Assembly (NCBI GenBank): GCA_052168235.1
Contig: JBQLZK010000035.1
Location: forward strand, 1 to 64,000
Reading direction: 5' to 3'
Source of the DNA: Thainema sp.
GTDB lineage: Bacteria > Cyanobacteriota > Cyanobacteriia > Phormidesmidales > Phormidesmidaceae
Length of the DNA: 64,000 bases
Shown piece after piece: positions 1-64,000 of this stretch. Position 1 is the stretch's first letter. Every line of letters starts with the position of its first letter. A program made the position numbers and the translations under genes. A model generated the notes under the pieces. The model did not search any database and was not told the DNA's origin. It was given only the letters and a program-made list of their open reading frames with translations.

Positions 1-194
1 TTGCCAGTGCGGTCATCACATTTCGCTCATCTGAGGTTTTCGGATAGGCTCTTAGCCTTCAACCTAGTCTTCTCATAAAGAAGCCATATCTTGATCGAGC
101 AAGAATCACGCGCATCATAGTGCTAGTCAGTTGCGATAGACCTAGCTACAGCAACATAGCCCAAGCTGCATTAGCCATACGTAACGCCCAAAAG

Positions 195-233
195 ATAAAG
201 GTGGAGGAACACACTGCGTTCCTCCACCTTTAT
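195..233 (-). terminator. Intrinsic terminator downstream of infB
   Basis: 16-bp stem ATAAAGGTGGAGGAAC/GTTCCTCCACCTTTAT followed by a T-rich tail on the minus strand, about 30 nt after the infB stop. Confidence 0.75.
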
Positions 234-262
234 TTCAATCATCGTTTACACAGCACATTAGC

Positions 263-3200
263 TTATGCGGTTGCTAGGGTGCGTCGCTTTGTAACCAGCC
301 GGAAGGTTTCAATGATGTCGCCTTCCTGCCAAGCGTTAAAGTTATCAATACCAATTCCGCATTCAAAACCAGAATTGACTTCTTTAACGTCGTCCTTAAC
401 CCGCTTCAACGAATCGAGGTTGCCCGTATAGACAACTTCATCGCCCCGCCGAACTCGGATACGGCAGTTTCGAACGGCTTTACCCGATTGAACATAGCAA
501 CCAGCTACAGCACCACGGCCTACTTGGAACACAGCCCGGACTTGTACTTGGCCCAGAGGCTCTTCGACCTCTTCCGGCTCAAGTAGACCTTCCATTGCGC
601 CCTCAATATCCTCAAGGAGCTTGTAAATGATGCTGTAGTCACGGACATCAACCCCTGCTTCATCTGCAGCGCGGCGTGCACCTGAAGCTAGCGTCGTGTT
701 GAAGCCAATAATCACCGCATTACTTGCAGCGGCTAGATCAACGTCAGTCTCAGAGATTTCGCCTGGGGCCGCCAATAGCACTCGCACCTGTACCTCATTC
801 TGAGGTAGTTGCTGCAGTGCTCCTAGGATTGCTTCAACCGAACCTTGAACATCAGCCTTCAGGATCAAGTTCAGCTCTTTCAGTTCGCCTTCTTGAGCTT
901 GAGCAGATAGAGTGCTGAGGGTTACACGACGAGAAGCCATAGACTGCTGTAAGCGTGACTGGCGCTGCTGCTCTGCCCGCTGTTCAGCAATGCTGCGTGC
1001 TCCTTTTTCGTCTTTATAGACCTCAAATTCATCACCCGCTGCTGGCACATCATTGAGGCCAAGTACTTCAACCGCAGAAGAAGGAGCCGCCACATCCACT
1101 CGATTTCCTCGGTCATCGACCATCGCCCGCACTTTACCAAATACAGAACCGGCGACAATTGAGTCTCCAATGCGCAGCGTACCGTTTTGGACTAAAAGCG
1201 TCGCAACGGGGCCACGAGCCTTATCAAGATTCGCTTCAATGATAGTGCCGCGAGCAGTCCGGTCTGGATTCGCATGCAAATCCTCAACCTCTGCTACTAG
1301 AGCTAACATCTCAAGCAGGTCATCTAGGTTTTCGCCCTTGATTGCGCTGACTGGAACCATGATGGCATCACCACCCCATTCCTCAGGCACAAGGCCATGT
1401 TCCATGAGCTCTTGCTTAACGCGATCAGGGTTCGCTTCCTCTTTATCAACCTTGTTGATAGCAACAACGATAGGAACCTCCGCTGCTTTAGCGTGGCTAA
1501 TTGCCTCGATGGTCTGAGGCCGAACACCATCATCTGCTGCAACAACTAAAATTGCGATGTCAGTAACCCTTGCACCACGTGCCCGCATGGCAGTAAATGC
1601 TTCGTGACCCGGTGTATCAAGGAAGACAATCCGCTTTTGCTCGTCTCCTTCCCCAAGATCAACATGGTAAGCCCCGATGTGCTGGGTAATACCGCCAGCT
1701 TCACCTTGAGCAACCTTGGTCTTGCGGATTGAGTCGAGTAACGTTGTCTTACCGTGGTCAACGTGACCCATGATGGTAACCACAGGCGGACGACGAACGA
1801 GGTTCTCTAGATCCTCCGCATCCAGCATTTCGGTTGTCTTCTTAGCTTCTGCTTCTGCCTCGGCGGTTTCAACCTCAATTTCAAACTCATTCGCCACCAT
1901 CTTTGCGGTGGGAATATCGAGAGTTTGATTGATGTTCGCAGCAATGCCTTTGAAGAAGAGAGTCTTGATGATCTCGGTTTCCGGTACTAGCATGCGCTCT
2001 GCAAGCTCGTGTACCGTTAGCCCGCTCGAAAGTACAAGCGTCTCAGGACGCTGCTGCTTAGCTTCTTCACGTCTCTCTCGACGTTGACTGCGAGAACTTC
2101 CATCCCGCTGAGAGGATGTATTAGGCCGCTTTGTCTTCTGCGCCGTCATGGGAGTAGGCGTTTTCTGCGACTGAGCCGACTTGGGTTTGGGGGGACGAGC
2201 CAGTGAAATACTGACCTGCGAAGGTGCAGGACCACCAGACAAATTATGCTCGCTTTCTAGTTCTTCTAGCTCATCTTCATCCTCAATAATGGTTTGAGAA
2301 CGGCGCTTAGCCTTAGAGGTATTTTTTGCGGCTTTACGATTAAAGTCTTGTTCCTCTTCGTCCTCTTCCCAAGCTTGCTTACGCTTGCCGCCAGCAGGTG
2401 GTTCTGGACGGCGTAAACGAGGCTTCTCAAGTAGCTCCTCTGCATCGGTAGCCACCATGACTGCTGCATCGTTATCAGCATCGGGTTCTCCCTCCTGAGC
2501 AGGCTTATTGTCTGCTTTAGGTGGTTTTGGTGGACGTTTCAGTTCAGGAATGGGTTTATCAGCCGCCTTAGCTGTAGTCGGTTTAGCAGACGGCTTATGC
2601 TGAACAACCTCGACTTTACCAGGTTTAGCATTTGGCTTCGCGACAGTATCCGACTTGCCTGAACCTGATGGCTTGGTAACTGGCTTACGCGGTGGCTCGA
2701 CTGACTTGGCAGCAGGCGCAGCTTTCCGCTCCGCTGAGGGAGCAGTGGCTTCCGACGCAGCAGCAGTCGATACATCCGCTTCTGATGGTTCTGATGGCCG
2801 AGAAGGCGGTTTGATCAGCGAGGGTGCTGGTGCTGGTTTTTCGGCAACAGCTTTTTCCGGCTCAGCATCTCGTTGGGGTATGGGCTGATCAGCCTGATCC
2901 GATTTAGGTGGCTCCACTTGTGGCTCAGCTGACTTGGCTTCCGTGGCAGGAGAATCGGTGGTGGTGGATGTATCTTGATCGGCACTTGCTGGACGGGGGG
3001 GAGCAGCCAGTTTAGGCTCTGATTTGGTAGCCGGACGCACAGCAGGTGCCTGAGGAGCAGATAGTTGTTGATCACCACCAGCACTAGCATCTTCAGCCTT
3101 TGCCGTAGGTGGCTTGGGTGGGCTGATTGGCCGTGTGCGGCGCACTTCCAAAATCTGCTGTTTCCGTACCGACGATTTATCGGCTCCCTTACTTTGCGTC

Positions 3201-3412
3201 TTCAATCCTTTACCTTTTGCTCCTTTGCTTGCTGTTTGGTTGGGGACGTAACTTTTAGCTGCAGCACGAATTTGAGCCGCTTCTTGCTCGCTAATGGTGC
3301 TGCTGTGGCTCTTAACTGAAATACTTAAGCGATCGCAGATCGCTAGTACGTCCTTATTATCTAAATCTAATTCACGGGAAAGTTCGTATATCCTGACTTT
3401 GCCGTTGTTCAT
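263..3412 (-). CDS. infB: Translation initiation factor IF-2
   Basis: N-terminal [11 protein letters not shown] (IF2_N), long Pro/Ala/Lys-rich linker, GTPase motifs [17 protein letters not shown] and NKVD, and the C-terminal LKADVQGS and ECGI motifs. Confidence 0.99.
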
Positions 3413-3532
3413 CCACTTTCGCCTCTCGAATCCTACTGCTTAACACATAGTGTAAAAACCTGCTCAGTTGACGACACAATCAATGAGTCTGAACTCTCCT
3501 AGCTATTGCATATTTAGCTTTTACTATCTACC

Positions 3533-3576
3533 CCTCTTGTGAAGGTTTATCGATCTCGATAAACCTTCACAAGAGG
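3533..3576. repeat. Perfect 21-bp inverted repeat upstream of infB
   Basis: CCTCTTGTGAAGGTTTATCGA-TC-TCGATAAACCTTCACAAGAGG. Confidence 0.9.
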
Positions 3577-4090
3577 CACAGTAAGTATACACAGCGGCTT
3601 TATATCAGCAGCTACCATATTTTAGCTGTATCTGTATATAAACCCCGTTTAGCAACAACTTTGAGCGGTTCAGCCTATTCAAGCTTACACTTCGACTTAA
3701 TGCACGGAGCTAGATAGCGCAAATGTTGCTGGGATGGCAACTACCATCTGAGAACTCCGAATACACCATCAAGCTAACCTCAATCACCACCTTCTCACAT
3801 GAAAAGGGTTCAGATTAAGGTTAGCCAATAGTACCTCAAGCGTCTTCATCTGTTCGGAATTGGTTTCAAATCAATATTTGAAATCAACAGTGATTTGGAG
3901 CTGGCTGCAAAATCGACTAACGATTAATGACTTTGCTGAGGATACTTGGAGCGTGCTGTCCGTTGTTATCTTTATCCTACTTGGCTATTCCTGATTTGAG
4001 TTAGGCGGATAACCGTTATGGTCTAAAGCTTATGGAAAGCACTGAGTGTAACTATAAGTTTGCATTTTCACTATCCTAACAAATTCCCTC

Positions 4091-4141
4091 GAATCCACAT
4101 GCGACTTCAAACAGAATCCACATGCGACTTCAAACAGAATC
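4091..4141 (+). repeat. 23-bp tandem duplication
   Basis: GAATCCACATGCGACTTCAAACA twice, then a partial GAATC. Confidence 0.9.
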
Positions 4142-4183
4142 TACAAGGAGGACTTCCCTATGAGTAGCCTTCTGTTACTTCTG

Positions 4184-5308
4184 TTAAAAGGCATCATGCG
4201 CTCTTGCCAATCCTGTTGAGAGGCTGACCCATGCTAAACCTTCACTCGTGCCAACCCACAATTTATTGCCGGTATCGGGTGAAAGCGACAAGATTTGGCT
4301 AGATGGCAGATTGGGCACCGAGCCTAGAATCGCGCCATTATAAGGATTAACGCGCCTTAATCCGTCATCTGTGCCAACCCAAAGACTATTAATGCGGTCA
4401 AAGCCTAAAGCCGTAATATTGACGTTCCGAAACTCGGTGAGCGATCTCAACAACTGACCATTGCGGGGATTAATCACCTGCACACCTTCGGGCGTACCGA
4501 CCCAAAGTTGACCGTGGGGCCCAGGTGTAAGAGTTTGCACTGTTTCCCCCGGTAGGCTTTCCACTCGGCGAACCGGGTAAGCACTAGCTGTATCTATCTT
4601 GACCAGTCCGTTTAAGGTACCGACCCAGAGATAGCCATCGGCATCTAGCGTCAGCGTATTGGCACTGACACCTGGTAGATCCTGGAGAGTAGTCATGAGT
4701 AAGCCTTGATCAGGACTGATTAAGGCCAATCCTCGATCGGTGCCGACCCAAAGATAGCCCCGCCGATCAATCTGCAGCGACAAAACGCGATTAGACGGCA
4801 GACGAAAGCTCTGAGCCGTAATTTCATTACTCCGGGGATCAACACGAAACAGGCCATCATAGGTGCCAATCCAGATGCGTCCCACTCGATCCTGCACCAT
4901 TGCGCCGACGGCTCGGTTGGGCAGTGCAACTCGGGCTTTAACTCGTCCGGTATTAGGGTCAAGTCGGGCAATGCCCTGCCAAGATCCAACCCAGAGATCA
5001 CCCTGATAATCCGCTTGCAGCGCCGGGATGCGGGCATCCGGCTGAAATGAAGGATTTTCTTGCCGTTCGGTGGGTAACGGTTCGGCTCGCGGTGGTGGTG
5101 CGGTCGGTGAGTTTTGCACTGCCTGAGCAGGTGACTGGGCTGTTGCGATCGCACTAACTGCAGGTACAGTCATTGACCCAATCACCATAGCTAAACCTGC
5201 TTTAGACAGTAGCTTGAGTATCGGTTTAAGCAAAAAAAACGATCGCCCTGTTCTGTCTGTCACGGGATAAGCTACTGGATGATTTAATGCCATGCCTTGT
5301 TGTGCCAT
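4184..5308 (-). CDS. Secreted or periplasmic beta-propeller protein (two-component regulator propeller-type repeats)
   Basis: Hydrophobic N-terminal segment, Pro-rich linker and seven LWVG(T/S)xxG(L/I/V)-type repeats. ATG at 5308 has a GAGG SD-like sequence upstream (the ORF track starts at GTG 5320). Confidence 0.8.
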   Translation of the reverse strand: MAQQGMALNHPVAYPVTDRTGRSFFLLKPILKLLSKAGLAMVIGSMTVPAVSAIATAQSPAQAVQNSPTAPPPRAEPLPTERQENPSFQPDARIPALQADYQGDLWVGSWQGIARLDPNTGRVKARVALPNRAVGAMVQDRVGRIWIGTYDGLFRVDPRSNEITAQSFRLPSNRVLSLQIDRRGYLWVGTDRGLALISPDQGLLMTTLQDLPGVSANTLTLDADGYLWVGTLNGLVKIDTASAYPVRRVESLPGETVQTLTPGPHGQLWVGTPEGVQVINPRNGQLLRSLTEFRNVNITALGFDRINSLWVGTDDGLRRVNPYNGAILGSVPNLPSSQILSLSPDTGNKLWVGTSEGLAWVSLSTGLARAHDAF

Positions 5309-6154
5309 ATTCCACCTCACTCCTCACTTTGCCGCCAAAACCTTGTGCAAGCCCAAACTAAATCCCATAAATCCTTTAGTAGATTGCCCCGGATCATCCG
5401 CTCAATTTCATACTGATGCAGCTTAAAGTACATCGTGGCAAATCGAAATCATGACTGGGCTGAAATCTAAATGCCTCTTGGAACTCCTGGAACTCCTGGA
5501 ATTTTTATAACCTCAAGTATTAATATTTATTGGTTATATAAGGTATAAGTTTGTGATATAGGGTTGCTGCCACTTTATGTAGATTTGCTACAATCATCTG
5601 CCACAATCAAGCAGAAAGTGAACTCAGGATCGTGGATTAAATAGCTCGTAAATCGTTCCAGCTATAGGGACGCTACGTCATCGCGATGTCCCGGCCCCAA
5701 AGATTTCACCTAATTAAATCCGTGTTCTTAAGAAACCATCAGAATAGATTTGAGCGCAGCTTGATTCGAACAAGAATTTAGGACATGAGATGGTGCCCAT
5801 ATCTTGATTCATGCTGAAGATTAGCCACTCCTAAATTTGGGCAGCCTGCATAACCGCTAGCAATTTTGAGTTGAGGTATCTAAGTAGCCTAGTTCACAGC
5901 ATAGCGACTCACCGCTAGATGTGGGGTAGTTGATTGACCATACTTCATAGATTGGCTCAGGATTAGGGGTGAAGTGCGATCTCACTTCTCTGATCTACTT
6001 CCTCAGATGCAAGTCAAGAGTATAAATGCTCAAAATCTGAAATCCTGAATCTACTTGACGTAGATGTAGTGTCGCCGTCCTATCATGTGGCGAGACATAG
6101 TTGTCGCTTAAGCAATAATTCGAAATATAAAGTAAAGCTTTAACGCAATCTTCA

Positions 6155-6219
6155 ATAAAGAAAAGTTATTTATCGATAAAGATCTTCTGAAATTTAACTT
6201 ATCAAATCCTTGGTAGTAT
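6155..6219 (+). promoter_or_regulatory. Putative rbcL promoter with LysR (CbbR/RbcR)-type box
   Basis: ATAA-N7-TTAT dyad at 6155-6169 (LysR T-N11-A), a second ATAAAG 21 bp downstream, and extended -10 TGgTAGTAT at 6211-6219. Implies a leader of about 270 nt. Confidence 0.45.
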
Positions 6220-6493
6220 TCTTTAGGAAATCGATTAGTAAAGCACACCTTTAGGCGCAAGCGATTTCTATTTAAGGAATGCTTTAGCTTCAAGTTGAGT
6301 TTAGGTAGCGATTTACCGACGACCATCGGAAACAGCATCAAGGCAGAAGCGTTTGAAGCTGGCTTGGTAAGCGGATTGCTCGCATACAAGTCTGGGTCGA
6401 TTTCAAAAAACGGAGGAGGGAGTGTCGCTGTGTCACTTCGTTTTCCGCTCAATCTTGTCAAGATTGCAGTGATTCACAGGTATTAGGGGAGCT

Positions 6494-7924
6494 ATGTCTT
6501 ACTCTCAAACAAAAACTCAGTCTGCCGCTGGATATCAGGCTGGGGTTAAGGATTATAAACTAACGTATTACACGCCAGACTACACACCGAAGGATACCGA
6601 CGTCCTCGCTGCATTTCGGATGACCCCCCAGCCTGGGGTACCTCCCGAAGAGTGTGCAGCAGCGGTAGCAGCAGAATCTTCAACTGGAACCTGGACAACC
6701 GTATGGACTGACCTCCTGACCGACATGGATCGGTACAAAGGTCGTTGTTACGACATTGAGCCGGTTCCCGGTGAAGACAACCAATACATCTGCTATGTTG
6801 CTTATCCTCTCGACCTATTCGAGGAAGGCTCTGTTACCAACCTGCTGACTTCTCTGGTAGGTAACGTGTTTGGTTTTAAGGCTCTGCGTGCTCTTCGTCT
6901 GGAAGACCTGCGGATTCCTGTCGCTTATTTGAAGACCTTCCAAGGTCCTCCGCACGGTATTACCGTTGAGCGGGATAAGATCAATAAGTATGGTCGTCCA
7001 CTGCTCGGCTGTACGATTAAGCCCAAGCTGGGTCTGTCTGCGAAGAACTATGGTCGCGCAGTATATGAGTGTCTGCGTGGTGGTCTAGACTTCACCAAGG
7101 ACGACGAGAACATTAATTCCCAGCCGTTCCAGCGCTGGCGCGATCGCTTCTTGTTTGTTGCTGACGCCATTCATAAGGCTCAAGCAGAAACGGGCGAAAT
7201 CAAAGGTCACTACCTAAACGTTACCGCTGCAACCTGCGAAGAAATGCTGAAGCGGGCTGAGTTCGCCAAAGAACTCGAAATGCCTATCATCATGCATGAC
7301 TTCTTGACCGCTGGTTTCACCGCTAACACTACTCTGTCTCACTGGTGTCGTGACAACGGCGTTCTGTTGCACATTCACCGAGCAATGCACGCGGTAATCG
7401 ACCGTCAGAAGAACCACGGTATTCACTTCCGCGTACTGTCCAAGTGTCTGCGGATGTCTGGTGGTGACCACATCCACACCGGAACCGTTGTCGGTAAGCT
7501 AGAAGGTGACCGGGCTGGTACTCTCGGCTTCGTTGACCTACTGCGTGAGAACTACATCGAGCAAGACAAGTCTCGTGGTATCTACTTCACCCAAGACTGG
7601 GCTTCCATGGGTGGTGTAATGGCTGTGGCTTCCGGTGGTATCCACGTGTGGCACATGCCTGCACTCGTTGAGATTTTCGGTGATGACTCCGTTCTCCAGT
7701 TTGGTGGTGGTACCTTGGGTCACCCCTGGGGTAACGCGCCGGGTGCAACCGCTAACCGGGTTGCTCTGGAAGCTTGTGTACAGGCACGGAACGAAGGTCG
7801 CAACTTGGCTCGCGAAGGTGGCGACATCATCCGCGAAGCTGCTAAGTGGTGCCCTGAACTGGCCGTTGCTTGTGAGCTTTGGAAGGAAATCAAGTTCGAA
7901 TTTGATACGGTCGACACGATCTAG
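6494..7924 (+). CDS. rbcL: RuBisCO large subunit, form IB
   Basis: [10 protein letters not shown] active-site motif, [15 protein letters not shown], 476 aa, SD GGGGAG. Confidence 0.99.
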
Positions 7925-8061
7925 ATATCTGTGTTCCTTGACATCATGTGTGCGATCGCAGATTAAATTTGAGAGTATTCCAATTTAGTTGACCGATCGC
8001 CCACTGATGTTGTGGCTCAGTCACAGCGGAGCAGACTATCTAAGGACACTTCCCTACATCG

Positions 8062-8481
8062 ATGAACCTCAAGAGCGTCGCCAAAGAAACCGCCAAAGTC
8101 TTATCAAGCTATTTGACTTATCAGGCGCTGAAAACGGTCGTCAATCAGCTGCGAGAAACGAATCCCCCACTGTCGATTTGGCTACATGGGTTTTCGCCAT
8201 CGGGTAAGCTCCAAGACGGAGAACTTTATCTGGAAGAGTTGTTGAGTGCCAACCCGGAACTCGCGTTTCGGATCATGACGGTACGGCAGCATCTCGCAGA
8301 AGAAATTGCTGAATATTTACCAGAAATGGTGCAAACGGGTATTCAGCAAGCCAATATTGAACACCGTAGACGCCATTTAGAGCGCATAACGCAGTTGGGA
8401 GCGTCTTCCTCTGTTCCGGAATCCGAGCAGCTTAGTTCAGATTCATCGGTGTCTGAGACAGATTCTGAATCTTCCGAATGA
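8062..8481 (+). CDS. rbcX: RuBisCO assembly chaperone RbcX
   Basis: [23 protein letters not shown] and [11 protein letters not shown] motifs; lies between rbcL and rbcS. Confidence 0.97.
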
Positions 8482-8552
8482 TCCTGCCTTCGGCTAATGC
8501 CAGTAAAAAATTAGCCTGTACATTACGCAGTTTTGAGTTTATTGAGGAAACC

Positions 8553-8894
8553 ATGAGAACTCTGCCTAAAGAGCGCCGCTTCGAAACGATGTCTTATCTG
8601 CCACCGCTAACGGATGCGCAGATCGCAAAACAAATCCAGTACATTGTTGATAAGGGTTTCATTCCTGCTGTTGAATTCAACGCAGAATCTAATCCTGAAG
8701 AGTACTACTGGACGATGTGGAAGCTACCTTTGTTCAACGCAAACAGCGTTCAAGAGGTACTGGATGAAGTCCGAGCTTGCCGCTCCGAGTATGGCGACAA
8801 CTACATCCGGGTTGTTGGCTTCGACAACATCAAGCAGTGCCAAGTTGCTTGTTTCATCGTACACAAGCCTAATCAGAGCACTTATCGTTACTAA
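8553..8894 (+). CDS. rbcS: RuBisCO small subunit
   Basis: [29 protein letters not shown] and IRVVGFDN motifs; SD GAGGA before ATG 8553. Confidence 0.98.
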
Positions 8895-8939
8895 GGGTTT
8901 ATTCCTTACAGCGATTTAGGTACATTTTTTTCATAGCTG

Positions 8940-8973
8940 ATAGGGGAGATGCCGAGCATCTCCCCTATTTTTT
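8940..8973 (+). terminator. Intrinsic terminator of rbcLXS
   Basis: ATAGGGGAGATGC/GCATCTCCCCTAT stem followed by a T run. Confidence 0.85.
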
Positions 8974-8998
8974 CGCACTTATAGCGGTTCTAGATAAG

Positions 8999-9175
8999 AA
9001 CGAGAGAGGAGAGTGCCTCAGCATGAGGCACTCTCCTCTCTCGTTTTCTCACTCTTAACTGGAATCACTATACGTTCTTGCCTTCGTTGAAATGAGGCTT
9101 GATATGCCTCTGCTTGGTACACCCTCCAACCGAAAAGCCGGGGCTGAATTGCACGCAGCACCCGGCTTTTCGGTT
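8999..9175. terminator. Two further hairpins between convergent rbcS and glycosyltransferase genes
   Basis: 22-bp perfect stem at 8999-9045 and 15-bp stem at 9128-9175. Confidence 0.6.
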
Positions 9176-9219
9176 AGGGGATTGATTCGGTTAGGGGCAA
9201 ATTAGGGAGTTGATCAGGC

Positions 9220-10839
9220 TTACTTTGCGATCGCTCGGTAGACTTCAATTGGTGAGAATTCTTGGCTGGTAAACGTTAGGTGTTCTGCGATCGCAAAATC
9301 TGGGCCTAGGGTTTGTTCAAAAATTTGATTGATGCCGTCTTCATCGTTGCAAAAAATCCAGCAGGCTAGCCAAACTGTGTCAGGTGGTGCCGTTTGTTTT
9401 CCCGCTAAGCTGGCTTGAATGCTTTGCGGGTCAATCTGACTAGAGCCGTCTGCCGTTACTATACGCTCAATTAAGTGAGCTGGAACTGGGCCATTGTAAT
9501 AGCGAAAGAAAGACTGCTTCGCTAATGCCGCAATGGAATAGTAATCGATAACGTCACTCACCCGTTCGTGCTGTTCAATGTAGGCAGTCGCGCCCTGCCA
9601 GTCATTGCGATAGAGCGTGGTGTAGTAGTCCCGTAAGCTAGCTGATGTGACAATCAGGCAAACCGCTGCAACTGCGATCGCAACTGGGCGTCGCCAGTGC
9701 CACATCACCATTAAGCCCATGGCCAGCAGTAGTAGCAAGTAAGGTGCAACAAACATTAGATAGCGCGGTGACCACACCGAAACTTGCAGACAGGACACGA
9801 TGAACATAAAGAAGGTGGGTAGACCAGCCCAAGTCGCTAACCAGACCAGAAGTTGTGTGGGATGACGAACGATGGCTGCGATCGCAACAAACAACAAACC
9901 CCAAATCATCAGCGTCGCTAAACCGCTGAGCAGCAAAATGGGTAAATGGCTTTGCACCAGCTGCGTCACGGCTGTCCAATTATCAATACTGCTTTTGCTC
10001 GATTCTAGTAAGTAGCGCAGCGGCCAATACACCGTTAGCTGCGTCATCATACTCGCTGTGTGAATCAGACTGATACTTTCGTCGTCTGTGCTTTGATCTT
10101 CGACAAAATCCTCAATGCCACCGCCCACCGTCAGTGAAAATAGAATTGGGGCTAATAATAAGCCCAACACCGCAAATCCCACGCCACAAACGGTCAGCCA
10201 TCGTCGCTGGCGGCGAAACGTCCAGCCAGCCAAGGCAGCATCTGCCATTAAGATCAAAAAATTATTGGGATTAGACAAAATGAGGCCAGTCCGCGCCAAT
10301 ATCCACCAACCCCAGTGCTTGTAATTTGGGTGTTGCATCATCCGAGCTAGGGCCAGCGTTCCAGCCAAACTGAGGCATGGAATTAAGCTGTACATCCGAA
10401 TTTCTTGCGCATGGTGGATAAAGATGGGTGCAACCGTCATCAGAACAGCGGCTATGTAGCCAACTGCTTGACTAATCAGCAGTTTACCTAAGCGGTAAGT
10501 GAGAAAAACGCTGACAACACCCAATAAAGCAGATAGCGTTCTTAACCACGCATCGCTCTGACCAAACTGCATCCAGAACTGCAAGAGTGCGTAGTACAAC
10601 GGACGACGATAGGGCAGCGTCCATTCAAATGTTTCTGCATCCCGCAGGCTGAGCATTTCGTCAATCCAGACGCTCTCTGTGCCAATTTGGTAAAACCGCA
10701 GCAACGCCGCTAAGCCCAAAATGCCTAGGATCAAGATTGTGCTGCGATTAGCCCGTTGACCAACAAGCCAAGGAAACCGTCCAGCAAAAGACTTTGTTAC
10801 TGAGGTAATAGGTGTACTAAAAACAGGCGGACTTTCCAT
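9220..10839 (-). CDS. GT-C fold membrane glycosyltransferase (GT39/PMT-like)
   Basis: LRFYQIGTESVWIDE motif, PLYY, HAQEIRMYS, PRY and many transmembrane segments. Confidence 0.85.
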   Translation of the reverse strand: MESPPVFSTPITSVTKSFAGRFPWLVGQRANRSTILILGILGLAALLRFYQIGTESVWIDEMLSLRDAETFEWTLPYRRPLYYALLQFWMQFGQSDAWLRTLSALLGVVSVFLTYRLGKLLISQAVGYIAAVLMTVAPIFIHHAQEIRMYSLIPCLSLAGTLALARMMQHPNYKHWGWWILARTGLILSNPNNFLILMADAALAGWTFRRQRRWLTVCGVGFAVLGLLLAPILFSLTVGGGIEDFVEDQSTDDESISLIHTASMMTQLTVYWPLRYLLESSKSSIDNWTAVTQLVQSHLPILLLSGLATLMIWGLLFVAIAAIVRHPTQLLVWLATWAGLPTFFMFIVSCLQVSVWSPRYLMFVAPYLLLLLAMGLMVMWHWRRPVAIAVAAVCLIVTSASLRDYYTTLYRNDWQGATAYIEQHERVSDVIDYYSIAALAKQSFFRYYNGPVPAHLIERIVTADGSSQIDPQSIQASLAGKQTAPPDTVWLACWIFCNDEDGINQIFEQTLGPDFAIAEHLTFTSQEFSPIEVYRAIAK

Positions 10840-11231
10840 ACTGTTACCGTTTGGGAGGTGAAAAGACCAATTTTGGGAGGTGAGCCCTGCTCAAAATCAA
10901 GCTGCTCAAGATCATATTTTGTCCTTCGGTAAATACCGATTTATCTTTTTTGCCTCTACGAAAAATTGCTGATTAAGGACACTAATTTAAAGATTTAGCA
11001 AACAGCCTGCCCTGTGTTGGATGACAAAAATTGATGATAATGCTGCAAGAGTACGCCAAGCCCATACCGAACATCTCACCTGTGCGTAAATTATCGACAG
11101 AAAGCAGAAAAAAGGTACAGAATCAACTGCGATCGCAACTGACCCTGTACCTTTTGAGCTGGAACCCAGTTTGTAGCTGTCTGAATTCCGTCCGAGTTAC
11201 CACACTATCGGTAAAGACCCACTAAACACCG

Positions 11232-12758
11232 TTATTGCGCTACTGGATTGCGCTGCTTCAACTTATTAACCGCTGGGCCATGCAAAATCTCACCGTCGCA
11301 GCTAAAGCGTGAGCCGTGGCAGGGGCAGTCCCAGCTTTTTTCTGCTTCATTCCAGTCCACGATGCAGCCCAAGTGGGGACAGACGGCAGAAACCATGTGC
11401 AGTTCGCCCGCTTCATCCCGATAGGCGGCAACGCGATTGCCGTCAGCGGTGGTCACTTTTGCTTCTCCACGCTCCAGTTTTTGAGGGCTATCGAATAGTC
11501 CTTTAATGCGATCGCCGATCCAGTGGGTTCCCACCTCCAGATTTTGCTTGAGCGATTCTTTGGTGACGAAGGGCGTGGGCCGCGTAGCGTCATATAGTTC
11601 AGTCCAAGGATTTTCAACGCCCTGAACCAAGTCCGACAGCAGCATGGCAGACATAAATGACTTGCTCATGCCCCAGAGACTGAATCCGGTGGCGACATAA
11701 GTGTGGTTGCTGGTTGGCGTTAACTTGCCGATGTAGGGCAGTTTATCAAAGGAAATATAGTCCTGAGTTGACCAGAAGTATTCAGGCGTTACGCCGTAGT
11801 ACTGCTGCATATCCTGGGCCAGCTTCTGGTAACACTCGTCTGTACTGCTGACTTCACCGACCTTATGGCCTTCACCCCCCATGAGGAGCAGCGTACCGCC
11901 ATCCTCCAGCGGCGTCGTGCGCAGCGAACGGTAGCTTTGGCCCGTGCCGATAAACATGCCGCCCGGATCTTGATCGGGATTGATGCGGCCACCGATGATG
12001 TAAGACCGTTTGGGATAGGTTTTGGCAAAGAACAAGCCCTGATCCAAGATCGGCAAATTCGTGGTCACGATGACATCTTGCGCAACTACAGTTGGCCCGT
12101 TTTTGGTGATGACGCGACAGGGTTCTTCGCCTTTAACGGTGCAAACGCGGGTATTTTGGAAGACATGGCTACCGTTACCGGGAATCTTGGCCGCCAGATT
12201 GAGAATGAATTTGCGGGGATGGAACTGAGCCTGATTGCTAAACTTTACGGCTCCAACCACATCAAACGGTAAAGAAGGCACGTCTTTCACAAAACTGGCT
12301 GGCAAGCCCAGCTTTTGAGCTGCTGTTACTTCTGCTTCGATTTTGTTGAGCTGATCGGTTGAACGAGCATAGGTAAAAGTGTCTTTGCGCACAAAATCGC
12401 AGTCGATTTGCTCATCCTGCACAAAGGCGGCTAGTCGATCAATTCCAGCCTGATTTGATTCTGCATAAAGGCGAGCTTTTTCTTCGCCAATGCTGTCAAC
12501 TAACTGGGCGTAGATAAGCTGATGTAGTGAGGTGACTTTCGCTGTGGTATGACCCGAAACTCCAGCGGCGATTTGGTTGGCTTCTAGTAACGCAACGGTT
12601 TTACCCGCTTGCTTCAGCAATTTAGCGGTTGTGACTCCGACTAAACCAGCCCCAACAATGGCCACATCGACTGAGATATTTTCAGTGAGTGTGGGATAAG
12701 TAGTATCAAGAGTAGATGTAATCCAATAGGATGGATGAACTTCAGGTAGTTGAGTCAT
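11232..12758 (-). CDS. FAD-dependent oxidoreductase (DAO family) with C-terminal Rieske [2Fe-2S] domain (YhfW-like)
   Basis: DVAIVGAGLVG Rossmann motif; CPHLGC and WDCPCHGSRF Rieske motifs. Confidence 0.92.
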   Translation of the reverse strand: MTQLPEVHPSYWITSTLDTTYPTLTENISVDVAIVGAGLVGVTTAKLLKQAGKTVALLEANQIAAGVSGHTTAKVTSLHQLIYAQLVDSIGEEKARLYAESNQAGIDRLAAFVQDEQIDCDFVRKDTFTYARSTDQLNKIEAEVTAAQKLGLPASFVKDVPSLPFDVVGAVKFSNQAQFHPRKFILNLAAKIPGNGSHVFQNTRVCTVKGEEPCRVITKNGPTVVAQDVIVTTNLPILDQGLFFAKTYPKRSYIIGGRINPDQDPGGMFIGTGQSYRSLRTTPLEDGGTLLLMGGEGHKVGEVSSTDECYQKLAQDMQQYYGVTPEYFWSTQDYISFDKLPYIGKLTPTSNHTYVATGFSLWGMSKSFMSAMLLSDLVQGVENPWTELYDATRPTPFVTKESLKQNLEVGTHWIGDRIKGLFDSPQKLERGEAKVTTADGNRVAAYRDEAGELHMVSAVCPHLGCIVDWNEAEKSWDCPCHGSRFSCDGEILHGPAVNKLKQRNPVAQ

Positions 12759-12935
12759 GATGATACAGCGATTTCATAAATTTATAAGAACAATGCATCT
12801 ATCTAATGCAATGAGCGCTGTAATCCTCATCCGTCTATAGTTTGAGCACTTATATAGAAGGTGAAAATCTCAGTCTATTGGACTAGCGGGTTCGCTTATA
12901 GTCGTTGTCATTTGGATTAGGATGTTGCGTGTTTC

Positions 12936-12975
12936 AACGTTTAAACGTTCGAACGTTCTCAACGTTGAAACGTTG
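12936..12975 (+). repeat. AACGTT-based 8-9 nt tandem array (also at 16485-16507 and 38063-38084)
   Basis: AACGTTTA-AACGTTCG-AACGTTCTC-AACGTTGA-AACGTTGG. Confidence 0.75.
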
Positions 12976-13034
12976 GACTACTTGGCTGCTGCTATACAAT
13001 AGAACTTCACGATACATATAATTTGCTGGTCATT

Positions 13035-13244
13035 ATGGCTCGCTTAATTCTTACCGCTGTATTTGCCGTTGGGGTGGCTGCGATCGCAATTATCGCCGCT
13101 CAAAACGGTACGCCAGTTTCGGTTAACTTTCTGTTTTTTCAATCTGTAGCGATTCCGTTTGGCGTCACGCTAGCTTTCTATGCGGCGGCAGGGCTGATTG
13201 GGACAACGCTGTTTCTGTACCTGTGGGAGTTGGCAGGGCGATAA
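13035..13244 (+). CDS. LapA/DUF1049-family small membrane protein
   Basis: TM helix, AQNGTPVSVNFLF motif, second TM helix. Confidence 0.8.
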   Translation: MARLILTAVFAVGVAAIAIIAAQNGTPVSVNFLFFQSVAIPFGVTLAFYAAAGLIGTTLFLYLWELAGR

Positions 13245-13262
13245 CGTTTTATTCTGAAGTCT

Positions 13263-13306
13263 AGAAGAGGCTTATTGCCGCAGTGCTGCGGCAATAAGCC
13301 TCTTCT
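13263..13306. terminator. Perfect 21-bp hairpin between convergent genes
   Basis: AGAAGAGGCTTATTGCCGCAG-TG-CTGCGGCAATAAGCCTCTTCT. Confidence 0.75.
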
Positions 13307-13310
13307 CAAT

Positions 13311-14006
13311 TTATTGTCGTCGATAATCGCCGAGCCAGTCAGACTGGGGCTTGAGTAGGGTTGGCAGCAGTTTAAAGAATGAGACGGCGGGGTTTTGGCG
13401 TTTAGCGATTTGCTTCTGTCGCCAAGCGCGTTCCTTGAGCCGAATCCAAACATCTTCCGGTGTGGCTTGATCCTGTACGACCAAGTTCAAGTCGGAAATG
13501 AGCTGCGATCGCAACTGCATGTGCATTTCAATTAGCTGCGTTGGGGCGGCGCTGGGACGAGAGAGCCACGGCTGATGATCGAGCTGGATTTGCGGCGTGA
13601 TTAGGGTTGGCCGTTCGGTGGTGGTGAGAATCAGCCAGTCATCGTTGAGCAAACTGAGAATGGTGCAGGTCGGAGTGTGGCTGGTGTTCTCGCTGGGTAG
13701 CGCTTGCGCCAGTAACACCCAGTACTGTTGCTCAGGATGCTGGAGCAGTCGCACAAAGGTCGGCATAAACTCGCCAACGGTGGCGCTTAGCTGACCGTCC
13801 ATGCGGTAAACACAGCCTAAATCTTGAAACTCCTGACTGTAGGGGATGAGGCGATCTAGATTCAGCAGCGGCACATCATTTGGAGAGTGGATTGGCTCGA
13901 CTTCTAGCCCAGCCGGAACCGCCTGCATGGTCTTCTGCCAGCGCATGATGGCCAGTAAAACCAGAACTGCGATCGCAACTAGCCCATAAATCAACCATCG
14001 ATCCAT
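13311..14006 (-). CDS. Hypothetical single-pass membrane protein
   Basis: 231-aa ORF with an N-terminal TM helix, 12 nt downstream of the kinase gene, GGATGGG SD-like sequence. Confidence 0.75.
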   Translation of the reverse strand: MDRWLIYGLVAIAVLVLLAIMRWQKTMQAVPAGLEVEPIHSPNDVPLLNLDRLIPYSQEFQDLGCVYRMDGQLSATVGEFMPTFVRLLQHPEQQYWVLLAQALPSENTSHTPTCTILSLLNDDWLILTTTERPTLITPQIQLDHQPWLSRPSAAPTQLIEMHMQLRSQLISDLNLVVQDQATPEDVWIRLKERAWRQKQIAKRQNPAVSFFKLLPTLLKPQSDWLGDYRRQ

Positions 14007-14018
14007 GATGCACCCATC

Positions 14019-16253
14019 CTACTTATCCACTTCGACCCGCAGTTTATAGTCAAATGCATCATCTGAGCGCGACACCACCACAATTTCATAGACGCCGCTT
14101 TGGGATAAATCGCCTGACCAATCGTAGTCGTCGCTATCTTCCTGTAAGGGGTCAGCTTCTTCTAGGCGGGGCGGATAGATCGACAGCAACGCCTCGTCAT
14201 CGGGAGCATCCAGCCGCACCTTCAGGTCTTGCTCGTCCGACAGTTCTACTGTATAAACCTTGCCTTCTCCCGGTCGTAACTCTCGCTCAACTGTGCGGTC
14301 GTCTTTGTCATCCAGCTTGATGTCTTCCAAGGCATCCCCATCGCGAAAACCGCGCAGCCGATCAAAGGCCATCCCGTGCCACACTTGACCCATTGGCGTG
14401 TCGAGCAGTGCTCCATTCGCCAGTTCATCGGCAAAGTCTGGAAAGCGTTCTTTAAACGCCGCATCGGTTAAATCGTAGAGGGCGCGACCGCTGACATTAT
14501 GATCGGTTCTCGCCTCGGCTTCCCACTGGTCGCGATCGCTACTGTCATAGCTGCCTAAACTCTGCCGCGCTTCACTGCTGAGTGCATCGTCGATCTGCTT
14601 CAGCGCATCAGTCGCCGTGTCGTCCCAACGCTTGCGCCAAACCTCATCGGCGGCAGAACTGGTTAGCTGCACCCCTTCTTTTTCCGGATACTGTCTGAAA
14701 AAGAGCTGATTGGTGATCGTGTTCAGGATGCCTTCACTCACTTCTAATTGCTCGCGTCGCTGGCGTAGTTCCGCTTTGCGGGCCCGTTCCGCTGGAGAAT
14801 AGGTCGGCTCATTGGTCTCCGGTTCCGCACTGGGGCTAGGTGTAGGTTGATCCGGCGGATCTGAACTAACCGCAACAGGCGGCGTAAACAGGCTAGATGT
14901 CGGTTCCCAGGCCGTCACCAACCACCACACCAGCCAAATTGACCAGGCTGTCCCAGTCAGCAGCAGGACAAATAAGATGACCTGCCCAATTGCCCGACTA
15001 GAGGGTGCGATCCGTCGCTGAGGTCGCGATCTCAAACCGGAGTTGGGTGCGATCGCAGCCAGTGATCCCCCTGATGAATAAACCACAGAATGGAGCGGAT
15101 CGGCCTGAGAGCGAGACTTGGATTTTGCCTTTGGTTTGCGGGGCTTCGCTTTCACTGCGGCTTGTCGCACCTGACGGGGCGCACGTGGACTCACCGCGAC
15201 GGTTGCCTGTCCAGTCATCGAGGAAGAGGTCGCCGGAGCCGGAGCCGGCACAGGTAGGGGTGGAATTGAACGGGCGGGGGACTCAACTCCATTGGCGGTT
15301 GCTGGCCAGCCTAAGGCCTGCATGACGTTCATTGCCGACGAATAGCGATCGCTGGGCCGAAAGGCTAGCATTCGATCCAGCACCTGACTCAGACGAGGAC
15401 TGACCTGTACCAGTCGTCGCCAGTGCCAGGTCACCGTATGCGGATCGTATAGGCTCAGCGGTTCCTGTCCAGTCAGCAGCACCAGGGCTGTCACGGCCAG
15501 CGCATACAAATCGGAAGATGGCGTCACTTCCCCAGACTGCATTTGCTCATCGGGCGCATAGCCAGCTTTCCCGAGGCGGGTAGGAGCAGCAGCATGAGCG
15601 TGCGATCGCAACTGCTGTTCTACTTGGGCAGCAATTTGCTTGACGCCACCAAAGTCAATCAGGACAGGCAAATTGTCTGTATCTCGCAGAATCAAGTTAT
15701 CCGGCGCGATGTCCCGATGAATCACCCGTAGATTGTGCAGATACTGCAACACGGGCAGCAACTGGCGGAACAGATCAAGAATTTCATCTTCGGTAAACGT
15801 CCGCTTTTCGCGCTGGCGCTGCTGCAAAATTTCGCGATAGGTAGAGCCTGGAATGTAGTCCTGAACGAGATACAGCGTGGCCTCTTGGTCTTGCCCGACC
15901 CGCAGCAGTTCACGAAATCGGGGAATCTGATCGTGCTGAAGCTGATACAAGACCCCCGCTTCCCGCTGAAACAGTTCCTCTGCTTTGCGCAGCGCGTCAG
16001 CGTCATGAACCAGCGGCACAAACTCTTTCAGAACGCATTTTTCTTCAAACCGATTAAGGTCTTCGGCCAAATAGGTGCGGCCAAAACCGCCCTGCCCCAA
16101 CAAGTGCAGCACTCGATACCGCATGCCCAAAATAGTCTGAGCCGAAGGATCAGAGCCAGTCGCTGGCTCCGTCAGGGCTTCCCCACAAAAGCGGCAAAAG
16201 CGGCTACCCGATGGGTTTTCATGGTATTGGGAGCAGTAGAGAGGATCGGTCAT
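14019..16253 (-). CDS. Membrane Hanks-type Ser/Thr protein kinase with N-terminal zinc ribbon and periplasmic C-terminal domain
   Basis: CSQYHEN and FCRFCG zinc ribbon; LGQGGFGRTY, CVLKEF, IHRDIAPDN, DFG, GYAPDEQ and SDLYAL motifs; one TM helix; acidic C-terminal domain. Confidence 0.95.
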   Translation of the reverse strand: MTDPLYCSQYHENPSGSRFCRFCGEALTEPATGSDPSAQTILGMRYRVLHLLGQGGFGRTYLAEDLNRFEEKCVLKEFVPLVHDADALRKAEELFQREAGVLYQLQHDQIPRFRELLRVGQDQEATLYLVQDYIPGSTYREILQQRQREKRTFTEDEILDLFRQLLPVLQYLHNLRVIHRDIAPDNLILRDTDNLPVLIDFGGVKQIAAQVEQQLRSHAHAAAPTRLGKAGYAPDEQMQSGEVTPSSDLYALAVTALVLLTGQEPLSLYDPHTVTWHWRRLVQVSPRLSQVLDRMLAFRPSDRYSSAMNVMQALGWPATANGVESPARSIPPLPVPAPAPATSSSMTGQATVAVSPRAPRQVRQAAVKAKPRKPKAKSKSRSQADPLHSVVYSSGGSLAAIAPNSGLRSRPQRRIAPSSRAIGQVILFVLLLTGTAWSIWLVWWLVTAWEPTSSLFTPPVAVSSDPPDQPTPSPSAEPETNEPTYSPAERARKAELRQRREQLEVSEGILNTITNQLFFRQYPEKEGVQLTSSAADEVWRKRWDDTATDALKQIDDALSSEARQSLGSYDSSDRDQWEAEARTDHNVSGRALYDLTDAAFKERFPDFADELANGALLDTPMGQVWHGMAFDRLRGFRDGDALEDIKLDDKDDRTVERELRPGEGKVYTVELSDEQDLKVRLDAPDDEALLSIYPPRLEEADPLQEDSDDYDWSGDLSQSGVYEIVVVSRSDDAFDYKLRVEVDK

Positions 16254-16552
16254 GCCGACAGGGAAAAGCTCAACAGTTGTTTAGGATTGTAGTCGATGGC
16301 ACCCTAATCAGCTTAGCAAGGTGTGCGATATTGAATCTGTAGGCAACGCAGTTCTCAGCTCAAGAAATCAGCCCTATCAGCCTTTTTCGGTGCGATCGCA
16401 CATCAAGTATTTGTTTCCTGACAGCTTTCTTACAGAATAAGTTTTATGGCTGTCGCCATTTGGGTTAAGACATGTACGCATTAGAACGTTCCAACGTTCC
16501 AACGTTTTCAAAATTTGTCAACGACCCAACCAACATGACTGAGGAGAAACCC

Positions 16553-16918
16553 ATGCCCCTGATTCAGCCTTTGCACACTGCCCTGCTGGTTGCCAATGTC
16601 GATCGCGCTGAAGCATTCTATGGTGGTGTTTTGGGTCTAGCTAAAGTGGATCGACCGCTATCCTATGCGGGGGCGTGGTATCAGCTCGGAGACTATCAAA
16701 TTCACCTGATTGAGGATTCGACCTACACAACAGCACCCCACAATACGGCAAAATGGGGCCGCAATCCTCATATTGCCTTTGGAGTCAATGATTTGGATGC
16801 GATTAAATCATTGCTGGTACAGAAGGGTTATCCCATGCAGCTCAGCGCATCGGGACGAGCCGCAGTGTTTACCCAAGATCCCGATGGACATGTGATTGAA
16901 CTGAGCCAGATTGCGTGA
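16553..16918 (+). CDS. VOC/glyoxalase family protein
   Basis: HTALLV, HIAFGV and DPDGHVIEL motifs; SD GAGGAG. Confidence 0.9.
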   Translation: MPLIQPLHTALLVANVDRAEAFYGGVLGLAKVDRPLSYAGAWYQLGDYQIHLIEDSTYTTAPHNTAKWGRNPHIAFGVNDLDAIKSLLVQKGYPMQLSASGRAAVFTQDPDGHVIELSQIA

Positions 16919-17028
16919 GACTTAGCGAATTCACTAGAGCGTGGCTCTAAAACCACTGCCTGGCTGAAGGGGCCGAGCTGAGCCATTCGCCCCCATCAGG
17001 CACATAAAAGCACGACTAGAACTACACC

Positions 17029-17487
17029 CTAAGCACCGAGCTTTTGCTTAACGATATCCTGCACGACTTTGCCATCAGCACGCCCTTTCAGCTTTTGCAT
17101 GGCAGGCCCCATCACCTTGCCCATATCTTTCACAGAACTGGCACCTGTTTCGGCCATGATTTCGTCAATTACTGCACTAATCTCGTCTTCAGAGAGCTGC
17201 TTGGGCAGATACTCCTCAATAATTGCCAATTCCTGCGCCTCGGCTTCAGCTAGATCCTCGCGCCCCGCCTGCTGATACTGAGCGATCGAATCGCGGCGCT
17301 GCTTCGCCAACTGGGACAGCACTTCCAATTCCTGTGTTTCAGTCAGCTCTTCCTGACCCGATGGCCGAACGCTGACTTCTTTCTCCAACAGTACCTTTTT
17401 GATGCTGCGCACTGTTTCTAGGCGTACTTTGTCTTTACTTTTCATGGCAGTTTTAATATCTGCCGTAATCTGATCCTTTAAACTCAT
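17029..17487 (-). CDS. GatB/YqeY domain protein
   Basis: MSLKDQITADIKTAMK, KQRRDSIAQY, YLPKQLS and DMGKVMG motifs. Confidence 0.95.
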   Translation of the reverse strand: MSLKDQITADIKTAMKSKDKVRLETVRSIKKVLLEKEVSVRPSGQEELTETQELEVLSQLAKQRRDSIAQYQQAGREDLAEAEAQELAIIEEYLPKQLSEDEISAVIDEIMAETGASSVKDMGKVMGPAMQKLKGRADGKVVQDIVKQKLGA

Positions 17488-17771
17488 AATGCTCTCTTTC
17501 CTCGCAAACCTATCGAAATCGATAACTGCGATCGCAGAAAATCGGAAGTGCGATCGCAAATGTGTACTGATGAAACGTCAGAACTCGCTCAAATAAGAGA
17601 TGTAATCATCGCCTAAATTTTGTTATAAAACACTAAGTTAAAAAATTGCGATTGTAGCGTGACGCACCACTCTACGGCCGCCCTAATCATAAATCAATAC
17701 CGCATAAACCCTTAGATAAAGATTTAGACCCAAATGATAAGATTGCGTTGACCGCGTTTCGAGGGCTTGCT

Positions 17772-18764
17772 GTGATTCACTCCGCGACTCTAACTCTTCA
17801 GCCACCACTGCCTCATATCTCAGAAAATAATCGCTTAAGGTTGTTTTCGGGATCAGCCAATGTTCCTTTAGCACAGGAAGTTGCTCGTTACCTCGGTATG
17901 GATCTAGGGCCGATGGTGCGGAAGCGATTTGCTGACGGTGAACTCTACGTTCAAATCCAAGAATCAATTCGGGGTTGTGATGTTTATCTAATTCAACCCA
18001 CTTGCCATCCGGTTAACGATAACCTGATGGAGCTGTTGATCATGATCGATGCCTGTCGGCGAGCATCAGCCCGGCAGATTACAGCCGTCATACCTTACTA
18101 CGGTTACGCCCGCGCCGACCGGAAAACGGCAGGTCGGGAATCCATTACGGCTAAATTAGTCGCCAACCTGATTACCCAAGGCGGAGCGGGTCGCATTTTG
18201 GCAATGGATTTGCACTCCGCCCAAATCCAGGGTTATTTCGATATTCCCTTCGACCATGTATATGGCTCTCCCGTCATCCTAGACTACATCGCCAGTAAAA
18301 ACCTATCAGACATTGTTGTTGTCTCGCCGGACGTTGGTGGGGTGGCCCGCGCCCGCGCCTTTGCCAAAAAGCTCAACGATGCTCCTTTGGCCATCATCGA
18401 TAAGCGGCGGCAAGCTCACAACGTAGCAGAAGTCTTTAACGTGATCGGTGATGTCGCAGGCAAAACTGCCGTCCTCGTAGACGACATGATTGACACCGCC
18501 GGGACAATCTGTGAAGGCGCTAAGCTGCTACGGGAAGAGGGAGCCCGTCAGGTATATGCTTGCGCAACTCACGCGGTCTTTTCTCCGCCTGCGATTGAGC
18601 GGCTGTCTAGCGGCCTCTTTGAAGAAGTGATTGTCACCAATACTATTCCTATTCCGGAAGCTCGTCGCTTTGATCAGCTAACGGTGCTATCGGTCGCCAA
18701 CCTGCTGGGTGAAACCATCTGGCGAATCCACGAAGACAGCTCTGTGAGCAGCATGTTCCGCTAA
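17772..18764 (+). CDS. prs: Ribose-phosphate pyrophosphokinase
   Basis: RFADGE, PYYGYARADRK, DLHSAQIQG and VLVDDMIDTAGT motifs; GTG start after GAGGG. Confidence 0.98.
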   Translation: MIHSATLTLQPPLPHISENNRLRLFSGSANVPLAQEVARYLGMDLGPMVRKRFADGELYVQIQESIRGCDVYLIQPTCHPVNDNLMELLIMIDACRRASARQITAVIPYYGYARADRKTAGRESITAKLVANLITQGGAGRILAMDLHSAQIQGYFDIPFDHVYGSPVILDYIASKNLSDIVVVSPDVGGVARARAFAKKLNDAPLAIIDKRRQAHNVAEVFNVIGDVAGKTAVLVDDMIDTAGTICEGAKLLREEGARQVYACATHAVFSPPAIERLSSGLFEEVIVTNTIPIPEARRFDQLTVLSVANLLGETIWRIHEDSSVSSMFR

Positions 18765-19027
18765 ACAACAAAACTGGCAATTCATGCAATTAAACAGTGG
18801 TGGGGTGGCTTGGCTGTCTCACCACTGTTGTTTTCGGATGCAAAATTTCCGGTGACAGTACTGCTCATTGGAACTGTGGCTGTAGACCCAACTTTTAGCA
18901 CTCATTACTCCAGCACGTGGAAGTAAGCCACAGCACTCAGTACTTCCTGCTCATGCCTGTACGTTTTAGCACTGATAAAAATTGAGTTTGGGCTTGCCAC
19001 CGCTGCAATTGATGGGTCATGGCAAGC

Positions 19028-19083
19028 AAAAAAAATCCCCGAAGAATCAGGTTCTTCAGGGATCAATCAGGGTGCATCTACCT
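19028..19083 (-). ncRNA. Putative ~55-nt small RNA, NsiR1-like
   Basis: Minus strand reads GGTAGATGCACCCTGAT, then the hairpin ATCCCTGAAGAA..TTCTTCGGGGAT and a T run. Upstream are -10 TAGTCT (19093-19088) and CCCGGA (19117-19112). The NsiR1 match is recalled from memory. Confidence 0.6.
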
Positions 19084-19204
19084 TCTAAGACTACGGAGAT
19101 TTAATTAAAGATCCGGGAAAATCGGTAGAGTTTACTCAAGCTTTAAACTGAAGGGGATCAAATTAAATTTGTTGAGATCGCTGACTAGTATCATCACGGT
19201 TGAT

Positions 19205-19453
19205 CTACATGTAATTACTTACACCCAACTGCTTATGCCAAGAATGTGAGAACTCGCCCCTGTCTAGAGCAGCCGCGGTGGCAGAGTTGTCTAAGGGGCT
19301 TGAAAATAAGTAGCCTTGGGCAAACTCATAACCCAGTTCCTTTAAGCAGATAGCTGGCTGTTCTGTTTCGACCCCTTCTGCGATCGCATGTAGCCCCAGT
19401 TGGTTGCTCAGCATAATAATCATTTCGACAATGCGGTGATTCTGTCTAGCCAT
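19205..19453 (-). pseudogene. Orphan C-terminal fragment of an EAL (c-di-GMP phosphodiesterase) domain
   Basis: LGLHAIAEGVETE and AQGYLFSSPL only; no room for the rest of the domain before ctaE. Confidence 0.75.
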
Positions 19454-19520
19454 TATGCTGTTTTATGGCATTCCCTTTTTACTGGCAACTGTTTTTGTGA
19501 GTCAGCTGCTTAAATCGGCC

Positions 19521-20141
19521 TCATGTCAGCAAATAGAGCAATACGAACAAAATAATCCAAATTACATCAACGAAGTGCCAGTAAAGCTCAGTTGCTTCAA
19601 TGCCAAAATGGCTGGTTTCAGAGTAGTGAGCCTGCTGTCGCGATCGCCACAGCACCGCCAGCATCAGCAACAGTCCCACAAACACGTGTAGACCGTGGAA
19701 GCCGGTCAACACATAAAACGTGCTGGCAAACAGATTAGTGGTCAAGCCAAACTCTAGGTGGCTGTATTCATAAATCTGACCGACCAGGAAAACAGCGCCC
19801 ATTGCAGCCGTAATCGCAAACCAGAGCTGCATACCTTTGACATTGTTCTGTTTAATATCGGTATCGGCTCGATGGATGACAAAGCTGCTGGAAATCAGAA
19901 TGATGGTGTTGATTGTGGGCAGCGCTAGCTCTAGTTCAGGCGTACCTTCTGGTGGCCATTCAGGATTCACCAGCTTGAAGGTAATGTAGGCGATGAACAG
20001 GCCAAGAAAAATCATGCTCTCAGCGCAGAGGAACACCAGCACACCGAACATCCGATAGTCTGGATGACCATGATGATCGGCATGGGCAGTTCCTTCAAGA
20101 TTTATTCCTGTCTGAGCAGAATCAACGGTTGAACCTTGCAT
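19521..20141 (-). CDS. ctaE: Cytochrome c oxidase subunit III
   Basis: FLCAESMIF, TGFHGLHV and LYWHFVDVIW motifs. Confidence 0.97.
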   Translation of the reverse strand: MQGSTVDSAQTGINLEGTAHADHHGHPDYRMFGVLVFLCAESMIFLGLFIAYITFKLVNPEWPPEGTPELELALPTINTIILISSSFVIHRADTDIKQNNVKGMQLWFAITAAMGAVFLVGQIYEYSHLEFGLTTNLFASTFYVLTGFHGLHVFVGLLLMLAVLWRSRQQAHYSETSHFGIEATELYWHFVDVIWIILFVLLYLLT

Positions 20142-20197
20142 AGATCTGGAGTCAGTACGTTAGGTTTGCAGAGTTTTTGCTGTTCTTATTTGAGTTG

Positions 20198-20346
20198 TGT
20201 AGGGTGGGTTGAGCGCGAGAAACCCAACAACTAGAGGGTTTTACGTCTTGCACGCTTTTGCAAGCTCGACACCCATTCAGCTAATGTTGGGTTTCATGCT
20301 TCAACCCACCCTACAACTGGAGTAAGGTGGGCAGTGCCCACCCTAC
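20198..20346. repeat. REP doublet (REPIN-like) plus a short REP between ctaD and ctaE
   Basis: TGTAGGGTGGGTTGA..GAAACCCAACA inverted against TGTTGGGTTTC..TCAACCCACCCTACA (20198-20315), then GTAAGGTGGGCAGTGCCCACCCTAC (20322-20346). Confidence 0.8.
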
Positions 20347-20353
20347 CGGGGAA

Positions 20354-22042
20354 TTAGGAGGCGGAGGACATTCTCAAAACCGGCTGCTTGCCTTCATAGA
20401 CTTCAGGCGGATCGAGTTGGGGATCGTAGCCTAAGCCGTAGTCGTAGGGGCCAGATTGCAGCACCGGAACTTCCTCAAAGTTCTCAATGGCTGGCGGAGA
20501 AGTGGTCTGCCACTCCAGGGTGAGTGCTCGCCACGGATTAGCGGGAGCTTTAGCTCCAAAGCGCCAGCTCCAGATGGCATTGAGCAAGAAGGGGATCGTT
20601 GAAACCGCCAAGATATAGGAGCCAATGGTCGCCATCATATTCAAGTCGGTGAACTGGGGATCGTAGAGCGCAATCCGGCGGTTCATGCCCATCAGTCCCA
20701 ATTTATGCATGGGCATGAACGTGAGGTTCATGCCAACAAAGGTGAGCGCAAAGTGAACTTTGCCCCAAAACTCGTTCATCATGTGGCCTGTCATCTTGGG
20801 GAACCAGTGATAGATGGCCATGTAGACCCCGAACACGGAACCACCAAACAGGACATAGTGGAAGTGGGCGACGACAAAGTAGGTGTCGTGGACGTGGATG
20901 TCAAAGGGCACAGCGGCCAGCATGACGCCCGTTACACCACCAATCACGAAGGTGGCAATAAAACCCATGGCAAACAGCATGGCGCTGGTGAAGGCAATAT
21001 TGCCCCGCCACAGCGTTGCTAACCAACCAAAGATCTTTATCCCCGTGGGGACGGCGATGGTCATGGTGGTGATCATGAAGAACATGCGTAACCAGGGGGG
21101 GGTACCGCTGGTGAACATGTGGTGCGCCCAGACGATTAGGCCCAAGAAGGAAATGACCAAGCTGGAATATGCGATCGCACGATAGCCGAAAATTGGCTTA
21201 CGGGAATGAACGGAAATCACTTCGGAGATTGCACCAAACAGCGGCAGGATAAAGATATAGACCGCTGGGTGGGAATAGAACCAGAACATGTGCTGGTATA
21301 CCACTGGATTGCCGCCGCCCGCCGGATCAAAAAAGGCGGTATGGGCAACCAAATCAAAGGCCAGCAGAATTAAGGCTCCAGCTAGTACGGGGGTGCCAAT
21401 CAAAATCAGCAGGGATGTGGCCAACATTGCCCAGCAGAACAACGGCATTTTATTAAAGGTCATGCCGGGTGCCCGCATTTTGACGATGGTGACAAAGAAG
21501 TTAATTGCACCCAGGATTGAGGAGGTTCCACTCACCAGAACGCTCATGATCCAAATTAATTCGCCCACCAAGCCGCTTTTGATACTTAAAGGCGGATAGG
21601 AGGTCCAGCCTGCGGCAGCAGCGTCATAAAAGAAGCTGCTAATCAGCAGAATACCGGACGGTGGGATCAGCCAAAATGCGATCGCATTTAGCTTCGGGAA
21701 GGCCATATCATTGGCCCCGATCATCAGCGGGATCAGGTAGTTAGCCAAGCCCGCCCCGGCTGGCACGATCCACAGAAACAGCATGACCGTGCCGTGGAGC
21801 GTCAGCAAATTGTTATAAACATCCGGCGTGACAAAATCTGGCGCAGGGGTGGCTAGCTCTGTCCGCATCATGGTGGCAAAGACACCGCCCACGATGTAGA
21901 AGATGAACCCCGTCACCAGATACTGAATGCCAATGACTTTGTGGTCGGTATTGAAGGTGAAATAATCCGTCCACTTGCGCTCGGCATGATGAGCTGAATG
22001 CTCAGCCGCCGCAGGCTTTGACGGTAAATCAGTTTGAGTCAT
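20354..22042 (-). CDS. ctaD: Cytochrome c oxidase subunit I (aa3-type, A2)
   Basis: TDHKVIG, GWTSYPPL, FWFYSHPAVY, VWAHHMF and HDTYFVVAHFHY motifs. Confidence 0.99.
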   Translation of the reverse strand: MTQTDLPSKPAAAEHSAHHAERKWTDYFTFNTDHKVIGIQYLVTGFIFYIVGGVFATMMRTELATPAPDFVTPDVYNNLLTLHGTVMLFLWIVPAGAGLANYLIPLMIGANDMAFPKLNAIAFWLIPPSGILLISSFFYDAAAAGWTSYPPLSIKSGLVGELIWIMSVLVSGTSSILGAINFFVTIVKMRAPGMTFNKMPLFCWAMLATSLLILIGTPVLAGALILLAFDLVAHTAFFDPAGGGNPVVYQHMFWFYSHPAVYIFILPLFGAISEVISVHSRKPIFGYRAIAYSSLVISFLGLIVWAHHMFTSGTPPWLRMFFMITTMTIAVPTGIKIFGWLATLWRGNIAFTSAMLFAMGFIATFVIGGVTGVMLAAVPFDIHVHDTYFVVAHFHYVLFGGSVFGVYMAIYHWFPKMTGHMMNEFWGKVHFALTFVGMNLTFMPMHKLGLMGMNRRIALYDPQFTDLNMMATIGSYILAVSTIPFLLNAIWSWRFGAKAPANPWRALTLEWQTTSPPAIENFEEVPVLQSGPYDYGLGYDPQLDPPEVYEGKQPVLRMSSAS

Positions 22043-22136
22043 AAAAATCTAATCCTTATCTGCAAATCTCAATCTGCAAGGGGGCGGGTGGTGGAAATGT
22101 TGAGAGCTGAATTACGAGGATTGAGAGTTCAGTCAT

Positions 22137-22221
22137 GTAGGTTGGGTTGAGGAACGAAACCCAACAGTCCCTTTAGCTGTTAATCACAGTTGTTGGGTTT
22201 CGCAAGCTCAACCCAACCTAC
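22137..22221. repeat. REP doublet between ctaC and ctaD (same family as 20198)
   Basis: GTAGGTTGGGTTGAG..GAAACCCAACA inverted against TGTTGGGTTTCG..CTCAACCCAACCTAC. Confidence 0.8.
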
Positions 22222-22276
22222 GAACCTACAGACCTTTACAGCTTTTACGCCTCACTCTTCACTCCTCTCGCCTCAC

Positions 22277-23305
22277 TTACTCCTCACTACTCATCACATG
22301 CGCATGTAGCTCAGCCACTGTATCTGCATCAAGCTGGAGCTGGTGGGCTTTGGCAAGTGGAGCGAGATAGTCGGCATCGCTTCGTTCTATCGAATTAGTG
22401 GAGGCGATTTCGGTGTTGGTCGATGTGCGATCGCTATCGGGTAAACTGGCAATCTGAGATTGCAGCCACGCGTCATACTCTTCAGCGGAATGCACCACCA
22501 GTTGCGCTTTCATGCCGCCATGATAGGCACCGCAGAGTTCGGCACAGACGATGGGATAGCTACCCGTCAGGCGAGGCACAAATGTTAGTTCAGTTTCCTG
22601 CCCCGGAATGATGTCCTGCTTGAGCCGCAGTTCCGGCACCCAAAAAGCATGGATAACATCTTGAGCCGACATCACGAGACGCACTTCACTATCGATGGGC
22701 ACATGCAGCTCACCGGACGTAACGCCCGTGCCGGGATAGTTGAAGATAAACGCGAACTGGAGCGCCTGCACGTCAACTGTTAGATCGACATCAGCTTTAT
22801 GCTCAGGCAGAGGGCCAATGCCGGAAGCGGCCAGTTTGGTTCGCGATTTGACTGGCGCAAAGGTGCCGGGTGTAAACCCATCACCATCCGGCATGTAGGC
22901 TACCTCTACCGATTTAGGTACTGAGATCAGCTCGGCTTCTTCAGTATTGAGTCCGCCCAGTTCGGAATAAATCTCAAAGCTGTAGACCGAAATGCCGAGT
23001 ACAATCACGGCGGGAATTGCCGTCCACAAAATTTCTAAGGGGATGTTGCCCTCAATGTGAGGGCCATCGGACTGATCTCCCTTGCGGCGACCAAACCGGA
23101 TAACGGCCACAATCAAGACTCCTTCGACAAAGATGACTAGTCCAACAGAAATGGTCATCATCGCGTTGAAGAGAGTATCGATCATTTCTGCTTCATCAGA
23201 TGCCGCCACTGGAAGCAAACCGTGGTTTTGACCGTACCAAAGGCTGACTAGCGTGATGAAGATGCCAGCCAGCATCGTCAAAATGGAACTTGGAATATTC
23301 TTCAC
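22277..23305 (-). CDS. ctaC: Cytochrome c oxidase subunit II
   Basis: LEILWTAIP, DVIHAFWVP and the CuA motif CAELCGAYHGGM; GTG start. Confidence 0.97.
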   Translation of the reverse strand: MKNIPSSILTMLAGIFITLVSLWYGQNHGLLPVAASDEAEMIDTLFNAMMTISVGLVIFVEGVLIVAVIRFGRRKGDQSDGPHIEGNIPLEILWTAIPAVIVLGISVYSFEIYSELGGLNTEEAELISVPKSVEVAYMPDGDGFTPGTFAPVKSRTKLAASGIGPLPEHKADVDLTVDVQALQFAFIFNYPGTGVTSGELHVPIDSEVRLVMSAQDVIHAFWVPELRLKQDIIPGQETELTFVPRLTGSYPIVCAELCGAYHGGMKAQLVVHSAEEYDAWLQSQIASLPDSDRTSTNTEIASTNSIERSDADYLAPLAKAHQLQLDADTVAELHAHVMSSEE

Positions 23306-23972
23306 AATTTACGTCAGAGTTACGTTTGCTAATTTGCGAATCACGTTCGAAATCAAACTTCAAATCCAAACTTCAGATCAAAGCAACAAGTAAAGCGATC
23401 AGTCAGGCAAGTACTCTGAGGGTAACGAGATAGAAGCGAAAAGGGGGGAGTTTTTTGGCTTCCGTTAACATTTGCCCTAATCACGTAGGCGTGTTCTAGT
23501 GTCTGGGGTGGCGAAATGTATCAAAAAACACTAGCCTTTATCATTTTTACCTTTTTTACTCAAACAGCCTGTGGCTAATATCTTCACAGGTGCTGATGGT
23601 TATCCCTACTGAGGCTAGAGGGATGATTGCCATTTCGTTGCGTTAGAGTAGCTCTGGATGAAAGCACTGTATAAAGTTCTGTTGCGATCGCATCTCGTTC
23701 ACAGAGTTGTAACAGTTGTTTAGGCAGTTTAGGCAATTACTAGCCACAATCCAAAGAAAAGCCTAAAACCTGCATTCATTCTTGGTTTGTCTCATTAGAT
23801 TAGTAGCGAACAGGCTACAACTGTGGAATTTTTAGTCCGTCTTGCGTCCTCATTCAGGATATCGGCTTGCTCAGCAGTCATGGCTCAGTCCACGCAACGT
23901 TTTGTGAAGCCGTTTCTTGATCCGTACCCATCCAAACCGACGTTTATAGCCTTTCTTAGGCTACTGAGATAC

Positions 23973-24021
23973 GAGTTATTTTTTGGCAGTCTCGCTGTGC
24001 GAGACTGCCAAAAAATAACTC
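23973..24021. repeat. Perfect 23-bp inverted repeat upstream of ctaA
   Basis: GAGTTATTTTTTGGCAGTCTCGC-TGT-GCGAGACTGCCAAAAAATAACTC. Confidence 0.9.
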
Positions 24022-24089
24022 CCCTTCACTAGCGCAAGAAGCGCTATATATCTGCATCTTGACGTTTGATAACCGCAAGAGATGATTCG

Positions 24090-25157
24090 ATGACTGATTT
24101 CTCTCCTCCTCCGAATTCAACCCGTCATCCGGCGACGCAGAAGTCTGCCAGCGCTCAGGCTTCCACATCTGCCAATTCCAATACCTCAGTGACTGCAACC
24201 GATGCTGCAACCGAGAATGCTCCACTAAAGTGGGTGCGCTGGCTGATTTGGAAAATTGCGATCGCAACTCTGATTCTGATGGCCATTGGTAGCGCCACCC
24301 GCGTCATGAATGCGGGCTTAGCCTGTCCCGACTGGCCGCTGTGCTACGGCACGTTGTTCCCCGGTCAGCAGATGAACCTGCAGGTTTTTCTGGAATGGTT
24401 CCATCGGCTGGATGCCTCACTAATTGGCCTAGCGACCATCGTGCTGCTGGGGATCACCCTCTGGTATCGGCGCGTGTTGCCCCACTGGCTGCCTTGGGCG
24501 GCGGGTCTGTCGCTGGCACTGATCCTGGTGCAGGGACTGCTAGGTGGTCTGACCGTGACGGAACTGCTGCGATTCGACATCGTGACAGCGCACCTCGGTA
24601 CTGCCTTACTCTTCTTCTCAACGCTCCTGGTAATTGGCTGTGCGCTGGTGCCCTACCAAGCGACGGGAACCACCGGACAACTGCCCTGGTGGAGCTTAGC
24701 GGCGGCGCTGCTGGTTTATGCCCAAAGTTTACTGGGTGGTTTAGTCGCCTCCCGCTGGTCGGTACACCAGTGTCTAGCCGGGGATCAGCTCTGCACAATT
24801 CTGCGCAGTCACATCATGGGAGTTGCGCCGCCGACGCTGGCAACCATTGCGCTGATTATTTTGGCTAGACGAACTCCGGCGCTGTCGGTGGGGCTGCGAC
24901 GATTGGCTCATGTAGCCGGACTCTGCCTGCTAGCTCAAATCGGTCTTGGCGTCTCCACCCTCAATCTGCAAGTGCAGATTGAGTTGCTTACTATTGCTCA
25001 CCAGATGGTCGGTGCCACGCTGCTGGGAGCGCTGGTGTGCTTCACCACTTTGGCAATTCGCGATCGCGCCGTTGCTAAGTGCCGCATTCCAGTCTCCACA
25101 GGCACGGAACCCATGTCGGTTCAGCTAGCCCCCTCGCCGATCTCCAACGCATCGTAA
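24090..25157 (+). CDS. ctaA: Heme A synthase (COX15/CtaA)
   Basis: GSATRVMNAGLACPDWPLC, EWFHR and conserved His in AHLG and AHQ. Confidence 0.95.
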   Translation: MTDFSPPPNSTRHPATQKSASAQASTSANSNTSVTATDAATENAPLKWVRWLIWKIAIATLILMAIGSATRVMNAGLACPDWPLCYGTLFPGQQMNLQVFLEWFHRLDASLIGLATIVLLGITLWYRRVLPHWLPWAAGLSLALILVQGLLGGLTVTELLRFDIVTAHLGTALLFFSTLLVIGCALVPYQATGTTGQLPWWSLAAALLVYAQSLLGGLVASRWSVHQCLAGDQLCTILRSHIMGVAPPTLATIALIILARRTPALSVGLRRLAHVAGLCLLAQIGLGVSTLNLQVQIELLTIAHQMVGATLLGALVCFTTLAIRDRAVAKCRIPVSTGTEPMSVQLAPSPISNAS

Positions 25158-25175
25158 TAAAGGATTTTTTTCAGA

Positions 25176-26177
25176 ATGCATGATTCGACCACTTGGACCA
25201 CAACGGTTGCCCAACATTCGCGACAATGGCGACAGACGCTCCGCGACTATGTGCAATTGACCAAGCCGCGCATTATTCCCCTGCTGCTGATTGAAACCGC
25301 TGCCAGTGTATGGATTGCTTCCTCCGGACAGGTTGATTTTTGGCTGCTGGTAGTCGTCCTAACCGGAGGCGCACTGGCCACCGCATCTGCCCAAACCATT
25401 AACTGCATCTACGACAGCGACATTGACTACGACATGGAGCGCACCCGGCATCGTCCGCTACCCTCCGGTCGAGTTCAGCCCTGGGAAGCCGCCATTTTTG
25501 CTGTCGTACTTGCGATCGCATCCTTCAGTTTGCTGACCGTTTTTGCTAATCTGCTCAGCGCTTGTCTAGCAATGGCAGGCTTGGCGGTTTACGTCGGCGT
25601 TTACACCTGGTGGCTGAAGCGATCATCGCCACAGAATATCGTGATCGGCGGTGCGGCTGGAGCCATTCCTCCACTGGTCGGCTGGGCTGCTGTCACGGGT
25701 GAACTGAGCTGGGCCGCGTGGCTGCTGTTTGCGATTGTCTTTATCTGGACGCCGCCCCACTTCTGGGGTTTGGCCATGGTGATTCAGGATGACTATGCCA
25801 AGGTGAACGTGCCGATGCTGCCCGTGGTCGTCGGCGACAAGGCCACTGCCCAGCAGATTATGGCCTACACGCTGGTCCTCGTTCCGACGACGCTGCTGCT
25901 GGTGTATCCGCTGGGTGTTTCCGGTGCGTTTTACGCTGCTGCTGCGATCGCACTGGGCTGGATCTTTATCCGCAAGGCTTGGGCGCTGCTGCAAACACCC
26001 TGCGATCGCGATTTGGCGAAGTCGCTGTTTAAGTACTCAATTTTCTACATGATGCTGCTCTGTCTGGCAATGGGCATTGACAGCCTGCCGTTTACCCAAG
26101 GTTTGGCCGCAACCATCAGTCAACACGTTGGTCAGCAGTTTGATGTAATCGCTGGTGCAATTCCGATACTGAAATAG
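25176..26177 (+). CDS. ctaB: Heme O synthase (protoheme IX farnesyltransferase)
   Basis: [40 protein letters not shown] and WTPPHFW motifs. Confidence 0.97.
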
Positions 26178-26192
26178 TAGCCAGGTCTTGTT

Positions 26193-26274
26193 GTAGGGAC
26201 AGGTTGGCCACTAAACAATTGGTTCGATTTGTTTGAGACACAGTATAAAAATAATCCGTCAAACCTGTCCTTAC
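26193..26274. repeat. REP-like inverted repeat (related copy at 54143-54210)
   Basis: GTAGGGACAGGTT...AACCTGTCCTTAC; at 54143, TATAGGGGCGGGTTT...AAACCCGCCCATA. Confidence 0.6.
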
Positions 26275-26674
26275 CTAGCGACGATCATGTGCGATCGCGT
26301 TTCGTGAATTGAATAAACCTGACCCATTCTGGAGGAGCGAAACGTTAACATCCTCCAGAATTTTGGTGTTTAAAGAGCTGTGCTTTAGGTGGGTAGCGTT
26401 ATTACCACAGCCACCAATCTTGCAGCCTACAGTTAGTTAGATTGCCCGTGGAATCGAGGGTTTAGCGGTGCTAAGTGCGGTGAGTCATCCAGCCAACGTT
26501 ATTGCATTTAAAGTTTTGTTGGCATCAGTTTGGCATCAGTGATTGAGTGTAAAAGCTTTATGCTGGCATCCGGTTGAATAAACTTTCGATGAAAACATGG
26601 CTGATCTTGGGGAATTTGTCAAATAAATCTGTCGAAGTAGTTATAAGTCCACCTAAACCCCAGGATGTAAAGCC

Positions 26675-27484
26675 ATGGCCAGTTCTCTTCTCTTAACATG
26701 GACTGAATTCCTCAGAGGCAAAAAGTCAAACGACTCACGTTGTCATCAATCCGATCCTGGTGTCGATGAAAAAGGCGACGCTAATTCCGCCCCAGATGGC
26801 ACCCAGGCCATTCTGATGATTTTGCAACAGGGCGTGGTCGTTTGGAATCAGTGGCGATCGCAAAATACAGTTAACACTGATATTGACCTGCAAGAGATTA
26901 ATTTCAGCGGGGCCAGACTCAGCGGTATTGACTTTCACGATGTCAATTTGAAGGGAGCCAATTTTAAGGGTGCTCGTTGTTTTCGGGCGAATCTTCGAGG
27001 GGCAAATCTCTGCGATACAAACTTCAGTGACGCTGATTTGAGTCTCGCGAAGCTCAGTAATGCCAAGCTGGCAGGCGCTAATCTGCATGGCACAAATCTC
27101 AGTGGAGTCGATTTGAGTCACGTGTGCATCAGCCGGGCTGATTTGGCCAGCGTTGCTCTTGGTTATGCCAATCTCAACAATGCAACGTTAGATAACGTCA
27201 ATCTTTGCGGTGCTAACCTGCGAGGTGCTGATTTGAGAGGTGCGAGTTTGAACAACATCATCATGAGTAATGCCGACCTACAGGGTGCTGATTTAAGGGG
27301 AGCCAAACTCAATAATGTTGACTTGCGAGGCGTTAATCTACGCGATGCCGACCTCAGAGGCACTTATTTTCTCAATGTTGATCTAAGCAAAACTAACTTT
27401 GAGGAAAATCAGATCTGGTTCAGCTATTTCTCTCAAGTGAGTTTGTCTGAGAATATGCCAATCGAGGCAGAATGCGATCGCTAA
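26675..27484 (+). CDS. Pentapeptide repeat protein
   Basis: LQQGVVVWNQWR cap followed by a long run of A(D/N)LxX repeats. Confidence 0.92.
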   Translation: MASSLLLTWTEFLRGKKSNDSRCHQSDPGVDEKGDANSAPDGTQAILMILQQGVVVWNQWRSQNTVNTDIDLQEINFSGARLSGIDFHDVNLKGANFKGARCFRANLRGANLCDTNFSDADLSLAKLSNAKLAGANLHGTNLSGVDLSHVCISRADLASVALGYANLNNATLDNVNLCGANLRGADLRGASLNNIIMSNADLQGADLRGAKLNNVDLRGVNLRDADLRGTYFLNVDLSKTNFEENQIWFSYFSQVSLSENMPIEAECDR

Positions 27485-27529
27485 TCCTCTAAAACAGCTT
27501 GAATAGATGATTTTGAAACAGGATGTGAA

Positions 27530-27718
27530 TTAATCAAGCTGCTGGGATCGATTTGGAATGATTCTTGCAGGTATGCCAACCGCTGTTAATCTAGGTGGCA
27601 CATCTTCAAGGACAACCGCATTCGCCCCAATGACAGCATAATCACCAATCGCAACGGGACGGATGATTTTGGCTCCGGCTAATACTTTCACTGCGCCGCC
27701 GAGTTGAACACCTTCCAC
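27530..27718 (-). pseudogene. C-terminal fragment of a serine acetyltransferase-like hexapeptide-repeat protein
   Basis: AGAKII..IGDYAVIGANAVVLEDVP..TAVGIPARII; N-terminal part absent. Confidence 0.65.
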
Positions 27719-27810
27719 TATTTTCGCGATTTTCCTCTCCTTGAAAATTCAGTCTCAAGAAGGCTTGCTCTTAGAATAGGATTACCGATTTTCATCCGTC
27801 CCCCGTTCCT

Positions 27811-30800
27811 ATGCTGACTAAAGCCCTGTCCCATTCGATTCGTCGCCATTTTTGGCAGTGGTTCACGCTGATTATTGGGGGGCTGCTGGGTATCAACATT
27901 GTGGTCTATCTGCTGGCCGAGGGGCTGTGGTTTAACGAAGTTGGCTACCTGTTTGTCTTTGAACTGCGGCTGCTGACGCAGATTGTGCTGGGGCTGTTTA
28001 CCTTTGGCTTGAGTGCCATTTGGCTGGTTGGGAATCTCCACTTTGCTAACCGCTGGTGCTACAAAGATCTGCCCGAGAAATATCTCCAGCCGGAAATGAT
28101 GGTGCGGGGTTGGCGGCTGCGATCGCTACTGCCGATTGCCATCGGCCTTGCCGTGCTGATAAGCGTCATGCTGGTTTATCAAATACAGGTGTCAGCAGAG
28201 TATTGGCGACCGAAGCTGACGCTGTATAGCACCACGAATGAACTACCGATTCAATTTCGACCCCAGGCGATTTGGGAGATTGGACAGGGGCTAACAGCTT
28301 CCGCTTGGTGGGTTGGCCTGATCGTGATTGGGTTTGCGATCTCACTGATTCTCCACACTCACTTTGTTAGCTTGATTGCTGCCGTGCTGATGAGCCTGGG
28401 CTTTGGCTTAGTGATTTCCGAGCAGTGGATGAAGGTGCTGCCGTTTCTGCGTCCCACGTCCTTTGAGCAGGTTGATCCGCTGTTCTATCGCGACATTGGC
28501 TTTTATATCTTTCGGTTGCCTATTTGGCAGCTCTTGGAATTTTGGTGGATTGGTCTGTTTTCGTTCAGCTTGGTTGTCGTTGCCTTTACCTACTTTACCT
28601 CTGGCAACAGCCTCAGCCAGGGCTATTTCCCTGGTTTGACTTTGACTCAGCAGCGCCACCTGTGCGCCAACGGTAGCGGCTTGCTGGCTGCGATCGCACT
28701 GGGTCACTGGCTGGGACGGTATGAGCTGATGTATTCGCCCCGTGGCGTGACGTTTGGCGCAAGTTATACCGATGTAAACGCCCAGTTGCCTGTGAATACG
28801 GTGCTGAGTTTTCTGGCACTGGCGATTGCGTTTGCTCTCCTATGGCGAGCGATTTTCTGGGGTTTGCCGATTCAATCGGTGGGGCGGTGGTTTGCCAAAG
28901 TGATCCGCGATCGCAAACTATCTCTACCAGCGATGCCGCGCGAGCCGGAATCTGCCAAACCCGTTATGTATGGTTTGAGCTTCTATTTGCTGATTGCGAT
29001 TGTGGGGGGATTACTGCTACCGGCCCTGTTTCAGCGGGTGGTGGTGGAACCGAATGAGCTGGAACTGGAACGTCCGTATATTGAGCGCACGATTGCCCTG
29101 ACCCGCAATGCGTTTGCGCTCGATAGTATCGAAGACGAAGTTTTTATTCCTGAAACCAGTCTGACCTACGAAGATCTCCAGGAAAATCCGCTCACGATCA
29201 ACAACATTCGCCTCTGGGACACGCGCCCGCTGCTAGAAACCAACCGCCAGCTCCAAGAGATTCGTCTCTACTATGAATTTCTTGATGCAGACATCGACCG
29301 CTACCCGATTTTGACATCTGATGATGATGCCGCCCTGCGTCAGGTACTGATTGCTGCCCGCGAGCTGAACTATGAGCAGGTGCCCGACGAAGCAAAAACC
29401 TGGGTGAATGAACACCTGATTTATACCCACGGCTACGGCTTCACCATGAGTCCGGTCAACACGGCTGGCCCCAGTGGGTTACCCGACTATTTCATTCGCG
29501 GCATTGACCAAATTCCCAGCAGCGAGCTGATCGCTCAAAGCATTCCGATTGGTGATCCCCGCATTTACTACGGTGAACTGACCAACACCTATGTCATGAC
29601 TCAGACAGAAGTGCGCGAACTCGACTATCCCAGCGGCAGTGACAACGTCTACAACACCTACAGCGGCAACGGTGGGATTAACATTGGTTCATTCTGGCGG
29701 CGTTTTTTGTATGCTGACTATCTGTGGGATTGGCGGATGCTGCTCACTCAGGACTTTATGCCGCAAACTAAGCTGCTGTTTCGTCGCAACATTGAGGAGC
29801 GGGTGAAAACGATTGCGCCCTTCCTGCGCTACGACAATGATCCCTATCTGGTAACGGCAAATCCAAATCAAAAAATGGATATGGATGCAGCGGCACGGGC
29901 CATTAAAGGCGAGTCAGGAACGGATACCGAAAACTATCTGTACTGGATCATTGATGCCTACACCACTAGCGATCGCTATCCTTACTCAGAACTATATGGC
30001 GACGACTTCAACTATATCCGCAACTCCGTCAAGGTCGTGATTGATGCCTACCACGGCACGCCTACGTTCTATGTGGCCGACCCTAGCGATCCGATTATTC
30101 AAACCTGGAGCAAAGTGTTTCCGGGTATGTTTCGTTCGCTGGATGAGATGCCCCGCCCGCTGCGCATCCACATCCGCTATCCCCAAGACTTTTACAACGT
30201 CCAGTCGGATCAACTGATGACCTATCACATGACCGATCCGCAGGTTTATTACAACCGTGAAGATCAGTGGCGGGCACCCAATGAGATTTATGCCAACGAA
30301 GCGCAGCAGGTAGAGCCGTACTACCTGATTTTGAACTTACCCAATGAAGAAGCTGCCGAGTTTATTCTTTTCCGTCCCTATACGCCAGCCGAGCGGAATA
30401 ATCTGATTGCTTGGCTGGCTGCCCGCAGCGATTTGGACAACTACGGCAAGCTGCTGCTCTATCGGTTCCCGAAACAGGAGTTGGTCTTTGGCCCTGAGCA
30501 GATCGAAGCGCGGATCAACCAAGATCCAATCATTTCACAACAAATTTCTCTCTGGAATCGGCAAGGTTCTCGCGCTATTCAGGGGAATTTGCTGGTCATC
30601 CCGATGGAGCGATCGCTGTTGTATGTGGAACCGCTGTATCTACAAGCGGAGCAAAACCAACTGCCGACGCTGGCTCGCGTGATTGTGGCCTACGGCAACC
30701 GTATTGCAATGGCCGAAACGTTGAATCAAGCCTTAACTGCCATTTTTGACCCCGATACACCGGAAGCTCCAGCGATCCTACGAGAACTGGAGGAAGATAT

Positions 30801-30924
30801 CGCTGAGGATGTCCCCATTGATCTCGATGATGCGGTGACGCCAACGGAAGAGCCAGAATCGGCTCCTTCGATCGAAGACTTACCTGATGAACCAGCAGGT
30901 TTACCGTTTGAGCAAACGCAATAA
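27811..30924 (+). CDS. UPF0182 family membrane protein
   Basis: LWFNEVGY, DPLFYRDIGFYIF, NIRLWD, HLIYTHGYG, NYIRNSVK and GNLLVIP..LLYVEPLY motifs. Confidence 0.95.
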   Translation: MLTKALSHSIRRHFWQWFTLIIGGLLGINIVVYLLAEGLWFNEVGYLFVFELRLLTQIVLGLFTFGLSAIWLVGNLHFANRWCYKDLPEKYLQPEMMVRGWRLRSLLPIAIGLAVLISVMLVYQIQVSAEYWRPKLTLYSTTNELPIQFRPQAIWEIGQGLTASAWWVGLIVIGFAISLILHTHFVSLIAAVLMSLGFGLVISEQWMKVLPFLRPTSFEQVDPLFYRDIGFYIFRLPIWQLLEFWWIGLFSFSLVVVAFTYFTSGNSLSQGYFPGLTLTQQRHLCANGSGLLAAIALGHWLGRYELMYSPRGVTFGASYTDVNAQLPVNTVLSFLALAIAFALLWRAIFWGLPIQSVGRWFAKVIRDRKLSLPAMPREPESAKPVMYGLSFYLLIAIVGGLLLPALFQRVVVEPNELELERPYIERTIALTRNAFALDSIEDEVFIPETSLTYEDLQENPLTINNIRLWDTRPLLETNRQLQEIRLYYEFLDADIDRYPILTSDDDAALRQVLIAARELNYEQVPDEAKTWVNEHLIYTHGYGFTMSPVNTAGPSGLPDYFIRGIDQIPSSELIAQSIPIGDPRIYYGELTNTYVMTQTEVRELDYPSGSDNVYNTYSGNGGINIGSFWRRFLYADYLWDWRMLLTQDFMPQTKLLFRRNIEERVKTIAPFLRYDNDPYLVTANPNQKMDMDAAARAIKGESGTDTENYLYWIIDAYTTSDRYPYSELYGDDFNYIRNSVKVVIDAYHGTPTFYVADPSDPIIQTWSKVFPGMFRSLDEMPRPLRIHIRYPQDFYNVQSDQLMTYHMTDPQVYYNREDQWRAPNEIYANEAQQVEPYYLILNLPNEEAAEFILFRPYTPAERNNLIAWLAARSDLDNYGKLLLYRFPKQELVFGPEQIEARINQDPIISQQISLWNRQGSRAIQGNLLVIPMERSLLYVEPLYLQAEQNQLPTLARVIVAYGNRIAMAETLNQALTAIFDPDTPEAPAILRELEEDIAEDVPIDLDDAVTPTEEPESAPSIEDLPDEPAGLPFEQTQ

Positions 30925-31021
30925 AACGTGAAGGGTCAGGCAAATCGAGAATTCGTTTGATATCTCTTGATATCTCTTTCTTCGCAATGTTTTGCAACAC
31001 CTATCACGCAGCGTGCTTGGC

Positions 31022-31549
31022 ATGAAGAGAGCCGCAACATTTGATCCAACTGGGCAGTATCGCTATTCCCTCACTCGGTGGTGGGACGGAGCAGCACCTG
31101 CGATCGCATTTTTGATGCTCAATCCCAGTACTGCCGATCATCAGCAGGATGACCCGACAATTCGCCGCTGTATCGGTTTGGCGCAGGCGTGGGGCTACGG
31201 CTCGCTGGAAATTGTTAATCTATTTGCCTATCGGACAACGGTGCCGACGGGGTTGAAAACAGTCAGCGAACCCGTAGGAGCGGAAAATGATCAGTATCTG
31301 CTGCAAGCGGCACAAATGGCGGAGCAGGTGATTCTCGCCTGGGGAAATTGGGGCACGTTGATGAATCGCGATCGCACTGTCCTTGATCTACTGCAACAGC
31401 AGAGTATTCGTAGCCTGTACTGTCTTGCCCTCAATAAATCCGGCCAACCCCGCCATCCGCTGTATATCCAAAAAACATGTCAGCCGATGCCTTATGACGT
31501 TGTGACAAGTCCGGTAGGAGCGAATGGCCATTCGCCCTTACGTAACTGA
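31022..31549 (+). CDS. DUF1643 domain protein
   Basis: YRYSLTRWW, MLNPSTAD, DDPTIRRC, VNLFA, AWG and PRHPLY motifs. Confidence 0.9.
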   Translation: MKRAATFDPTGQYRYSLTRWWDGAAPAIAFLMLNPSTADHQQDDPTIRRCIGLAQAWGYGSLEIVNLFAYRTTVPTGLKTVSEPVGAENDQYLLQAAQMAEQVILAWGNWGTLMNRDRTVLDLLQQQSIRSLYCLALNKSGQPRHPLYIQKTCQPMPYDVVTSPVGANGHSPLRN

Positions 31550-31574
31550 TGTATACACAGCAGCTACGCCGCGA

Positions 31575-32417
31575 TCAGTCAGGAATTGCTAGGGCCAGTT
31601 GATAAATTTGGCGGCGGGATAGGGAGGTGCGCTGGGCCAATTGACGACTAGCTTGCGATCGCGATAATCCCTGCTGAATTAAATCCTGAAGTTCCGCTTT
31701 CAGGGCTGACTCGGATAACAGCGGTTCCGACTGGGTCGTGCCTTGGATGATGACGGTGTATTCGCCTTGGGGCTGCTGCTGTTCGACGTGATCGAGGGCG
31801 GATTGGAGAGAGCCGCGCCAAAATTCTTCGTGCAGTTTGGTCAGCTCCCGCGCCAGGGTGATCGGTCGATCTGCGTCCAGGGTTTCAGCCAGATCCGTCA
31901 GCGTTTGCTTGAGTCGATGGGGGGATTCGTAGAGAACAATCGTGCGCGATTCAACTGCGATCGCATCTAGCCGATCTCGCCGCTCCTGACCTTTAGCGGG
32001 CAAAAATCCTTCAAATACAAATCGATCCGTGGGCAATCCGCAAGCGCTGAGTCCGGTGATCACAGCGCTCACACCGGGAATTGGCACAACGCTGAGATTG
32101 GCTTCCACACAGGCTTTCACCAGGTCGTATCCTGGATCAGAAATGCCAGGCATTCCGGCATCAGTGACCAGTGCGATCGCAGCTCCCTGCTGAATCCGAT
32201 CCACTAATTCCGGTGTGCGGCTGGCGCGGTTGTGGTCGTGGTAGCTAATCTGGGGCGTGGTGACTTGAAAATGCTGCAAGAGCTTGCCCGTGTGCCGCGT
32301 ATCCTCGGCGGCAATCACATCCACCTGCTGCAACACCTGAATCGCCCGAAAGGTCATATCTTCCAGGTTGCCAATCGGTGTACCAACGATATAAAGCGTG
32401 CTCGACTGAACTTCCAT
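31575..32417 (-). CDS. rsmI: 16S rRNA (cytidine1402-2'-O)-methyltransferase
   Basis: LYIVGTPIGNLED, AAEDTR, DAGMPGISDPG, YESPHR and RELTKLHEE motifs. Confidence 0.97.
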   Translation of the reverse strand: MEVQSSTLYIVGTPIGNLEDMTFRAIQVLQQVDVIAAEDTRHTGKLLQHFQVTTPQISYHDHNRASRTPELVDRIQQGAAIALVTDAGMPGISDPGYDLVKACVEANLSVVPIPGVSAVITGLSACGLPTDRFVFEGFLPAKGQERRDRLDAIAVESRTIVLYESPHRLKQTLTDLAETLDADRPITLARELTKLHEEFWRGSLQSALDHVEQQQPQGEYTVIIQGTTQSEPLLSESALKAELQDLIQQGLSRSQASRQLAQRTSLSRRQIYQLALAIPD

Positions 32418-33195
32418 GACTAATCCACTGATAACCCTACTGACTGACTTTGGCCTGCAAGACCCCTACGTCGGCGTGATGAAAGGCGTGATCGCTCAGA
32501 TCAATCCCGCCCTGCGCACCATCGACCTCACCCACGACATTCCGCCCCAGAATATTACCCTAGCGCGATTTGCCCTGATGTCGGCCTATGCGTATTTTCC
32601 GGATGGAACCGTGCATGTCGTCGTGGTTGATCCGGGCGTGGGCGGGACTCGTCGGGCCGTGGCCGTGCAGTTTGAACGGGGATACTGGGTTGCCCCCGAT
32701 AATGGTGTGCTGAGCGGGGTGTTGGATCAAGAAACTGCGATCGCAGCTGTAGAACTGACCAATCCCCAATACTGGCGCGATGCTAATCCCAGTTCAACTT
32801 TTCATGGCCGCGACATTTTTGCCCCCGTTGCAGCGTACTTAGCCAGTGGAGTTGCGATCTCGGAACTGGGACAAGCAATTGATCCGCAGACGCTGATTCG
32901 GCTGGAGGGCATGGATTACTCAACCACTGATGACGGGATAACGGGCTGCATTCAGTCGATTGATCGGTTCGGCAACTTAATCACGACGATTCCCGGTTCA
33001 GCGGTGATGGGGCGAGAGTGGACGTTGGCGATTCGAGACCATACCATTCAAAGCCACCAAACCTATGGAGAAGTCCAGCCAGGAGAGGTTCTGGCGCTGA
33101 TTGGCAGTCATGGCTGGGTCGAAATCGCTGTTAACGGCGGCAATGCTCAAGCCCTGCTGAATGCTTCACTAGGCGATGCTGTACAGATACCGTGA
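32416..33195 (+). CDS. SAM hydroxide adenosyltransferase / SAM hydrolase (DUF62, fluorinase/chlorinase superfamily)
   Basis: ITLLTDFG, VVDPGVG, APDNG, STFHGRDIF, IDRFGNL and EIAVNGG motifs. Confidence 0.93.
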   Translation: MTNPLITLLTDFGLQDPYVGVMKGVIAQINPALRTIDLTHDIPPQNITLARFALMSAYAYFPDGTVHVVVVDPGVGGTRRAVAVQFERGYWVAPDNGVLSGVLDQETAIAAVELTNPQYWRDANPSSTFHGRDIFAPVAAYLASGVAISELGQAIDPQTLIRLEGMDYSTTDDGITGCIQSIDRFGNLITTIPGSAVMGREWTLAIRDHTIQSHQTYGEVQPGEVLALIGSHGWVEIAVNGGNAQALLNASLGDAVQIP

Positions 33196-33560
33196 TCCCT
33201 GGCACCTGATACATTGAAATCGATCACTTCAAGAATTGATAGCAGTCAATCATTCGATTGATTTCGATCAATGATTACAGCTATTGTCATCACTCTTAAA
33301 CTCAACTTAAATCACTCGCTTTAAGTGACCAAATTTACAGATTACTTCTACCTGCATCACCCCTAAAGAGCAGGCGATAGGAGATATTAAATGAAGATTA
33401 TTTGAAACGCTTTTGTGAACTAAGACGAAGCTAATCGTTTTGGGTTCAACAACTAAGCCAAAGTTCCTTTCAATTGCCCTGAAATAATTTTGGCACAGCG
33501 CTCAAATTATCGTTACGTAGCAATTACGTAAACCATTTGCCCCCTATGGAGATTATGACA

Positions 33561-33887
33561 ATGAAACGCCTTTTCGTTAGCTTTTCTACAATTGCGATCG
33601 CAACTGCAGCTATTGCCCCCGCTGCTTTTGCAGGTGAACTCTCGACTCAAACCAAATTAAACGAACGGTTTGAACAAGAGCGGCTTCAAACACTGAACAG
33701 CTTGACTGATCGATTTGAGGCTGAGCGAGAAGACACCTTAAATAAGGGTTTGAACGACCGCTTTAAGCAAGAACGACTGCAAACATTAAACAGCTTAACG
33801 GATCGCTTTGAGCAAGAGCGGCTCGAAACCTTAAACGGACTCGCCGATCGATTTGAGGATGCCCGTGATGAAAATTTGGACAGCTAA
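33561..33887 (+). CDS. Small secreted protein with five 15-16 aa tandem repeats
   Basis: Sec signal MKRLF..APAAFA, GGAG SD, repeats of type LxDRFEQERLxTLNx. Confidence 0.8.
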   Translation: MKRLFVSFSTIAIATAAIAPAAFAGELSTQTKLNERFEQERLQTLNSLTDRFEAEREDTLNKGLNDRFKQERLQTLNSLTDRFEQERLETLNGLADRFEDARDENLDS

Positions 33888-34115
33888 ACTAAACAGCTAA
33901 TTCCATTTGTTTTTTCATCGTGTCTAGTTCAATTTGTGCTGTAGAGAACCTAAGAGATGAATGAAATGTAGGATAAGCATTGCTTGTCCTACATTTTTCT
34001 TGTCATGATACAAGCAGGAATTTCCTGTATTCTCAGCACTCAAAAAGCAAGGCGAGAAGCGAGAGGATCCAAGAAATTCTATTTCCTTCCGCACTAGCAT
34101 CCATCCCATCTGCAC

Positions 34116-34676
34116 ATGAATCAACCGCAAAAATGGCAAATTCTTCGTTCTCATTGGGCACTCGATCATCCCTGGTGTCGAGTACGGCAGGATGTGGTGG
34201 CGCTGCCCAACGGTCGGGTTGTGGATGATTACTTTGTGCATGTTCGTAAAGATGTAGCGCTTGTGCTGCCAATCACATCTCAGCACGAAGTCGTCATGGT
34301 GCGCCAATATCGCCACGGCATTCAAGATATCCTGCTCGAACTGCCAGCTGGCACGTTTGATCCGACACAGGAACAGCCTCAGGTTGCAGCCCAGCGCGAA
34401 CTACAGGAAGAGACGGGATACGGAGCCGAAACACTAATTCCCCTATCGGTTTTGTATGACAATCCAGTCAAAGATACCAACCGAATTCATCTCTTTCTGG
34501 CCCAAAACGCCAAACCAATCACAGATCAGCAACTTGATGAAACCGAAGATATTGAAATTGTTCTCGTGCCGCTCAGTGAAGTCATGACCCACGTTGTGCA
34601 AGGAGGAATCCGGGTTGCGGGAACGGTTTCTGCTCTCTTTTTAGGTTTGGAGTGGTTTCGATCGCACTCTTCCTAA
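34116..34676 (+). CDS. NUDIX hydrolase (ADP-ribose pyrophosphatase-like)
   Basis: RQYRHG and ELPAG..AAQRELQEETG Nudix box. Confidence 0.93.
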   Translation: MNQPQKWQILRSHWALDHPWCRVRQDVVALPNGRVVDDYFVHVRKDVALVLPITSQHEVVMVRQYRHGIQDILLELPAGTFDPTQEQPQVAAQRELQEETGYGAETLIPLSVLYDNPVKDTNRIHLFLAQNAKPITDQQLDETEDIEIVLVPLSEVMTHVVQGGIRVAGTVSALFLGLEWFRSHSS

Positions 34677-34881
34677 CGTTAGTTCGGGATAATTGGCAAC
34701 AAACATAGCATTTTGATCCCGTTCCTGGAGGGATGCCCGGAGGGCGGGGTGGGTTGAATTTGCAACTGCAACATACTGACGATTGACGTCTGTTATACCA
34801 AATCACGCCTGAGCGTGCAGTCAATCCGGTAGGATAAAAAATGGACAAAATTTGCAATTGACTGCATCGTTTCTCTGATTG

Positions 34882-35424
34882 ATGTCTCCTATGAGCCGAA
34901 CAGTTGGGTTTTCCGTTCAACAGAAGTCGCTGCGATCGCGACTCCTTAGCAGACTAAAGCAAGCTGTAGCGCTGCTAGCCATTGTGGTATTGACCTTGGG
35001 TTTAGCCCTCCCTGCCCATGCTGAAGACTTTGATAAGCGCGATTTAATCAAAGCAGATTTATCCAACCGCGACTTTACGGATTCCAGCTTTACCAAGGCC
35101 AACCTGCGGGAAAGCAACCTGAGCAACACCAATTTCATGGGCGTTAGCCTGTTCGGAGCGCATTTTGAACTGGCGAATCTGGAAGGAGCTAACCTGAGCT
35201 TCGCCACCCTCGACACAGCCAATTTTACTAAAGCCAACCTAACGAACGCCATCCTCGAAGGAGCCTACGCATTCAATGCGCAGTTTGATGGCGCAATTGT
35301 TGATGGCGCAGACTTTACCGATACATTTCTGCGTCAAGATGCCATCAATTTGCTCTGTAAAACCGCTAAAGGCACCAACCCAGTCACCGGACGTAATACC
35401 CGCGACACTCTGTATTGTCCTTAA
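34882..35424 (+). CDS. Exported or lumenal pentapeptide repeat protein
   Basis: Signal-like N terminus ending ALPAHA, pentapeptide repeats, C-terminal LC..A.GTNPVTG..TRDTL.CP. Start codon uncertain. Confidence 0.9.
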   Translation: MSPMSRTVGFSVQQKSLRSRLLSRLKQAVALLAIVVLTLGLALPAHAEDFDKRDLIKADLSNRDFTDSSFTKANLRESNLSNTNFMGVSLFGAHFELANLEGANLSFATLDTANFTKANLTNAILEGAYAFNAQFDGAIVDGADFTDTFLRQDAINLLCKTAKGTNPVTGRNTRDTLYCP

Positions 35425-35484
35425 AGACAATAATGATTGGAGAACCATGCAGACTGTATTGGCATGGCTTGCTCCAAATCACTT

Positions 35485-35832
35485 ATGAAGTACGTTTACG
35501 GTGTTCTATGTGTGCTGGGCAGCGTGTTGCCCTACTGGCAATTTATCCCGTGGCTACTCACACATGGCCTCGATATTCCGTTGCTGATTCAGGAAGCGTC
35601 ACAGCTTCGCATCAGTGCCTTTGCTTGGCTAGATGTCCTGGTTTCAGCCATTGTCCTCCTTAGCTTTATTGGCTACGAAGGCCGCCGTTTGGGCATGAAA
35701 ACATTGTGGTTACCAATTTTAAGCACTGCGGTAGTCGGCGTTTCCTTGGGCCTACCGTTGTTTTTGCTGATGCGAGAACAGCATCTTGAACAACAGCAGC
35801 AACAGGCCGAAATAGCTGACATCGGTTCGTAG
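35485..35832 (+). CDS. DUF2834-family membrane protein
   Basis: LPYWQF, AWLDVLVSA and VGVSLGLPLFLLMRE motifs. Confidence 0.8.
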   Translation: MKYVYGVLCVLGSVLPYWQFIPWLLTHGLDIPLLIQEASQLRISAFAWLDVLVSAIVLLSFIGYEGRRLGMKTLWLPILSTAVVGVSLGLPLFLLMREQHLEQQQQQAEIADIGS

Positions 35833-36005
35833 AGTCTTGAGGCTCTTTCTATCGGCTGATCGCGAGCGATGAAACTCAACAGCAAACCGCCCGCAGCCGC
35901 TCAATTTTTCAAAATTATTGTCAGAAATTGTTCAAAAAAATTGTCGGGTTTAGCCTATTCATCTGTGCAGATTGACCGAAACCCTTGACATTGGGTGCTT
36001 TCCCA

Positions 36006-36030
36006 ATACCCGACTAATTTAGTCGGGTAT
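36006..36030. promoter_or_regulatory. IscR/Rrf2-family-type operator palindrome
   Basis: ATACCCGACTAATTTAGTCGGGTAT matches the IscR type-1 consensus ATASYYGACTRwwwYAGTCRRSTAT at every position; TTGACA at 35985-35990. Confidence 0.7.
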
Positions 36031-36143
36031 GTTTGCGACAATTTTGCACCCCGTGATACGCTTTGTGAACGTTGGGTAAAGGACGTTCTAAAACCCTCAT
36101 CCAACTTGCGATAGAGACGTTGTTGAATTGAAGCGAAGAAATC

Positions 36144-37460
36144 ATGACTCAGCTAAGCGATACCCTTCCCACCCAGTCCACTCAAACTCGGAAGCCCACG
36201 TTTACGGCCCTGCGCTGTAAAGAGTGCGGCGCTGAGTATGAACCTAAAGCGACCAATGTTTGCGAGTTCTGCTTTGGCCCACTGGAAGTCACCTACGACT
36301 ACGATGAGATTCGCCGCCGCGTGACTCGTGAATCCATTGAGCGAGGCCCAAATTCCATCTGGCGCTATAAAGACCTGCTGCCCGTTGCCACTGACGACCC
36401 CATTGATGTCGGCACGGGGATGACGCCGCTGATCAAAGCGAATCGGTTGGCGCGTCGCCTAGGTCTCAAAGAGCTTTACATCAAGAATGACGCGGTTAAC
36501 ATGCCGACCCTCAGCTTCAAGGATCGGGTGGTCTCGGTAGCATTGACCCGCGCTCGTGAACTAGGGTTTTCCACGGTATCCTGCGCCAGTACGGGTAACT
36601 TGGCCAATTCCACAGCTGCGATCGCAGCTCATGCGGGGTTAGACTGCTGCGTCTTTATCCCCTCTGATTTGGAAGCGGGCAAGGTACTGGGTACGCTGAT
36701 TTACAACCCCACGCTGATGGCGGTTAAGGGCAACTACGACCAGGTCAATCGCCTCTGCTCTGAAGTTGCCAACACCCACGGCTGGGGCTTCGTCAACATC
36801 AACCTACGTCCCTACTACTCCGAAGGTTCCAAGACCCTCGGGTACGAAGTGATTGAGCAGCTCGGCTGGAAACTGCCCGACCACATCGTTGCGCCGCTGG
36901 CCTCTGGCTCTCTGTTCGGCAAGATCTACAAAGGCTTTAACGAATTCACCCAACTCGGTCTGGTGGAAGGCAAGCCTGTCCGCTTCAGCGGTGCCCAAGC
37001 TGAAGGCTGTTCCCCCATTGCGCAAGCCTTCAAGGAAGGCCGCGACTTCATCACCCCAGTGAAGCCCAACACAATCGCTAAGTCGATTGCGATCGGTAAT
37101 CCGGCAGACGGCGTTTACGCGGTCGATATCGCGAACAAGACCAACGGCAACATTGAGTCCGTCACCGATGCTGAAATCGTTGAGGGTATGAAGCTGCTGG
37201 CCGAGACGGAAGGCATCTTCACCGAAACCGCTGGTGGTACGACAATCGCCGTACTTAAGAAGCTGGTTGAAGCTGGCAAGATTGATCCGGACGAAACCAC
37301 CGTTGCCTATATCACAGGTAACGGTCTCAAGACCCAGGAAGCGGTTCAAGGCTACGTGGGCGAGCCACTGACCATCGAGCCCAAGCTGGAAAGCTTTGAG
37401 CACGCCCTAGAGCGGGCACGCACCTTGGATCGCCTGGAGTGGCAGCAAACGTCTGTCTAA
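36144..37460 (+). CDS. thrC: Threonine synthase-like PLP enzyme (fold type II)
   Basis: N-terminal CKEC..CEFC, PTLSFKDR (PLP Lys), CASTGN, EGSKT and ITGNGLK motifs. True substrate uncertain (see findings). Confidence 0.85.
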   Translation: MTQLSDTLPTQSTQTRKPTFTALRCKECGAEYEPKATNVCEFCFGPLEVTYDYDEIRRRVTRESIERGPNSIWRYKDLLPVATDDPIDVGTGMTPLIKANRLARRLGLKELYIKNDAVNMPTLSFKDRVVSVALTRARELGFSTVSCASTGNLANSTAAIAAHAGLDCCVFIPSDLEAGKVLGTLIYNPTLMAVKGNYDQVNRLCSEVANTHGWGFVNINLRPYYSEGSKTLGYEVIEQLGWKLPDHIVAPLASGSLFGKIYKGFNEFTQLGLVEGKPVRFSGAQAEGCSPIAQAFKEGRDFITPVKPNTIAKSIAIGNPADGVYAVDIANKTNGNIESVTDAEIVEGMKLLAETEGIFTETAGGTTIAVLKKLVEAGKIDPDETTVAYITGNGLKTQEAVQGYVGEPLTIEPKLESFEHALERARTLDRLEWQQTSV

Positions 37461-37505
37461 TTTGTAAACCCTTGTAATTTGTATCTTCTACTCATCTGGT
37501 AAACA

Positions 37506-37781
37506 ATGGCTGTCAAAGTTCTCATTCCAACCCCTCTGCAAAAGTTCACCAATAATCAAGCCACGATTGAGTGCGACGGCGGCAACATCTCTGAGCTGCT
37601 GGATGCGCTGAATCAGTCCTGCCCTGGCATCAAAGAGCGCCTGTGCAACGAAGAAGGTGAACTGCGTCGGTTCGTCAACTTCTACGTCAACAGCGAAGAC
37701 ATTCGCTTCCTAGACGGCAAAAATACAGCGCTGAACGAAGGTGATGAAGTCAGCATCGTACCAGCAGTTGCTGGGGGCTAA
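37506..37781 (+). CDS. MoaD/ThiS/CysO-family ubiquitin-like sulfur carrier protein
   Basis: [13 protein letters not shown] motif and C-terminal IVPAVAGG. Confidence 0.95.
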
Positions 37782-37805
37782 TATTAAGTCTGGTTGAAAA
37801 CCCAT

Positions 37806-37858
37806 AATTTATTGTTTGTAAAACGTTTGCTCTGCAAACGTTTTACAAACAATAAATT
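37806..37858. terminator. Perfect 25-bp hairpin after the sulfur carrier gene
   Basis: AATTTATTGTTTGTAAAACGTTTGC-TCT-GCAAACGTTTTACAAACAATAAATT. Confidence 0.65.
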
Positions 37859-38218
37859 GGGTTCTTATACACAGAGTTGATATAAATTCTCTAGATTTTT
37901 AAGTTTCAATCGGGTGCATCTGTTTACAACATAGGCTACAACGTCTTTTTCGCATTGCTAAGGAGTTCTGATGGGTTATACCGTTGGAGCTCCTTTTTTT
38001 AGATGCGTTTATTTATATGTATAGCTGTAGCCACGTTGGTTAGGACGTTGGAAGACCCTGAAAACGTTCAAACGTTTAAACGTTAGATTTCGTAAATGGC
38101 ACAACCAAAGTGGTGATGGTTATATTCTCAACCTCAATCGTATAAGCACCCACAACTGTAGACAGACACCAGCAGCAAGATGCCCAACTACAGTTAAAGG
38201 GTATTCAACGGAATTTGC

Positions 38219-39061
38219 ATGACTTTCAATATTGTTGACGCTGACCACAAACTTAGTCAGCCATTTGTGTTCAACTGGATCAGCCTTGCGCTTTTTGCGG
38301 CAGTTCACACTCTCGCTTTACTCGCTCCCTGGTTTTTCTCTTGGTCAGCACTAGGAGTCGCCCTTTTCCTGCACTGGCTATTTGGCAGTATTGGCATTTG
38401 TCTGGGATATCATCGGCTACTCACGCATCGCAGTTTGCGCCTTCCTAAGGGACTGGAATATGCGATCGCACTAGTGGGTGCTCTCGCATTACAAGGAGGG
38501 CCGATTTTCTGGGTTGCAGGGCATCGTCGGCACCACATGTACACTGAAGACATTGACAAAGATCCTTACTCTGCGAAACGAGGATTTTGGTGGAGTCACA
38601 TGGGCTGGATGCTTTACGAGCGCCCAGAGTTTTTTGAGTACGAATCGAATCGCCAATTTGCACCCGATCTAGCCAAAGATGCCTTCTACCGTTGGCTCGA
38701 TCGCTACTACATGCTGCTGCAAATCCCGCTCGGCGTTGGACTATACCTGCTTGGGGGATGGTCATTCGTGATCTATGGAATATTTGTAAGAGCCGTCTTA
38801 CTCTGGCACAGCACGTGGTTGATCAACTCTGCAAGCCACATCACAGGCTATCGCAGCCACGACTCGGACGATAACTCTCGCAACCTCTGGTGGACAGCAA
38901 TTCTCACCTATGGAGAAGGCTGGCACAACAACCATCATGCCTATCCCAACGTGGCCAAAGCAGGCTGGAAATGGTGGGAAATCGATATGACTTGGTGGGT
39001 CATTGTGGGCTTAAAGCACCTGGGATTGGCGCAAAGAATTGTCTTACCGCCATCAGTTTGA
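38219..39061 (+). CDS. desC: Delta-9 acyl-lipid desaturase (DesC-like)
   Basis: His boxes HRLLTH, HRRHH and HNNHH; GFWWSH motif. Confidence 0.9.
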   Translation: MTFNIVDADHKLSQPFVFNWISLALFAAVHTLALLAPWFFSWSALGVALFLHWLFGSIGICLGYHRLLTHRSLRLPKGLEYAIALVGALALQGGPIFWVAGHRRHHMYTEDIDKDPYSAKRGFWWSHMGWMLYERPEFFEYESNRQFAPDLAKDAFYRWLDRYYMLLQIPLGVGLYLLGGWSFVIYGIFVRAVLLWHSTWLINSASHITGYRSHDSDDNSRNLWWTAILTYGEGWHNNHHAYPNVAKAGWKWWEIDMTWWVIVGLKHLGLAQRIVLPPSV

Positions 39062-39073
39062 TCACTACTCATA

Positions 39074-40215
39074 TCAAGTCTGTGTTCGCGGCAGACGGAC
39101 AGTAAACGTCGTACCTTCCTGCGCTGTCGAGGCAACCGTAATTGTGCCCCCGTGGGCAACAACGACCTCCCGCACAATATACAATCCCAGACCGATACTG
39201 CTCGAAACTTTTTGCGATGCTGATTCCGAAGTAGCGTAGTGCATGAGCGGATCGAAGATCGTTGTCAGCATCTCCGACGGGAGCGGCGGCCCTTCATTAT
39301 GCACACTCAAGACCACGGTTGATTCTTCTGACGCGATCGCAAGTTCGATTGCCCCCTCGGTTGCCCCGTGCTGAAGGGCGTTGCCCAGCAGATTGGAGAT
39401 CACCTGTCGCAGTCGGGCTGCATCCCAGTTGCCCATGAGGTCACCGTCTGGGTGAAAGCGCAGCGTGCGCTGCGGGTAGGCAAAGCAGAATTCTTCAAAG
39501 ACGTTGCGACCCAGTTTTTCCAGATCGACCGGATTGCGCGTCAACGGCATCGCGCTACCCAGTCCCGTCGATGCGAAGTCGATCAGGTCATTAGTCAACC
39601 GGGTGATCGTCTGCGTATTCCTATCGATCATCGATAGTGCTTTGGCAGAGGGCGCATCTTTGTCTGTGATGCGCGCAGCCAGTTGTACAGCCACGCGGAT
39701 GGTGTTCAGCGGGCTACGCAGGTCATGGCTGAGGATCGCCAGGAACATGCGGCGCGACTGCTCCACCTGTTTGGTGTAACTGCCAACAGCTTCAGCAAGG
39801 GATTGATCGATCGCCTCATTGAAGCGGGTGATGTCGTTGATATCGTTGATATCGGGCTGCGGGTGCTGGCCCGCCACAAACGGAGCACGCTGGCCCGCAG
39901 GGCACGATATTCAGCAACGACTTCTATGATGTCAAAGCCTGAGCCTACACGTTCCACACCATGCTGTTGCGAGGCGTAGTCGAGGTGATCGCTCTCCTCG
40001 CCGCCAGCACCGCCGTAGCCTTTAGACTTGCTGGCCTGCTGAGCGAGGTTCTGATCGCTCTGCATATCCCGCACGGCGGCCAGCAGGATTGGCTCAGCAG
40101 CATCACGCAGGGCAAGCTTGGTCATCTCCGCCCCAGGAGAGAGGCTACGCGCAAACGTTTCCCATTCTGCGAGGATGGGTTCAATATTCCCCAGAATGAA
40201 GTCGGCCAGTCGCAT
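39074..40215 (-). pseudogene. Frameshifted sensor histidine kinase (RsbRD_N-like input, HisKA, HATPase)
   Basis: N-half MRLADFI..AEYRALRASVLRLW and C-half RFNEAIDQ..SHDLRSPL..NLLGNA..GLGLYIV are in different frames; one base appears missing near 39864-39865. Confidence 0.8.
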
Positions 40216-40488
40216 CGGTTTCTCCGCTGAGTACGGATTACAAATAAGGGAAATGCTACCACGGGGAAACGTCTAGATTTTGACGAGGCTGCGATTTAGA
40301 CCCATTAAGTATTTTGCTCTACTCCCTCAACAGCGCTTTTTCTTCCAGAACGTGCGATCGCGCTTTTTCAGTCCTAAACAACCAAATCAAGTTCGTGAGG
40401 ACGACAACGGCTTAGCCAAATCTCCAGGTTTCACCACCAGAACCGAATTTATAATCAACTTGGCTGCTGCAACTTGAGATAGAAACCG

Positions 40489-40770
40489 TTAAGGAAAGCG
40501 GATTTAATCAGGTGAAATCTTTGGGGTAGGGACACGGCAATGCCGTGTATTTGTTTAGCGCGACACTCTGCATAGATCCCCCTAAATCCCCCTTAAAAAG
40601 GGGGAACTTTGAGCCAGAGTTGGAATAGCCCCTTTTTTCTAAGCGCAGCCATGCCCGAAGGGCTATAGGGGGCGGCGACAGCGGGGGATCATACAGCTAC
40701 GCTAAACAAGTACAATGCCGTGTCCCTACGGATAGAGCGATTGACAGGCTATTTGATTCGCACTCCTAAG
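40489..40770. mobile_element. REP-containing miniature element interrupted by a MITE
   Basis: Shares GCGGATTTAAT..GGTGAAATCTTT..GGTAGGGAyACGGCAATGCCGTG..TCCCTAC..TCCTAAG with the uninterrupted copy at 52146-52234. Confidence 0.7.
40548..40712. mobile_element. 165-bp MITE with 13-bp TIRs and 10-bp target site duplication
   Basis: TIRs TATTTGTTTAGCG and CGCTAAACAAGTA (one mismatch); flanking direct repeat CAATGCCGTG at 40538-40547 and 40713-40722. Confidence 0.85.
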
Positions 40771-40814
40771 CGTTTGTAATCTCAGATTAAATGATGAATT
40801 TGGAGAACCTGTTT

Positions 40815-41327
40815 ATGTTGAAAAAGCATTATCGAATTTTGACAGCGCTGTGCCTGAGCGTGCTGCTGCTGGTTACCGCTTGCGCCAAGCCAGAATCCCG
40901 TTGGGATCAGGTGCAGCAAGAAACGAAGAATGAGCAAATTGCCGATACTGCCACGGCGGAACCGATTGCAGGCGGCCAGTTCAATAAGTTTTTCCCAGAA
41001 GCATCCGGTGAATACGACACGGTTTATACCCAGGAAAAGCAGGGGTTTGCAGAGGCCAAGCTGAAGCAAAATGGCGAAGATGTGGCCATGCTCTCTATCT
41101 CTGATACGGCCCTGAATCCAGATGCGGTCACCAAGTTTCAAAACAGCGATTTAGAAATTGCAGGCTATCCTGCGGCTGAAGTGGGCAACTCCACGGCGGT
41201 TCTAGTAAGCGATCGCATTCAGGTCAAAGTCCAGTCACGCGGCAGCTTATTCACAGCAGAAGACCGGGCATCATGGCTGGAACAGTTTAATTTGCAAGGA
41301 TTAGAAGAACTCGCCTCGGCTTCCTAA
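40815..41327 (+). CDS. Hypothetical lipoprotein
   Basis: Basic N terminus, hydrophobic core and lipobox LVTAC. Confidence 0.8.
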   Translation: MLKKHYRILTALCLSVLLLVTACAKPESRWDQVQQETKNEQIADTATAEPIAGGQFNKFFPEASGEYDTVYTQEKQGFAEAKLKQNGEDVAMLSISDTALNPDAVTKFQNSDLEIAGYPAAEVGNSTAVLVSDRIQVKVQSRGSLFTAEDRASWLEQFNLQGLEELASAS

Positions 41328-41422
41328 GCGACCTTGACGCATTCTGATCGACTATCCGTTCTACTTCTTTATCTAATTTCCTTTTCCTTGTCTACTTCCT
41401 TTTCTTTACTTAATTTCCACCT

Positions 41423-42310
41423 ATGAGCAAAACCATTTTTGAACTGGTTGATGACCTGCCAGAGCGCAATATCACTGTTTTGGCACTGAGATCGCTAGAT
41501 ACGATCATTCCCGGCAAGTGGGAGAACCTAACTGGATTCGAGAACACGATTAAGGTCGTGACAGGCGAAACCGATCAGGCTCTGATTCAGCAGATTGGTG
41601 AGCGAGCCATTCGGTTATTCAACGACAAAAAGCAGGGCTATCAGCGGGCGCTGTGGCTGTATCAGACCATTGACAGCACAGGGCGGGCGCTAGGTACGGC
41701 AGCGTTTGCGGGCAAGGTCGGTGAAAAAGTGAAACTGCTCAGCTTCCTAGATAAAATCACGCCCAAGCCAGAAAAAGCTCAGACGATTGACCTGGCGCTG
41801 AAGCTGGTGACAGAGATTGTCGCTTTCTGCCAGATCAACGGCATTCCCGGTGACAGCATTGGCGATTTCGTCAAATCCTTGGGTGACTACAGCGGCGAAA
41901 GCCTGATGCGGATGGCGGCGCTGGTCAGCTTTGACGGCTTGATTCCCCTTGGCCCTAACTTTATCTTGTCGGCTCAGAATACGCTGAGCCGTCTCAATCC
42001 CAAAGAGCTAAACGAGCATCCAGGTTTTAAGCAAATTCGGGAACTGATTCCGGGCAACAGTGCGGACAAGCAGCTCGGCTTCATCAACGAGAGCTTTGAT
42101 TCGACCAAGGGCTGGATGGGCAAGTTTGTCCAGTCCAACAATCTCACGCCGCAAAAGATTGCCAGTAACTTACAAAACTTTGTCGAAGTATCCGAAGACA
42201 AATTAGACTATCTAGGAGCCTTCCTGGACATGTCAACCAATTACTATGAGCATACGGGGATTCAAACCCTGGCTCGTCGATTGATCGAACGGGCAGTTGC
42301 TGAAATCTAG
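41423..42310 (+). CDS. Hypothetical protein
   Basis: 295-aa ORF co-oriented with its neighbours; no recognised motif. Confidence 0.8.
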   Translation: MSKTIFELVDDLPERNITVLALRSLDTIIPGKWENLTGFENTIKVVTGETDQALIQQIGERAIRLFNDKKQGYQRALWLYQTIDSTGRALGTAAFAGKVGEKVKLLSFLDKITPKPEKAQTIDLALKLVTEIVAFCQINGIPGDSIGDFVKSLGDYSGESLMRMAALVSFDGLIPLGPNFILSAQNTLSRLNPKELNEHPGFKQIRELIPGNSADKQLGFINESFDSTKGWMGKFVQSNNLTPQKIASNLQNFVEVSEDKLDYLGAFLDMSTNYYEHTGIQTLARRLIERAVAEI

Positions 42311-42334
42311 ATGAAACGGTAGAAAGAGTAAGCA

Positions 42335-42880
42335 ATGGCAGAAGAAAACACTCCCAAGGATCCAAAGCAGTCGGCTGAAGCGAATGGCTCAGGCGGCGAT
42401 GACTCTGCGAAAAAGCCTGCCGCTAAAGCCCCGGCAGCCGGAAACAAAAAGCCTGCGGCATCAGGCGATGGTAAACCTGCGGCTAAGAAAAAAGAGAAGC
42501 CGCCTGCGCCTGAGGATAAGCCCTTTCCCAATTTCATTACGGAAGAGTTTATGCCTGCTCTGTCTGAGGCTTTGAAGAAGGAAGGCTTGGACGATATTGA
42601 CCTCGACTTTGAGCGCACTAAGCTGGAAGTCGTCGGTTCTGAGCAAAGCGGCTTTTTCTGGCAGGTGATTGGTCACTGGCAAGATGGACGCCGCCAGTTT
42701 AATGTGGCCTTCTTGAAAGAGGATATCAAGGGGCCAAAGCTGTTTGCCTATTCGGATTCGGGTTCCAAGCCGAGTACCCTGGAGCATTTCATGGGTGATG
42801 AGCGTAAGGTAACGCTGGATCTGATGGTGCACTATGTTCTACAGCGGCTCAATGCTCAGAAGTGGCTGGTGCGGAATTAG
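42335..42880 (+). CDS. ndhV: DUF2996 protein, NDH-1 subunit NdhV
   Basis: Lys/Ala-rich N-tail, EDKPF..FI, STLEHFMGDERKVTLDL and QRLNAQKWL motifs. Confidence 0.8.
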   Translation: MAEENTPKDPKQSAEANGSGGDDSAKKPAAKAPAAGNKKPAASGDGKPAAKKKEKPPAPEDKPFPNFITEEFMPALSEALKKEGLDDIDLDFERTKLEVVGSEQSGFFWQVIGHWQDGRRQFNVAFLKEDIKGPKLFAYSDSGSKPSTLEHFMGDERKVTLDLMVHYVLQRLNAQKWLVRN

Positions 42881-42951
42881 AATTTGCTAACAATTTGTTT
42901 GAAAGAGGGGAGATGCTGGAATCGGTGTCTCCTTTTTTGTTGGTGGTTATT

Positions 42952-43009
42952 GGTTGATGGTTGATGGTTGATAGTTGATAGTTAATGGTTGATAGTTAAT
43001 GGTTGATGG
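42952..43009 (+). repeat. Heptameric short tandem repeat (STRR-like)
   Basis: About 8 units of (G/A)GTT(G/A)AT between convergent genes. Confidence 0.85.
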
Positions 43010-43026
43010 TGGGTGGTGAGGGTGGG

Positions 43027-43929
43027 TTAGTGAGTGCTGAGGGGTTGGAGCCAGTGGACTAGGTTTTTGATGTAGGTTTGGATATCTGCGATCGCAGCTG
43101 GATTTTCTTGGATGCCATTTCCGGGCTGTTCGGTAACAAAGCTGGGGCAGCCGTAGCTTGTATCCCAGTTGTAATCGACAAAATGATGAAAGGTGGATTG
43201 CGCCACCATGCGGCCTAGTGTGTAGCCATCGGCATCTTGACGATGATCCGCCGCGACAGCCAGATTAAACGGGCGGTTTGTCACCTTACTGGTGCCTGTG
43301 GCGAGGATTTGAACTGCTGGATCGTCCAGATCGGTAACGCCAACGCCTCCTTCATGGGGATGAGCGGGAAAGAAGCGAATCCGACCGTCCGGTGCGCTCG
43401 GATGCTTGAGCAGCTCATGCAGCGGCTCGACGGGAGTAATCGTCTGATAGTCGCCATTGCTGCCGGAGTGGTAGTTGGGCCAGTCAATCGTGAGCGTATA
43501 GGCATCATCGCGGCAGCAGCGCTCTGGATCGGGATCGATTTGGCGCGTACGAAAATAGTGAAATGCGCCCAGCGTCGGTAGGGCACACATGGAAATGCCC
43601 ATGTCTTGATGATCACGAGTGGTCAAAATGCCGCCGCCCTGCTGATGAAAACGAGTAATTCCGGCACAATCGGCGCGGCTAAGACCACCACCTACATCCA
43701 GCGCAAATAGCCACAGTTGGTCAAAATCCTGTCGGTCAAGCTGGCTGAGAATCGGGTCGTTGCCATCAGAGCCGGGGTTGCGATCGCGGGCTGTCACTGC
43801 CACTAGGGGTTGCCCCTGTTCATCCTGCAGCGATGACAGATAGTTTTGCAGCAGGGAGAACCGGGCAATTGTCCAATCATCGACATCGGTTGGGAGCAGC
43901 GTTGTTTGTAACAGGATTCGAATTGCCAT
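43027..43929 (-). CDS. Hypothetical protein (possibly GATase-like/ThuA-like fold)
   Basis: 300-aa ORF with DQLWLFA, GGGILTTRDH and HPHEG segments; fold call is tentative. Confidence 0.75.
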   Translation of the reverse strand: MAIRILLQTTLLPTDVDDWTIARFSLLQNYLSSLQDEQGQPLVAVTARDRNPGSDGNDPILSQLDRQDFDQLWLFALDVGGGLSRADCAGITRFHQQGGGILTTRDHQDMGISMCALPTLGAFHYFRTRQIDPDPERCCRDDAYTLTIDWPNYHSGSNGDYQTITPVEPLHELLKHPSAPDGRIRFFPAHPHEGGVGVTDLDDPAVQILATGTSKVTNRPFNLAVAADHRQDADGYTLGRMVAQSTFHHFVDYNWDTSYGCPSFVTEQPGNGIQENPAAIADIQTYIKNLVHWLQPLSTH

Positions 43930-43959
43930 TGCGGTTCACGCCCCTAATTTAGTGACTAA

Positions 43960-44547
43960 TTAAGCAATCAACTTAGCGGTAACATCGACGAGCTTATGAG
44001 CTATGCCTTGCACTCCCTCCATCAGTTTTTGATCAGTCAGTTGTCCTTGTTCATCAAAGGCTTGATAGGCGTTAGGCACGGCTTTTTGATCGGGAATGAC
44101 GAAGACGCCAATGCCTTCCAGAATGGCGCGGACATGAACTAAGCCGCGAATACCACCAAGTCCACCGGGAGACGCTGCTAGCAGTGCTGCTGTTTTGCCG
44201 CGAAAGCAGACTAGTCCTAACGGTGGTTCATCGGGTTCCGGGCGGGAAGCCCAGTCGATGGCATTTTTGAGCAGCGGCGTGATCGAACCGTTGTATTCGG
44301 GGCAGGCAATCAGAAATCCATCGTGGCTTTTTAGAAGCTGTTTGAACTGGCGCACGGCTGAAGGGATGCCGTCTTTGGCTTCTAGGTCTTGATTGAAGAG
44401 GGGCATTGGGTAGTCGAGGAGGTCAACGTAGGTGACTTCGGCTCCGGCGGCTTTAGCTCCGGCGGCGGCTACTTTGACGAGTTTTTTGTTGAATGAGTCG
44501 GTTCTAGCGCTGCCTGCGAAGGCAAGGATTTTGGGAGTTGCGGTCAT
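43960..44547 (-). CDS. NADPH-dependent FMN reductase
   Basis: FAGSARTDSFN, PEYNGSI..LKNAIDWASR and SPGGLGG motifs. Confidence 0.95.
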   Translation of the reverse strand: MTATPKILAFAGSARTDSFNKKLVKVAAAGAKAAGAEVTYVDLLDYPMPLFNQDLEAKDGIPSAVRQFKQLLKSHDGFLIACPEYNGSITPLLKNAIDWASRPEPDEPPLGLVCFRGKTAALLAASPGGLGGIRGLVHVRAILEGIGVFVIPDQKAVPNAYQAFDEQGQLTDQKLMEGVQGIAHKLVDVTAKLIA

Positions 44548-44695
44548 AGTTCGATTTAGCTTTTATGGCAGATTTGACCAAATTATAGGGAATCTGCTGG
44601 GAATGTGGTTTTGGGGTGGTTTTTGGGGTTGGAGGTTGGTTCTGAGGGGACTAATTTCCTTGGGTCTTTTCTTTTGGTTGGGTTGTAGATGGTTA

Positions 44696-44990
44696 GAGGT
44701 TGGTTCTGAGGGGACTAGCCCCCTCAGGCTCCCCCACTGGTGCGTGCCGTCGCCCCAGGCCCCCACGGACGAGGTGATCGGTGAGTAGTGTCACAGCGCT
44801 TCGCTTTGCAGGTGTCGATCGGACGCTACTTGTGAGGACTATCTTCGGTTTGGCGTTCCGCCGAACCTGTTAACCCAACAGAATGCTGTTGATACTGACA
44901 GGTTATTTTTTTGGAGGGGGTCTGGGGGACGTAACCGTCTCCCAGCGGGGGTGTGGGGGCAAGCGCCCCCACGAAAGGGGTTTTTCACAA
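44696..44990 (-). repeat. ~295-bp structured repeat, copy 1 (inverted relative to copy 2)
   Basis: Its reverse complement aligns end to end with 47277-47574; 22 bp of one end are duplicated at 44632-44653. Confidence 0.92.
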
Positions 44991-45015
44991 TAATCCCAAA
45001 CGTATCAAACACAAG

Positions 45016-45051
45016 TGAAGGACGCTGCATCCCACGACACAGCGTCCTTCA
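45016..45051 (-). terminator. Hairpin downstream of the transketolase-like gene
   Basis: TGAAGGACGCTG/CAGCGTCCTTCA stem; weak U tail. Confidence 0.5.
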
Positions 45052-45084
45052 TACATATCAAGCTACTGATAATTAACCAGAAAA

Positions 45085-46998
45085 CTAACTCGCTAGTTCT
45101 TTCACCTTTTTCATGATGCCAGTTGGATCAATACCCTGATGCAAGAACTGTTCCCAGAGACCGCCGGAACCTTCTTCATGGGTACCAAGGTGAGCAAACT
45201 TCGGTGTTAAGCCGCGCTCTAGTAACCAGGAGCCGAAGCGGCTACCCAGACCTGTGCGACGGTTGAAGGATTCGACGACTAGGACAAAGGGAGCAGCACC
45301 CACTTTGGCCATCATTTCTTCGTCAACCATGTTGAGGGTGGGCTTGTTGATTAAGCCTACGTCGATTCCCTCTTGCTTGAGCCGTTCCACAGCGTCCAGC
45401 GAGCGATAGAGCGCATCACCAAAGCTGACAATGTAGCCAGCGGTGCCCTCGCGGATCACTTCGTCTTTACCAGGGGTGAATTCGTAGCCTTCACCAAAGA
45501 GGGTGTTGCCCTCACTGGTGAGGATGCTGGGTACAGACGAACGGGTAGAGAAGATAAACCGCAAACCGGGATCGTGGAAGACTTTGGCGACGCAAGCGCG
45601 CATTTGATGCTCGTCGGCGGGGAAGTAGAGGCGGGTTTCATAGCCGTCGTCCAAACCGTTATCGGCAAACATGTTGTTGATGCCGAAGTGACAGGTGTTG
45701 TCGGCCATGTCGTCGATGCCAGCGTGGGAGAAGTGGCAGAGGACGTTAGAGTAGTTGAGCCGCGCCATCGTGATTTCGGAAATGCACATTTCCAAGAAGG
45801 CGCTGAAGGTGCCGAAGATGCCCTGCTTGCCGGGAGCCATGCCGAAACCAGCAGCAGCGGAGAAGTTACCCCGCTCCATGATGCCCGCTTTGATGTAGAT
45901 TTCGGGGAAGGCTTCGCGAATGGTATTGAGACCGCAGGAACCTTCCAAGTCGCTGTCAATACACATGACTTTGGCTTTGCGCTCTTCGTCGCTCATCTTT
46001 TCCAGCATAGAAACGACGGCTGCGCCAAACACCTTCCGGTTAGAGCCCCGGTTTTCGCTTGCACCTAGGAACTGATAGTCGTCCTTGGGCTTCTCGATGT
46101 TGTTGAGAAAGTCTACCGCATCGTTGAGGCCACGCTGCTCTAGGTACTGAAGGGCTAGCTTGAGCGGAATTACGTCGTGGCCGTGAGTGGAGCCTTCCAG
46201 TCCCTCAATGCCGGGACACATGGGTCGCTTATTAATCACCGCGACGGGGCCATCGGTGTTAATCGCTTCACAAATGCGGCGGTAGAGATCGTCGATATCT
46301 TCACCATCGCCGATTAGGACTTTTAAGCCGTGGCCTTCCAGCGTAGACGCCACGTCAAAGCCAGGGATGTATTCAGATGGGTGTCCGGCAATGGTTACGT
46401 CGTTGTCGTCGATGATCAGCTTGACGTTGAGTCCCTGCGCCACAGCCAGACGAGCGGCTTCTGCGTCGTTGCCTTCCTGCTGAGAACCATCCGAACCGAG
46501 ACAGAAGGTGGTTTTGCCAGGATTTGCGATCGCAACCCCGTTCACATAGGGCCACATGTGACCCAAGCGGCCAGAGCTAAACTTCACACCCGGAGTTAAA
46601 CCCAACTCAGGGTGTCCCGGTAGCTTTGAATGAGCCGCCCGATACTGAGTCAGTTGCTCTCGTGGCAAATCGCCATTGATTGTCGCCATCAGATACTGAG
46701 TGGCCACCCGGTGTCCCGCTTCATCGAAGAACACAGGCACAAACTTGTCCGGATTACCCCGGAACAGCGCATCCAGAATCATCACTTCCGGCACGGTGTC
46801 GTAGGGGCCACCCGTATGACCGCCAACGCCCCGTGCTGCACCCGTTGCCGTGAAAAAGACGATGGCATCGCGGCAAAGCTGGATATTGGCCTTCAGGGTG
46901 TTCCGCTGCTCATCGGTCAGCACCGGATTGCTGGGATCAAGCTCTAGCGGCTTATAGGCATCAAGATTAATCGGGAAGCGAACGGACGTTGCAGTCAT
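45085..46998 (-). CDS. Atypical transketolase-family ThDP enzyme
   Basis: GGHTGG, PGHPE, SSGRLG, ThDP motif variant GSDGSQQEG..IIDDN, GIMER and a C-terminal TK-C domain. Confidence 0.88.
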   Translation of the reverse strand: MTATSVRFPINLDAYKPLELDPSNPVLTDEQRNTLKANIQLCRDAIVFFTATGAARGVGGHTGGPYDTVPEVMILDALFRGNPDKFVPVFFDEAGHRVATQYLMATINGDLPREQLTQYRAAHSKLPGHPELGLTPGVKFSSGRLGHMWPYVNGVAIANPGKTTFCLGSDGSQQEGNDAEAARLAVAQGLNVKLIIDDNDVTIAGHPSEYIPGFDVASTLEGHGLKVLIGDGEDIDDLYRRICEAINTDGPVAVINKRPMCPGIEGLEGSTHGHDVIPLKLALQYLEQRGLNDAVDFLNNIEKPKDDYQFLGASENRGSNRKVFGAAVVSMLEKMSDEERKAKVMCIDSDLEGSCGLNTIREAFPEIYIKAGIMERGNFSAAAGFGMAPGKQGIFGTFSAFLEMCISEITMARLNYSNVLCHFSHAGIDDMADNTCHFGINNMFADNGLDDGYETRLYFPADEHQMRACVAKVFHDPGLRFIFSTRSSVPSILTSEGNTLFGEGYEFTPGKDEVIREGTAGYIVSFGDALYRSLDAVERLKQEGIDVGLINKPTLNMVDEEMMAKVGAAPFVLVVESFNRRTGLGSRFGSWLLERGLTPKFAHLGTHEEGSGGLWEQFLHQGIDPTGIMKKVKELAS

Positions 46999-47276
46999 AG
47001 TTATTCTTGTGAGGATAGAACGACAAAAGTTCTAGAGGATCTAGTATCTCCCTCTGGGCTAAGTTCAGCCTCTACAGAATGATAGAGAGAGCAGGCACTG
47101 GGATCAGTCCTTACTGAAAATCAAACCACACCACGACACATTTCTAAAGTTGCGATCGCGACTTTGCAGCCTGAATCGTTGTTTCTTGGTTTAGAGTGAT
47201 CCCTTGTTGTGGGGCGTTGCGTTTATTTTTGGGTATCTGTTGTGGCACAACTTGTTGCACTGATTTCAGATATCTG

Positions 47277-47574
47277 TTGTGACAAAACCCGTTTCGTGGG
47301 GGCGCTTGCCCCCACACCCCCGCTGGGAGACGGTTGCGTCCCCCAGACCCCCTCCAAAAAAGCTAACGTGTTGAGCCTCAACAGCATTCTGTTCGGGGCA
47401 ACAGGTTTGGCGGAACGCCAAACCGAAGATCATCCTCACAAATAACGCCCAATCCACCCCAGCAAAGCGAAGCGATTGAGACTACTCACCGATCACCTCG
47501 TCCGTGGGGGCCTGGGGCGACGGCACGCACCAGTGGGGGAGTCTGAGGGGGCTAGTCCCCTCAGAACCAACCTC
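47277..47574 (+). repeat. ~298-bp structured repeat, copy 2
   Basis: Near-identical GC-rich ends and a diverged middle relative to copy 1; followed by an A/C-rich low-complexity tract at 47575-47645. Confidence 0.92.
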
Positions 47575-47659
47575 CAACTCCCAAAACCAACCCAAAAAAA
47601 CAACCCAAAAAACCAATCCAAAAAAACAACCCAAAAAACAAAACCACTGAGGAAACCCC

Positions 47660-48565
47660 TTGCTCAACTATATCGGCGAACTCGCCGCCCTCACCGCCGC
47701 CTTCCTCTGGGCCGCATCCTCCGCCATCTACGGACGACTTGGCGCACACATCACCCCCCTACTACTCAACCTATTCAAAGGACTAATTGCGATCGCACTC
47801 CTCCTTCTGACGCTGATCATCCGTCATGAACTCGGAGCCGGACTACAATCCACCTCCGTTATCCTGCTGCTGATTAGCGGAGCCGTTGGCATTGGCCTAG
47901 GAGACACCGCCTACTTCGAAGCGCTCTACTGCCTCGGTGCCCGCCGTGTTCTGCTAATGGAAGCGCTTGCTCCACCCCTCGCGGCCCTAATCGCTCTGAT
48001 ATTTCTCCAGGAAATCCTCAGTTGGCAAGCCTGGACAGGCATCCTTCTCACTGTTGCAGGCGTCGCCTGGGTGATTACTGAGCGTACGGCTGAGTCCCCG
48101 GCAGAACTCCACGTTACCCGCCAGCAAACCCGACGCGGTTTGATCTTTGGCTTTCTGGCAGCGCTTGGACAGGCCAGCGGGGCGGTGCTGTCGCGAGCCG
48201 CACTGGCAGAAACCAATACCAGCCCGCTTTGGAGTACTCTGCTACGATTAGCGGCTGGGGTGATTGTGATTCTATTGCTGATCGTTTGGCGACGGCATCC
48301 AGTGCGATCTCAAACCCTATTCCGCTCGCCCCAATTACTTGGTATTGTTGCAATCACAGCCTTTTTCAGCACCTATCTAGCCATCTGGCTCCAGCAAATC
48401 TCACTCAAATTTGCCGCTACGGGCATCGCTCAGGCCCTCAGCTCCACGAGTCCTCTATTTATCCTGCCGATTGCCGCTGCATTTGGTGAAAAGATTAGTC
48501 TGCGAGCAATTTTAGGAGTCTGTATTGCGCTAGTCGGCGTCTGGATTCTGCTGCGCTATCGCTAG
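47660..48565 (+). CDS. DMT/EamA family transporter
   Basis: GELAAL..AFLWA, SGAVGIGLGDTAYF and STSPLF motifs; about 10 TM helices; TTG start after GAGGA. Confidence 0.92.
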   Translation: MLNYIGELAALTAAFLWAASSAIYGRLGAHITPLLLNLFKGLIAIALLLLTLIIRHELGAGLQSTSVILLLISGAVGIGLGDTAYFEALYCLGARRVLLMEALAPPLAALIALIFLQEILSWQAWTGILLTVAGVAWVITERTAESPAELHVTRQQTRRGLIFGFLAALGQASGAVLSRAALAETNTSPLWSTLLRLAAGVIVILLLIVWRRHPVRSQTLFRSPQLLGIVAITAFFSTYLAIWLQQISLKFAATGIAQALSSTSPLFILPIAAAFGEKISLRAILGVCIALVGVWILLRYR

Positions 48566-48778
48566 CCGTTGAACCAGATTCCAAGCCTGAAATCAGTGCA
48601 TTTGATCTACATATCGATTACAGTTGAAGCAGGGACTTCAACGATTGCTGACTCGGTGAACGGGTTTTTGCTACTCCATCACTAGCGCTCAAATAACAAT
48701 TTTCATTAATTACTACCCTACAGCTAGAATTTCCGACACAATAGAACCACACTATATCCTTCTCGCCAAAGGAATCCT

Positions 48779-50782
48779 ATGGAGATTCCCCGCCTACACC
48801 CCGATACCGTTGAACTCGTCAAGCAGCGCACCGACATTGTTGATGTGGTGTCGGAGCATGTCGTGCTGAAAAAGCGCGGCAAGGATTTCTTAGGTCTTTG
48901 TCCGTTCCACGAAGACCGCAATCCCAGCTTCACCGTCAGCCCCACCAAGCAGTTTTACTACTGCTTTAGCTGCGGAGCTGGCGGCAACGCCATCAAGTTC
49001 CTGATGGAGCTGAATAAGCAGTCATTTAGCGATGTGGTGCTGGATTTAGCCAAGCGCTACCAGGTGCCCGTGCAGACAATGGAGCCGGAGCAGCGTCAGG
49101 AACTCCAGCGCCAGCTTTCACTGCGGGAACAGCTCTACGAGATTTTAGGATTAACGGCCAAGTTCTATGAACATGCGCTGCGGCAGCCCGATGGTAAAGC
49201 GGCGCTAGCTTATCTAGAACAGGAACGTTATTTAAACGAAGCCACAATTCAGGGATTTCAGTTTGGCTATGCACCGGGTGGCTGGCAGACGCTCTATGGT
49301 TATCTGGTCGAACAAAAACACTATCCGGTCGAGCTGGTCGAAAAAGCAGGGCTGATCATCCCGCGCAAAAATGGTGATGGCTATTATGACCGCTTCCGCG
49401 ATCGCATTATGATTCCGATTCGCGATCTGCAAAGCCGGGTGATTGGCTTTGGCGGACGGACGCTGAGCGGCGATGATCCGAAATACCTCAACTCCCCGGA
49501 AACGGAACTGTTTGATAAAGGTAAAACCTTATTTGGATTAGATAAGGCCCGAACTGCGATCGCAAAAGCTGACTGCGCCATTGTGGTGGAAGGCTACTTT
49601 GATGTGATTGCCCTGCACGCCAACGGCATTGAAAATGTGGTGGCCGCCCTGGGCACGGCGTTGAGCAAGGTGCAGGTCAAGCAGCTGCTACGCTACACCG
49701 AATCCAAGCAGGTTATCCTCAACTTTGATGCCGACGCTGCTGGCAATAAAGCGGCGGAGCGAGCGATTGGCGAAGTCGCCGATCTGGCTCATCAAGGCCA
49801 GGTGCAGCTGCGGATTCTCAATATCCCCGATGGCAAAGATCCAGACGAGTATCTGCAGAACTATTCAGCCGGGGAATATAAAGCGCTGGTGCGGGAAGCT
49901 CCCCTCTGGCTAGATTGGCAGATTCAGCGCATTCTGGTCGATAAAGATTTGAAGCAGGCTGATCACTTCCACTCAGCCACCCGTGAGGTGACGGCATTTT
50001 TGGCCGACATTGCCAGCGCTGATTTGCGGACACACTACATTCGCCAATGTGCCGAACGGTTCAGCCAGGGCGATAGTCGGCTCGTGCCGCTGCTGGCCGA
50101 TAATCTTTTGGCGCAGGTCCGGCGCAAGCGCCGCCGCGCTCCCGATGGCGCAGAAGACAAAACGCCACCTGCCATTTCCATCAGTCTGCTCGAACAGGCC
50201 GAAGCGGCCCTGCTCCAGCTCTATATTCATGCAGCTGATTCTCGCGCAGATGTCGCCCAAGCGCTGGAAGAGCGAGACTTGCAGTTTAACTTTTCCCATC
50301 ATCGGTTCTTGTGGAGGCAAATTTTAGAACTCCAGGATGAACTGGAGCAGGACAGTAACCCCCATCGGGCCGGAGCCGATCTAGTCATGCTCTTGCGCGA
50401 TCGCTGTGCAGAATTGCCCGATCAGCTCAATCAGGTGCAGCATTTGTTCTATCTGCACGAAAAAAGCAAGCGCGACATCCTACGCGGTTCCCTCGTGATC
50501 CGCGCCGCCGTGGCCTGTTTAGAGCGAACACTTTGTGAAAAGCGCTGCCGCTACTTTCTCCAGCTTTGGTCAGAAACCGACTGCGACACCGCCTTAGAGC
50601 TGTGCCAGTACTATCAGCAGCAAATCTACGCTGAGAAAAAGCGCATCGAAGAACTCGATCAGCAACGCTACGTCAGCTTTGAAGACATCGCTCAACTACC
50701 CTGGATCGGCGATTTTTACAGCGGTCTGGAATCAGGTGGAGAAGCTGAAGTTGTTATACCAACCGGAGCTGAGCCACTATAA
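48779..50782 (+). CDS. dnaG: DNA primase
   Basis: CPFH..CFSC zinc-binding domain, FRDRIMIPI, KYLNSPET, VEGYFDV and FDAD TOPRIM motifs. Confidence 0.99.
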   Translation: MEIPRLHPDTVELVKQRTDIVDVVSEHVVLKKRGKDFLGLCPFHEDRNPSFTVSPTKQFYYCFSCGAGGNAIKFLMELNKQSFSDVVLDLAKRYQVPVQTMEPEQRQELQRQLSLREQLYEILGLTAKFYEHALRQPDGKAALAYLEQERYLNEATIQGFQFGYAPGGWQTLYGYLVEQKHYPVELVEKAGLIIPRKNGDGYYDRFRDRIMIPIRDLQSRVIGFGGRTLSGDDPKYLNSPETELFDKGKTLFGLDKARTAIAKADCAIVVEGYFDVIALHANGIENVVAALGTALSKVQVKQLLRYTESKQVILNFDADAAGNKAAERAIGEVADLAHQGQVQLRILNIPDGKDPDEYLQNYSAGEYKALVREAPLWLDWQIQRILVDKDLKQADHFHSATREVTAFLADIASADLRTHYIRQCAERFSQGDSRLVPLLADNLLAQVRRKRRRAPDGAEDKTPPAISISLLEQAEAALLQLYIHAADSRADVAQALEERDLQFNFSHHRFLWRQILELQDELEQDSNPHRAGADLVMLLRDRCAELPDQLNQVQHLFYLHEKSKRDILRGSLVIRAAVACLERTLCEKRCRYFLQLWSETDCDTALELCQYYQQQIYAEKKRIEELDQQRYVSFEDIAQLPWIGDFYSGLESGGEAEVVIPTGAEPL

Positions 50783-51077
50783 AAATTAGTCAGGATAATA
50801 ACGTAGATTGCAGATGCTCTCTCATCTCAATAACGAGTCAAGAACTATCGATATTGCGCAGTTACATCGAATACTACGGATCGCTCTATACCCCTGACTC
50901 TCTACTCGTCATTCCTTACCATCTGCTTCACAGAACGTAATAAAATCAACGCATTTCCGGTCATCTCACCCCTTAGACTTAACTAATGGATTAAGAAACG
51001 TATTGATAAACATCCGTGCTGCAACGCCGGATTGAATCCAAAGTCATCTAGCCAGCTTTCAATTTATCGATAAGACT

Positions 51078-52064
51078 ATGTTCCCCATTCAGCGTCCTCG
51101 TCGTCTCCGCAGCCACCCCCAACTCCGGCGCATGGTGCGTGAAACAATCGTCACCACCAATGATCTGATCTATCCTCTGTTTGCGGTTGCCGGAGAAGGC
51201 ATCGCCCAAGAAGTGAAGTCGATGCCGGGTGTCTACCAGCTTTCCATCGACAAGATTGTTGAGGAAGCTAAGGAAGTCTACGATCTCGGTATTTCCGCCA
51301 TCATTCTGTTTGGCATTCCCGCCGATAAAGATACAGAGGCCACGGGCGCATGGCACGACCACGGCATCGTTCAGGAAGCATCCCGTGCGGTTAAAGAGGC
51401 AGTGCCTGACCTGATCGTGATTGTGGACACCTGCCTGTGTGAGTACACCTCCCACGGTCACTGCGGCTACTTGGAAGTCGGTGATTTGACTGGACGGGTA
51501 CTGAACGATCCAACGCTGGAACTGCTGAAGAAAACCGCTGTTTCCCAAGCCAAAGCAGGCGCGGACATCATTGCGCCCTCCGGCATGATGGACGGCTTTG
51601 TGCAGGCGATTCGCTCCGGTTTAGACGAAGCTGGATTTACCCATATTCCCATCCTGTCTTACGCGGCCAAATACGCCTCGGCTTACTATGGCCCCTTTCG
51701 CGATGCGGCTGATTCGGCTCCTCAATTTGGCGATCGCAGAACTTATCAAATGGATCCCGGCAACGGCAGAGAAGCGATTAAAGAAATTGAACTCGACGTG
51801 GCCGAAGGCGCAGACATGCTGATGGTCAAGCCTGCCCTGGCCTACATGGACATCATCTGGCGGGTGAAAGAAGCCTCGAATCTACCCGTTGCGGCCTACA
51901 ACGTATCGGGCGAATACTCGATGGTGAAAGCCGCTGCTCTCAACGGTTGGGTTGATGAAGAGAAAGTTGTCATGGAAACGATGACCAGCTTCAAGCGCTC
52001 CGGTGCTGACTTGATTCTCACCTACCACGCCAAAGATGTCGCTCGCTGGCTAGCTGCCAAATAG
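51078..52064 (+). CDS. hemB: Porphobilinogen synthase
   Basis: [28 protein letters not shown] and AAYNVSGEY motifs. Confidence 0.99.
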
Positions 52065-52145
52065 TTTTCCGTAGATTGCATTCGCGCAGCAATGCACCAC
52101 ACTAGGAAGAGTTGCAATATCAATTAAGCTTGCGTCTACCAAGCT

Positions 52146-52234
52146 CCTAGAGAATGCGGATTTAATTAAGGTGAAATCTTTAAGGTAGGGATACGGCAAT
52201 GCCGTGTCCCTACTAATTAATCCACAATCCTAAG
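52146..52234. mobile_element. Uninterrupted REP-containing miniature element
   Basis: Imperfect inverted ends CCTAGAGAATGCGGATTTAATT and AATTAATCCACAATCCTAAG enclosing GTAGGGATACGGCAATGCCGTGTCCCTAC. Confidence 0.7.
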
Positions 52235-52236
52235 AG

Positions 52237-52278
52237 CAAAAGAAGCCGGATGGTCTCCATTCCATCCGGCTTCTTTTG
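52237..52278. terminator. Bidirectional terminator between hemB and the ParR-like gene
   Basis: CAAAAGAAGCCGGATGG/CCATCCGGCTTCTTTTG stem. Confidence 0.85.
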
Positions 52279-52287
52279 TTTAGAACC

Positions 52288-52554
52288 TTATGCACCAATC
52301 AAATCATCCAGTTCATCTAGGGCCTCACAGGTTGGAGCAGTGCTAGCACTAGTTCGCGCTGATGGCATCGGTCGAGCACCCATCGCAGGCGCACCAGCAG
52401 AAAACTGAGGAGTGCGGGCGTACAGGTAATCATCGGAGTAGCGGCGAAAGACGGCTTCCACCGCAGCGCGAGCATTTTTGAGTCCCCATTCAGCGGCGAT
52501 CTGCTCGGCTTTTTCGATTACATCTCGGCTGAGTCTTACTTTGTTGTCATGCAT
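52288..52554 (-). CDS. ParR-like small protein (predicted ribbon-helix-helix, linker, acidic C-terminal helix)
   Basis: KVRLS strand, helices RDVIEKAEQIAAEWG and NARAAVEAVFRRY, tail EALDELDDLIGA; overlaps the upstream actin-like gene by 19 nt. Confidence 0.75.
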   Translation of the reverse strand: MHDNKVRLSRDVIEKAEQIAAEWGLKNARAAVEAVFRRYSDDYLYARTPQFSAGAPAMGARPMPSARTSASTAPTCEALDELDDLIGA

Positions 52555-53588
52555 AGCTGAGTATCTTGAGAAAGTAAAAATAAACCACGAACATTAGCAA
52601 ACTGAGGATCGCCCATTACAGTAAACAGCTTGCGTCCCGCCAGTCGCTCTGTAATTAAGTGAGAGCCGCCACCTGTCACTAAGAAGCGGGTCACCCGCGC
52701 CATATAGGGCGTGTATTGGGCTTTCACAGTTTGAAAAATACCTTTGAACCACGGATCGAGATGCTCATCCAGCCAGTCTGACCAGGATAGACCCGTATCC
52801 GCATACACGTGATCAACTCGAAACCCGTCCATCACGATGCTGGGATCAGCACTGGTGCCTAGCGCCATCGTTAACCGCTTGTCAAAGCTGATCGAAGTCG
52901 CTAGCTCATAGGTGCCGCCACGATTCATCACGTTTTCATCAATCACGTCACCTTCCGCATCAATCAACCGCGTTAGCCAGGTGCCGCCGCCGATATCGAC
53001 CACAATCGTGTAGCCGCTATCGGGGATTTGGCCCTCTTTTCTGGCGTGATAGTAGGCACCCATACCTTCCCGCGCGACGGTAATGGTTTGGACATCAACC
53101 TTGAATTGAATACCATTGCGGACGAATTCGTGCTTGCCTAAAAGCTGCTCTTGAATGGCTTTGCCATGCTTCGCGGGTTCAGGCGTTGAAAGGTATAAGT
53201 CCAACGGAAATTCTGAAACAACACCATTGATTGGCTCCAAGCAGGCGTAGAGATGGAGACGGGCCAGTTCAACTTTGTTTTCAATCACCGTTTGCTGCTG
53301 ACGACGATATTTGTAGGCTTGGGCACCAAAGTGATGACGGCTACCATCGGCTAGCTCAATCAGCGGCGAAGCGTCAGAACAGCGAACGGCATCGCGACCT
53401 TTGGGCAACTGATAGCGAACCGAACGAATCGCTTTGGGATGCCCGGTGCCGTCATAAAATTTGAGGTCATAATTGCCAGCGTCTAGGGCGAGGATGCGAG
53501 TTGTTTCGGTAGAATTAGGCAAATTCTCTGAGGCAGAGGACGCACTTTTAGTTGTGGTAGTCTTTCTCTGTCGGGTTGCTGTTGTCAT
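52536..53588 (-). CDS. ParM/StbA-family actin-like ATPase
   Basis: Phosphate-1 LALDAGNYDLK, connect-1 REGMGAY, phosphate-2 VVDIGGGT, adenosine VTGGGS and connect-2 PQFANVRG. Confidence 0.92.
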   Translation of the reverse strand: MTTATRQRKTTTTKSASSASENLPNSTETTRILALDAGNYDLKFYDGTGHPKAIRSVRYQLPKGRDAVRCSDASPLIELADGSRHHFGAQAYKYRRQQQTVIENKVELARLHLYACLEPINGVVSEFPLDLYLSTPEPAKHGKAIQEQLLGKHEFVRNGIQFKVDVQTITVAREGMGAYYHARKEGQIPDSGYTIVVDIGGGTWLTRLIDAEGDVIDENVMNRGGTYELATSISFDKRLTMALGTSADPSIVMDGFRVDHVYADTGLSWSDWLDEHLDPWFKGIFQTVKAQYTPYMARVTRFLVTGGGSHLITERLAGRKLFTVMGDPQFANVRGLFLLSQDTQLCMTTK

Positions 53589-53812
53589 TGGTTATTCCCT
53601 GAATCCAATTGTGGAGGTTTGTCCCCAATTAGTACACTTGAACTATATCGCATCTCACGGTTAGGTCAAGCCTTAACTAAAATTTTTTCGGCTAAAGCAA
53701 TTTCCTATCCCTAGCTAGAGAGCTTGCGAGGCTAATTCCTGGTAGGCTTTCCTGAGATTCTGAAAACTGATAATTGGTTTGAAGTTTTGTTAACGAGTTG
53801 GGTGAGGATCAA

Positions 53813-54118
53813 ATGGATGCAGGCGCGATCGCAGCTATCGTTTACGGAGTATTAACCTTTGTCGGCGGCATCATTGGCTATGTCCAGGCCAAAAGTACAC
53901 CGTCGCTGATTTCAGGCGTAATCAGCGGGATTTTGCTGATTGCAGGCGGTATTTTGTCTCTCAATGGTGTTGCCTGGGCTGAAACCGCTGCACTGGTTAT
54001 TACCGTACTGTTAGTAATCGTTTTTGCTTGGCGATTGATCAAAACCAAGCGATTTTTTCCAGCAGGGTTAATGACAGCTGCGGGGATTGCGGCCATTATC
54101 GTGATGCTGGCAGGCTAG
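53813..54118 (+). CDS. TMEM14-family small membrane protein
   Basis: YGVL..GGIIGYVQAKSTPSLISG and F.PAGLM motifs. Confidence 0.9.
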   Translation: MDAGAIAAIVYGVLTFVGGIIGYVQAKSTPSLISGVISGILLIAGGILSLNGVAWAETAALVITVLLVIVFAWRLIKTKRFFPAGLMTAAGIAAIIVMLAG

Positions 54119-54250
54119 AACGGTTCGTCTGATTACAGGTGGTATAGGGGCGGGTTTTGGTGTTAGGTGATCGATTAAACCTGACAATGTATCGGCTAAA
54201 CCCGCCCATAAAAGGGTGTATCAACAAATTCATGCAATCAAGGGCAGATT

Positions 54251-55066
54251 ATGGGATTAAAAATCACTCAGGTCGATGCGTTCACGAATCAGCCATTTGC
54301 CGGCAATCCCGCCGCTGTCTGTGTTCAATCTGAACCGTTAGATGAATCGCTGATGCAAGCGATCGCACTTGAGATGAATTTGTCTGAAACCGCTTTTCTT
54401 TGGCCCTTGGCAGACGGGTTTAGTTTGCGCTGGTTTACGCCTGCCACCGAAGTGGATTTGTGTGGTCACGCTACCTTAGCCAGTGCCCACACGCTATGGA
54501 CAGAGGGTCATTTACCGACGGATCAAACGGCTCGGTTTCAGACCCGCAGTGGCTTATTGACAGCAACGCTCAAAAACGACTGGATAGAGCTAAATTTTCC
54601 CGCCCAGCCAGCAGCGGAATACCGCGTTTTGCCCGAACTCATCAAAGCTCTAGGTGGCATCAGCGTGGTCTACGTTGGCAAAAACCGGAATGATTATCTA
54701 CTGGTTGAAGTTCGCTCCGAAACAGAAGTCAAAGCGCTACGGCCAGATTTTGGCTTGCTGAAAACGTTGCCTGTGCATGGCGTAATTGTCACCAGTCAGG
54801 CGGAAGCGGGCAAAGACTACGACTTTGTCTCCCGCTTTTTTGCCCCTGCGTATGGCATCAACGAAGATCCGGTAACGGGTTCGGCACACTGCTGTCTCGC
54901 CCCCTACTGGCAGGCTAAATTGGGTAAGAATGAAATGCTGGGCTATCAGGTTTCGAGCCGGGGTGGTCTCGTGAAAGTCAGATGTGATGCAGGTAGCAAA
55001 GATCGTGATCGCGTTTGCCTCAGCGGTCAAGCCGTCACCGTGATGAAAGCGGACTTAATGTGCTAG
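54251..55066 (+). CDS. PhzF family epimerase/isomerase
   Basis: QVDAF..FAGNPAAV, MNLSETAF, EVDLCGHATLA and EDPVTGSAH motifs. Confidence 0.95.
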   Translation: MGLKITQVDAFTNQPFAGNPAAVCVQSEPLDESLMQAIALEMNLSETAFLWPLADGFSLRWFTPATEVDLCGHATLASAHTLWTEGHLPTDQTARFQTRSGLLTATLKNDWIELNFPAQPAAEYRVLPELIKALGGISVVYVGKNRNDYLLVEVRSETEVKALRPDFGLLKTLPVHGVIVTSQAEAGKDYDFVSRFFAPAYGINEDPVTGSAHCCLAPYWQAKLGKNEMLGYQVSSRGGLVKVRCDAGSKDRDRVCLSGQAVTVMKADLMC

Positions 55067-55094
55067 AAGGCTATCTAGTGCTGTGTCAAATCAG

Positions 55095-55143
55095 TTTTGA
55101 TGGTTGATATGTCGCGTTTTGCGCGACATATCAACCATCAAAA
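55095..55143. repeat. Perfect 22-bp inverted repeat (possible terminator)
   Basis: TTTTGATGGTTGATATGTCGCG-TTTTG-CGCGACATATCAACCATCAAAA. Confidence 0.8.
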
Positions 55144-55196
55144 AACTACCCAAACAACGTTGACAAACCACTAATGCCGTACAGAATCTAATATCC

Positions 55197-55529
55197 ATGA
55201 GAGCAAGACTTGAGAATGAGGTCATTTATCTACATCAAGACGATGTGCCTCAGTACAAGAAGAAGGGCTCAGTCGTTCGCAACACGTTTTTCTGGGCGCT
55301 ACAGTCCATTGCCGGACGCGCCAGATTCGATGAAGATTGGGAGTTTGAATCAGAAGTTTGGATTGCGCTCGGCCGCATGTTAATGCACTTCACGGAGTCA
55401 GGATATCTCGGTTATTCAGAAACCACCTTGGAATTTCCCTACGAGACAGAAATTCCCAGCGTTTTACGAGATGTTGCAACCTGGACAGCATCGGAGGATC
55501 AGCTCGAAGACGAGCTAGAAGGAACTTGA
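55197..55529 (+). CDS. Hypothetical protein
   Basis: 110-aa ORF; TTGACA at 55160 with a plausibly spaced CAGAAT -10 upstream. Confidence 0.75.
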   Translation: MRARLENEVIYLHQDDVPQYKKKGSVVRNTFFWALQSIAGRARFDEDWEFESEVWIALGRMLMHFTESGYLGYSETTLEFPYETEIPSVLRDVATWTASEDQLEDELEGT

Positions 55530-56611
55530 CCCGATCCCGAGATTTACCAATTACTCAAGCTTGATTAGCCGCAACGTCACAAAACTGCCATAGCTAATTC
55601 GCTAGTGATGTACTAACGATTTGCGATCGCAACATCATCTTTAAGCGGGAGCAAGCATTTTTTGACCGACTAATGTATTCGCAAATAGTTTGCCAAAAAA
55701 TAAAATCAGTAAGTTATAACCCTTACATCAACGCGATTTGAGTTATTTTCTTGTCAGATAAATTGGCGGGAGCTACATCGCTTTTTTGCCCTTGGGACAA
55801 CCCTTTTGATAGATGCGAATTCATTCATTAAGTCTAATGTTGAACTAGTTCAAAAACGAACTCGCAATAGACTGATTCGCCTATGCAAGCAATATATTTT
55901 CAGCATTTATTCGCTTTAGACGTGATTAATGGCCCAATTAGGCTTTTTCTAAGGCTTTAGTACCGAAGTCTTATGCAATTTGTAAAGGCTTTATAAGAGT
56001 TGAAGATGGCTTCATCAAAGTAGCTCTTATAAATCTTTTAGGGTTATGACATATGAAAATGGGACGGAATTACCGACGTAAAAACCAACACCTATGGTGC
56101 GACAGTACTGGGATATTCACTTAATCTTTAAATATGAGACGAAGAATATTGAAGTCATCAAGTCAGTTCATTGTTTAGAGAAGGGTGAATAGAGTTCTGG
56201 TCTGCATTTGAATGCAGTCTGCGCTATTTGTGACTTCAACATCAATATTCTGGTTCCCAATGAACCGAGAGGTTATTCAAATTTTGAAAAAGGTTGGTTG
56301 GTTTATTTGATTCTCTTAAAGATGCTGCTTTTTTCTAGTCAGCGTTAATACTGAAACATTAGGCTTTTGCTAGCGGTTGCGTCGAACCATGCATTTTCGC
56401 ATCGATAAGCCCACTGTAAGAGTGCTGAAAGAGTGCTAACAAGAATGTTGAGCCACGAAGCCAGTATTTAGCCGCAGTTAGCTGATTAATAATTTCTTCA
56501 CAGTCAATCCACTTAGACGCTCGGTTTTGCTGTGTTATTAGCCATCAGCTTAGCCATCAAAAACTATCTATTTTATTTTTGCTATTGATTAAAGACTATG
56601 GTGCGTTAGAT

Positions 56612-57376
56612 ATGGTCAACTATCTTAAGAAACATTCTACTTCTGGCGTTTCTAGCATTCTGGGGACTTTATCTATTGCAGCCTCTATTGCGGCGAGTCT
56701 AACGGGATTAGGTGGCTCATTTGCAGCAGAGGCCATCCCGCTCACGTCAGTGTCAGGTACCTGGTCAGATCCGCAAGACGGCACCGATATTCTCTACGTC
56801 GAGCAAGATGGGGCTAGCCAAATTTTCTGGGGAGAAGCCAGGTTTGAACAACTAGGCCAAAGTGGGCTCAGTTTTCTCGGCAATCAAAACATTGAAATTG
56901 AAACGGAGGAGGCATTTCGGGTGGGTCAGCTGACCCACTTCAATATGCCCGTTATCACCGGCACAGCCGTTAGTGCTGTTGATCTAACGATTAGCCTAAT
57001 CCTGGGCGACATTAGTCAATCCAACGCGTTTGAATTCGTTTTTAGCATCGAAGAAACACCCAATGGGACAGTTGAAGAGTGTCCCTATATTGGCATTCCA
57101 CCCTGCCCGGATCGGATTTCTTGGACAAGCCTAACGTCTTCAGACACCATTACGATCGATGGTCAAGCCTATATTCTTGAGCTTTTGGGATTTCAAGATC
57201 CAGTCACGGGTGCTTACGAAGACGGTTTCATCTCTCAAGAAGGCAGCAGTAATCAATCCCTGTTATACGGCCAACTCGTTTTAGCGCCGCCGAGCCGATC
57301 TGTGCCTGAACCAGGTATATGGATGGGGCTTGCTTCTGTGGCTGCATATGGTGTTTACCGTTGGCGTCGCTCGTGA
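56612..57376 (+). CDS. PEP-CTERM sorted surface protein (THxN/choice-of-anchor K-like)
   Basis: N-terminal signal, LTHFN motif, C-terminal VPEP, TM helix and basic tail YRWRRS. Confidence 0.85.
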   Translation: MVNYLKKHSTSGVSSILGTLSIAASIAASLTGLGGSFAAEAIPLTSVSGTWSDPQDGTDILYVEQDGASQIFWGEARFEQLGQSGLSFLGNQNIEIETEEAFRVGQLTHFNMPVITGTAVSAVDLTISLILGDISQSNAFEFVFSIEETPNGTVEECPYIGIPPCPDRISWTSLTSSDTITIDGQAYILELLGFQDPVTGAYEDGFISQEGSSNQSLLYGQLVLAPPSRSVPEPGIWMGLASVAAYGVYRWRRS

Positions 57377-57414
57377 AGACGCAATCGTGAAGACGCAATC
57401 GTGAAGATGCAGTC
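57371..57414 (+). repeat. 14-bp tandem repeat, three copies
   Basis: TCGTGAAGACGCAA twice plus a degenerate third copy, spanning the PEP-CTERM stop codon. Confidence 0.85.
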
Positions 57415-57430
57415 GATGTTTCACTTCGCC

Positions 57431-57901
57431 TTAACTCAGCTTGGCGCTGCATTCTAGAATCATGCGCTGATTTTCTAAGTTGTAAGGCTGTACTTCAAGC
57501 GCCTGGTGAAAGGCATCAATCGCGAGCTTGTATTCGCCCAGTGCGGCATAACACAGCCCCAGACCGTGTAGTGCCCCAAAATGGATGGGCACCAGATCAA
57601 TAACTTTTAGGCAATCTGCGATCGCAACCCGATAGCGACGCTGAATGTAATAGAGCACGGCTCGCCGATTCCAGGCTTCAGCAAAATCGGGCTGGTCGCG
57701 CACCACTTCCGTCAACACCTGCTCGGCTTCCGTGAGTCGCCTGGCCTCCATCAGCATTTGGGCCCGCATCAGCTGCTGGTAGCCATACATTCCCTTCTGC
57801 TGAAACCACAGTTCCCACAGCTGTTCTGTAGCGCGATCGCGAACCTCTGAGTCGGCACTCTTAAGCTGTTCAAGTAAAAGCTGCGTTTGTGGATCATTCA
57901 T
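57431..57901 (-). CDS. TPR repeat protein
   Basis: PDFAEAWNRRA and HFGALHGLGLCY motifs. Confidence 0.9.
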   Translation of the reverse strand: MNDPQTQLLLEQLKSADSEVRDRATEQLWELWFQQKGMYGYQQLMRAQMLMEARRLTEAEQVLTEVVRDQPDFAEAWNRRAVLYYIQRRYRVAIADCLKVIDLVPIHFGALHGLGLCYAALGEYKLAIDAFHQALEVQPYNLENQRMILECSAKLS

Positions 57902-58086
57902 GAGATGAGTAAATGGTGAGATAGGTCTAGTGGGTTCTGTTAATCTGAGATCGCGTCGTCGAAGCTAAGAATGCTCCCCAAAATAGCAGGCTCAGACATT
58001 AGTAGTTGGTGAGAATATCCAGGTTGTCCAGGAATATATCCAGGTAATGAATTTTGAGAATTACTTACCAGTTTAGCGGTGAGGGC

Positions 58087-58869
58087 TTAGCTGTTCATGA
58101 ACCAGCCCAGCACCAAAACAACTAGAGTCAGGATCAAGAACCAAAGAAGCGATTGAAACGAAAACTGAATACCGGCCCCTTTAGGTGTTTCGGGCAGGAT
58201 GTTTTGCAGCAAATTTTGGACAAATCGAGCAACCGGAACCCGCTGTGTCCAATGAACGCGTTCAATGATAAACGTACAGTTAACCAAATAGCGGTAGCTC
58301 GGTTCAGGATAGCGGGCAGATTGGGGTTGATGCAGCAAGAGCTGGAGAGAAAAGGTAAGCTGTTCGTAGCGGGAGAGATTTTTTGCGATCGCAAGATTGA
58401 CCAGTGGCACTTTGTTGATCAGCGCATTGCTGCTAGCCTGCGGATCGCGCTGAAACGTATTTTCCGCCGTGATCATTTCCTGTAGCGTCTGCTTGGGATG
58501 CACAATGCTCGGCACCTGCGATTGAGACAAATCAATCGGCATACCCGCTGGCAGCCGCACAACCCGTTTAGTTTGCCGCTTCAAATCAGTGACAGCACAA
58601 TAGTCCCAATCGATATAGAGCGGGACAGTGTGCGACAAGTTTCGCATTGCAATGGCCAGCGCATTTAGCGGCTCAAACCCATAAAACGGGCGAAACTTAA
58701 AGTCAATCGCAATTAAATCAATTAAATCATTCCGCTCCAGTTCAGCCTGTAGAGCCTTACGATCTAAGCGAATAGTGACCTGATCCTTGAGCGAATCGAT
58801 GGCACGGAAAAAAACCAGCACAATGCAGGTTAAATAGACCATCAAAATAATGAAATCGCGATCGCTCAT
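58087..58869 (-). CDS. Hypothetical membrane protein (TM at both ends)
   Basis: N- and C-terminal hydrophobic helices; YIDWD segment. Confidence 0.7.
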   Translation of the reverse strand: MSDRDFIILMVYLTCIVLVFFRAIDSLKDQVTIRLDRKALQAELERNDLIDLIAIDFKFRPFYGFEPLNALAIAMRNLSHTVPLYIDWDYCAVTDLKRQTKRVVRLPAGMPIDLSQSQVPSIVHPKQTLQEMITAENTFQRDPQASSNALINKVPLVNLAIAKNLSRYEQLTFSLQLLLHQPQSARYPEPSYRYLVNCTFIIERVHWTQRVPVARFVQNLLQNILPETPKGAGIQFSFQSLLWFLILTLVVLVLGWFMNS

Positions 58870-59116
58870 ACTCGGCACATCGCTGGCATCAACTGGGAAC
58901 TGACAACGCCTTTGTCGTAACACATCACAGGTTCATTCATTGAGACCTGTAGCGAAATCGTAACTGTAATTCCCAAGCTCACCTAAACTTAATTTCTACC
59001 TTAACCAATAGACCAATAAAATGAGGATGTAACAGACCTGGCTTACTTTGGTAAGATCGGCCTGGATATGCTTTCGGGTCAAGTTATCGAGCCGTCACTA
59101 CACATCGCATTCAATT

Positions 59117-59869
59117 ATGTTGACATTAGAAAATTCTCGGGCTAAAGCCCAGGTTGGATTGGGCCGAATTCTGGTGGTTGAGGATGAAGAAATTATCCGT
59201 GATACCGTTGCCTTGGCTCTGACCGATGAAGGATACGATGTTATCACGGCAGAAGATGGGCGGCGAGCTTTGGAAATCATGACGGAGCTGCAAGATGCTC
59301 AGGCCCATGAAGCGCAGTCTTTTGATCTGGTTGTGCTTGACCTCATGTTGCCCCACGTTAACGGGCTGGATCTGTGTCGCCTCCTTCGCCACCAGGAAAA
59401 TAATGTCCCCATTTTAGTGCTCAGCGCCAAAGGCACAGAGACAGATCGGGTTGTTGGCCTAGAAGTCGGTGCAGATGATTATTTGACCAAGCCATTCGGC
59501 ATGCGTGAACTCATCGCTCGCTGCCGTGCTCTGCTCCGTCGCTCCCGTGGCTCCCAACCTCCCAGCACGGATAGTACCATTCGCTTTGACGATATCGCCC
59601 TCTACCCCAGCGAATGCCGCGTCACGGTACGCGACCAAGATATTAATTTATCTCCCAAAGAATTCAAGATGCTTGAACTCTTTATGGGCAGTCCTCGCCG
59701 AGTTTGGTCTCGCGATCAGCTAATTGAGCGCATTTGGGAACCCGATTTTATGGGCGATAGTAAAACCGTAGATGTCCACATTCGCTGGCTGCGCGAGAAA
59801 ATCGAAGACGATCCCAGCAATCCCAAGTATCTCAAAACAGTACGCGGCTTTGGCTACCGCTTTGGGTAG
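59117..59869 (+). CDS. sphR: OmpR/PhoB-family response regulator SphR
   Basis: LVVEDE, LDLMLP, GADDYLTKPFGMREL, FMGDSKTVDVHIRWLREK and TVRGFGYRFG motifs; paired with a PhoR-like kinase. Confidence 0.85.
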   Translation: MLTLENSRAKAQVGLGRILVVEDEEIIRDTVALALTDEGYDVITAEDGRRALEIMTELQDAQAHEAQSFDLVVLDLMLPHVNGLDLCRLLRHQENNVPILVLSAKGTETDRVVGLEVGADDYLTKPFGMRELIARCRALLRRSRGSQPPSTDSTIRFDDIALYPSECRVTVRDQDINLSPKEFKMLELFMGSPRRVWSRDQLIERIWEPDFMGDSKTVDVHIRWLREKIEDDPSNPKYLKTVRGFGYRFG

Positions 59870-59933
59870 ATTTAAATCACGGAATTCTCTAGCAGATTGC
59901 TATGATAAATCCACAGTCATGCCCTGGATTTGA

Positions 59934-61457
59934 GTGTTTGATACCGTGCAAGTTCTGTGGTTTCTTCTTGGGCTATTGGTTGGCTTTTTAATCTTCGGAT
60001 TGAGATACATTCGACTCAATCGTCGTTTGCGTCAATTGCTGCGTGAAGTACGGGCAGATGAGGGCATCCCACTTTCTGTAGCCTCACAGCTCTCGATCTC
60101 GCTAGATTTGCAGCGCCAACAGTATCGCAAGATTGATCAACAGCTTGAAGCGACGCGGCAGGTTCTTCGCTTAGCTCCGGTGGGCTATCTTCAGGTGGAT
60201 GAGGAAAATCGCCTCACGTTTGCGAATGGGCAAGCCTGCCAAATGTTAGGGATTGATCCCCTCGAAGCCACACCTGAAGCGGCATCTGACGTTGCACCAG
60301 ATGCGATCGCACCTTTAGCTCCTTCCTTTAGTGCCTCTGAGGGGCCACGCCTTCTCCTAGAAGTTGTGCGCTCCTACGAACTAGATCGGCTGATTGATCA
60401 AACCCGTCGCACCCAGACTCTATGTCAGCAAGACTGGCTAATGCACCACGTTTCCGCCGATCCAGCCACTATTTCCCGGCAGCCGTCCTACCCAGTCAGA
60501 GGCCACGGCATTCCCCTGTTGCAACAGCACATTGGCGTTTTTATTGAAGATCGGCAAGAAGCCTACCTGCTGACTCAACAGCGCGATCGCTGGACATCCG
60601 ATGTTGCCCATGAACTCAAAACGCCGCTGACCTCGATTCGCCTGATCGCCGAAACCCTCAAAGCGCGGCTAGATTCTCCCTTAGTCAGCTGGATCGATCG
60701 CCTACTGAGCGAAACGATGCGTTTGAGCAACCTCGTACAGGACTTGCTAGACCTCAGCAAAATTGAACGACCTGCCACTCAAGCCCTAAATCAAAATTTG
60801 GTCAACTTGCCCGATTTAATCCACCGTGCTTGGCTCAACCTCGATCCGCTATCCAGTAAAAAACAGCTCCAGCTCAATTACGATGGCCCTCAACTGCTGC
60901 GCATTCGCATTGATGAACATCGATTTTTTCGCGTGCTGATCAATCTGATCGACAATGCCATCAAGTACAGCCCTCCCCGCAGCATCATCCAAATTCGGCT
61001 ACATCAAATTGCGCTCTCGGATCTACCGTCCCCACCGAGTTCAATCACGAAGTCAAATTCCCTCCTGCGTTCATCGCCATCCTCAGCTCCATTCTTTGTG
61101 GCTTTAGAAGTCATTGATATGGGTTCTGGCTTCCAATCAGCCGATCTACCCTATGTATTTGAGCGATTTTATCGTGCTGAAACCTCGCGGGCGCGACATC
61201 TTGAATATGACGGTATTCCCATCTCACAACCTGAATCATTGGCCATCACTGACACAATTCAAACCAATGCTGGTACGGGTTTAGGGCTTTCGATCGTTCG
61301 CCAAATTGTTGAAGCGCATGGCGGCTATGTCGTTGCTAGTAATCATCCTGAAACGGGCGGAGCATGGCTACAGATCTTCTTGCCCTACCCTAATCCATCC
61401 GCCCAAGGGCAGCCTCAGTCAGACCCGTCAAAACTAAACCCAATCGATCAGCCTTAA
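59934..61457 (+). CDS. sphS: Phosphate sensor histidine kinase SphS (PhoR-like)
   Basis: N-terminal TM, LLLEVVRSYELD, SDVAHELKTPLTSI, NLIDNAIKYS, FERFYR and GTGLGLSIV motifs. Confidence 0.85.
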   Translation: MFDTVQVLWFLLGLLVGFLIFGLRYIRLNRRLRQLLREVRADEGIPLSVASQLSISLDLQRQQYRKIDQQLEATRQVLRLAPVGYLQVDEENRLTFANGQACQMLGIDPLEATPEAASDVAPDAIAPLAPSFSASEGPRLLLEVVRSYELDRLIDQTRRTQTLCQQDWLMHHVSADPATISRQPSYPVRGHGIPLLQQHIGVFIEDRQEAYLLTQQRDRWTSDVAHELKTPLTSIRLIAETLKARLDSPLVSWIDRLLSETMRLSNLVQDLLDLSKIERPATQALNQNLVNLPDLIHRAWLNLDPLSSKKQLQLNYDGPQLLRIRIDEHRFFRVLINLIDNAIKYSPPRSIIQIRLHQIALSDLPSPPSSITKSNSLLRSSPSSAPFFVALEVIDMGSGFQSADLPYVFERFYRAETSRARHLEYDGIPISQPESLAITDTIQTNAGTGLGLSIVRQIVEAHGGYVVASNHPETGGAWLQIFLPYPNPSAQGQPQSDPSKLNPIDQP

Positions 61458-61500
61458 GGGACAATCCTGTAATATTTGGGTAGTTCCATTCAATTGAGCT

Positions 61501-62271
61501 ATGGCTGAACGACTTCAGAAAATCCTATCTCATTGGGGAGTGGCTTCTCGCCGTCAGGCCGAAGCGATGATCCAGGCAGGACGGGTGACATTGAATGGCC
61601 AACCCGCGCTCTTGGGCCAAAAAGCCGATCCTGCAATTGATAGAATTTTAGTTGACGGCCAGCAAATTCGCCCCCATAATCGTCCAGACCGGATTTATCT
61701 CCTGCTGAATAAACCGCTTAATATCGTGACCACCTGCGATGATCCCCAGCATCGTCAAACGGTTATTGACTTGCTGCCAGCCCCCTATCAGCAGGGACAG
61801 GGCATACATCCCGTGGGCCGTTTAGATGCCAATTCGACCGGCGCATTGCTGTTAACAAATGATGGAGAGCTAACCTTTGCGTTGACTCATCCTCGTCATC
61901 ACGTGCCGAAAACATATTGGGTCACAGTCGAAGGACATCCCGCTGATGCGGAGTTAAACCGCTGGCGACGGGGAGTATTGCTCGATGGTCGTCAAACACG
62001 ACCTGCTACGGTGAGCGTTATACAACGGACACCGACCTCAACCCAACTCAAGATTGTTCTGCAGGAAGGACGCAAGCGTCAGATTCGGCGTGTTGGGGAC
62101 ATATTAGGGCATCCGGTGATCCAGCTTCATCGGGTAGCCATTGGTTCTCTGGAGCTAGACGATTTGCCGCCGGGGCAGTTTCGTCGTCTGGAATCTGCGG
62201 AAGTTCAAGCGTTACAGCGGATTGCGCTTCTACAGCCCCACCCTTCTGACACAATTTCATCGACTAAATGA
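61501..62271 (+). CDS. RsuA/RluB-family pseudouridine synthase
   Basis: S4 domain ERLQK..ASRR, LNKP, HPVGRLD and EGRKRQIRR motifs. Confidence 0.95.
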   Translation: MAERLQKILSHWGVASRRQAEAMIQAGRVTLNGQPALLGQKADPAIDRILVDGQQIRPHNRPDRIYLLLNKPLNIVTTCDDPQHRQTVIDLLPAPYQQGQGIHPVGRLDANSTGALLLTNDGELTFALTHPRHHVPKTYWVTVEGHPADAELNRWRRGVLLDGRQTRPATVSVIQRTPTSTQLKIVLQEGRKRQIRRVGDILGHPVIQLHRVAIGSLELDDLPPGQFRRLESAEVQALQRIALLQPHPSDTISSTK

Positions 62272-62361
62272 GGGATTCCACCCTATATTGATTTTTAATA
62301 CCGATTGTTAACGTTAACTCTGACGTGTTGTTCCTACTCTTTCACAAGGGATTTTTAACCG

Positions 62362-63234
62362 ATGAAGAGCGATCGCGCACATCTTCAGGATATTCAAGTC
62401 GAACAGTTCAAGGAAATTGCTGCCAAGCTTCGCGAAACTCGCGAAACGCAGGGGTTGTCTATTGAACAGCTATCGACAAAAACCTTGATTCAGCGCCGCT
62501 TACTCTATGCCATTGAAGCTGCTGATATTGAACAGCTACCCGAAATGGTATATGTTCGGGGATTTGTTAAACGTTACGCAGAGGCTTTGGGATTAGATGG
62601 CCAAGGAATTGTGGATGTGCTGCCAGTAGAGGGGACAAGCCACAGCATGAAGCCATCTTGGAAGGAGCTTCCAGCGGCGCAGCTCCGACCGCTGCATTTG
62701 TATCTGCTCTATATTGTGGTAATTGCGCTGGCAGTTGGTGGATTATCCCATTTCCTCCGTCAGGTTGAGTCTCCAACGGTTGCTAATAATTCCAGTAGTC
62801 CGACCACTGCTCCGGCTGAAGTCATTCCAGACCCAGCACCTCAGACCAGCGAGGTTGAAAATACAGCTACCAACAGCAACGGAGAGCAGCCAGCAGCAAC
62901 AGCAACTGACGCGGAAAATTCAGACCAGCCAAATGAGTCTACTGTATCTGGGCCAATTCGAGTGGAAGTGAAGCTGACGGCTCAATCGTGGATGCGTATT
63001 ACCGTGGATGGCACAACTGAATTTGAAGGTGTCCTGCAAGCTGGTGATGAGCGCACATGGACAGCCAAGGAAGAACTAACGCTACGGGCTGGCAATGCGG
63101 GCGGAGTGATGGTGGCGTATAACAATGGAGATGCGGAACCGCTTGGAGAACCGGGCAGCGTTGAAGAAATCACCTATCCGCAAACTCAAAGTACCGCTCG
63201 ACTCGTGGACGCTGAATCAACTCTCCCCCAGTGA
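62362..63234 (+). CDS. rodZ: RodZ-like cell shape protein (HTH, TM, DUF4115)
   Basis: YVRGFVKRYAEALGLD HTH, single TM, and SWMRITVDG..GNAGG motifs. Confidence 0.85.
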   Translation: MKSDRAHLQDIQVEQFKEIAAKLRETRETQGLSIEQLSTKTLIQRRLLYAIEAADIEQLPEMVYVRGFVKRYAEALGLDGQGIVDVLPVEGTSHSMKPSWKELPAAQLRPLHLYLLYIVVIALAVGGLSHFLRQVESPTVANNSSSPTTAPAEVIPDPAPQTSEVENTATNSNGEQPAATATDAENSDQPNESTVSGPIRVEVKLTAQSWMRITVDGTTEFEGVLQAGDERTWTAKEELTLRAGNAGGVMVAYNNGDAEPLGEPGSVEEITYPQTQSTARLVDAESTLPQ

Positions 63235-63274
63235 TTTAGAATCAGCGATTTAACAGAATCAGCCATTAGGTGAT

Positions 63275-63309
63275 ATGAGAGCCTCCGCACAAACTGCGGA
63301 GGCTCTCAT
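63275..63309. terminator. Hairpin after rodZ
   Basis: ATGAGAGCCTCCGCA/TGCGGAGGCTCTCAT stem. Confidence 0.55.
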
Positions 63310-63554
63310 GCTTACACCACAGTTTATAGTTGTAGTCGCTCTGCTAGGACACGGACATTTTTGTGGCGTAGCTTCGCCGCGCCACAAAAATGTCCTAAAC
63401 AGCATGACTATGGCTACATCACATCAAGTTCTCATCCGAAATCTGCTCATCAAAACCAGTCTTTATTTTTTGTAAAAGGCAAACGCAGCCTGACTTTTAC
63501 AAAAAATGATTCGGTATCATACGGCAAGGGGCAAGGATGTAACTCTATGAAAAG

Positions 63555-64000
63555 TTAGCCCATAGTTTGCGCTTGTGCGATCGCATTGATTAACCTTTGG
63601 TTCTCCGCCTCAGTCCGCACCGCCACCCGGAAATAAGCATCGCCCAAAACCGGATAGCTAATACAGTCGCGAATCAAAATCTGCGACTGCTTCAGCAATT
63701 GCTCTTGCAATTGCGTAGCTGATTGCTGTGCCTGAACTAGCAGAAAATTGGCGGCGCTCGGCAAAGGTGTGAGTCCCGATTGTTGGGATAAAGCGTTGAA
63801 TAACTGCGATCGCGCTTGGTCGAGCCAATCCCAAGTTTGCTGCTGGAAGTCCTGATCAACCAAAACGGCGATCGCAGCCGCTTCAGCTAAGGCATTAACC
63901 GGCCACGGATCACGCCACGCCTGCCAACGACGTAGCCGATCGGGATGTGCGATCGCATAGCCAATTCGCAGTCCTGGTAAGCTGTAAAACTTGGTTAGCG
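63555..64000 (-). CDS. cobD: Threonine-phosphate decarboxylase CobD-like PLP enzyme (5' end beyond the window)
   Basis: The frame stays open to the window edge: LTKFYSLPGLRIGY..DPWPVNA..SAANFLL..ILIRDC..YFRVAVR. Confidence 0.85.
   Translation of the reverse strand, partial: LTKFYSLPGLRIGYAIAHPDRLRRWQAWRDPWPVNALAEAAAIAVLVDQDFQQQTWDWLDQARSQLFNALSQQSGLTPLPSAANFLLVQAQQSATQLQEQLLKQSQILIRDCISYPVLGDAYFRVAVRTEAENQRLINAIAQAQTMG

What the first reader, a model, noticed from the sequence alone, without database searches (positions are those of the whole stretch)
52288..53588. Chromosomal ParM/ParR-like pair with no plasmid context or parC: candidate repurposed cytoskeletal system
Seen: a 350-aa protein with all five actin-fold motifs of the ParM/StbA type overlaps by 19 nt an 88-aa gene with an RHH-like N terminus, a low-complexity linker and an acidic C-terminal helix. 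The pair lies between hemB and a TMEM14 gene, with no rep, mob, integrase or transposase nearby. I see no iteron array in 53589-53812 or downstream. Established: ParMRC normally segregates low-copy plasmids and requires parC repeats. Inference: this is a domesticated filament system acting on something other than plasmid DNA, such as membrane-associated cell shape control. I recall a recent report of a chromosomal ParMR system ('CorMR') in multicellular cyanobacteria, but cannot verify orthology here.
Basis: partly seen in the sequence, partly recalled or inferred. Interest (0 to 1): 0.88.

Follow-up and report, generated by a model that had tools for sequence, protein, structure and literature searches.

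The report
Second chromosomal ParMR lineage, LexA-boxed
A real actin-like ParM/ParR gene pair sits on the chromosome of a thin filamentous cyanobacterium; it is not the published CorMR shape system but a separate, very conserved lineage whose promoter carries the binding site of the DNA-damage repressor LexA.

Summary
A 350-aa ParM-type actin-like ATPase (52536-53588, minus strand) overlaps an 88-aa ParR-like gene (52288-52554) by 19 nt. The pair lies between hemB and a Tmemb_14 gene in a housekeeping context, with no iteron array.

The CorMR reading does not hold as orthology. True CorMR, confirmed against PDB 9rmi, is a different family. The window protein does not detect it, and this genome has none. 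Both systems occur together in 12 of 123 genomes of the order. The small protein has no N-terminal amphipathic helix, which is the feature that makes CorR a membrane anchor.

The pair belongs to a tight clade that I call 'L-type':
- It is 70-82% identical across Leptolyngbya-, Nodosilinea-, Elainella-, Stenomitos- and Oculatella-like genomes.
- It is more conserved than primase in the same genomes.
- It was never found on a plasmid (0 of 69 plasmid matches at 60% identity or more). The nearest plasmid ParM is 46% identical.

A 14-bp palindrome fused to the -10 box is conserved in 55-69 of 77 orthologous promoters. It matches the published cyanobacterial LexA box and resembles the boxes upstream of this genome's own lexA and recA.

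Best reading: an independently domesticated, LexA-controlled ParMR filament system whose adaptor probably still binds DNA. Its cellular role is untested.

The parts
52536..53588 (-). parM-like gene, 350 aa: actin-like ATPase of the ParM/StbA kind ('L-type' clade)
   Evidence: ORF. ALP_N 26.4 bits. PHROG 691 at 8e-22. Model pLDDT 88, with ParM structures as top fold matches. Orthologues are 70-82% identical.
53502..53588 (-). Codons for the N-terminal tail of ParM, about residues 1-29. The tail is disordered, basic and Ser/Thr-rich, with a conserved start (MTTAT, then R/K-rich).
   Evidence: pLDDT is below 50 for residues 1-27. The alignment of the N termini shows the tail in L-type rows and its absence from most 34-46% relatives. 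Its hydrophobic moment is 0.08-0.14, so it is not amphipathic.
52288..52554 (-). parR-like gene, 88 aa: an adaptor with a ribbon-helix-helix-like N-terminal domain, a variable linker and a C-terminal acidic helix. It overlaps parM by 19 nt.
   Evidence: ORF. Present next to parM in 97 of 98 loci. In the 45-row alignment, 30 columns are invariant and lie almost entirely in residues 1-44 and the C-terminal helix. Model.
52291..52329 (-). Codons for ParR residues 76-88, the predicted ParM-binding helix
   Evidence: In the predicted complex the confident contacts are ParR 76-87 with ParM 281-302 and 315-322. The score is 0.61 against a best control of 0.00. A similar C-terminal motif is present in the ParR of the nearest plasmid system.
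53642..53669 (-). Sigma-70-type promoter: TTGACC, 16 nt, TATAGT
   Evidence: The consensus scan gives 10 of 12 matches. The same layout is seen in orthologous loci.
53631..53644 (-). 14-bp palindrome AGTTC-N4-GTACT that overlaps the -10 hexamer: a candidate LexA box
   Evidence: GTWC-N4-GTAC occurs in 55 of 77 orthologous upstream regions, against 0.58 in shuffles. A looser form occurs in 69 of 77, against 1.8. It matches the published cyanobacterial LexA-box consensus (PMC3091678). Like boxes lie upstream of this genome's own lexA and recA. It occurs in 0 of 37 other cyanobacterial ParM loci.
53617..53626 (-). Second conserved element, GGGGACAAAC, just downstream of the palindrome. Its role is unknown; it could be a degenerate second box, a ParR site or a 5' UTR feature.
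   Evidence: TGGGGACA is found in 36 and TGGGTACA in 23 of 78 upstream regions. In some lineages it forms a second GTAC-N4-GTTC-like palindrome. The composite of both elements occurs once in the 7.54-Mb genome.
52237..52278 (.). Perfect 17-bp inverted repeat with an 8-nt loop between the convergent hemB and parR genes: a terminator-like hairpin
   Evidence: the repeat finder I1. Metatranscriptome contigs of a roughly 93%-identical relative end at 52293-52335 (weak evidence).

Best explanation
This is a two-gene chromosomal operon of a previously undescribed, vertically inherited ParMR lineage ('L-type'). It occurs in thin filamentous cyanobacteria and is distinct from CorMR.

Shown or well supported by computation:
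- ParM has the ParM fold and intact nucleotide-binding motifs.
- ParR's C-terminal acidic helix is predicted to dock on ParM.
- The pair is single-copy, embedded among housekeeping genes, and evolves more slowly than primase.
- It is absent from the plasmid records searched.
- It coexists with true CorMR in some genomes.
- Its promoter is overlapped by a conserved palindrome that fits the cyanobacterial LexA box.

Inferred:
- LexA represses the operon. Loss of LexA, through DNA damage or whatever else controls LexA in these organisms, induces it.
- ParM then polymerises, and ParR dimers couple the filament to their ligand through the ribbon-helix-helix domain.
- That ligand is most likely DNA. 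The strand residues K5, R7 and S9 are invariant, and there is no membrane-targeting helix.
- The system would therefore move or organise chromosomal DNA rather than act as a membrane-bound shape cytoskeleton.

The cellular role is not shown.
For: Clade and conservation:
- Orthologues are 70-82% identical in 17 of 40 relatives, in 80 named loci and in 120 listed proteins.
- The clade is monophyletic at 99* (quick tree) and 100/100 (careful tree).
- DnaG of the same genomes is less conserved: 94% against 99% in the same genus, and 63-69% against 70-82% elsewhere. Spearman rho on bit scores is 0.69 for 15 genomes.

Chromosomal location:
- Named records include complete chromosomes of 6.3 and 7.2 Mb.
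- No plasmid match reaches 60% identity (0 of 69). The best is 46%, on a 38-kb plasmid.
- The profile finds one ParM-family gene in this genome.

Distinct from CorMR:
- CorM was found in 31 of 31 genomes of one family with a profile, and one copy was confirmed against PDB 9rmi.
- The window ParM gives no 9rmi hit at E up to 1.
- Of 123 genomes of the order, 49 have L-type, 32 have CorM and 12 have both. In one genome both lie on the same contig.

ParM-ParR contact:
- The complex score is 0.61 against a best control of 0.00. That mark was reached by 116 of 157 solved complexes and 2 of 215 mismatched pairs.
- The runs agree in at least 54% of their contacts, and the partner's pLDDT is at least 56.
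- A like complex is solved (R1 ParM with a ParR peptide), so this pass may reflect likeness to it.

LexA box:
- Present in 55 of 77 (strict form) and 69 of 77 (loose form) upstream regions, against 0.58 and 1.8 in shuffles.
- The consensus and example boxes come from passages of PMC3091678.
- This genome's lexA has a perfect match, and its recA has the same fusion of the -10 box with the box.
- Present in 0 of 37 other ParM loci.

No amphipathic helix: the N-terminal hydrophobic moment is 0.32-0.40 with mean hydrophobicity near 0 and charge +1. For CorR the values are 0.54-0.59, 0.40-0.46 and +3.
Against: - No experiment bears on LexA binding, on induction, or on what ParR binds.
- The ribbon-helix-helix fold is not statistically established. 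Foldseek gave no match at E 0.001 or better, only weak hits that are mostly ribbon-helix-helix proteins.
- The window's own box differs from the strict published consensus RGTACNNNDGTWCB at one position, whichever strand is read.
- Part of the conservation of the first half-site could come from its overlap with the -10 hexamer.
- The invariance of ParR residues 1-6 is confounded by the overlap with the parM reading frame.
- The palindrome could be ParR's own operator.
- The AU test does not reject a tree in which L-type and CorM form one clade (p-AU 0.745; the held tree is better by 13.6 log-likelihood units). A shared chromosomal origin with CorM therefore remains possible, and 'independent domestication' is not shown.
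- ParM carries an N-terminal disordered tail. The CorMR preprint reports such tails only for its chromosomal clade.
- In some cyanobacteria LexA is not an SOS regulator (passages of PMC3091678), so a LexA box does not by itself mean control by DNA damage.
Confidence: 0.55

Rival explanations
1. It is a CorMR-type cortical cytoskeleton. Filaments would be tethered to the membrane and control cell shape in a multicellular cyanobacterium. Membrane contact would have to come from something other than an N-terminal helix of the adaptor, for example the basic ParM tail or a partner protein.
For: - The pair is chromosomal, vertically inherited and found in filamentous hosts.
- ParM has an N-terminal disordered tail.
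- The AU test does not reject a joint clade with CorM.
- The adaptor has the same overall logic as CorR: an N-terminal domain, a disordered linker and a C-terminal ParM-binding helix.
Against: - There is no amphipathic N terminus. The ribbon strand starts at about residue 4.
- The only strongly amphipathic stretch of ParR is the acidic C-terminal helix (charge -5), which is predicted to bind ParM.
- The ParM tail has a hydrophobic moment of 0.08-0.14.
- The system coexists with true CorMR in 12 of 123 genomes, which argues against the same role.
- No sequence similarity to CorM is detectable by phmmer.
- LexA-box control is not seen at the CorM loci that carry a CorM-like N-terminal tail.
Confidence: 0.15
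2. It is a true chromosomal ParMRC. The conserved palindromes at the promoter would be ParR's own operator and a minimal centromere, as parC is in plasmid R1. The system would separate chromosome copies constitutively, and the likeness to a LexA box would be coincidental or secondary.
For: - The site lies where parC lies in plasmid systems: upstream of parM and overlapping the promoter.
- Two or three GTAC-type half-sites are spaced 8-10 bp apart, and the composite occurs once per genome.
- The ParR strand residues are invariant.
Against: - The palindrome fits the published LexA consensus. The same kind of box stands before lexA and recA of this genome, where ParR has no expected role.
- The strict palindrome occurs at 13 sites in the genome, about what base composition predicts (the expectation of roughly 29 is my own arithmetic).
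- There is no iteron array.
- The nearest plasmid system has a different upstream repeat and a different ParR N-terminal domain.
Confidence: 0.15
3. It is a leftover partition module of an integrated plasmid or prophage. It would be either decaying or serving an extrachromosomal element in trans.
For: - The nearest relatives outside the clade include a plasmid ParM (46% identity) and chromosomal copies in element-like contexts.
- PHROG 'partition protein' matches.
- LexA control is common in prophages (from general knowledge).
Against: - The genes are intact and strongly conserved in 49 of 123 genomes of the order, with presence that is consistent within genera.
- The flanks are housekeeping genes, both here and in relatives.
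- No other ParM-family gene occurs in this assembly.
- No copy of this clade lies on any of 72,556 plasmid records.
- One genome shows what decay looks like: a 49-residue remnant with a stop codon.
Confidence: 0.05

Closest known systems
CorMR of Anabaena sp. PCC 7120 (bioRxiv 10.1101/2025.06.27.661541; CorM filament PDB 9rmi)
   Same: - Both are chromosomal ParM/ParR-derived pairs in filamentous cyanobacteria with no iteron parC.
- In both, ParM carries an N-terminal disordered tail.
- In both, the adaptor has an N-terminal small domain, a disordered linker and a C-terminal helix that binds the ATPase. This is shown for CorR in the preprint and predicted here.
   Different: - It is a separate family. 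phmmer gives no match to 9rmi, and 9rmi ranks only 11th among fold matches at 17% identity.
- The adaptor is 88 aa, against 162-188 aa, and lacks both the N-terminal amphipathic helix and the long coiled helix.
- The ParM tail is basic and Ser/Thr-rich rather than Pro/Ala/Asn-rich.
- There is a LexA box at the promoter.
- Both systems coexist in 12 of 123 genomes.
- The preprint text does not mention Leptolyngbya-like taxa or LexA. Its supplementary tables could not be read, so I cannot tell whether members of this clade sit in one of its plasmid-rich clades.
Plasmid ParMRC (type II partition): R1, pSK41, and cyanobacterial plasmids such as pMIC7113.05 of Allocoleopsis franciscana PCC 7113
   Same: - The gene order is parM then parR, with overlapping genes.
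- ParM has the same fold; pSK41 ParM is the best PDB match.
- The ParR C-terminal motif resembles that of the PCC 7113 plasmid ParR.
- A regulatory site lies on the promoter upstream of parM.
   Different: - It is chromosomal and single-copy, with no iteron array.
- It reaches at most 46% identity to any plasmid copy.
- The extra N-terminal tail is absent from the plasmid relative.
- The ParR N-terminal domain is unrelated in sequence to that of the plasmid ParR.
- The upstream site fits a host repressor's box.
Genome-encoded ParMs of Firmicutes: Dh-cParM1 and Cb-cParM (J Biol Chem 2025, PMC12270681; passages read)
   Same: Both are chromosomal ParMR cassettes with high conservation within a lineage and an unknown role beyond plasmid partition. 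Dh-cParM1 (8x1i) is among the fold matches.
   Different: The phylum is different and there is no close sequence relationship. The Cb system has a functional parC that its ParR binds (paper's statement). That paper does not mention LexA or SOS control.
Cyanobacterial LexA regulon (Li et al. 2010, PMC3091678; box first defined by Mazon et al., as cited there)
   Same: Both show a 14-bp pseudo-palindrome of the AGTAC-N4-GTACT type in the promoter region, as before lexA and recA.
   Different: A ParM/ParR operon was not found as a reported regulon member. One full-text search for ParM, 'LexA box' and cyanobacteri* returned one unrelated paper.

Membership tests
ParM/StbA-type actin-like ATPase | Five actin-fold nucleotide-binding motifs intact | tested here: met
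   D36/G38/N39, E174, D198-T203, G306-G308 and N332/G335 are invariant or nearly invariant columns. Assigning them to the named motifs is from my knowledge of the fold.
ParM/StbA-type actin-like ATPase | Profile match to curated ParM-type families | tested here: met
   ALP_N scores 26.4 bits against a cut-off of 26.3, which is marginal. PHROG 691 partition protein matches at 8e-22. The NCBIfam ParM equivalog scores only 18.9 bits against a cut-off of 417.
ParM/StbA-type actin-like ATPase | ParM fold rather than MreB, FtsA or Hsp70 | tested here: met
   The top Foldseek matches are pSK41 ParM, Ta0583, Alp12, Clostridium ParMs and CorM. MreB entries start at rank 26.
ParM/StbA-type actin-like ATPase | ATP-dependent polymerisation | not testable with these tools
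   Needs purified protein.
ParMRC partition system (type II) | Small adaptor gene directly downstream whose C terminus binds ParM | tested here: met
   Adjacent in 97 of 98 loci. The predicted complex scores 0.61 against a best control of 0.00, with the interface at ParR 76-87. This is a prediction and may reflect likeness to the solved R1 complex.
ParMRC partition system (type II) | Adaptor N-terminal ribbon-helix-helix DNA-binding dimer | tested here: inconclusive
   The monomer model has the right order of elements at pLDDT about 85. Foldseek gave no match at E 0.001 or better; the weak hits are mostly ribbon-helix-helix proteins. The dimer and DNA binding were not tested.
ParMRC partition system (type II) | parC: an array of direct repeats near parM | tested here: not met
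   No tandem repeat and no iteron family. Only a LexA-type palindrome and one further conserved element lie at the promoter.
ParMRC partition system (type II) | Carried on a low-copy plasmid | tested here: not met
   The flanks are housekeeping genes. Orthologues lie on complete chromosomes. No plasmid match reaches 60% identity (0 of 69).
CorMR cortical cytoskeleton | Orthology of the ATPase to Anabaena CorM | tested here: not met
   No phmmer hit to 9rmi at E up to 1. True CorM orthologues exist in related genomes at 63-73% identity to a copy confirmed against 9rmi, and are not found in this genome. Free trees separate the clades, although the AU test does not reject a joint clade.
CorMR cortical cytoskeleton | N-terminal amphipathic helix on the adaptor, ahead of the ribbon-helix-helix domain | tested here: not met
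   The conserved strand starts at about residue 4. The hydrophobic moment is 0.32-0.40 with hydrophobicity near 0, against 0.54-0.59 and 0.40-0.46 in CorR. This was my own Fauchere-Pliska calculation, not Amphipaseek as used in the preprint.
CorMR cortical cytoskeleton | N-terminal disordered region on the ATPase | tested here: met
   Residues 1-27 have pLDDT below 50. The tail is conserved as a basic tail across the clade, but its composition differs from CorM's.
CorMR cortical cytoskeleton | Adaptor binds membrane and not DNA; filaments regulated by MinC | not testable with these tools
   Needs liposome, EMSA and MinC assays. MinC of this genome was not examined.
Cyanobacterial LexA regulon | 14-bp LexA box in the promoter, conserved among orthologues | tested here: met
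   The window has AGTTC-N4-GTACT at 53631-53644. The box is present in 55 of 77 (strict) and 69 of 77 (loose) orthologous upstream regions, against 0.58 and 1.8 in shuffles. It fits the consensus quoted in PMC3091678. The window's copy has one mismatch to the strict form.
Cyanobacterial LexA regulon | lexA present, with the same kind of box before lexA and recA | tested here: met
   lexA is on contig C11, 207 aa, with Ala-Gly, GDSM and a later Lys visible in the sequence. Reading these as the cleavage site and catalytic residues is from recall. Boxes lie upstream of lexA and recA.
Cyanobacterial LexA regulon | LexA binding and derepression on LexA loss | not testable with these tools
   Needs EMSA or footprinting and expression data.

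The most novel reading that the evidence does not exclude
Filamentous, polyploid cyanobacteria of the Leptolyngbya/Nodosilinea group would carry a second chromosomal actin-like machine that arose separately from CorMR. It would be switched on by loss of LexA. Through a DNA-binding ParR, it would push or gather chromosome copies during the DNA-damage response. That would make it the first LexA-controlled cytomotive filament, and the first ParMR system that acts on a chromosome.
Probability: 0.22. Interest if true: 0.85.

Novelty: new variant of a known kind. Interest (0 to 1): 0.62.

Why it matters
The CorMR preprint describes one vertically transmitted chromosomal ParMR incorporation in cyanobacteria, confined to Nostocales and Oscillatoriales and tied to a membrane-binding adaptor.

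This window points to another chromosomal ParMR family in a different set of filamentous cyanobacteria:
- It is as conserved as a core gene.
- It coexists with CorMR in some genomes.
- It lacks the membrane helix.
- It is wired to the host's LexA box.

If the wiring is real, it links an actin-like filament system to the DNA-damage or LexA regulon. It would also reopen the question, answered in the negative for Anabaena, of whether any ParMR system handles chromosomes. The question is directly testable in culturable strains that carry the pair, such as Nodosilinea nodulosa PCC 7104 and Halomicronema hongdechloris C2206 (named).

Tried and rejected
- Searching for CorM with the window protein alone failed. 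In 401 genomes of the phylum it found only weak plasmid-type matches and one unrelated chromosomal ParM-like gene (L122), which has no tail and no downstream adaptor. A profile of diverse relatives was needed.
- Family PF17989 searched over the own genome found nothing, not even the window gene. That search is insensitive for this clade.
- The listing of cluster members on ten representatives gave names for only three and did not lead to the Anabaena accession.
- I first thought L-type and CorM were mutually exclusive. The order-wide counts refuted this, with 12 genomes carrying both.
- I first read the promoter palindrome as a ParR operator or mini-parC. I now rank that below the LexA reading.
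- The quick tree placed CorM apart from L-type. The AU test showed that the free search had missed a better tree with the two together, and the careful tree moved CorM again, next to another long branch. The position of CorM cannot be settled with these data.
- No neighbour gene other than parR recurs across the 80 named loci. glgC-, chlI- and ruvC-like neighbours are lineage-specific, and a 41-locus 'family' is an antisense ORF inside parM (the three gene names are my reading of the N-terminal sequences).
- Rfam found nothing in 52100-53900 at E up to 1.
- The search of earlier findings returned nothing.
- RNA evidence is weak. Three metatranscriptome runs from one study hold contigs of a roughly 93%-identical relative. 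These contigs cover parR and parM and end near the parR stop. Contigs cannot show strand, level or a single transcript, and DNA carry-over is possible.
Full report
**What is there**

The window is the first 64 kb of a 75.7-kb contig (C35) of a 7.54-Mb, 205-contig cyanobacterial assembly. On the minus strand, a 350-aa ORF (52536-53588) overlaps an 88-aa ORF (52288-52554) by 19 nt.

The large protein scores just over the Pfam ALP_N cut-off (26.4 against 26.3 bits) and matches PHROG 691 'partition protein' at E 8e-22. Its best PDB sequence match is the pSK41 ParM (3js6, E 3e-4). Its AlphaFold model (pLDDT 88; residues 1-27 and 344-350 disordered) matches ParM-family structures first, with MreB lower. 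The nucleotide-binding motifs are invariant columns in alignments of relatives.

The small protein has no family hit. Its model has an extended stretch at residues 4-9, helices at 10-23 and 28-46, a disordered linker, and a helix at 77-87. Foldseek finds nothing significant. The weak matches are mostly ribbon-helix-helix proteins: CopG, VapB, NikR, Arc and omega.

The flanks are dnaG, hemB, a Tmemb_14 gene and phzF. Further out lie transketolase-like, EamA, a two-component pair, a pseudouridine synthase and a RodZ-like gene, with no mobile-element family. There are no tandem repeats or iterons. A near-consensus promoter (TTGACC, 16 nt, TATAGT) lies 53 nt upstream of parM. A perfect 17-bp hairpin follows parR.

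**Relatives**

The ParM has orthologues at 70-82% identity, and 99% in the same genus:
- They occur in 17 of 40 relatives searched and in 80 named loci.
- The named loci come from Leptolyngbyaceae, Nodosilinea, Elainellaceae, Oculatellaceae, Stenomitos, Myxacorys, Tildeniella and similar records.
- They include two complete chromosomes of 6.3 and 7.2 Mb. The 120 best database proteins are also of this kind.

The small gene follows directly in 97 of 98 loci (some genomes occur twice). An alignment of 45 ParR sequences shows 30 invariant columns. Almost all lie in residues 1-44 and in the C-terminal helix, and the linker between them is free to vary. Apart from parR, no neighbour is shared across lineages. 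The flanks elsewhere are also housekeeping genes.

In the order that holds the window's genome (123 genomes, one family), the gene is present in 49 genomes. Presence is consistent within genera, for example 34 of 40, 0 of 38, 0 of 15 and 0 of 10. ParM is more conserved than primase in the same genome pairs, and the two sets of scores correlate (Spearman 0.69 for 15 genomes). These genomes are related, so the p-value overstates the support.

No copy of this clade lies in 72,556 plasmid records. The best plasmid match is 46% identical, on a 38-kb plasmid of Allocoleopsis franciscana PCC 7113. That copy lacks the N-terminal tail. Its ParR has an unrelated N-terminal domain but a similar C-terminal motif. 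The profile finds only one ParM-family gene in this genome.

**Is it CorMR?**

The recalled report exists (bioRxiv 10.1101/2025.06.27.661541). I read its main text, two results sections, the discussion and the sequence-analysis methods. It describes:
- CorM with a 40-aa disordered N terminus.
- CorR of 162 aa with an amphipathic helix in its first 10 residues that binds membrane, no DNA binding, and a C-terminal peptide that binds CorM.
- A chromosomal clade restricted to Nostocales and Oscillatoriales.

The window protein alone did not find CorM. A profile of 61 diverse relatives found a chromosomal gene of about 385 aa in 31 of 31 genomes of one family. That gene has a roughly 40-aa tail and is followed by a 175-188-aa protein that starts with an amphipathic basic stretch and ends in a short helix. 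One such protein matches PDB 9rmi, 'CorM', at E 1.2e-218, so these are true CorM genes.

Using that protein as the query, CorM orthologues (63-73% identity) turn up in 10 of 40 relatives, but not in the window's genome. In the order they occur in 32 of 123 genomes, and 12 of those also carry the window's type. In one genome both lie on the same contig, 2.2 Mb apart. The two are therefore different systems, not versions of one.

The window's ParR has no N-terminal extension. Its N-terminal hydrophobic moment and hydrophobicity are well below those of CorR.

Phylogeny is less clear than I first thought:
- The window clade is robustly monophyletic (99*, then 100/100). It sits among tail-less relatives of 34-46% identity.
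- CorM sits on a stem about ten times longer, and its place changes between analyses.
- The AU test does not reject a tree that unites the two clades (p-AU 0.745).

Whether the two share one chromosomal ancestor is therefore open.

**The promoter**

Aligning the upstream regions of the orthologues shows that conservation is concentrated on the promoter and the 30 nt that follow it. The core is a 14-bp palindrome of the form AGTWC-N4-GTACT, whose first half overlaps the -10 hexamer.
- GTWC-N4-GTAC is present in 55 of 77 upstream regions, against 0.58 in shuffles (maximum 2).
- A looser form is present in 69 of 77, against 1.8.

This is the cyanobacterial LexA box. Passages of Li et al. 2010 (PMC3091678) give RGTACNNNDGTWCB and AGTACWNWTGTACT as consensus forms and list boxes of both the AGTAC and AGTTC kinds.

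In this genome, lexA has a perfect match upstream, and recA has the same fusion of TATAGT with the box. The LexA protein shows an Ala-Gly pair, a GDSM motif and a later lysine. Reading these as the cleavage and catalytic residues is from recall.

The box is specific to this clade. It occurs in 0 of 37 other cyanobacterial ParM loci and 2 of 25 CorM loci within 300 nt, and it is absent from the nearest plasmid. Within 400 nt, four CorM loci of the short, tail-less kind have such boxes.

A second conserved element (GGGGACAAAC here) follows the box. In some lineages it forms a second box-like palindrome. The composite of both elements is unique in the genome. The strict palindrome alone is not enriched genome-wide: 13 sites, against about 29 expected by my own arithmetic. 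One full-text search for ParM, 'LexA box' and cyanobacteri* returned one unrelated paper. The CorMR preprint and the paper on genome-encoded ParMs do not mention LexA.

**How it most likely works**

ParM and ParR are predicted to bind through ParR residues 76-87 and ParM residues 281-302 and 315-322.
- The score is 0.61 against a best control of 0.00.
- That mark was reached by 116 of 157 solved complexes and 2 of 215 mismatches.
- The runs agree in at least 54% of contacts, and the partner's pLDDT is at least 56.
- A like complex is solved, so the pass may reflect that likeness.

The rest is inference. LexA would hold the operon off. When LexA is lost, ParM filaments form and are coupled by ParR dimers to whatever the ribbon-helix-helix domain binds. 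I favour DNA. The strand residues K5, R7 and S9 are invariant, the fold family is DNA-binding, and there is no membrane helix. The invariance of the first six residues is, however, confounded by the overlap with parM.

The basic, Ser/Thr-rich ParM tail is unexplained.

**Verdict**

The CorMR or membrane reading is not. What is new is a distinct, widespread, slowly evolving chromosomal ParMR family with a conserved LexA box.

All of this is computational. Expression evidence is limited to metatranscriptome contigs of a relative.

Noticed in passing
window 62362-63234 (+): A RodZ-like protein (HTH_25 plus RodZ_C domains), a partner of the MreB shape system, lies about 9 kb from the parMR pair. 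The linkage was not checked in relatives and is probably coincidental.
   Followed up: no
L019 (G017:C130:8836-8982): A genome that has CorMR carries only a 49-residue remnant of the window-type ParM (73% identity, with one TAG stop). This suggests recent loss of the L-type gene in that lineage.
   Followed up: no
L163-L166 and the g4 genomes: A subgroup of CorM orthologues (about 351 aa, aligning from CorM residue 43) appears to lack the N-terminal tail. Four such loci have LexA-box-like palindromes within 400 nt upstream, unlike the loci of the tailed CorM type.
   Followed up: partly
L033, about 130 nt upstream of parM: One orthologous locus has an array of short tandem repeats (units with TTGACCGT followed by an A-run) between the conserved promoter and the start codon. 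No other locus shows this.
   Followed up: no
L049-L067 and others (Nodosilinea-like loci): In this group the ParR reading frame can be extended upstream by about 20 residues that begin with a near-copy of the normal N terminus (MHDHQV... ahead of ...DNKVRLS). This may be an alternative start or a small duplication.
   Followed up: no
G000:C33:50742-51539 and G000:C15:43012-43989: The own genome has two ORFs of about 380 aa that match CorM weakly (23-25% identity, E 5e-8 and 4e-5). Similar ORFs occur in many relatives. They are probably another actin-like family and were not identified.
   Followed up: no
L039 and 10 to 11 further Nodosilinea-like loci: In this lineage, chlI-like and ruvC-like genes lie just downstream of parR. 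These gene names are my reading of the N-terminal sequences. The synteny is lineage-specific and is not seen in the window.
   Followed up: partly
window 55197-55529 (+): A 110-aa acidic ORF with no Pfam hit lies downstream of phzF. It is conserved at 87% in the same-genus relative.
   Followed up: no
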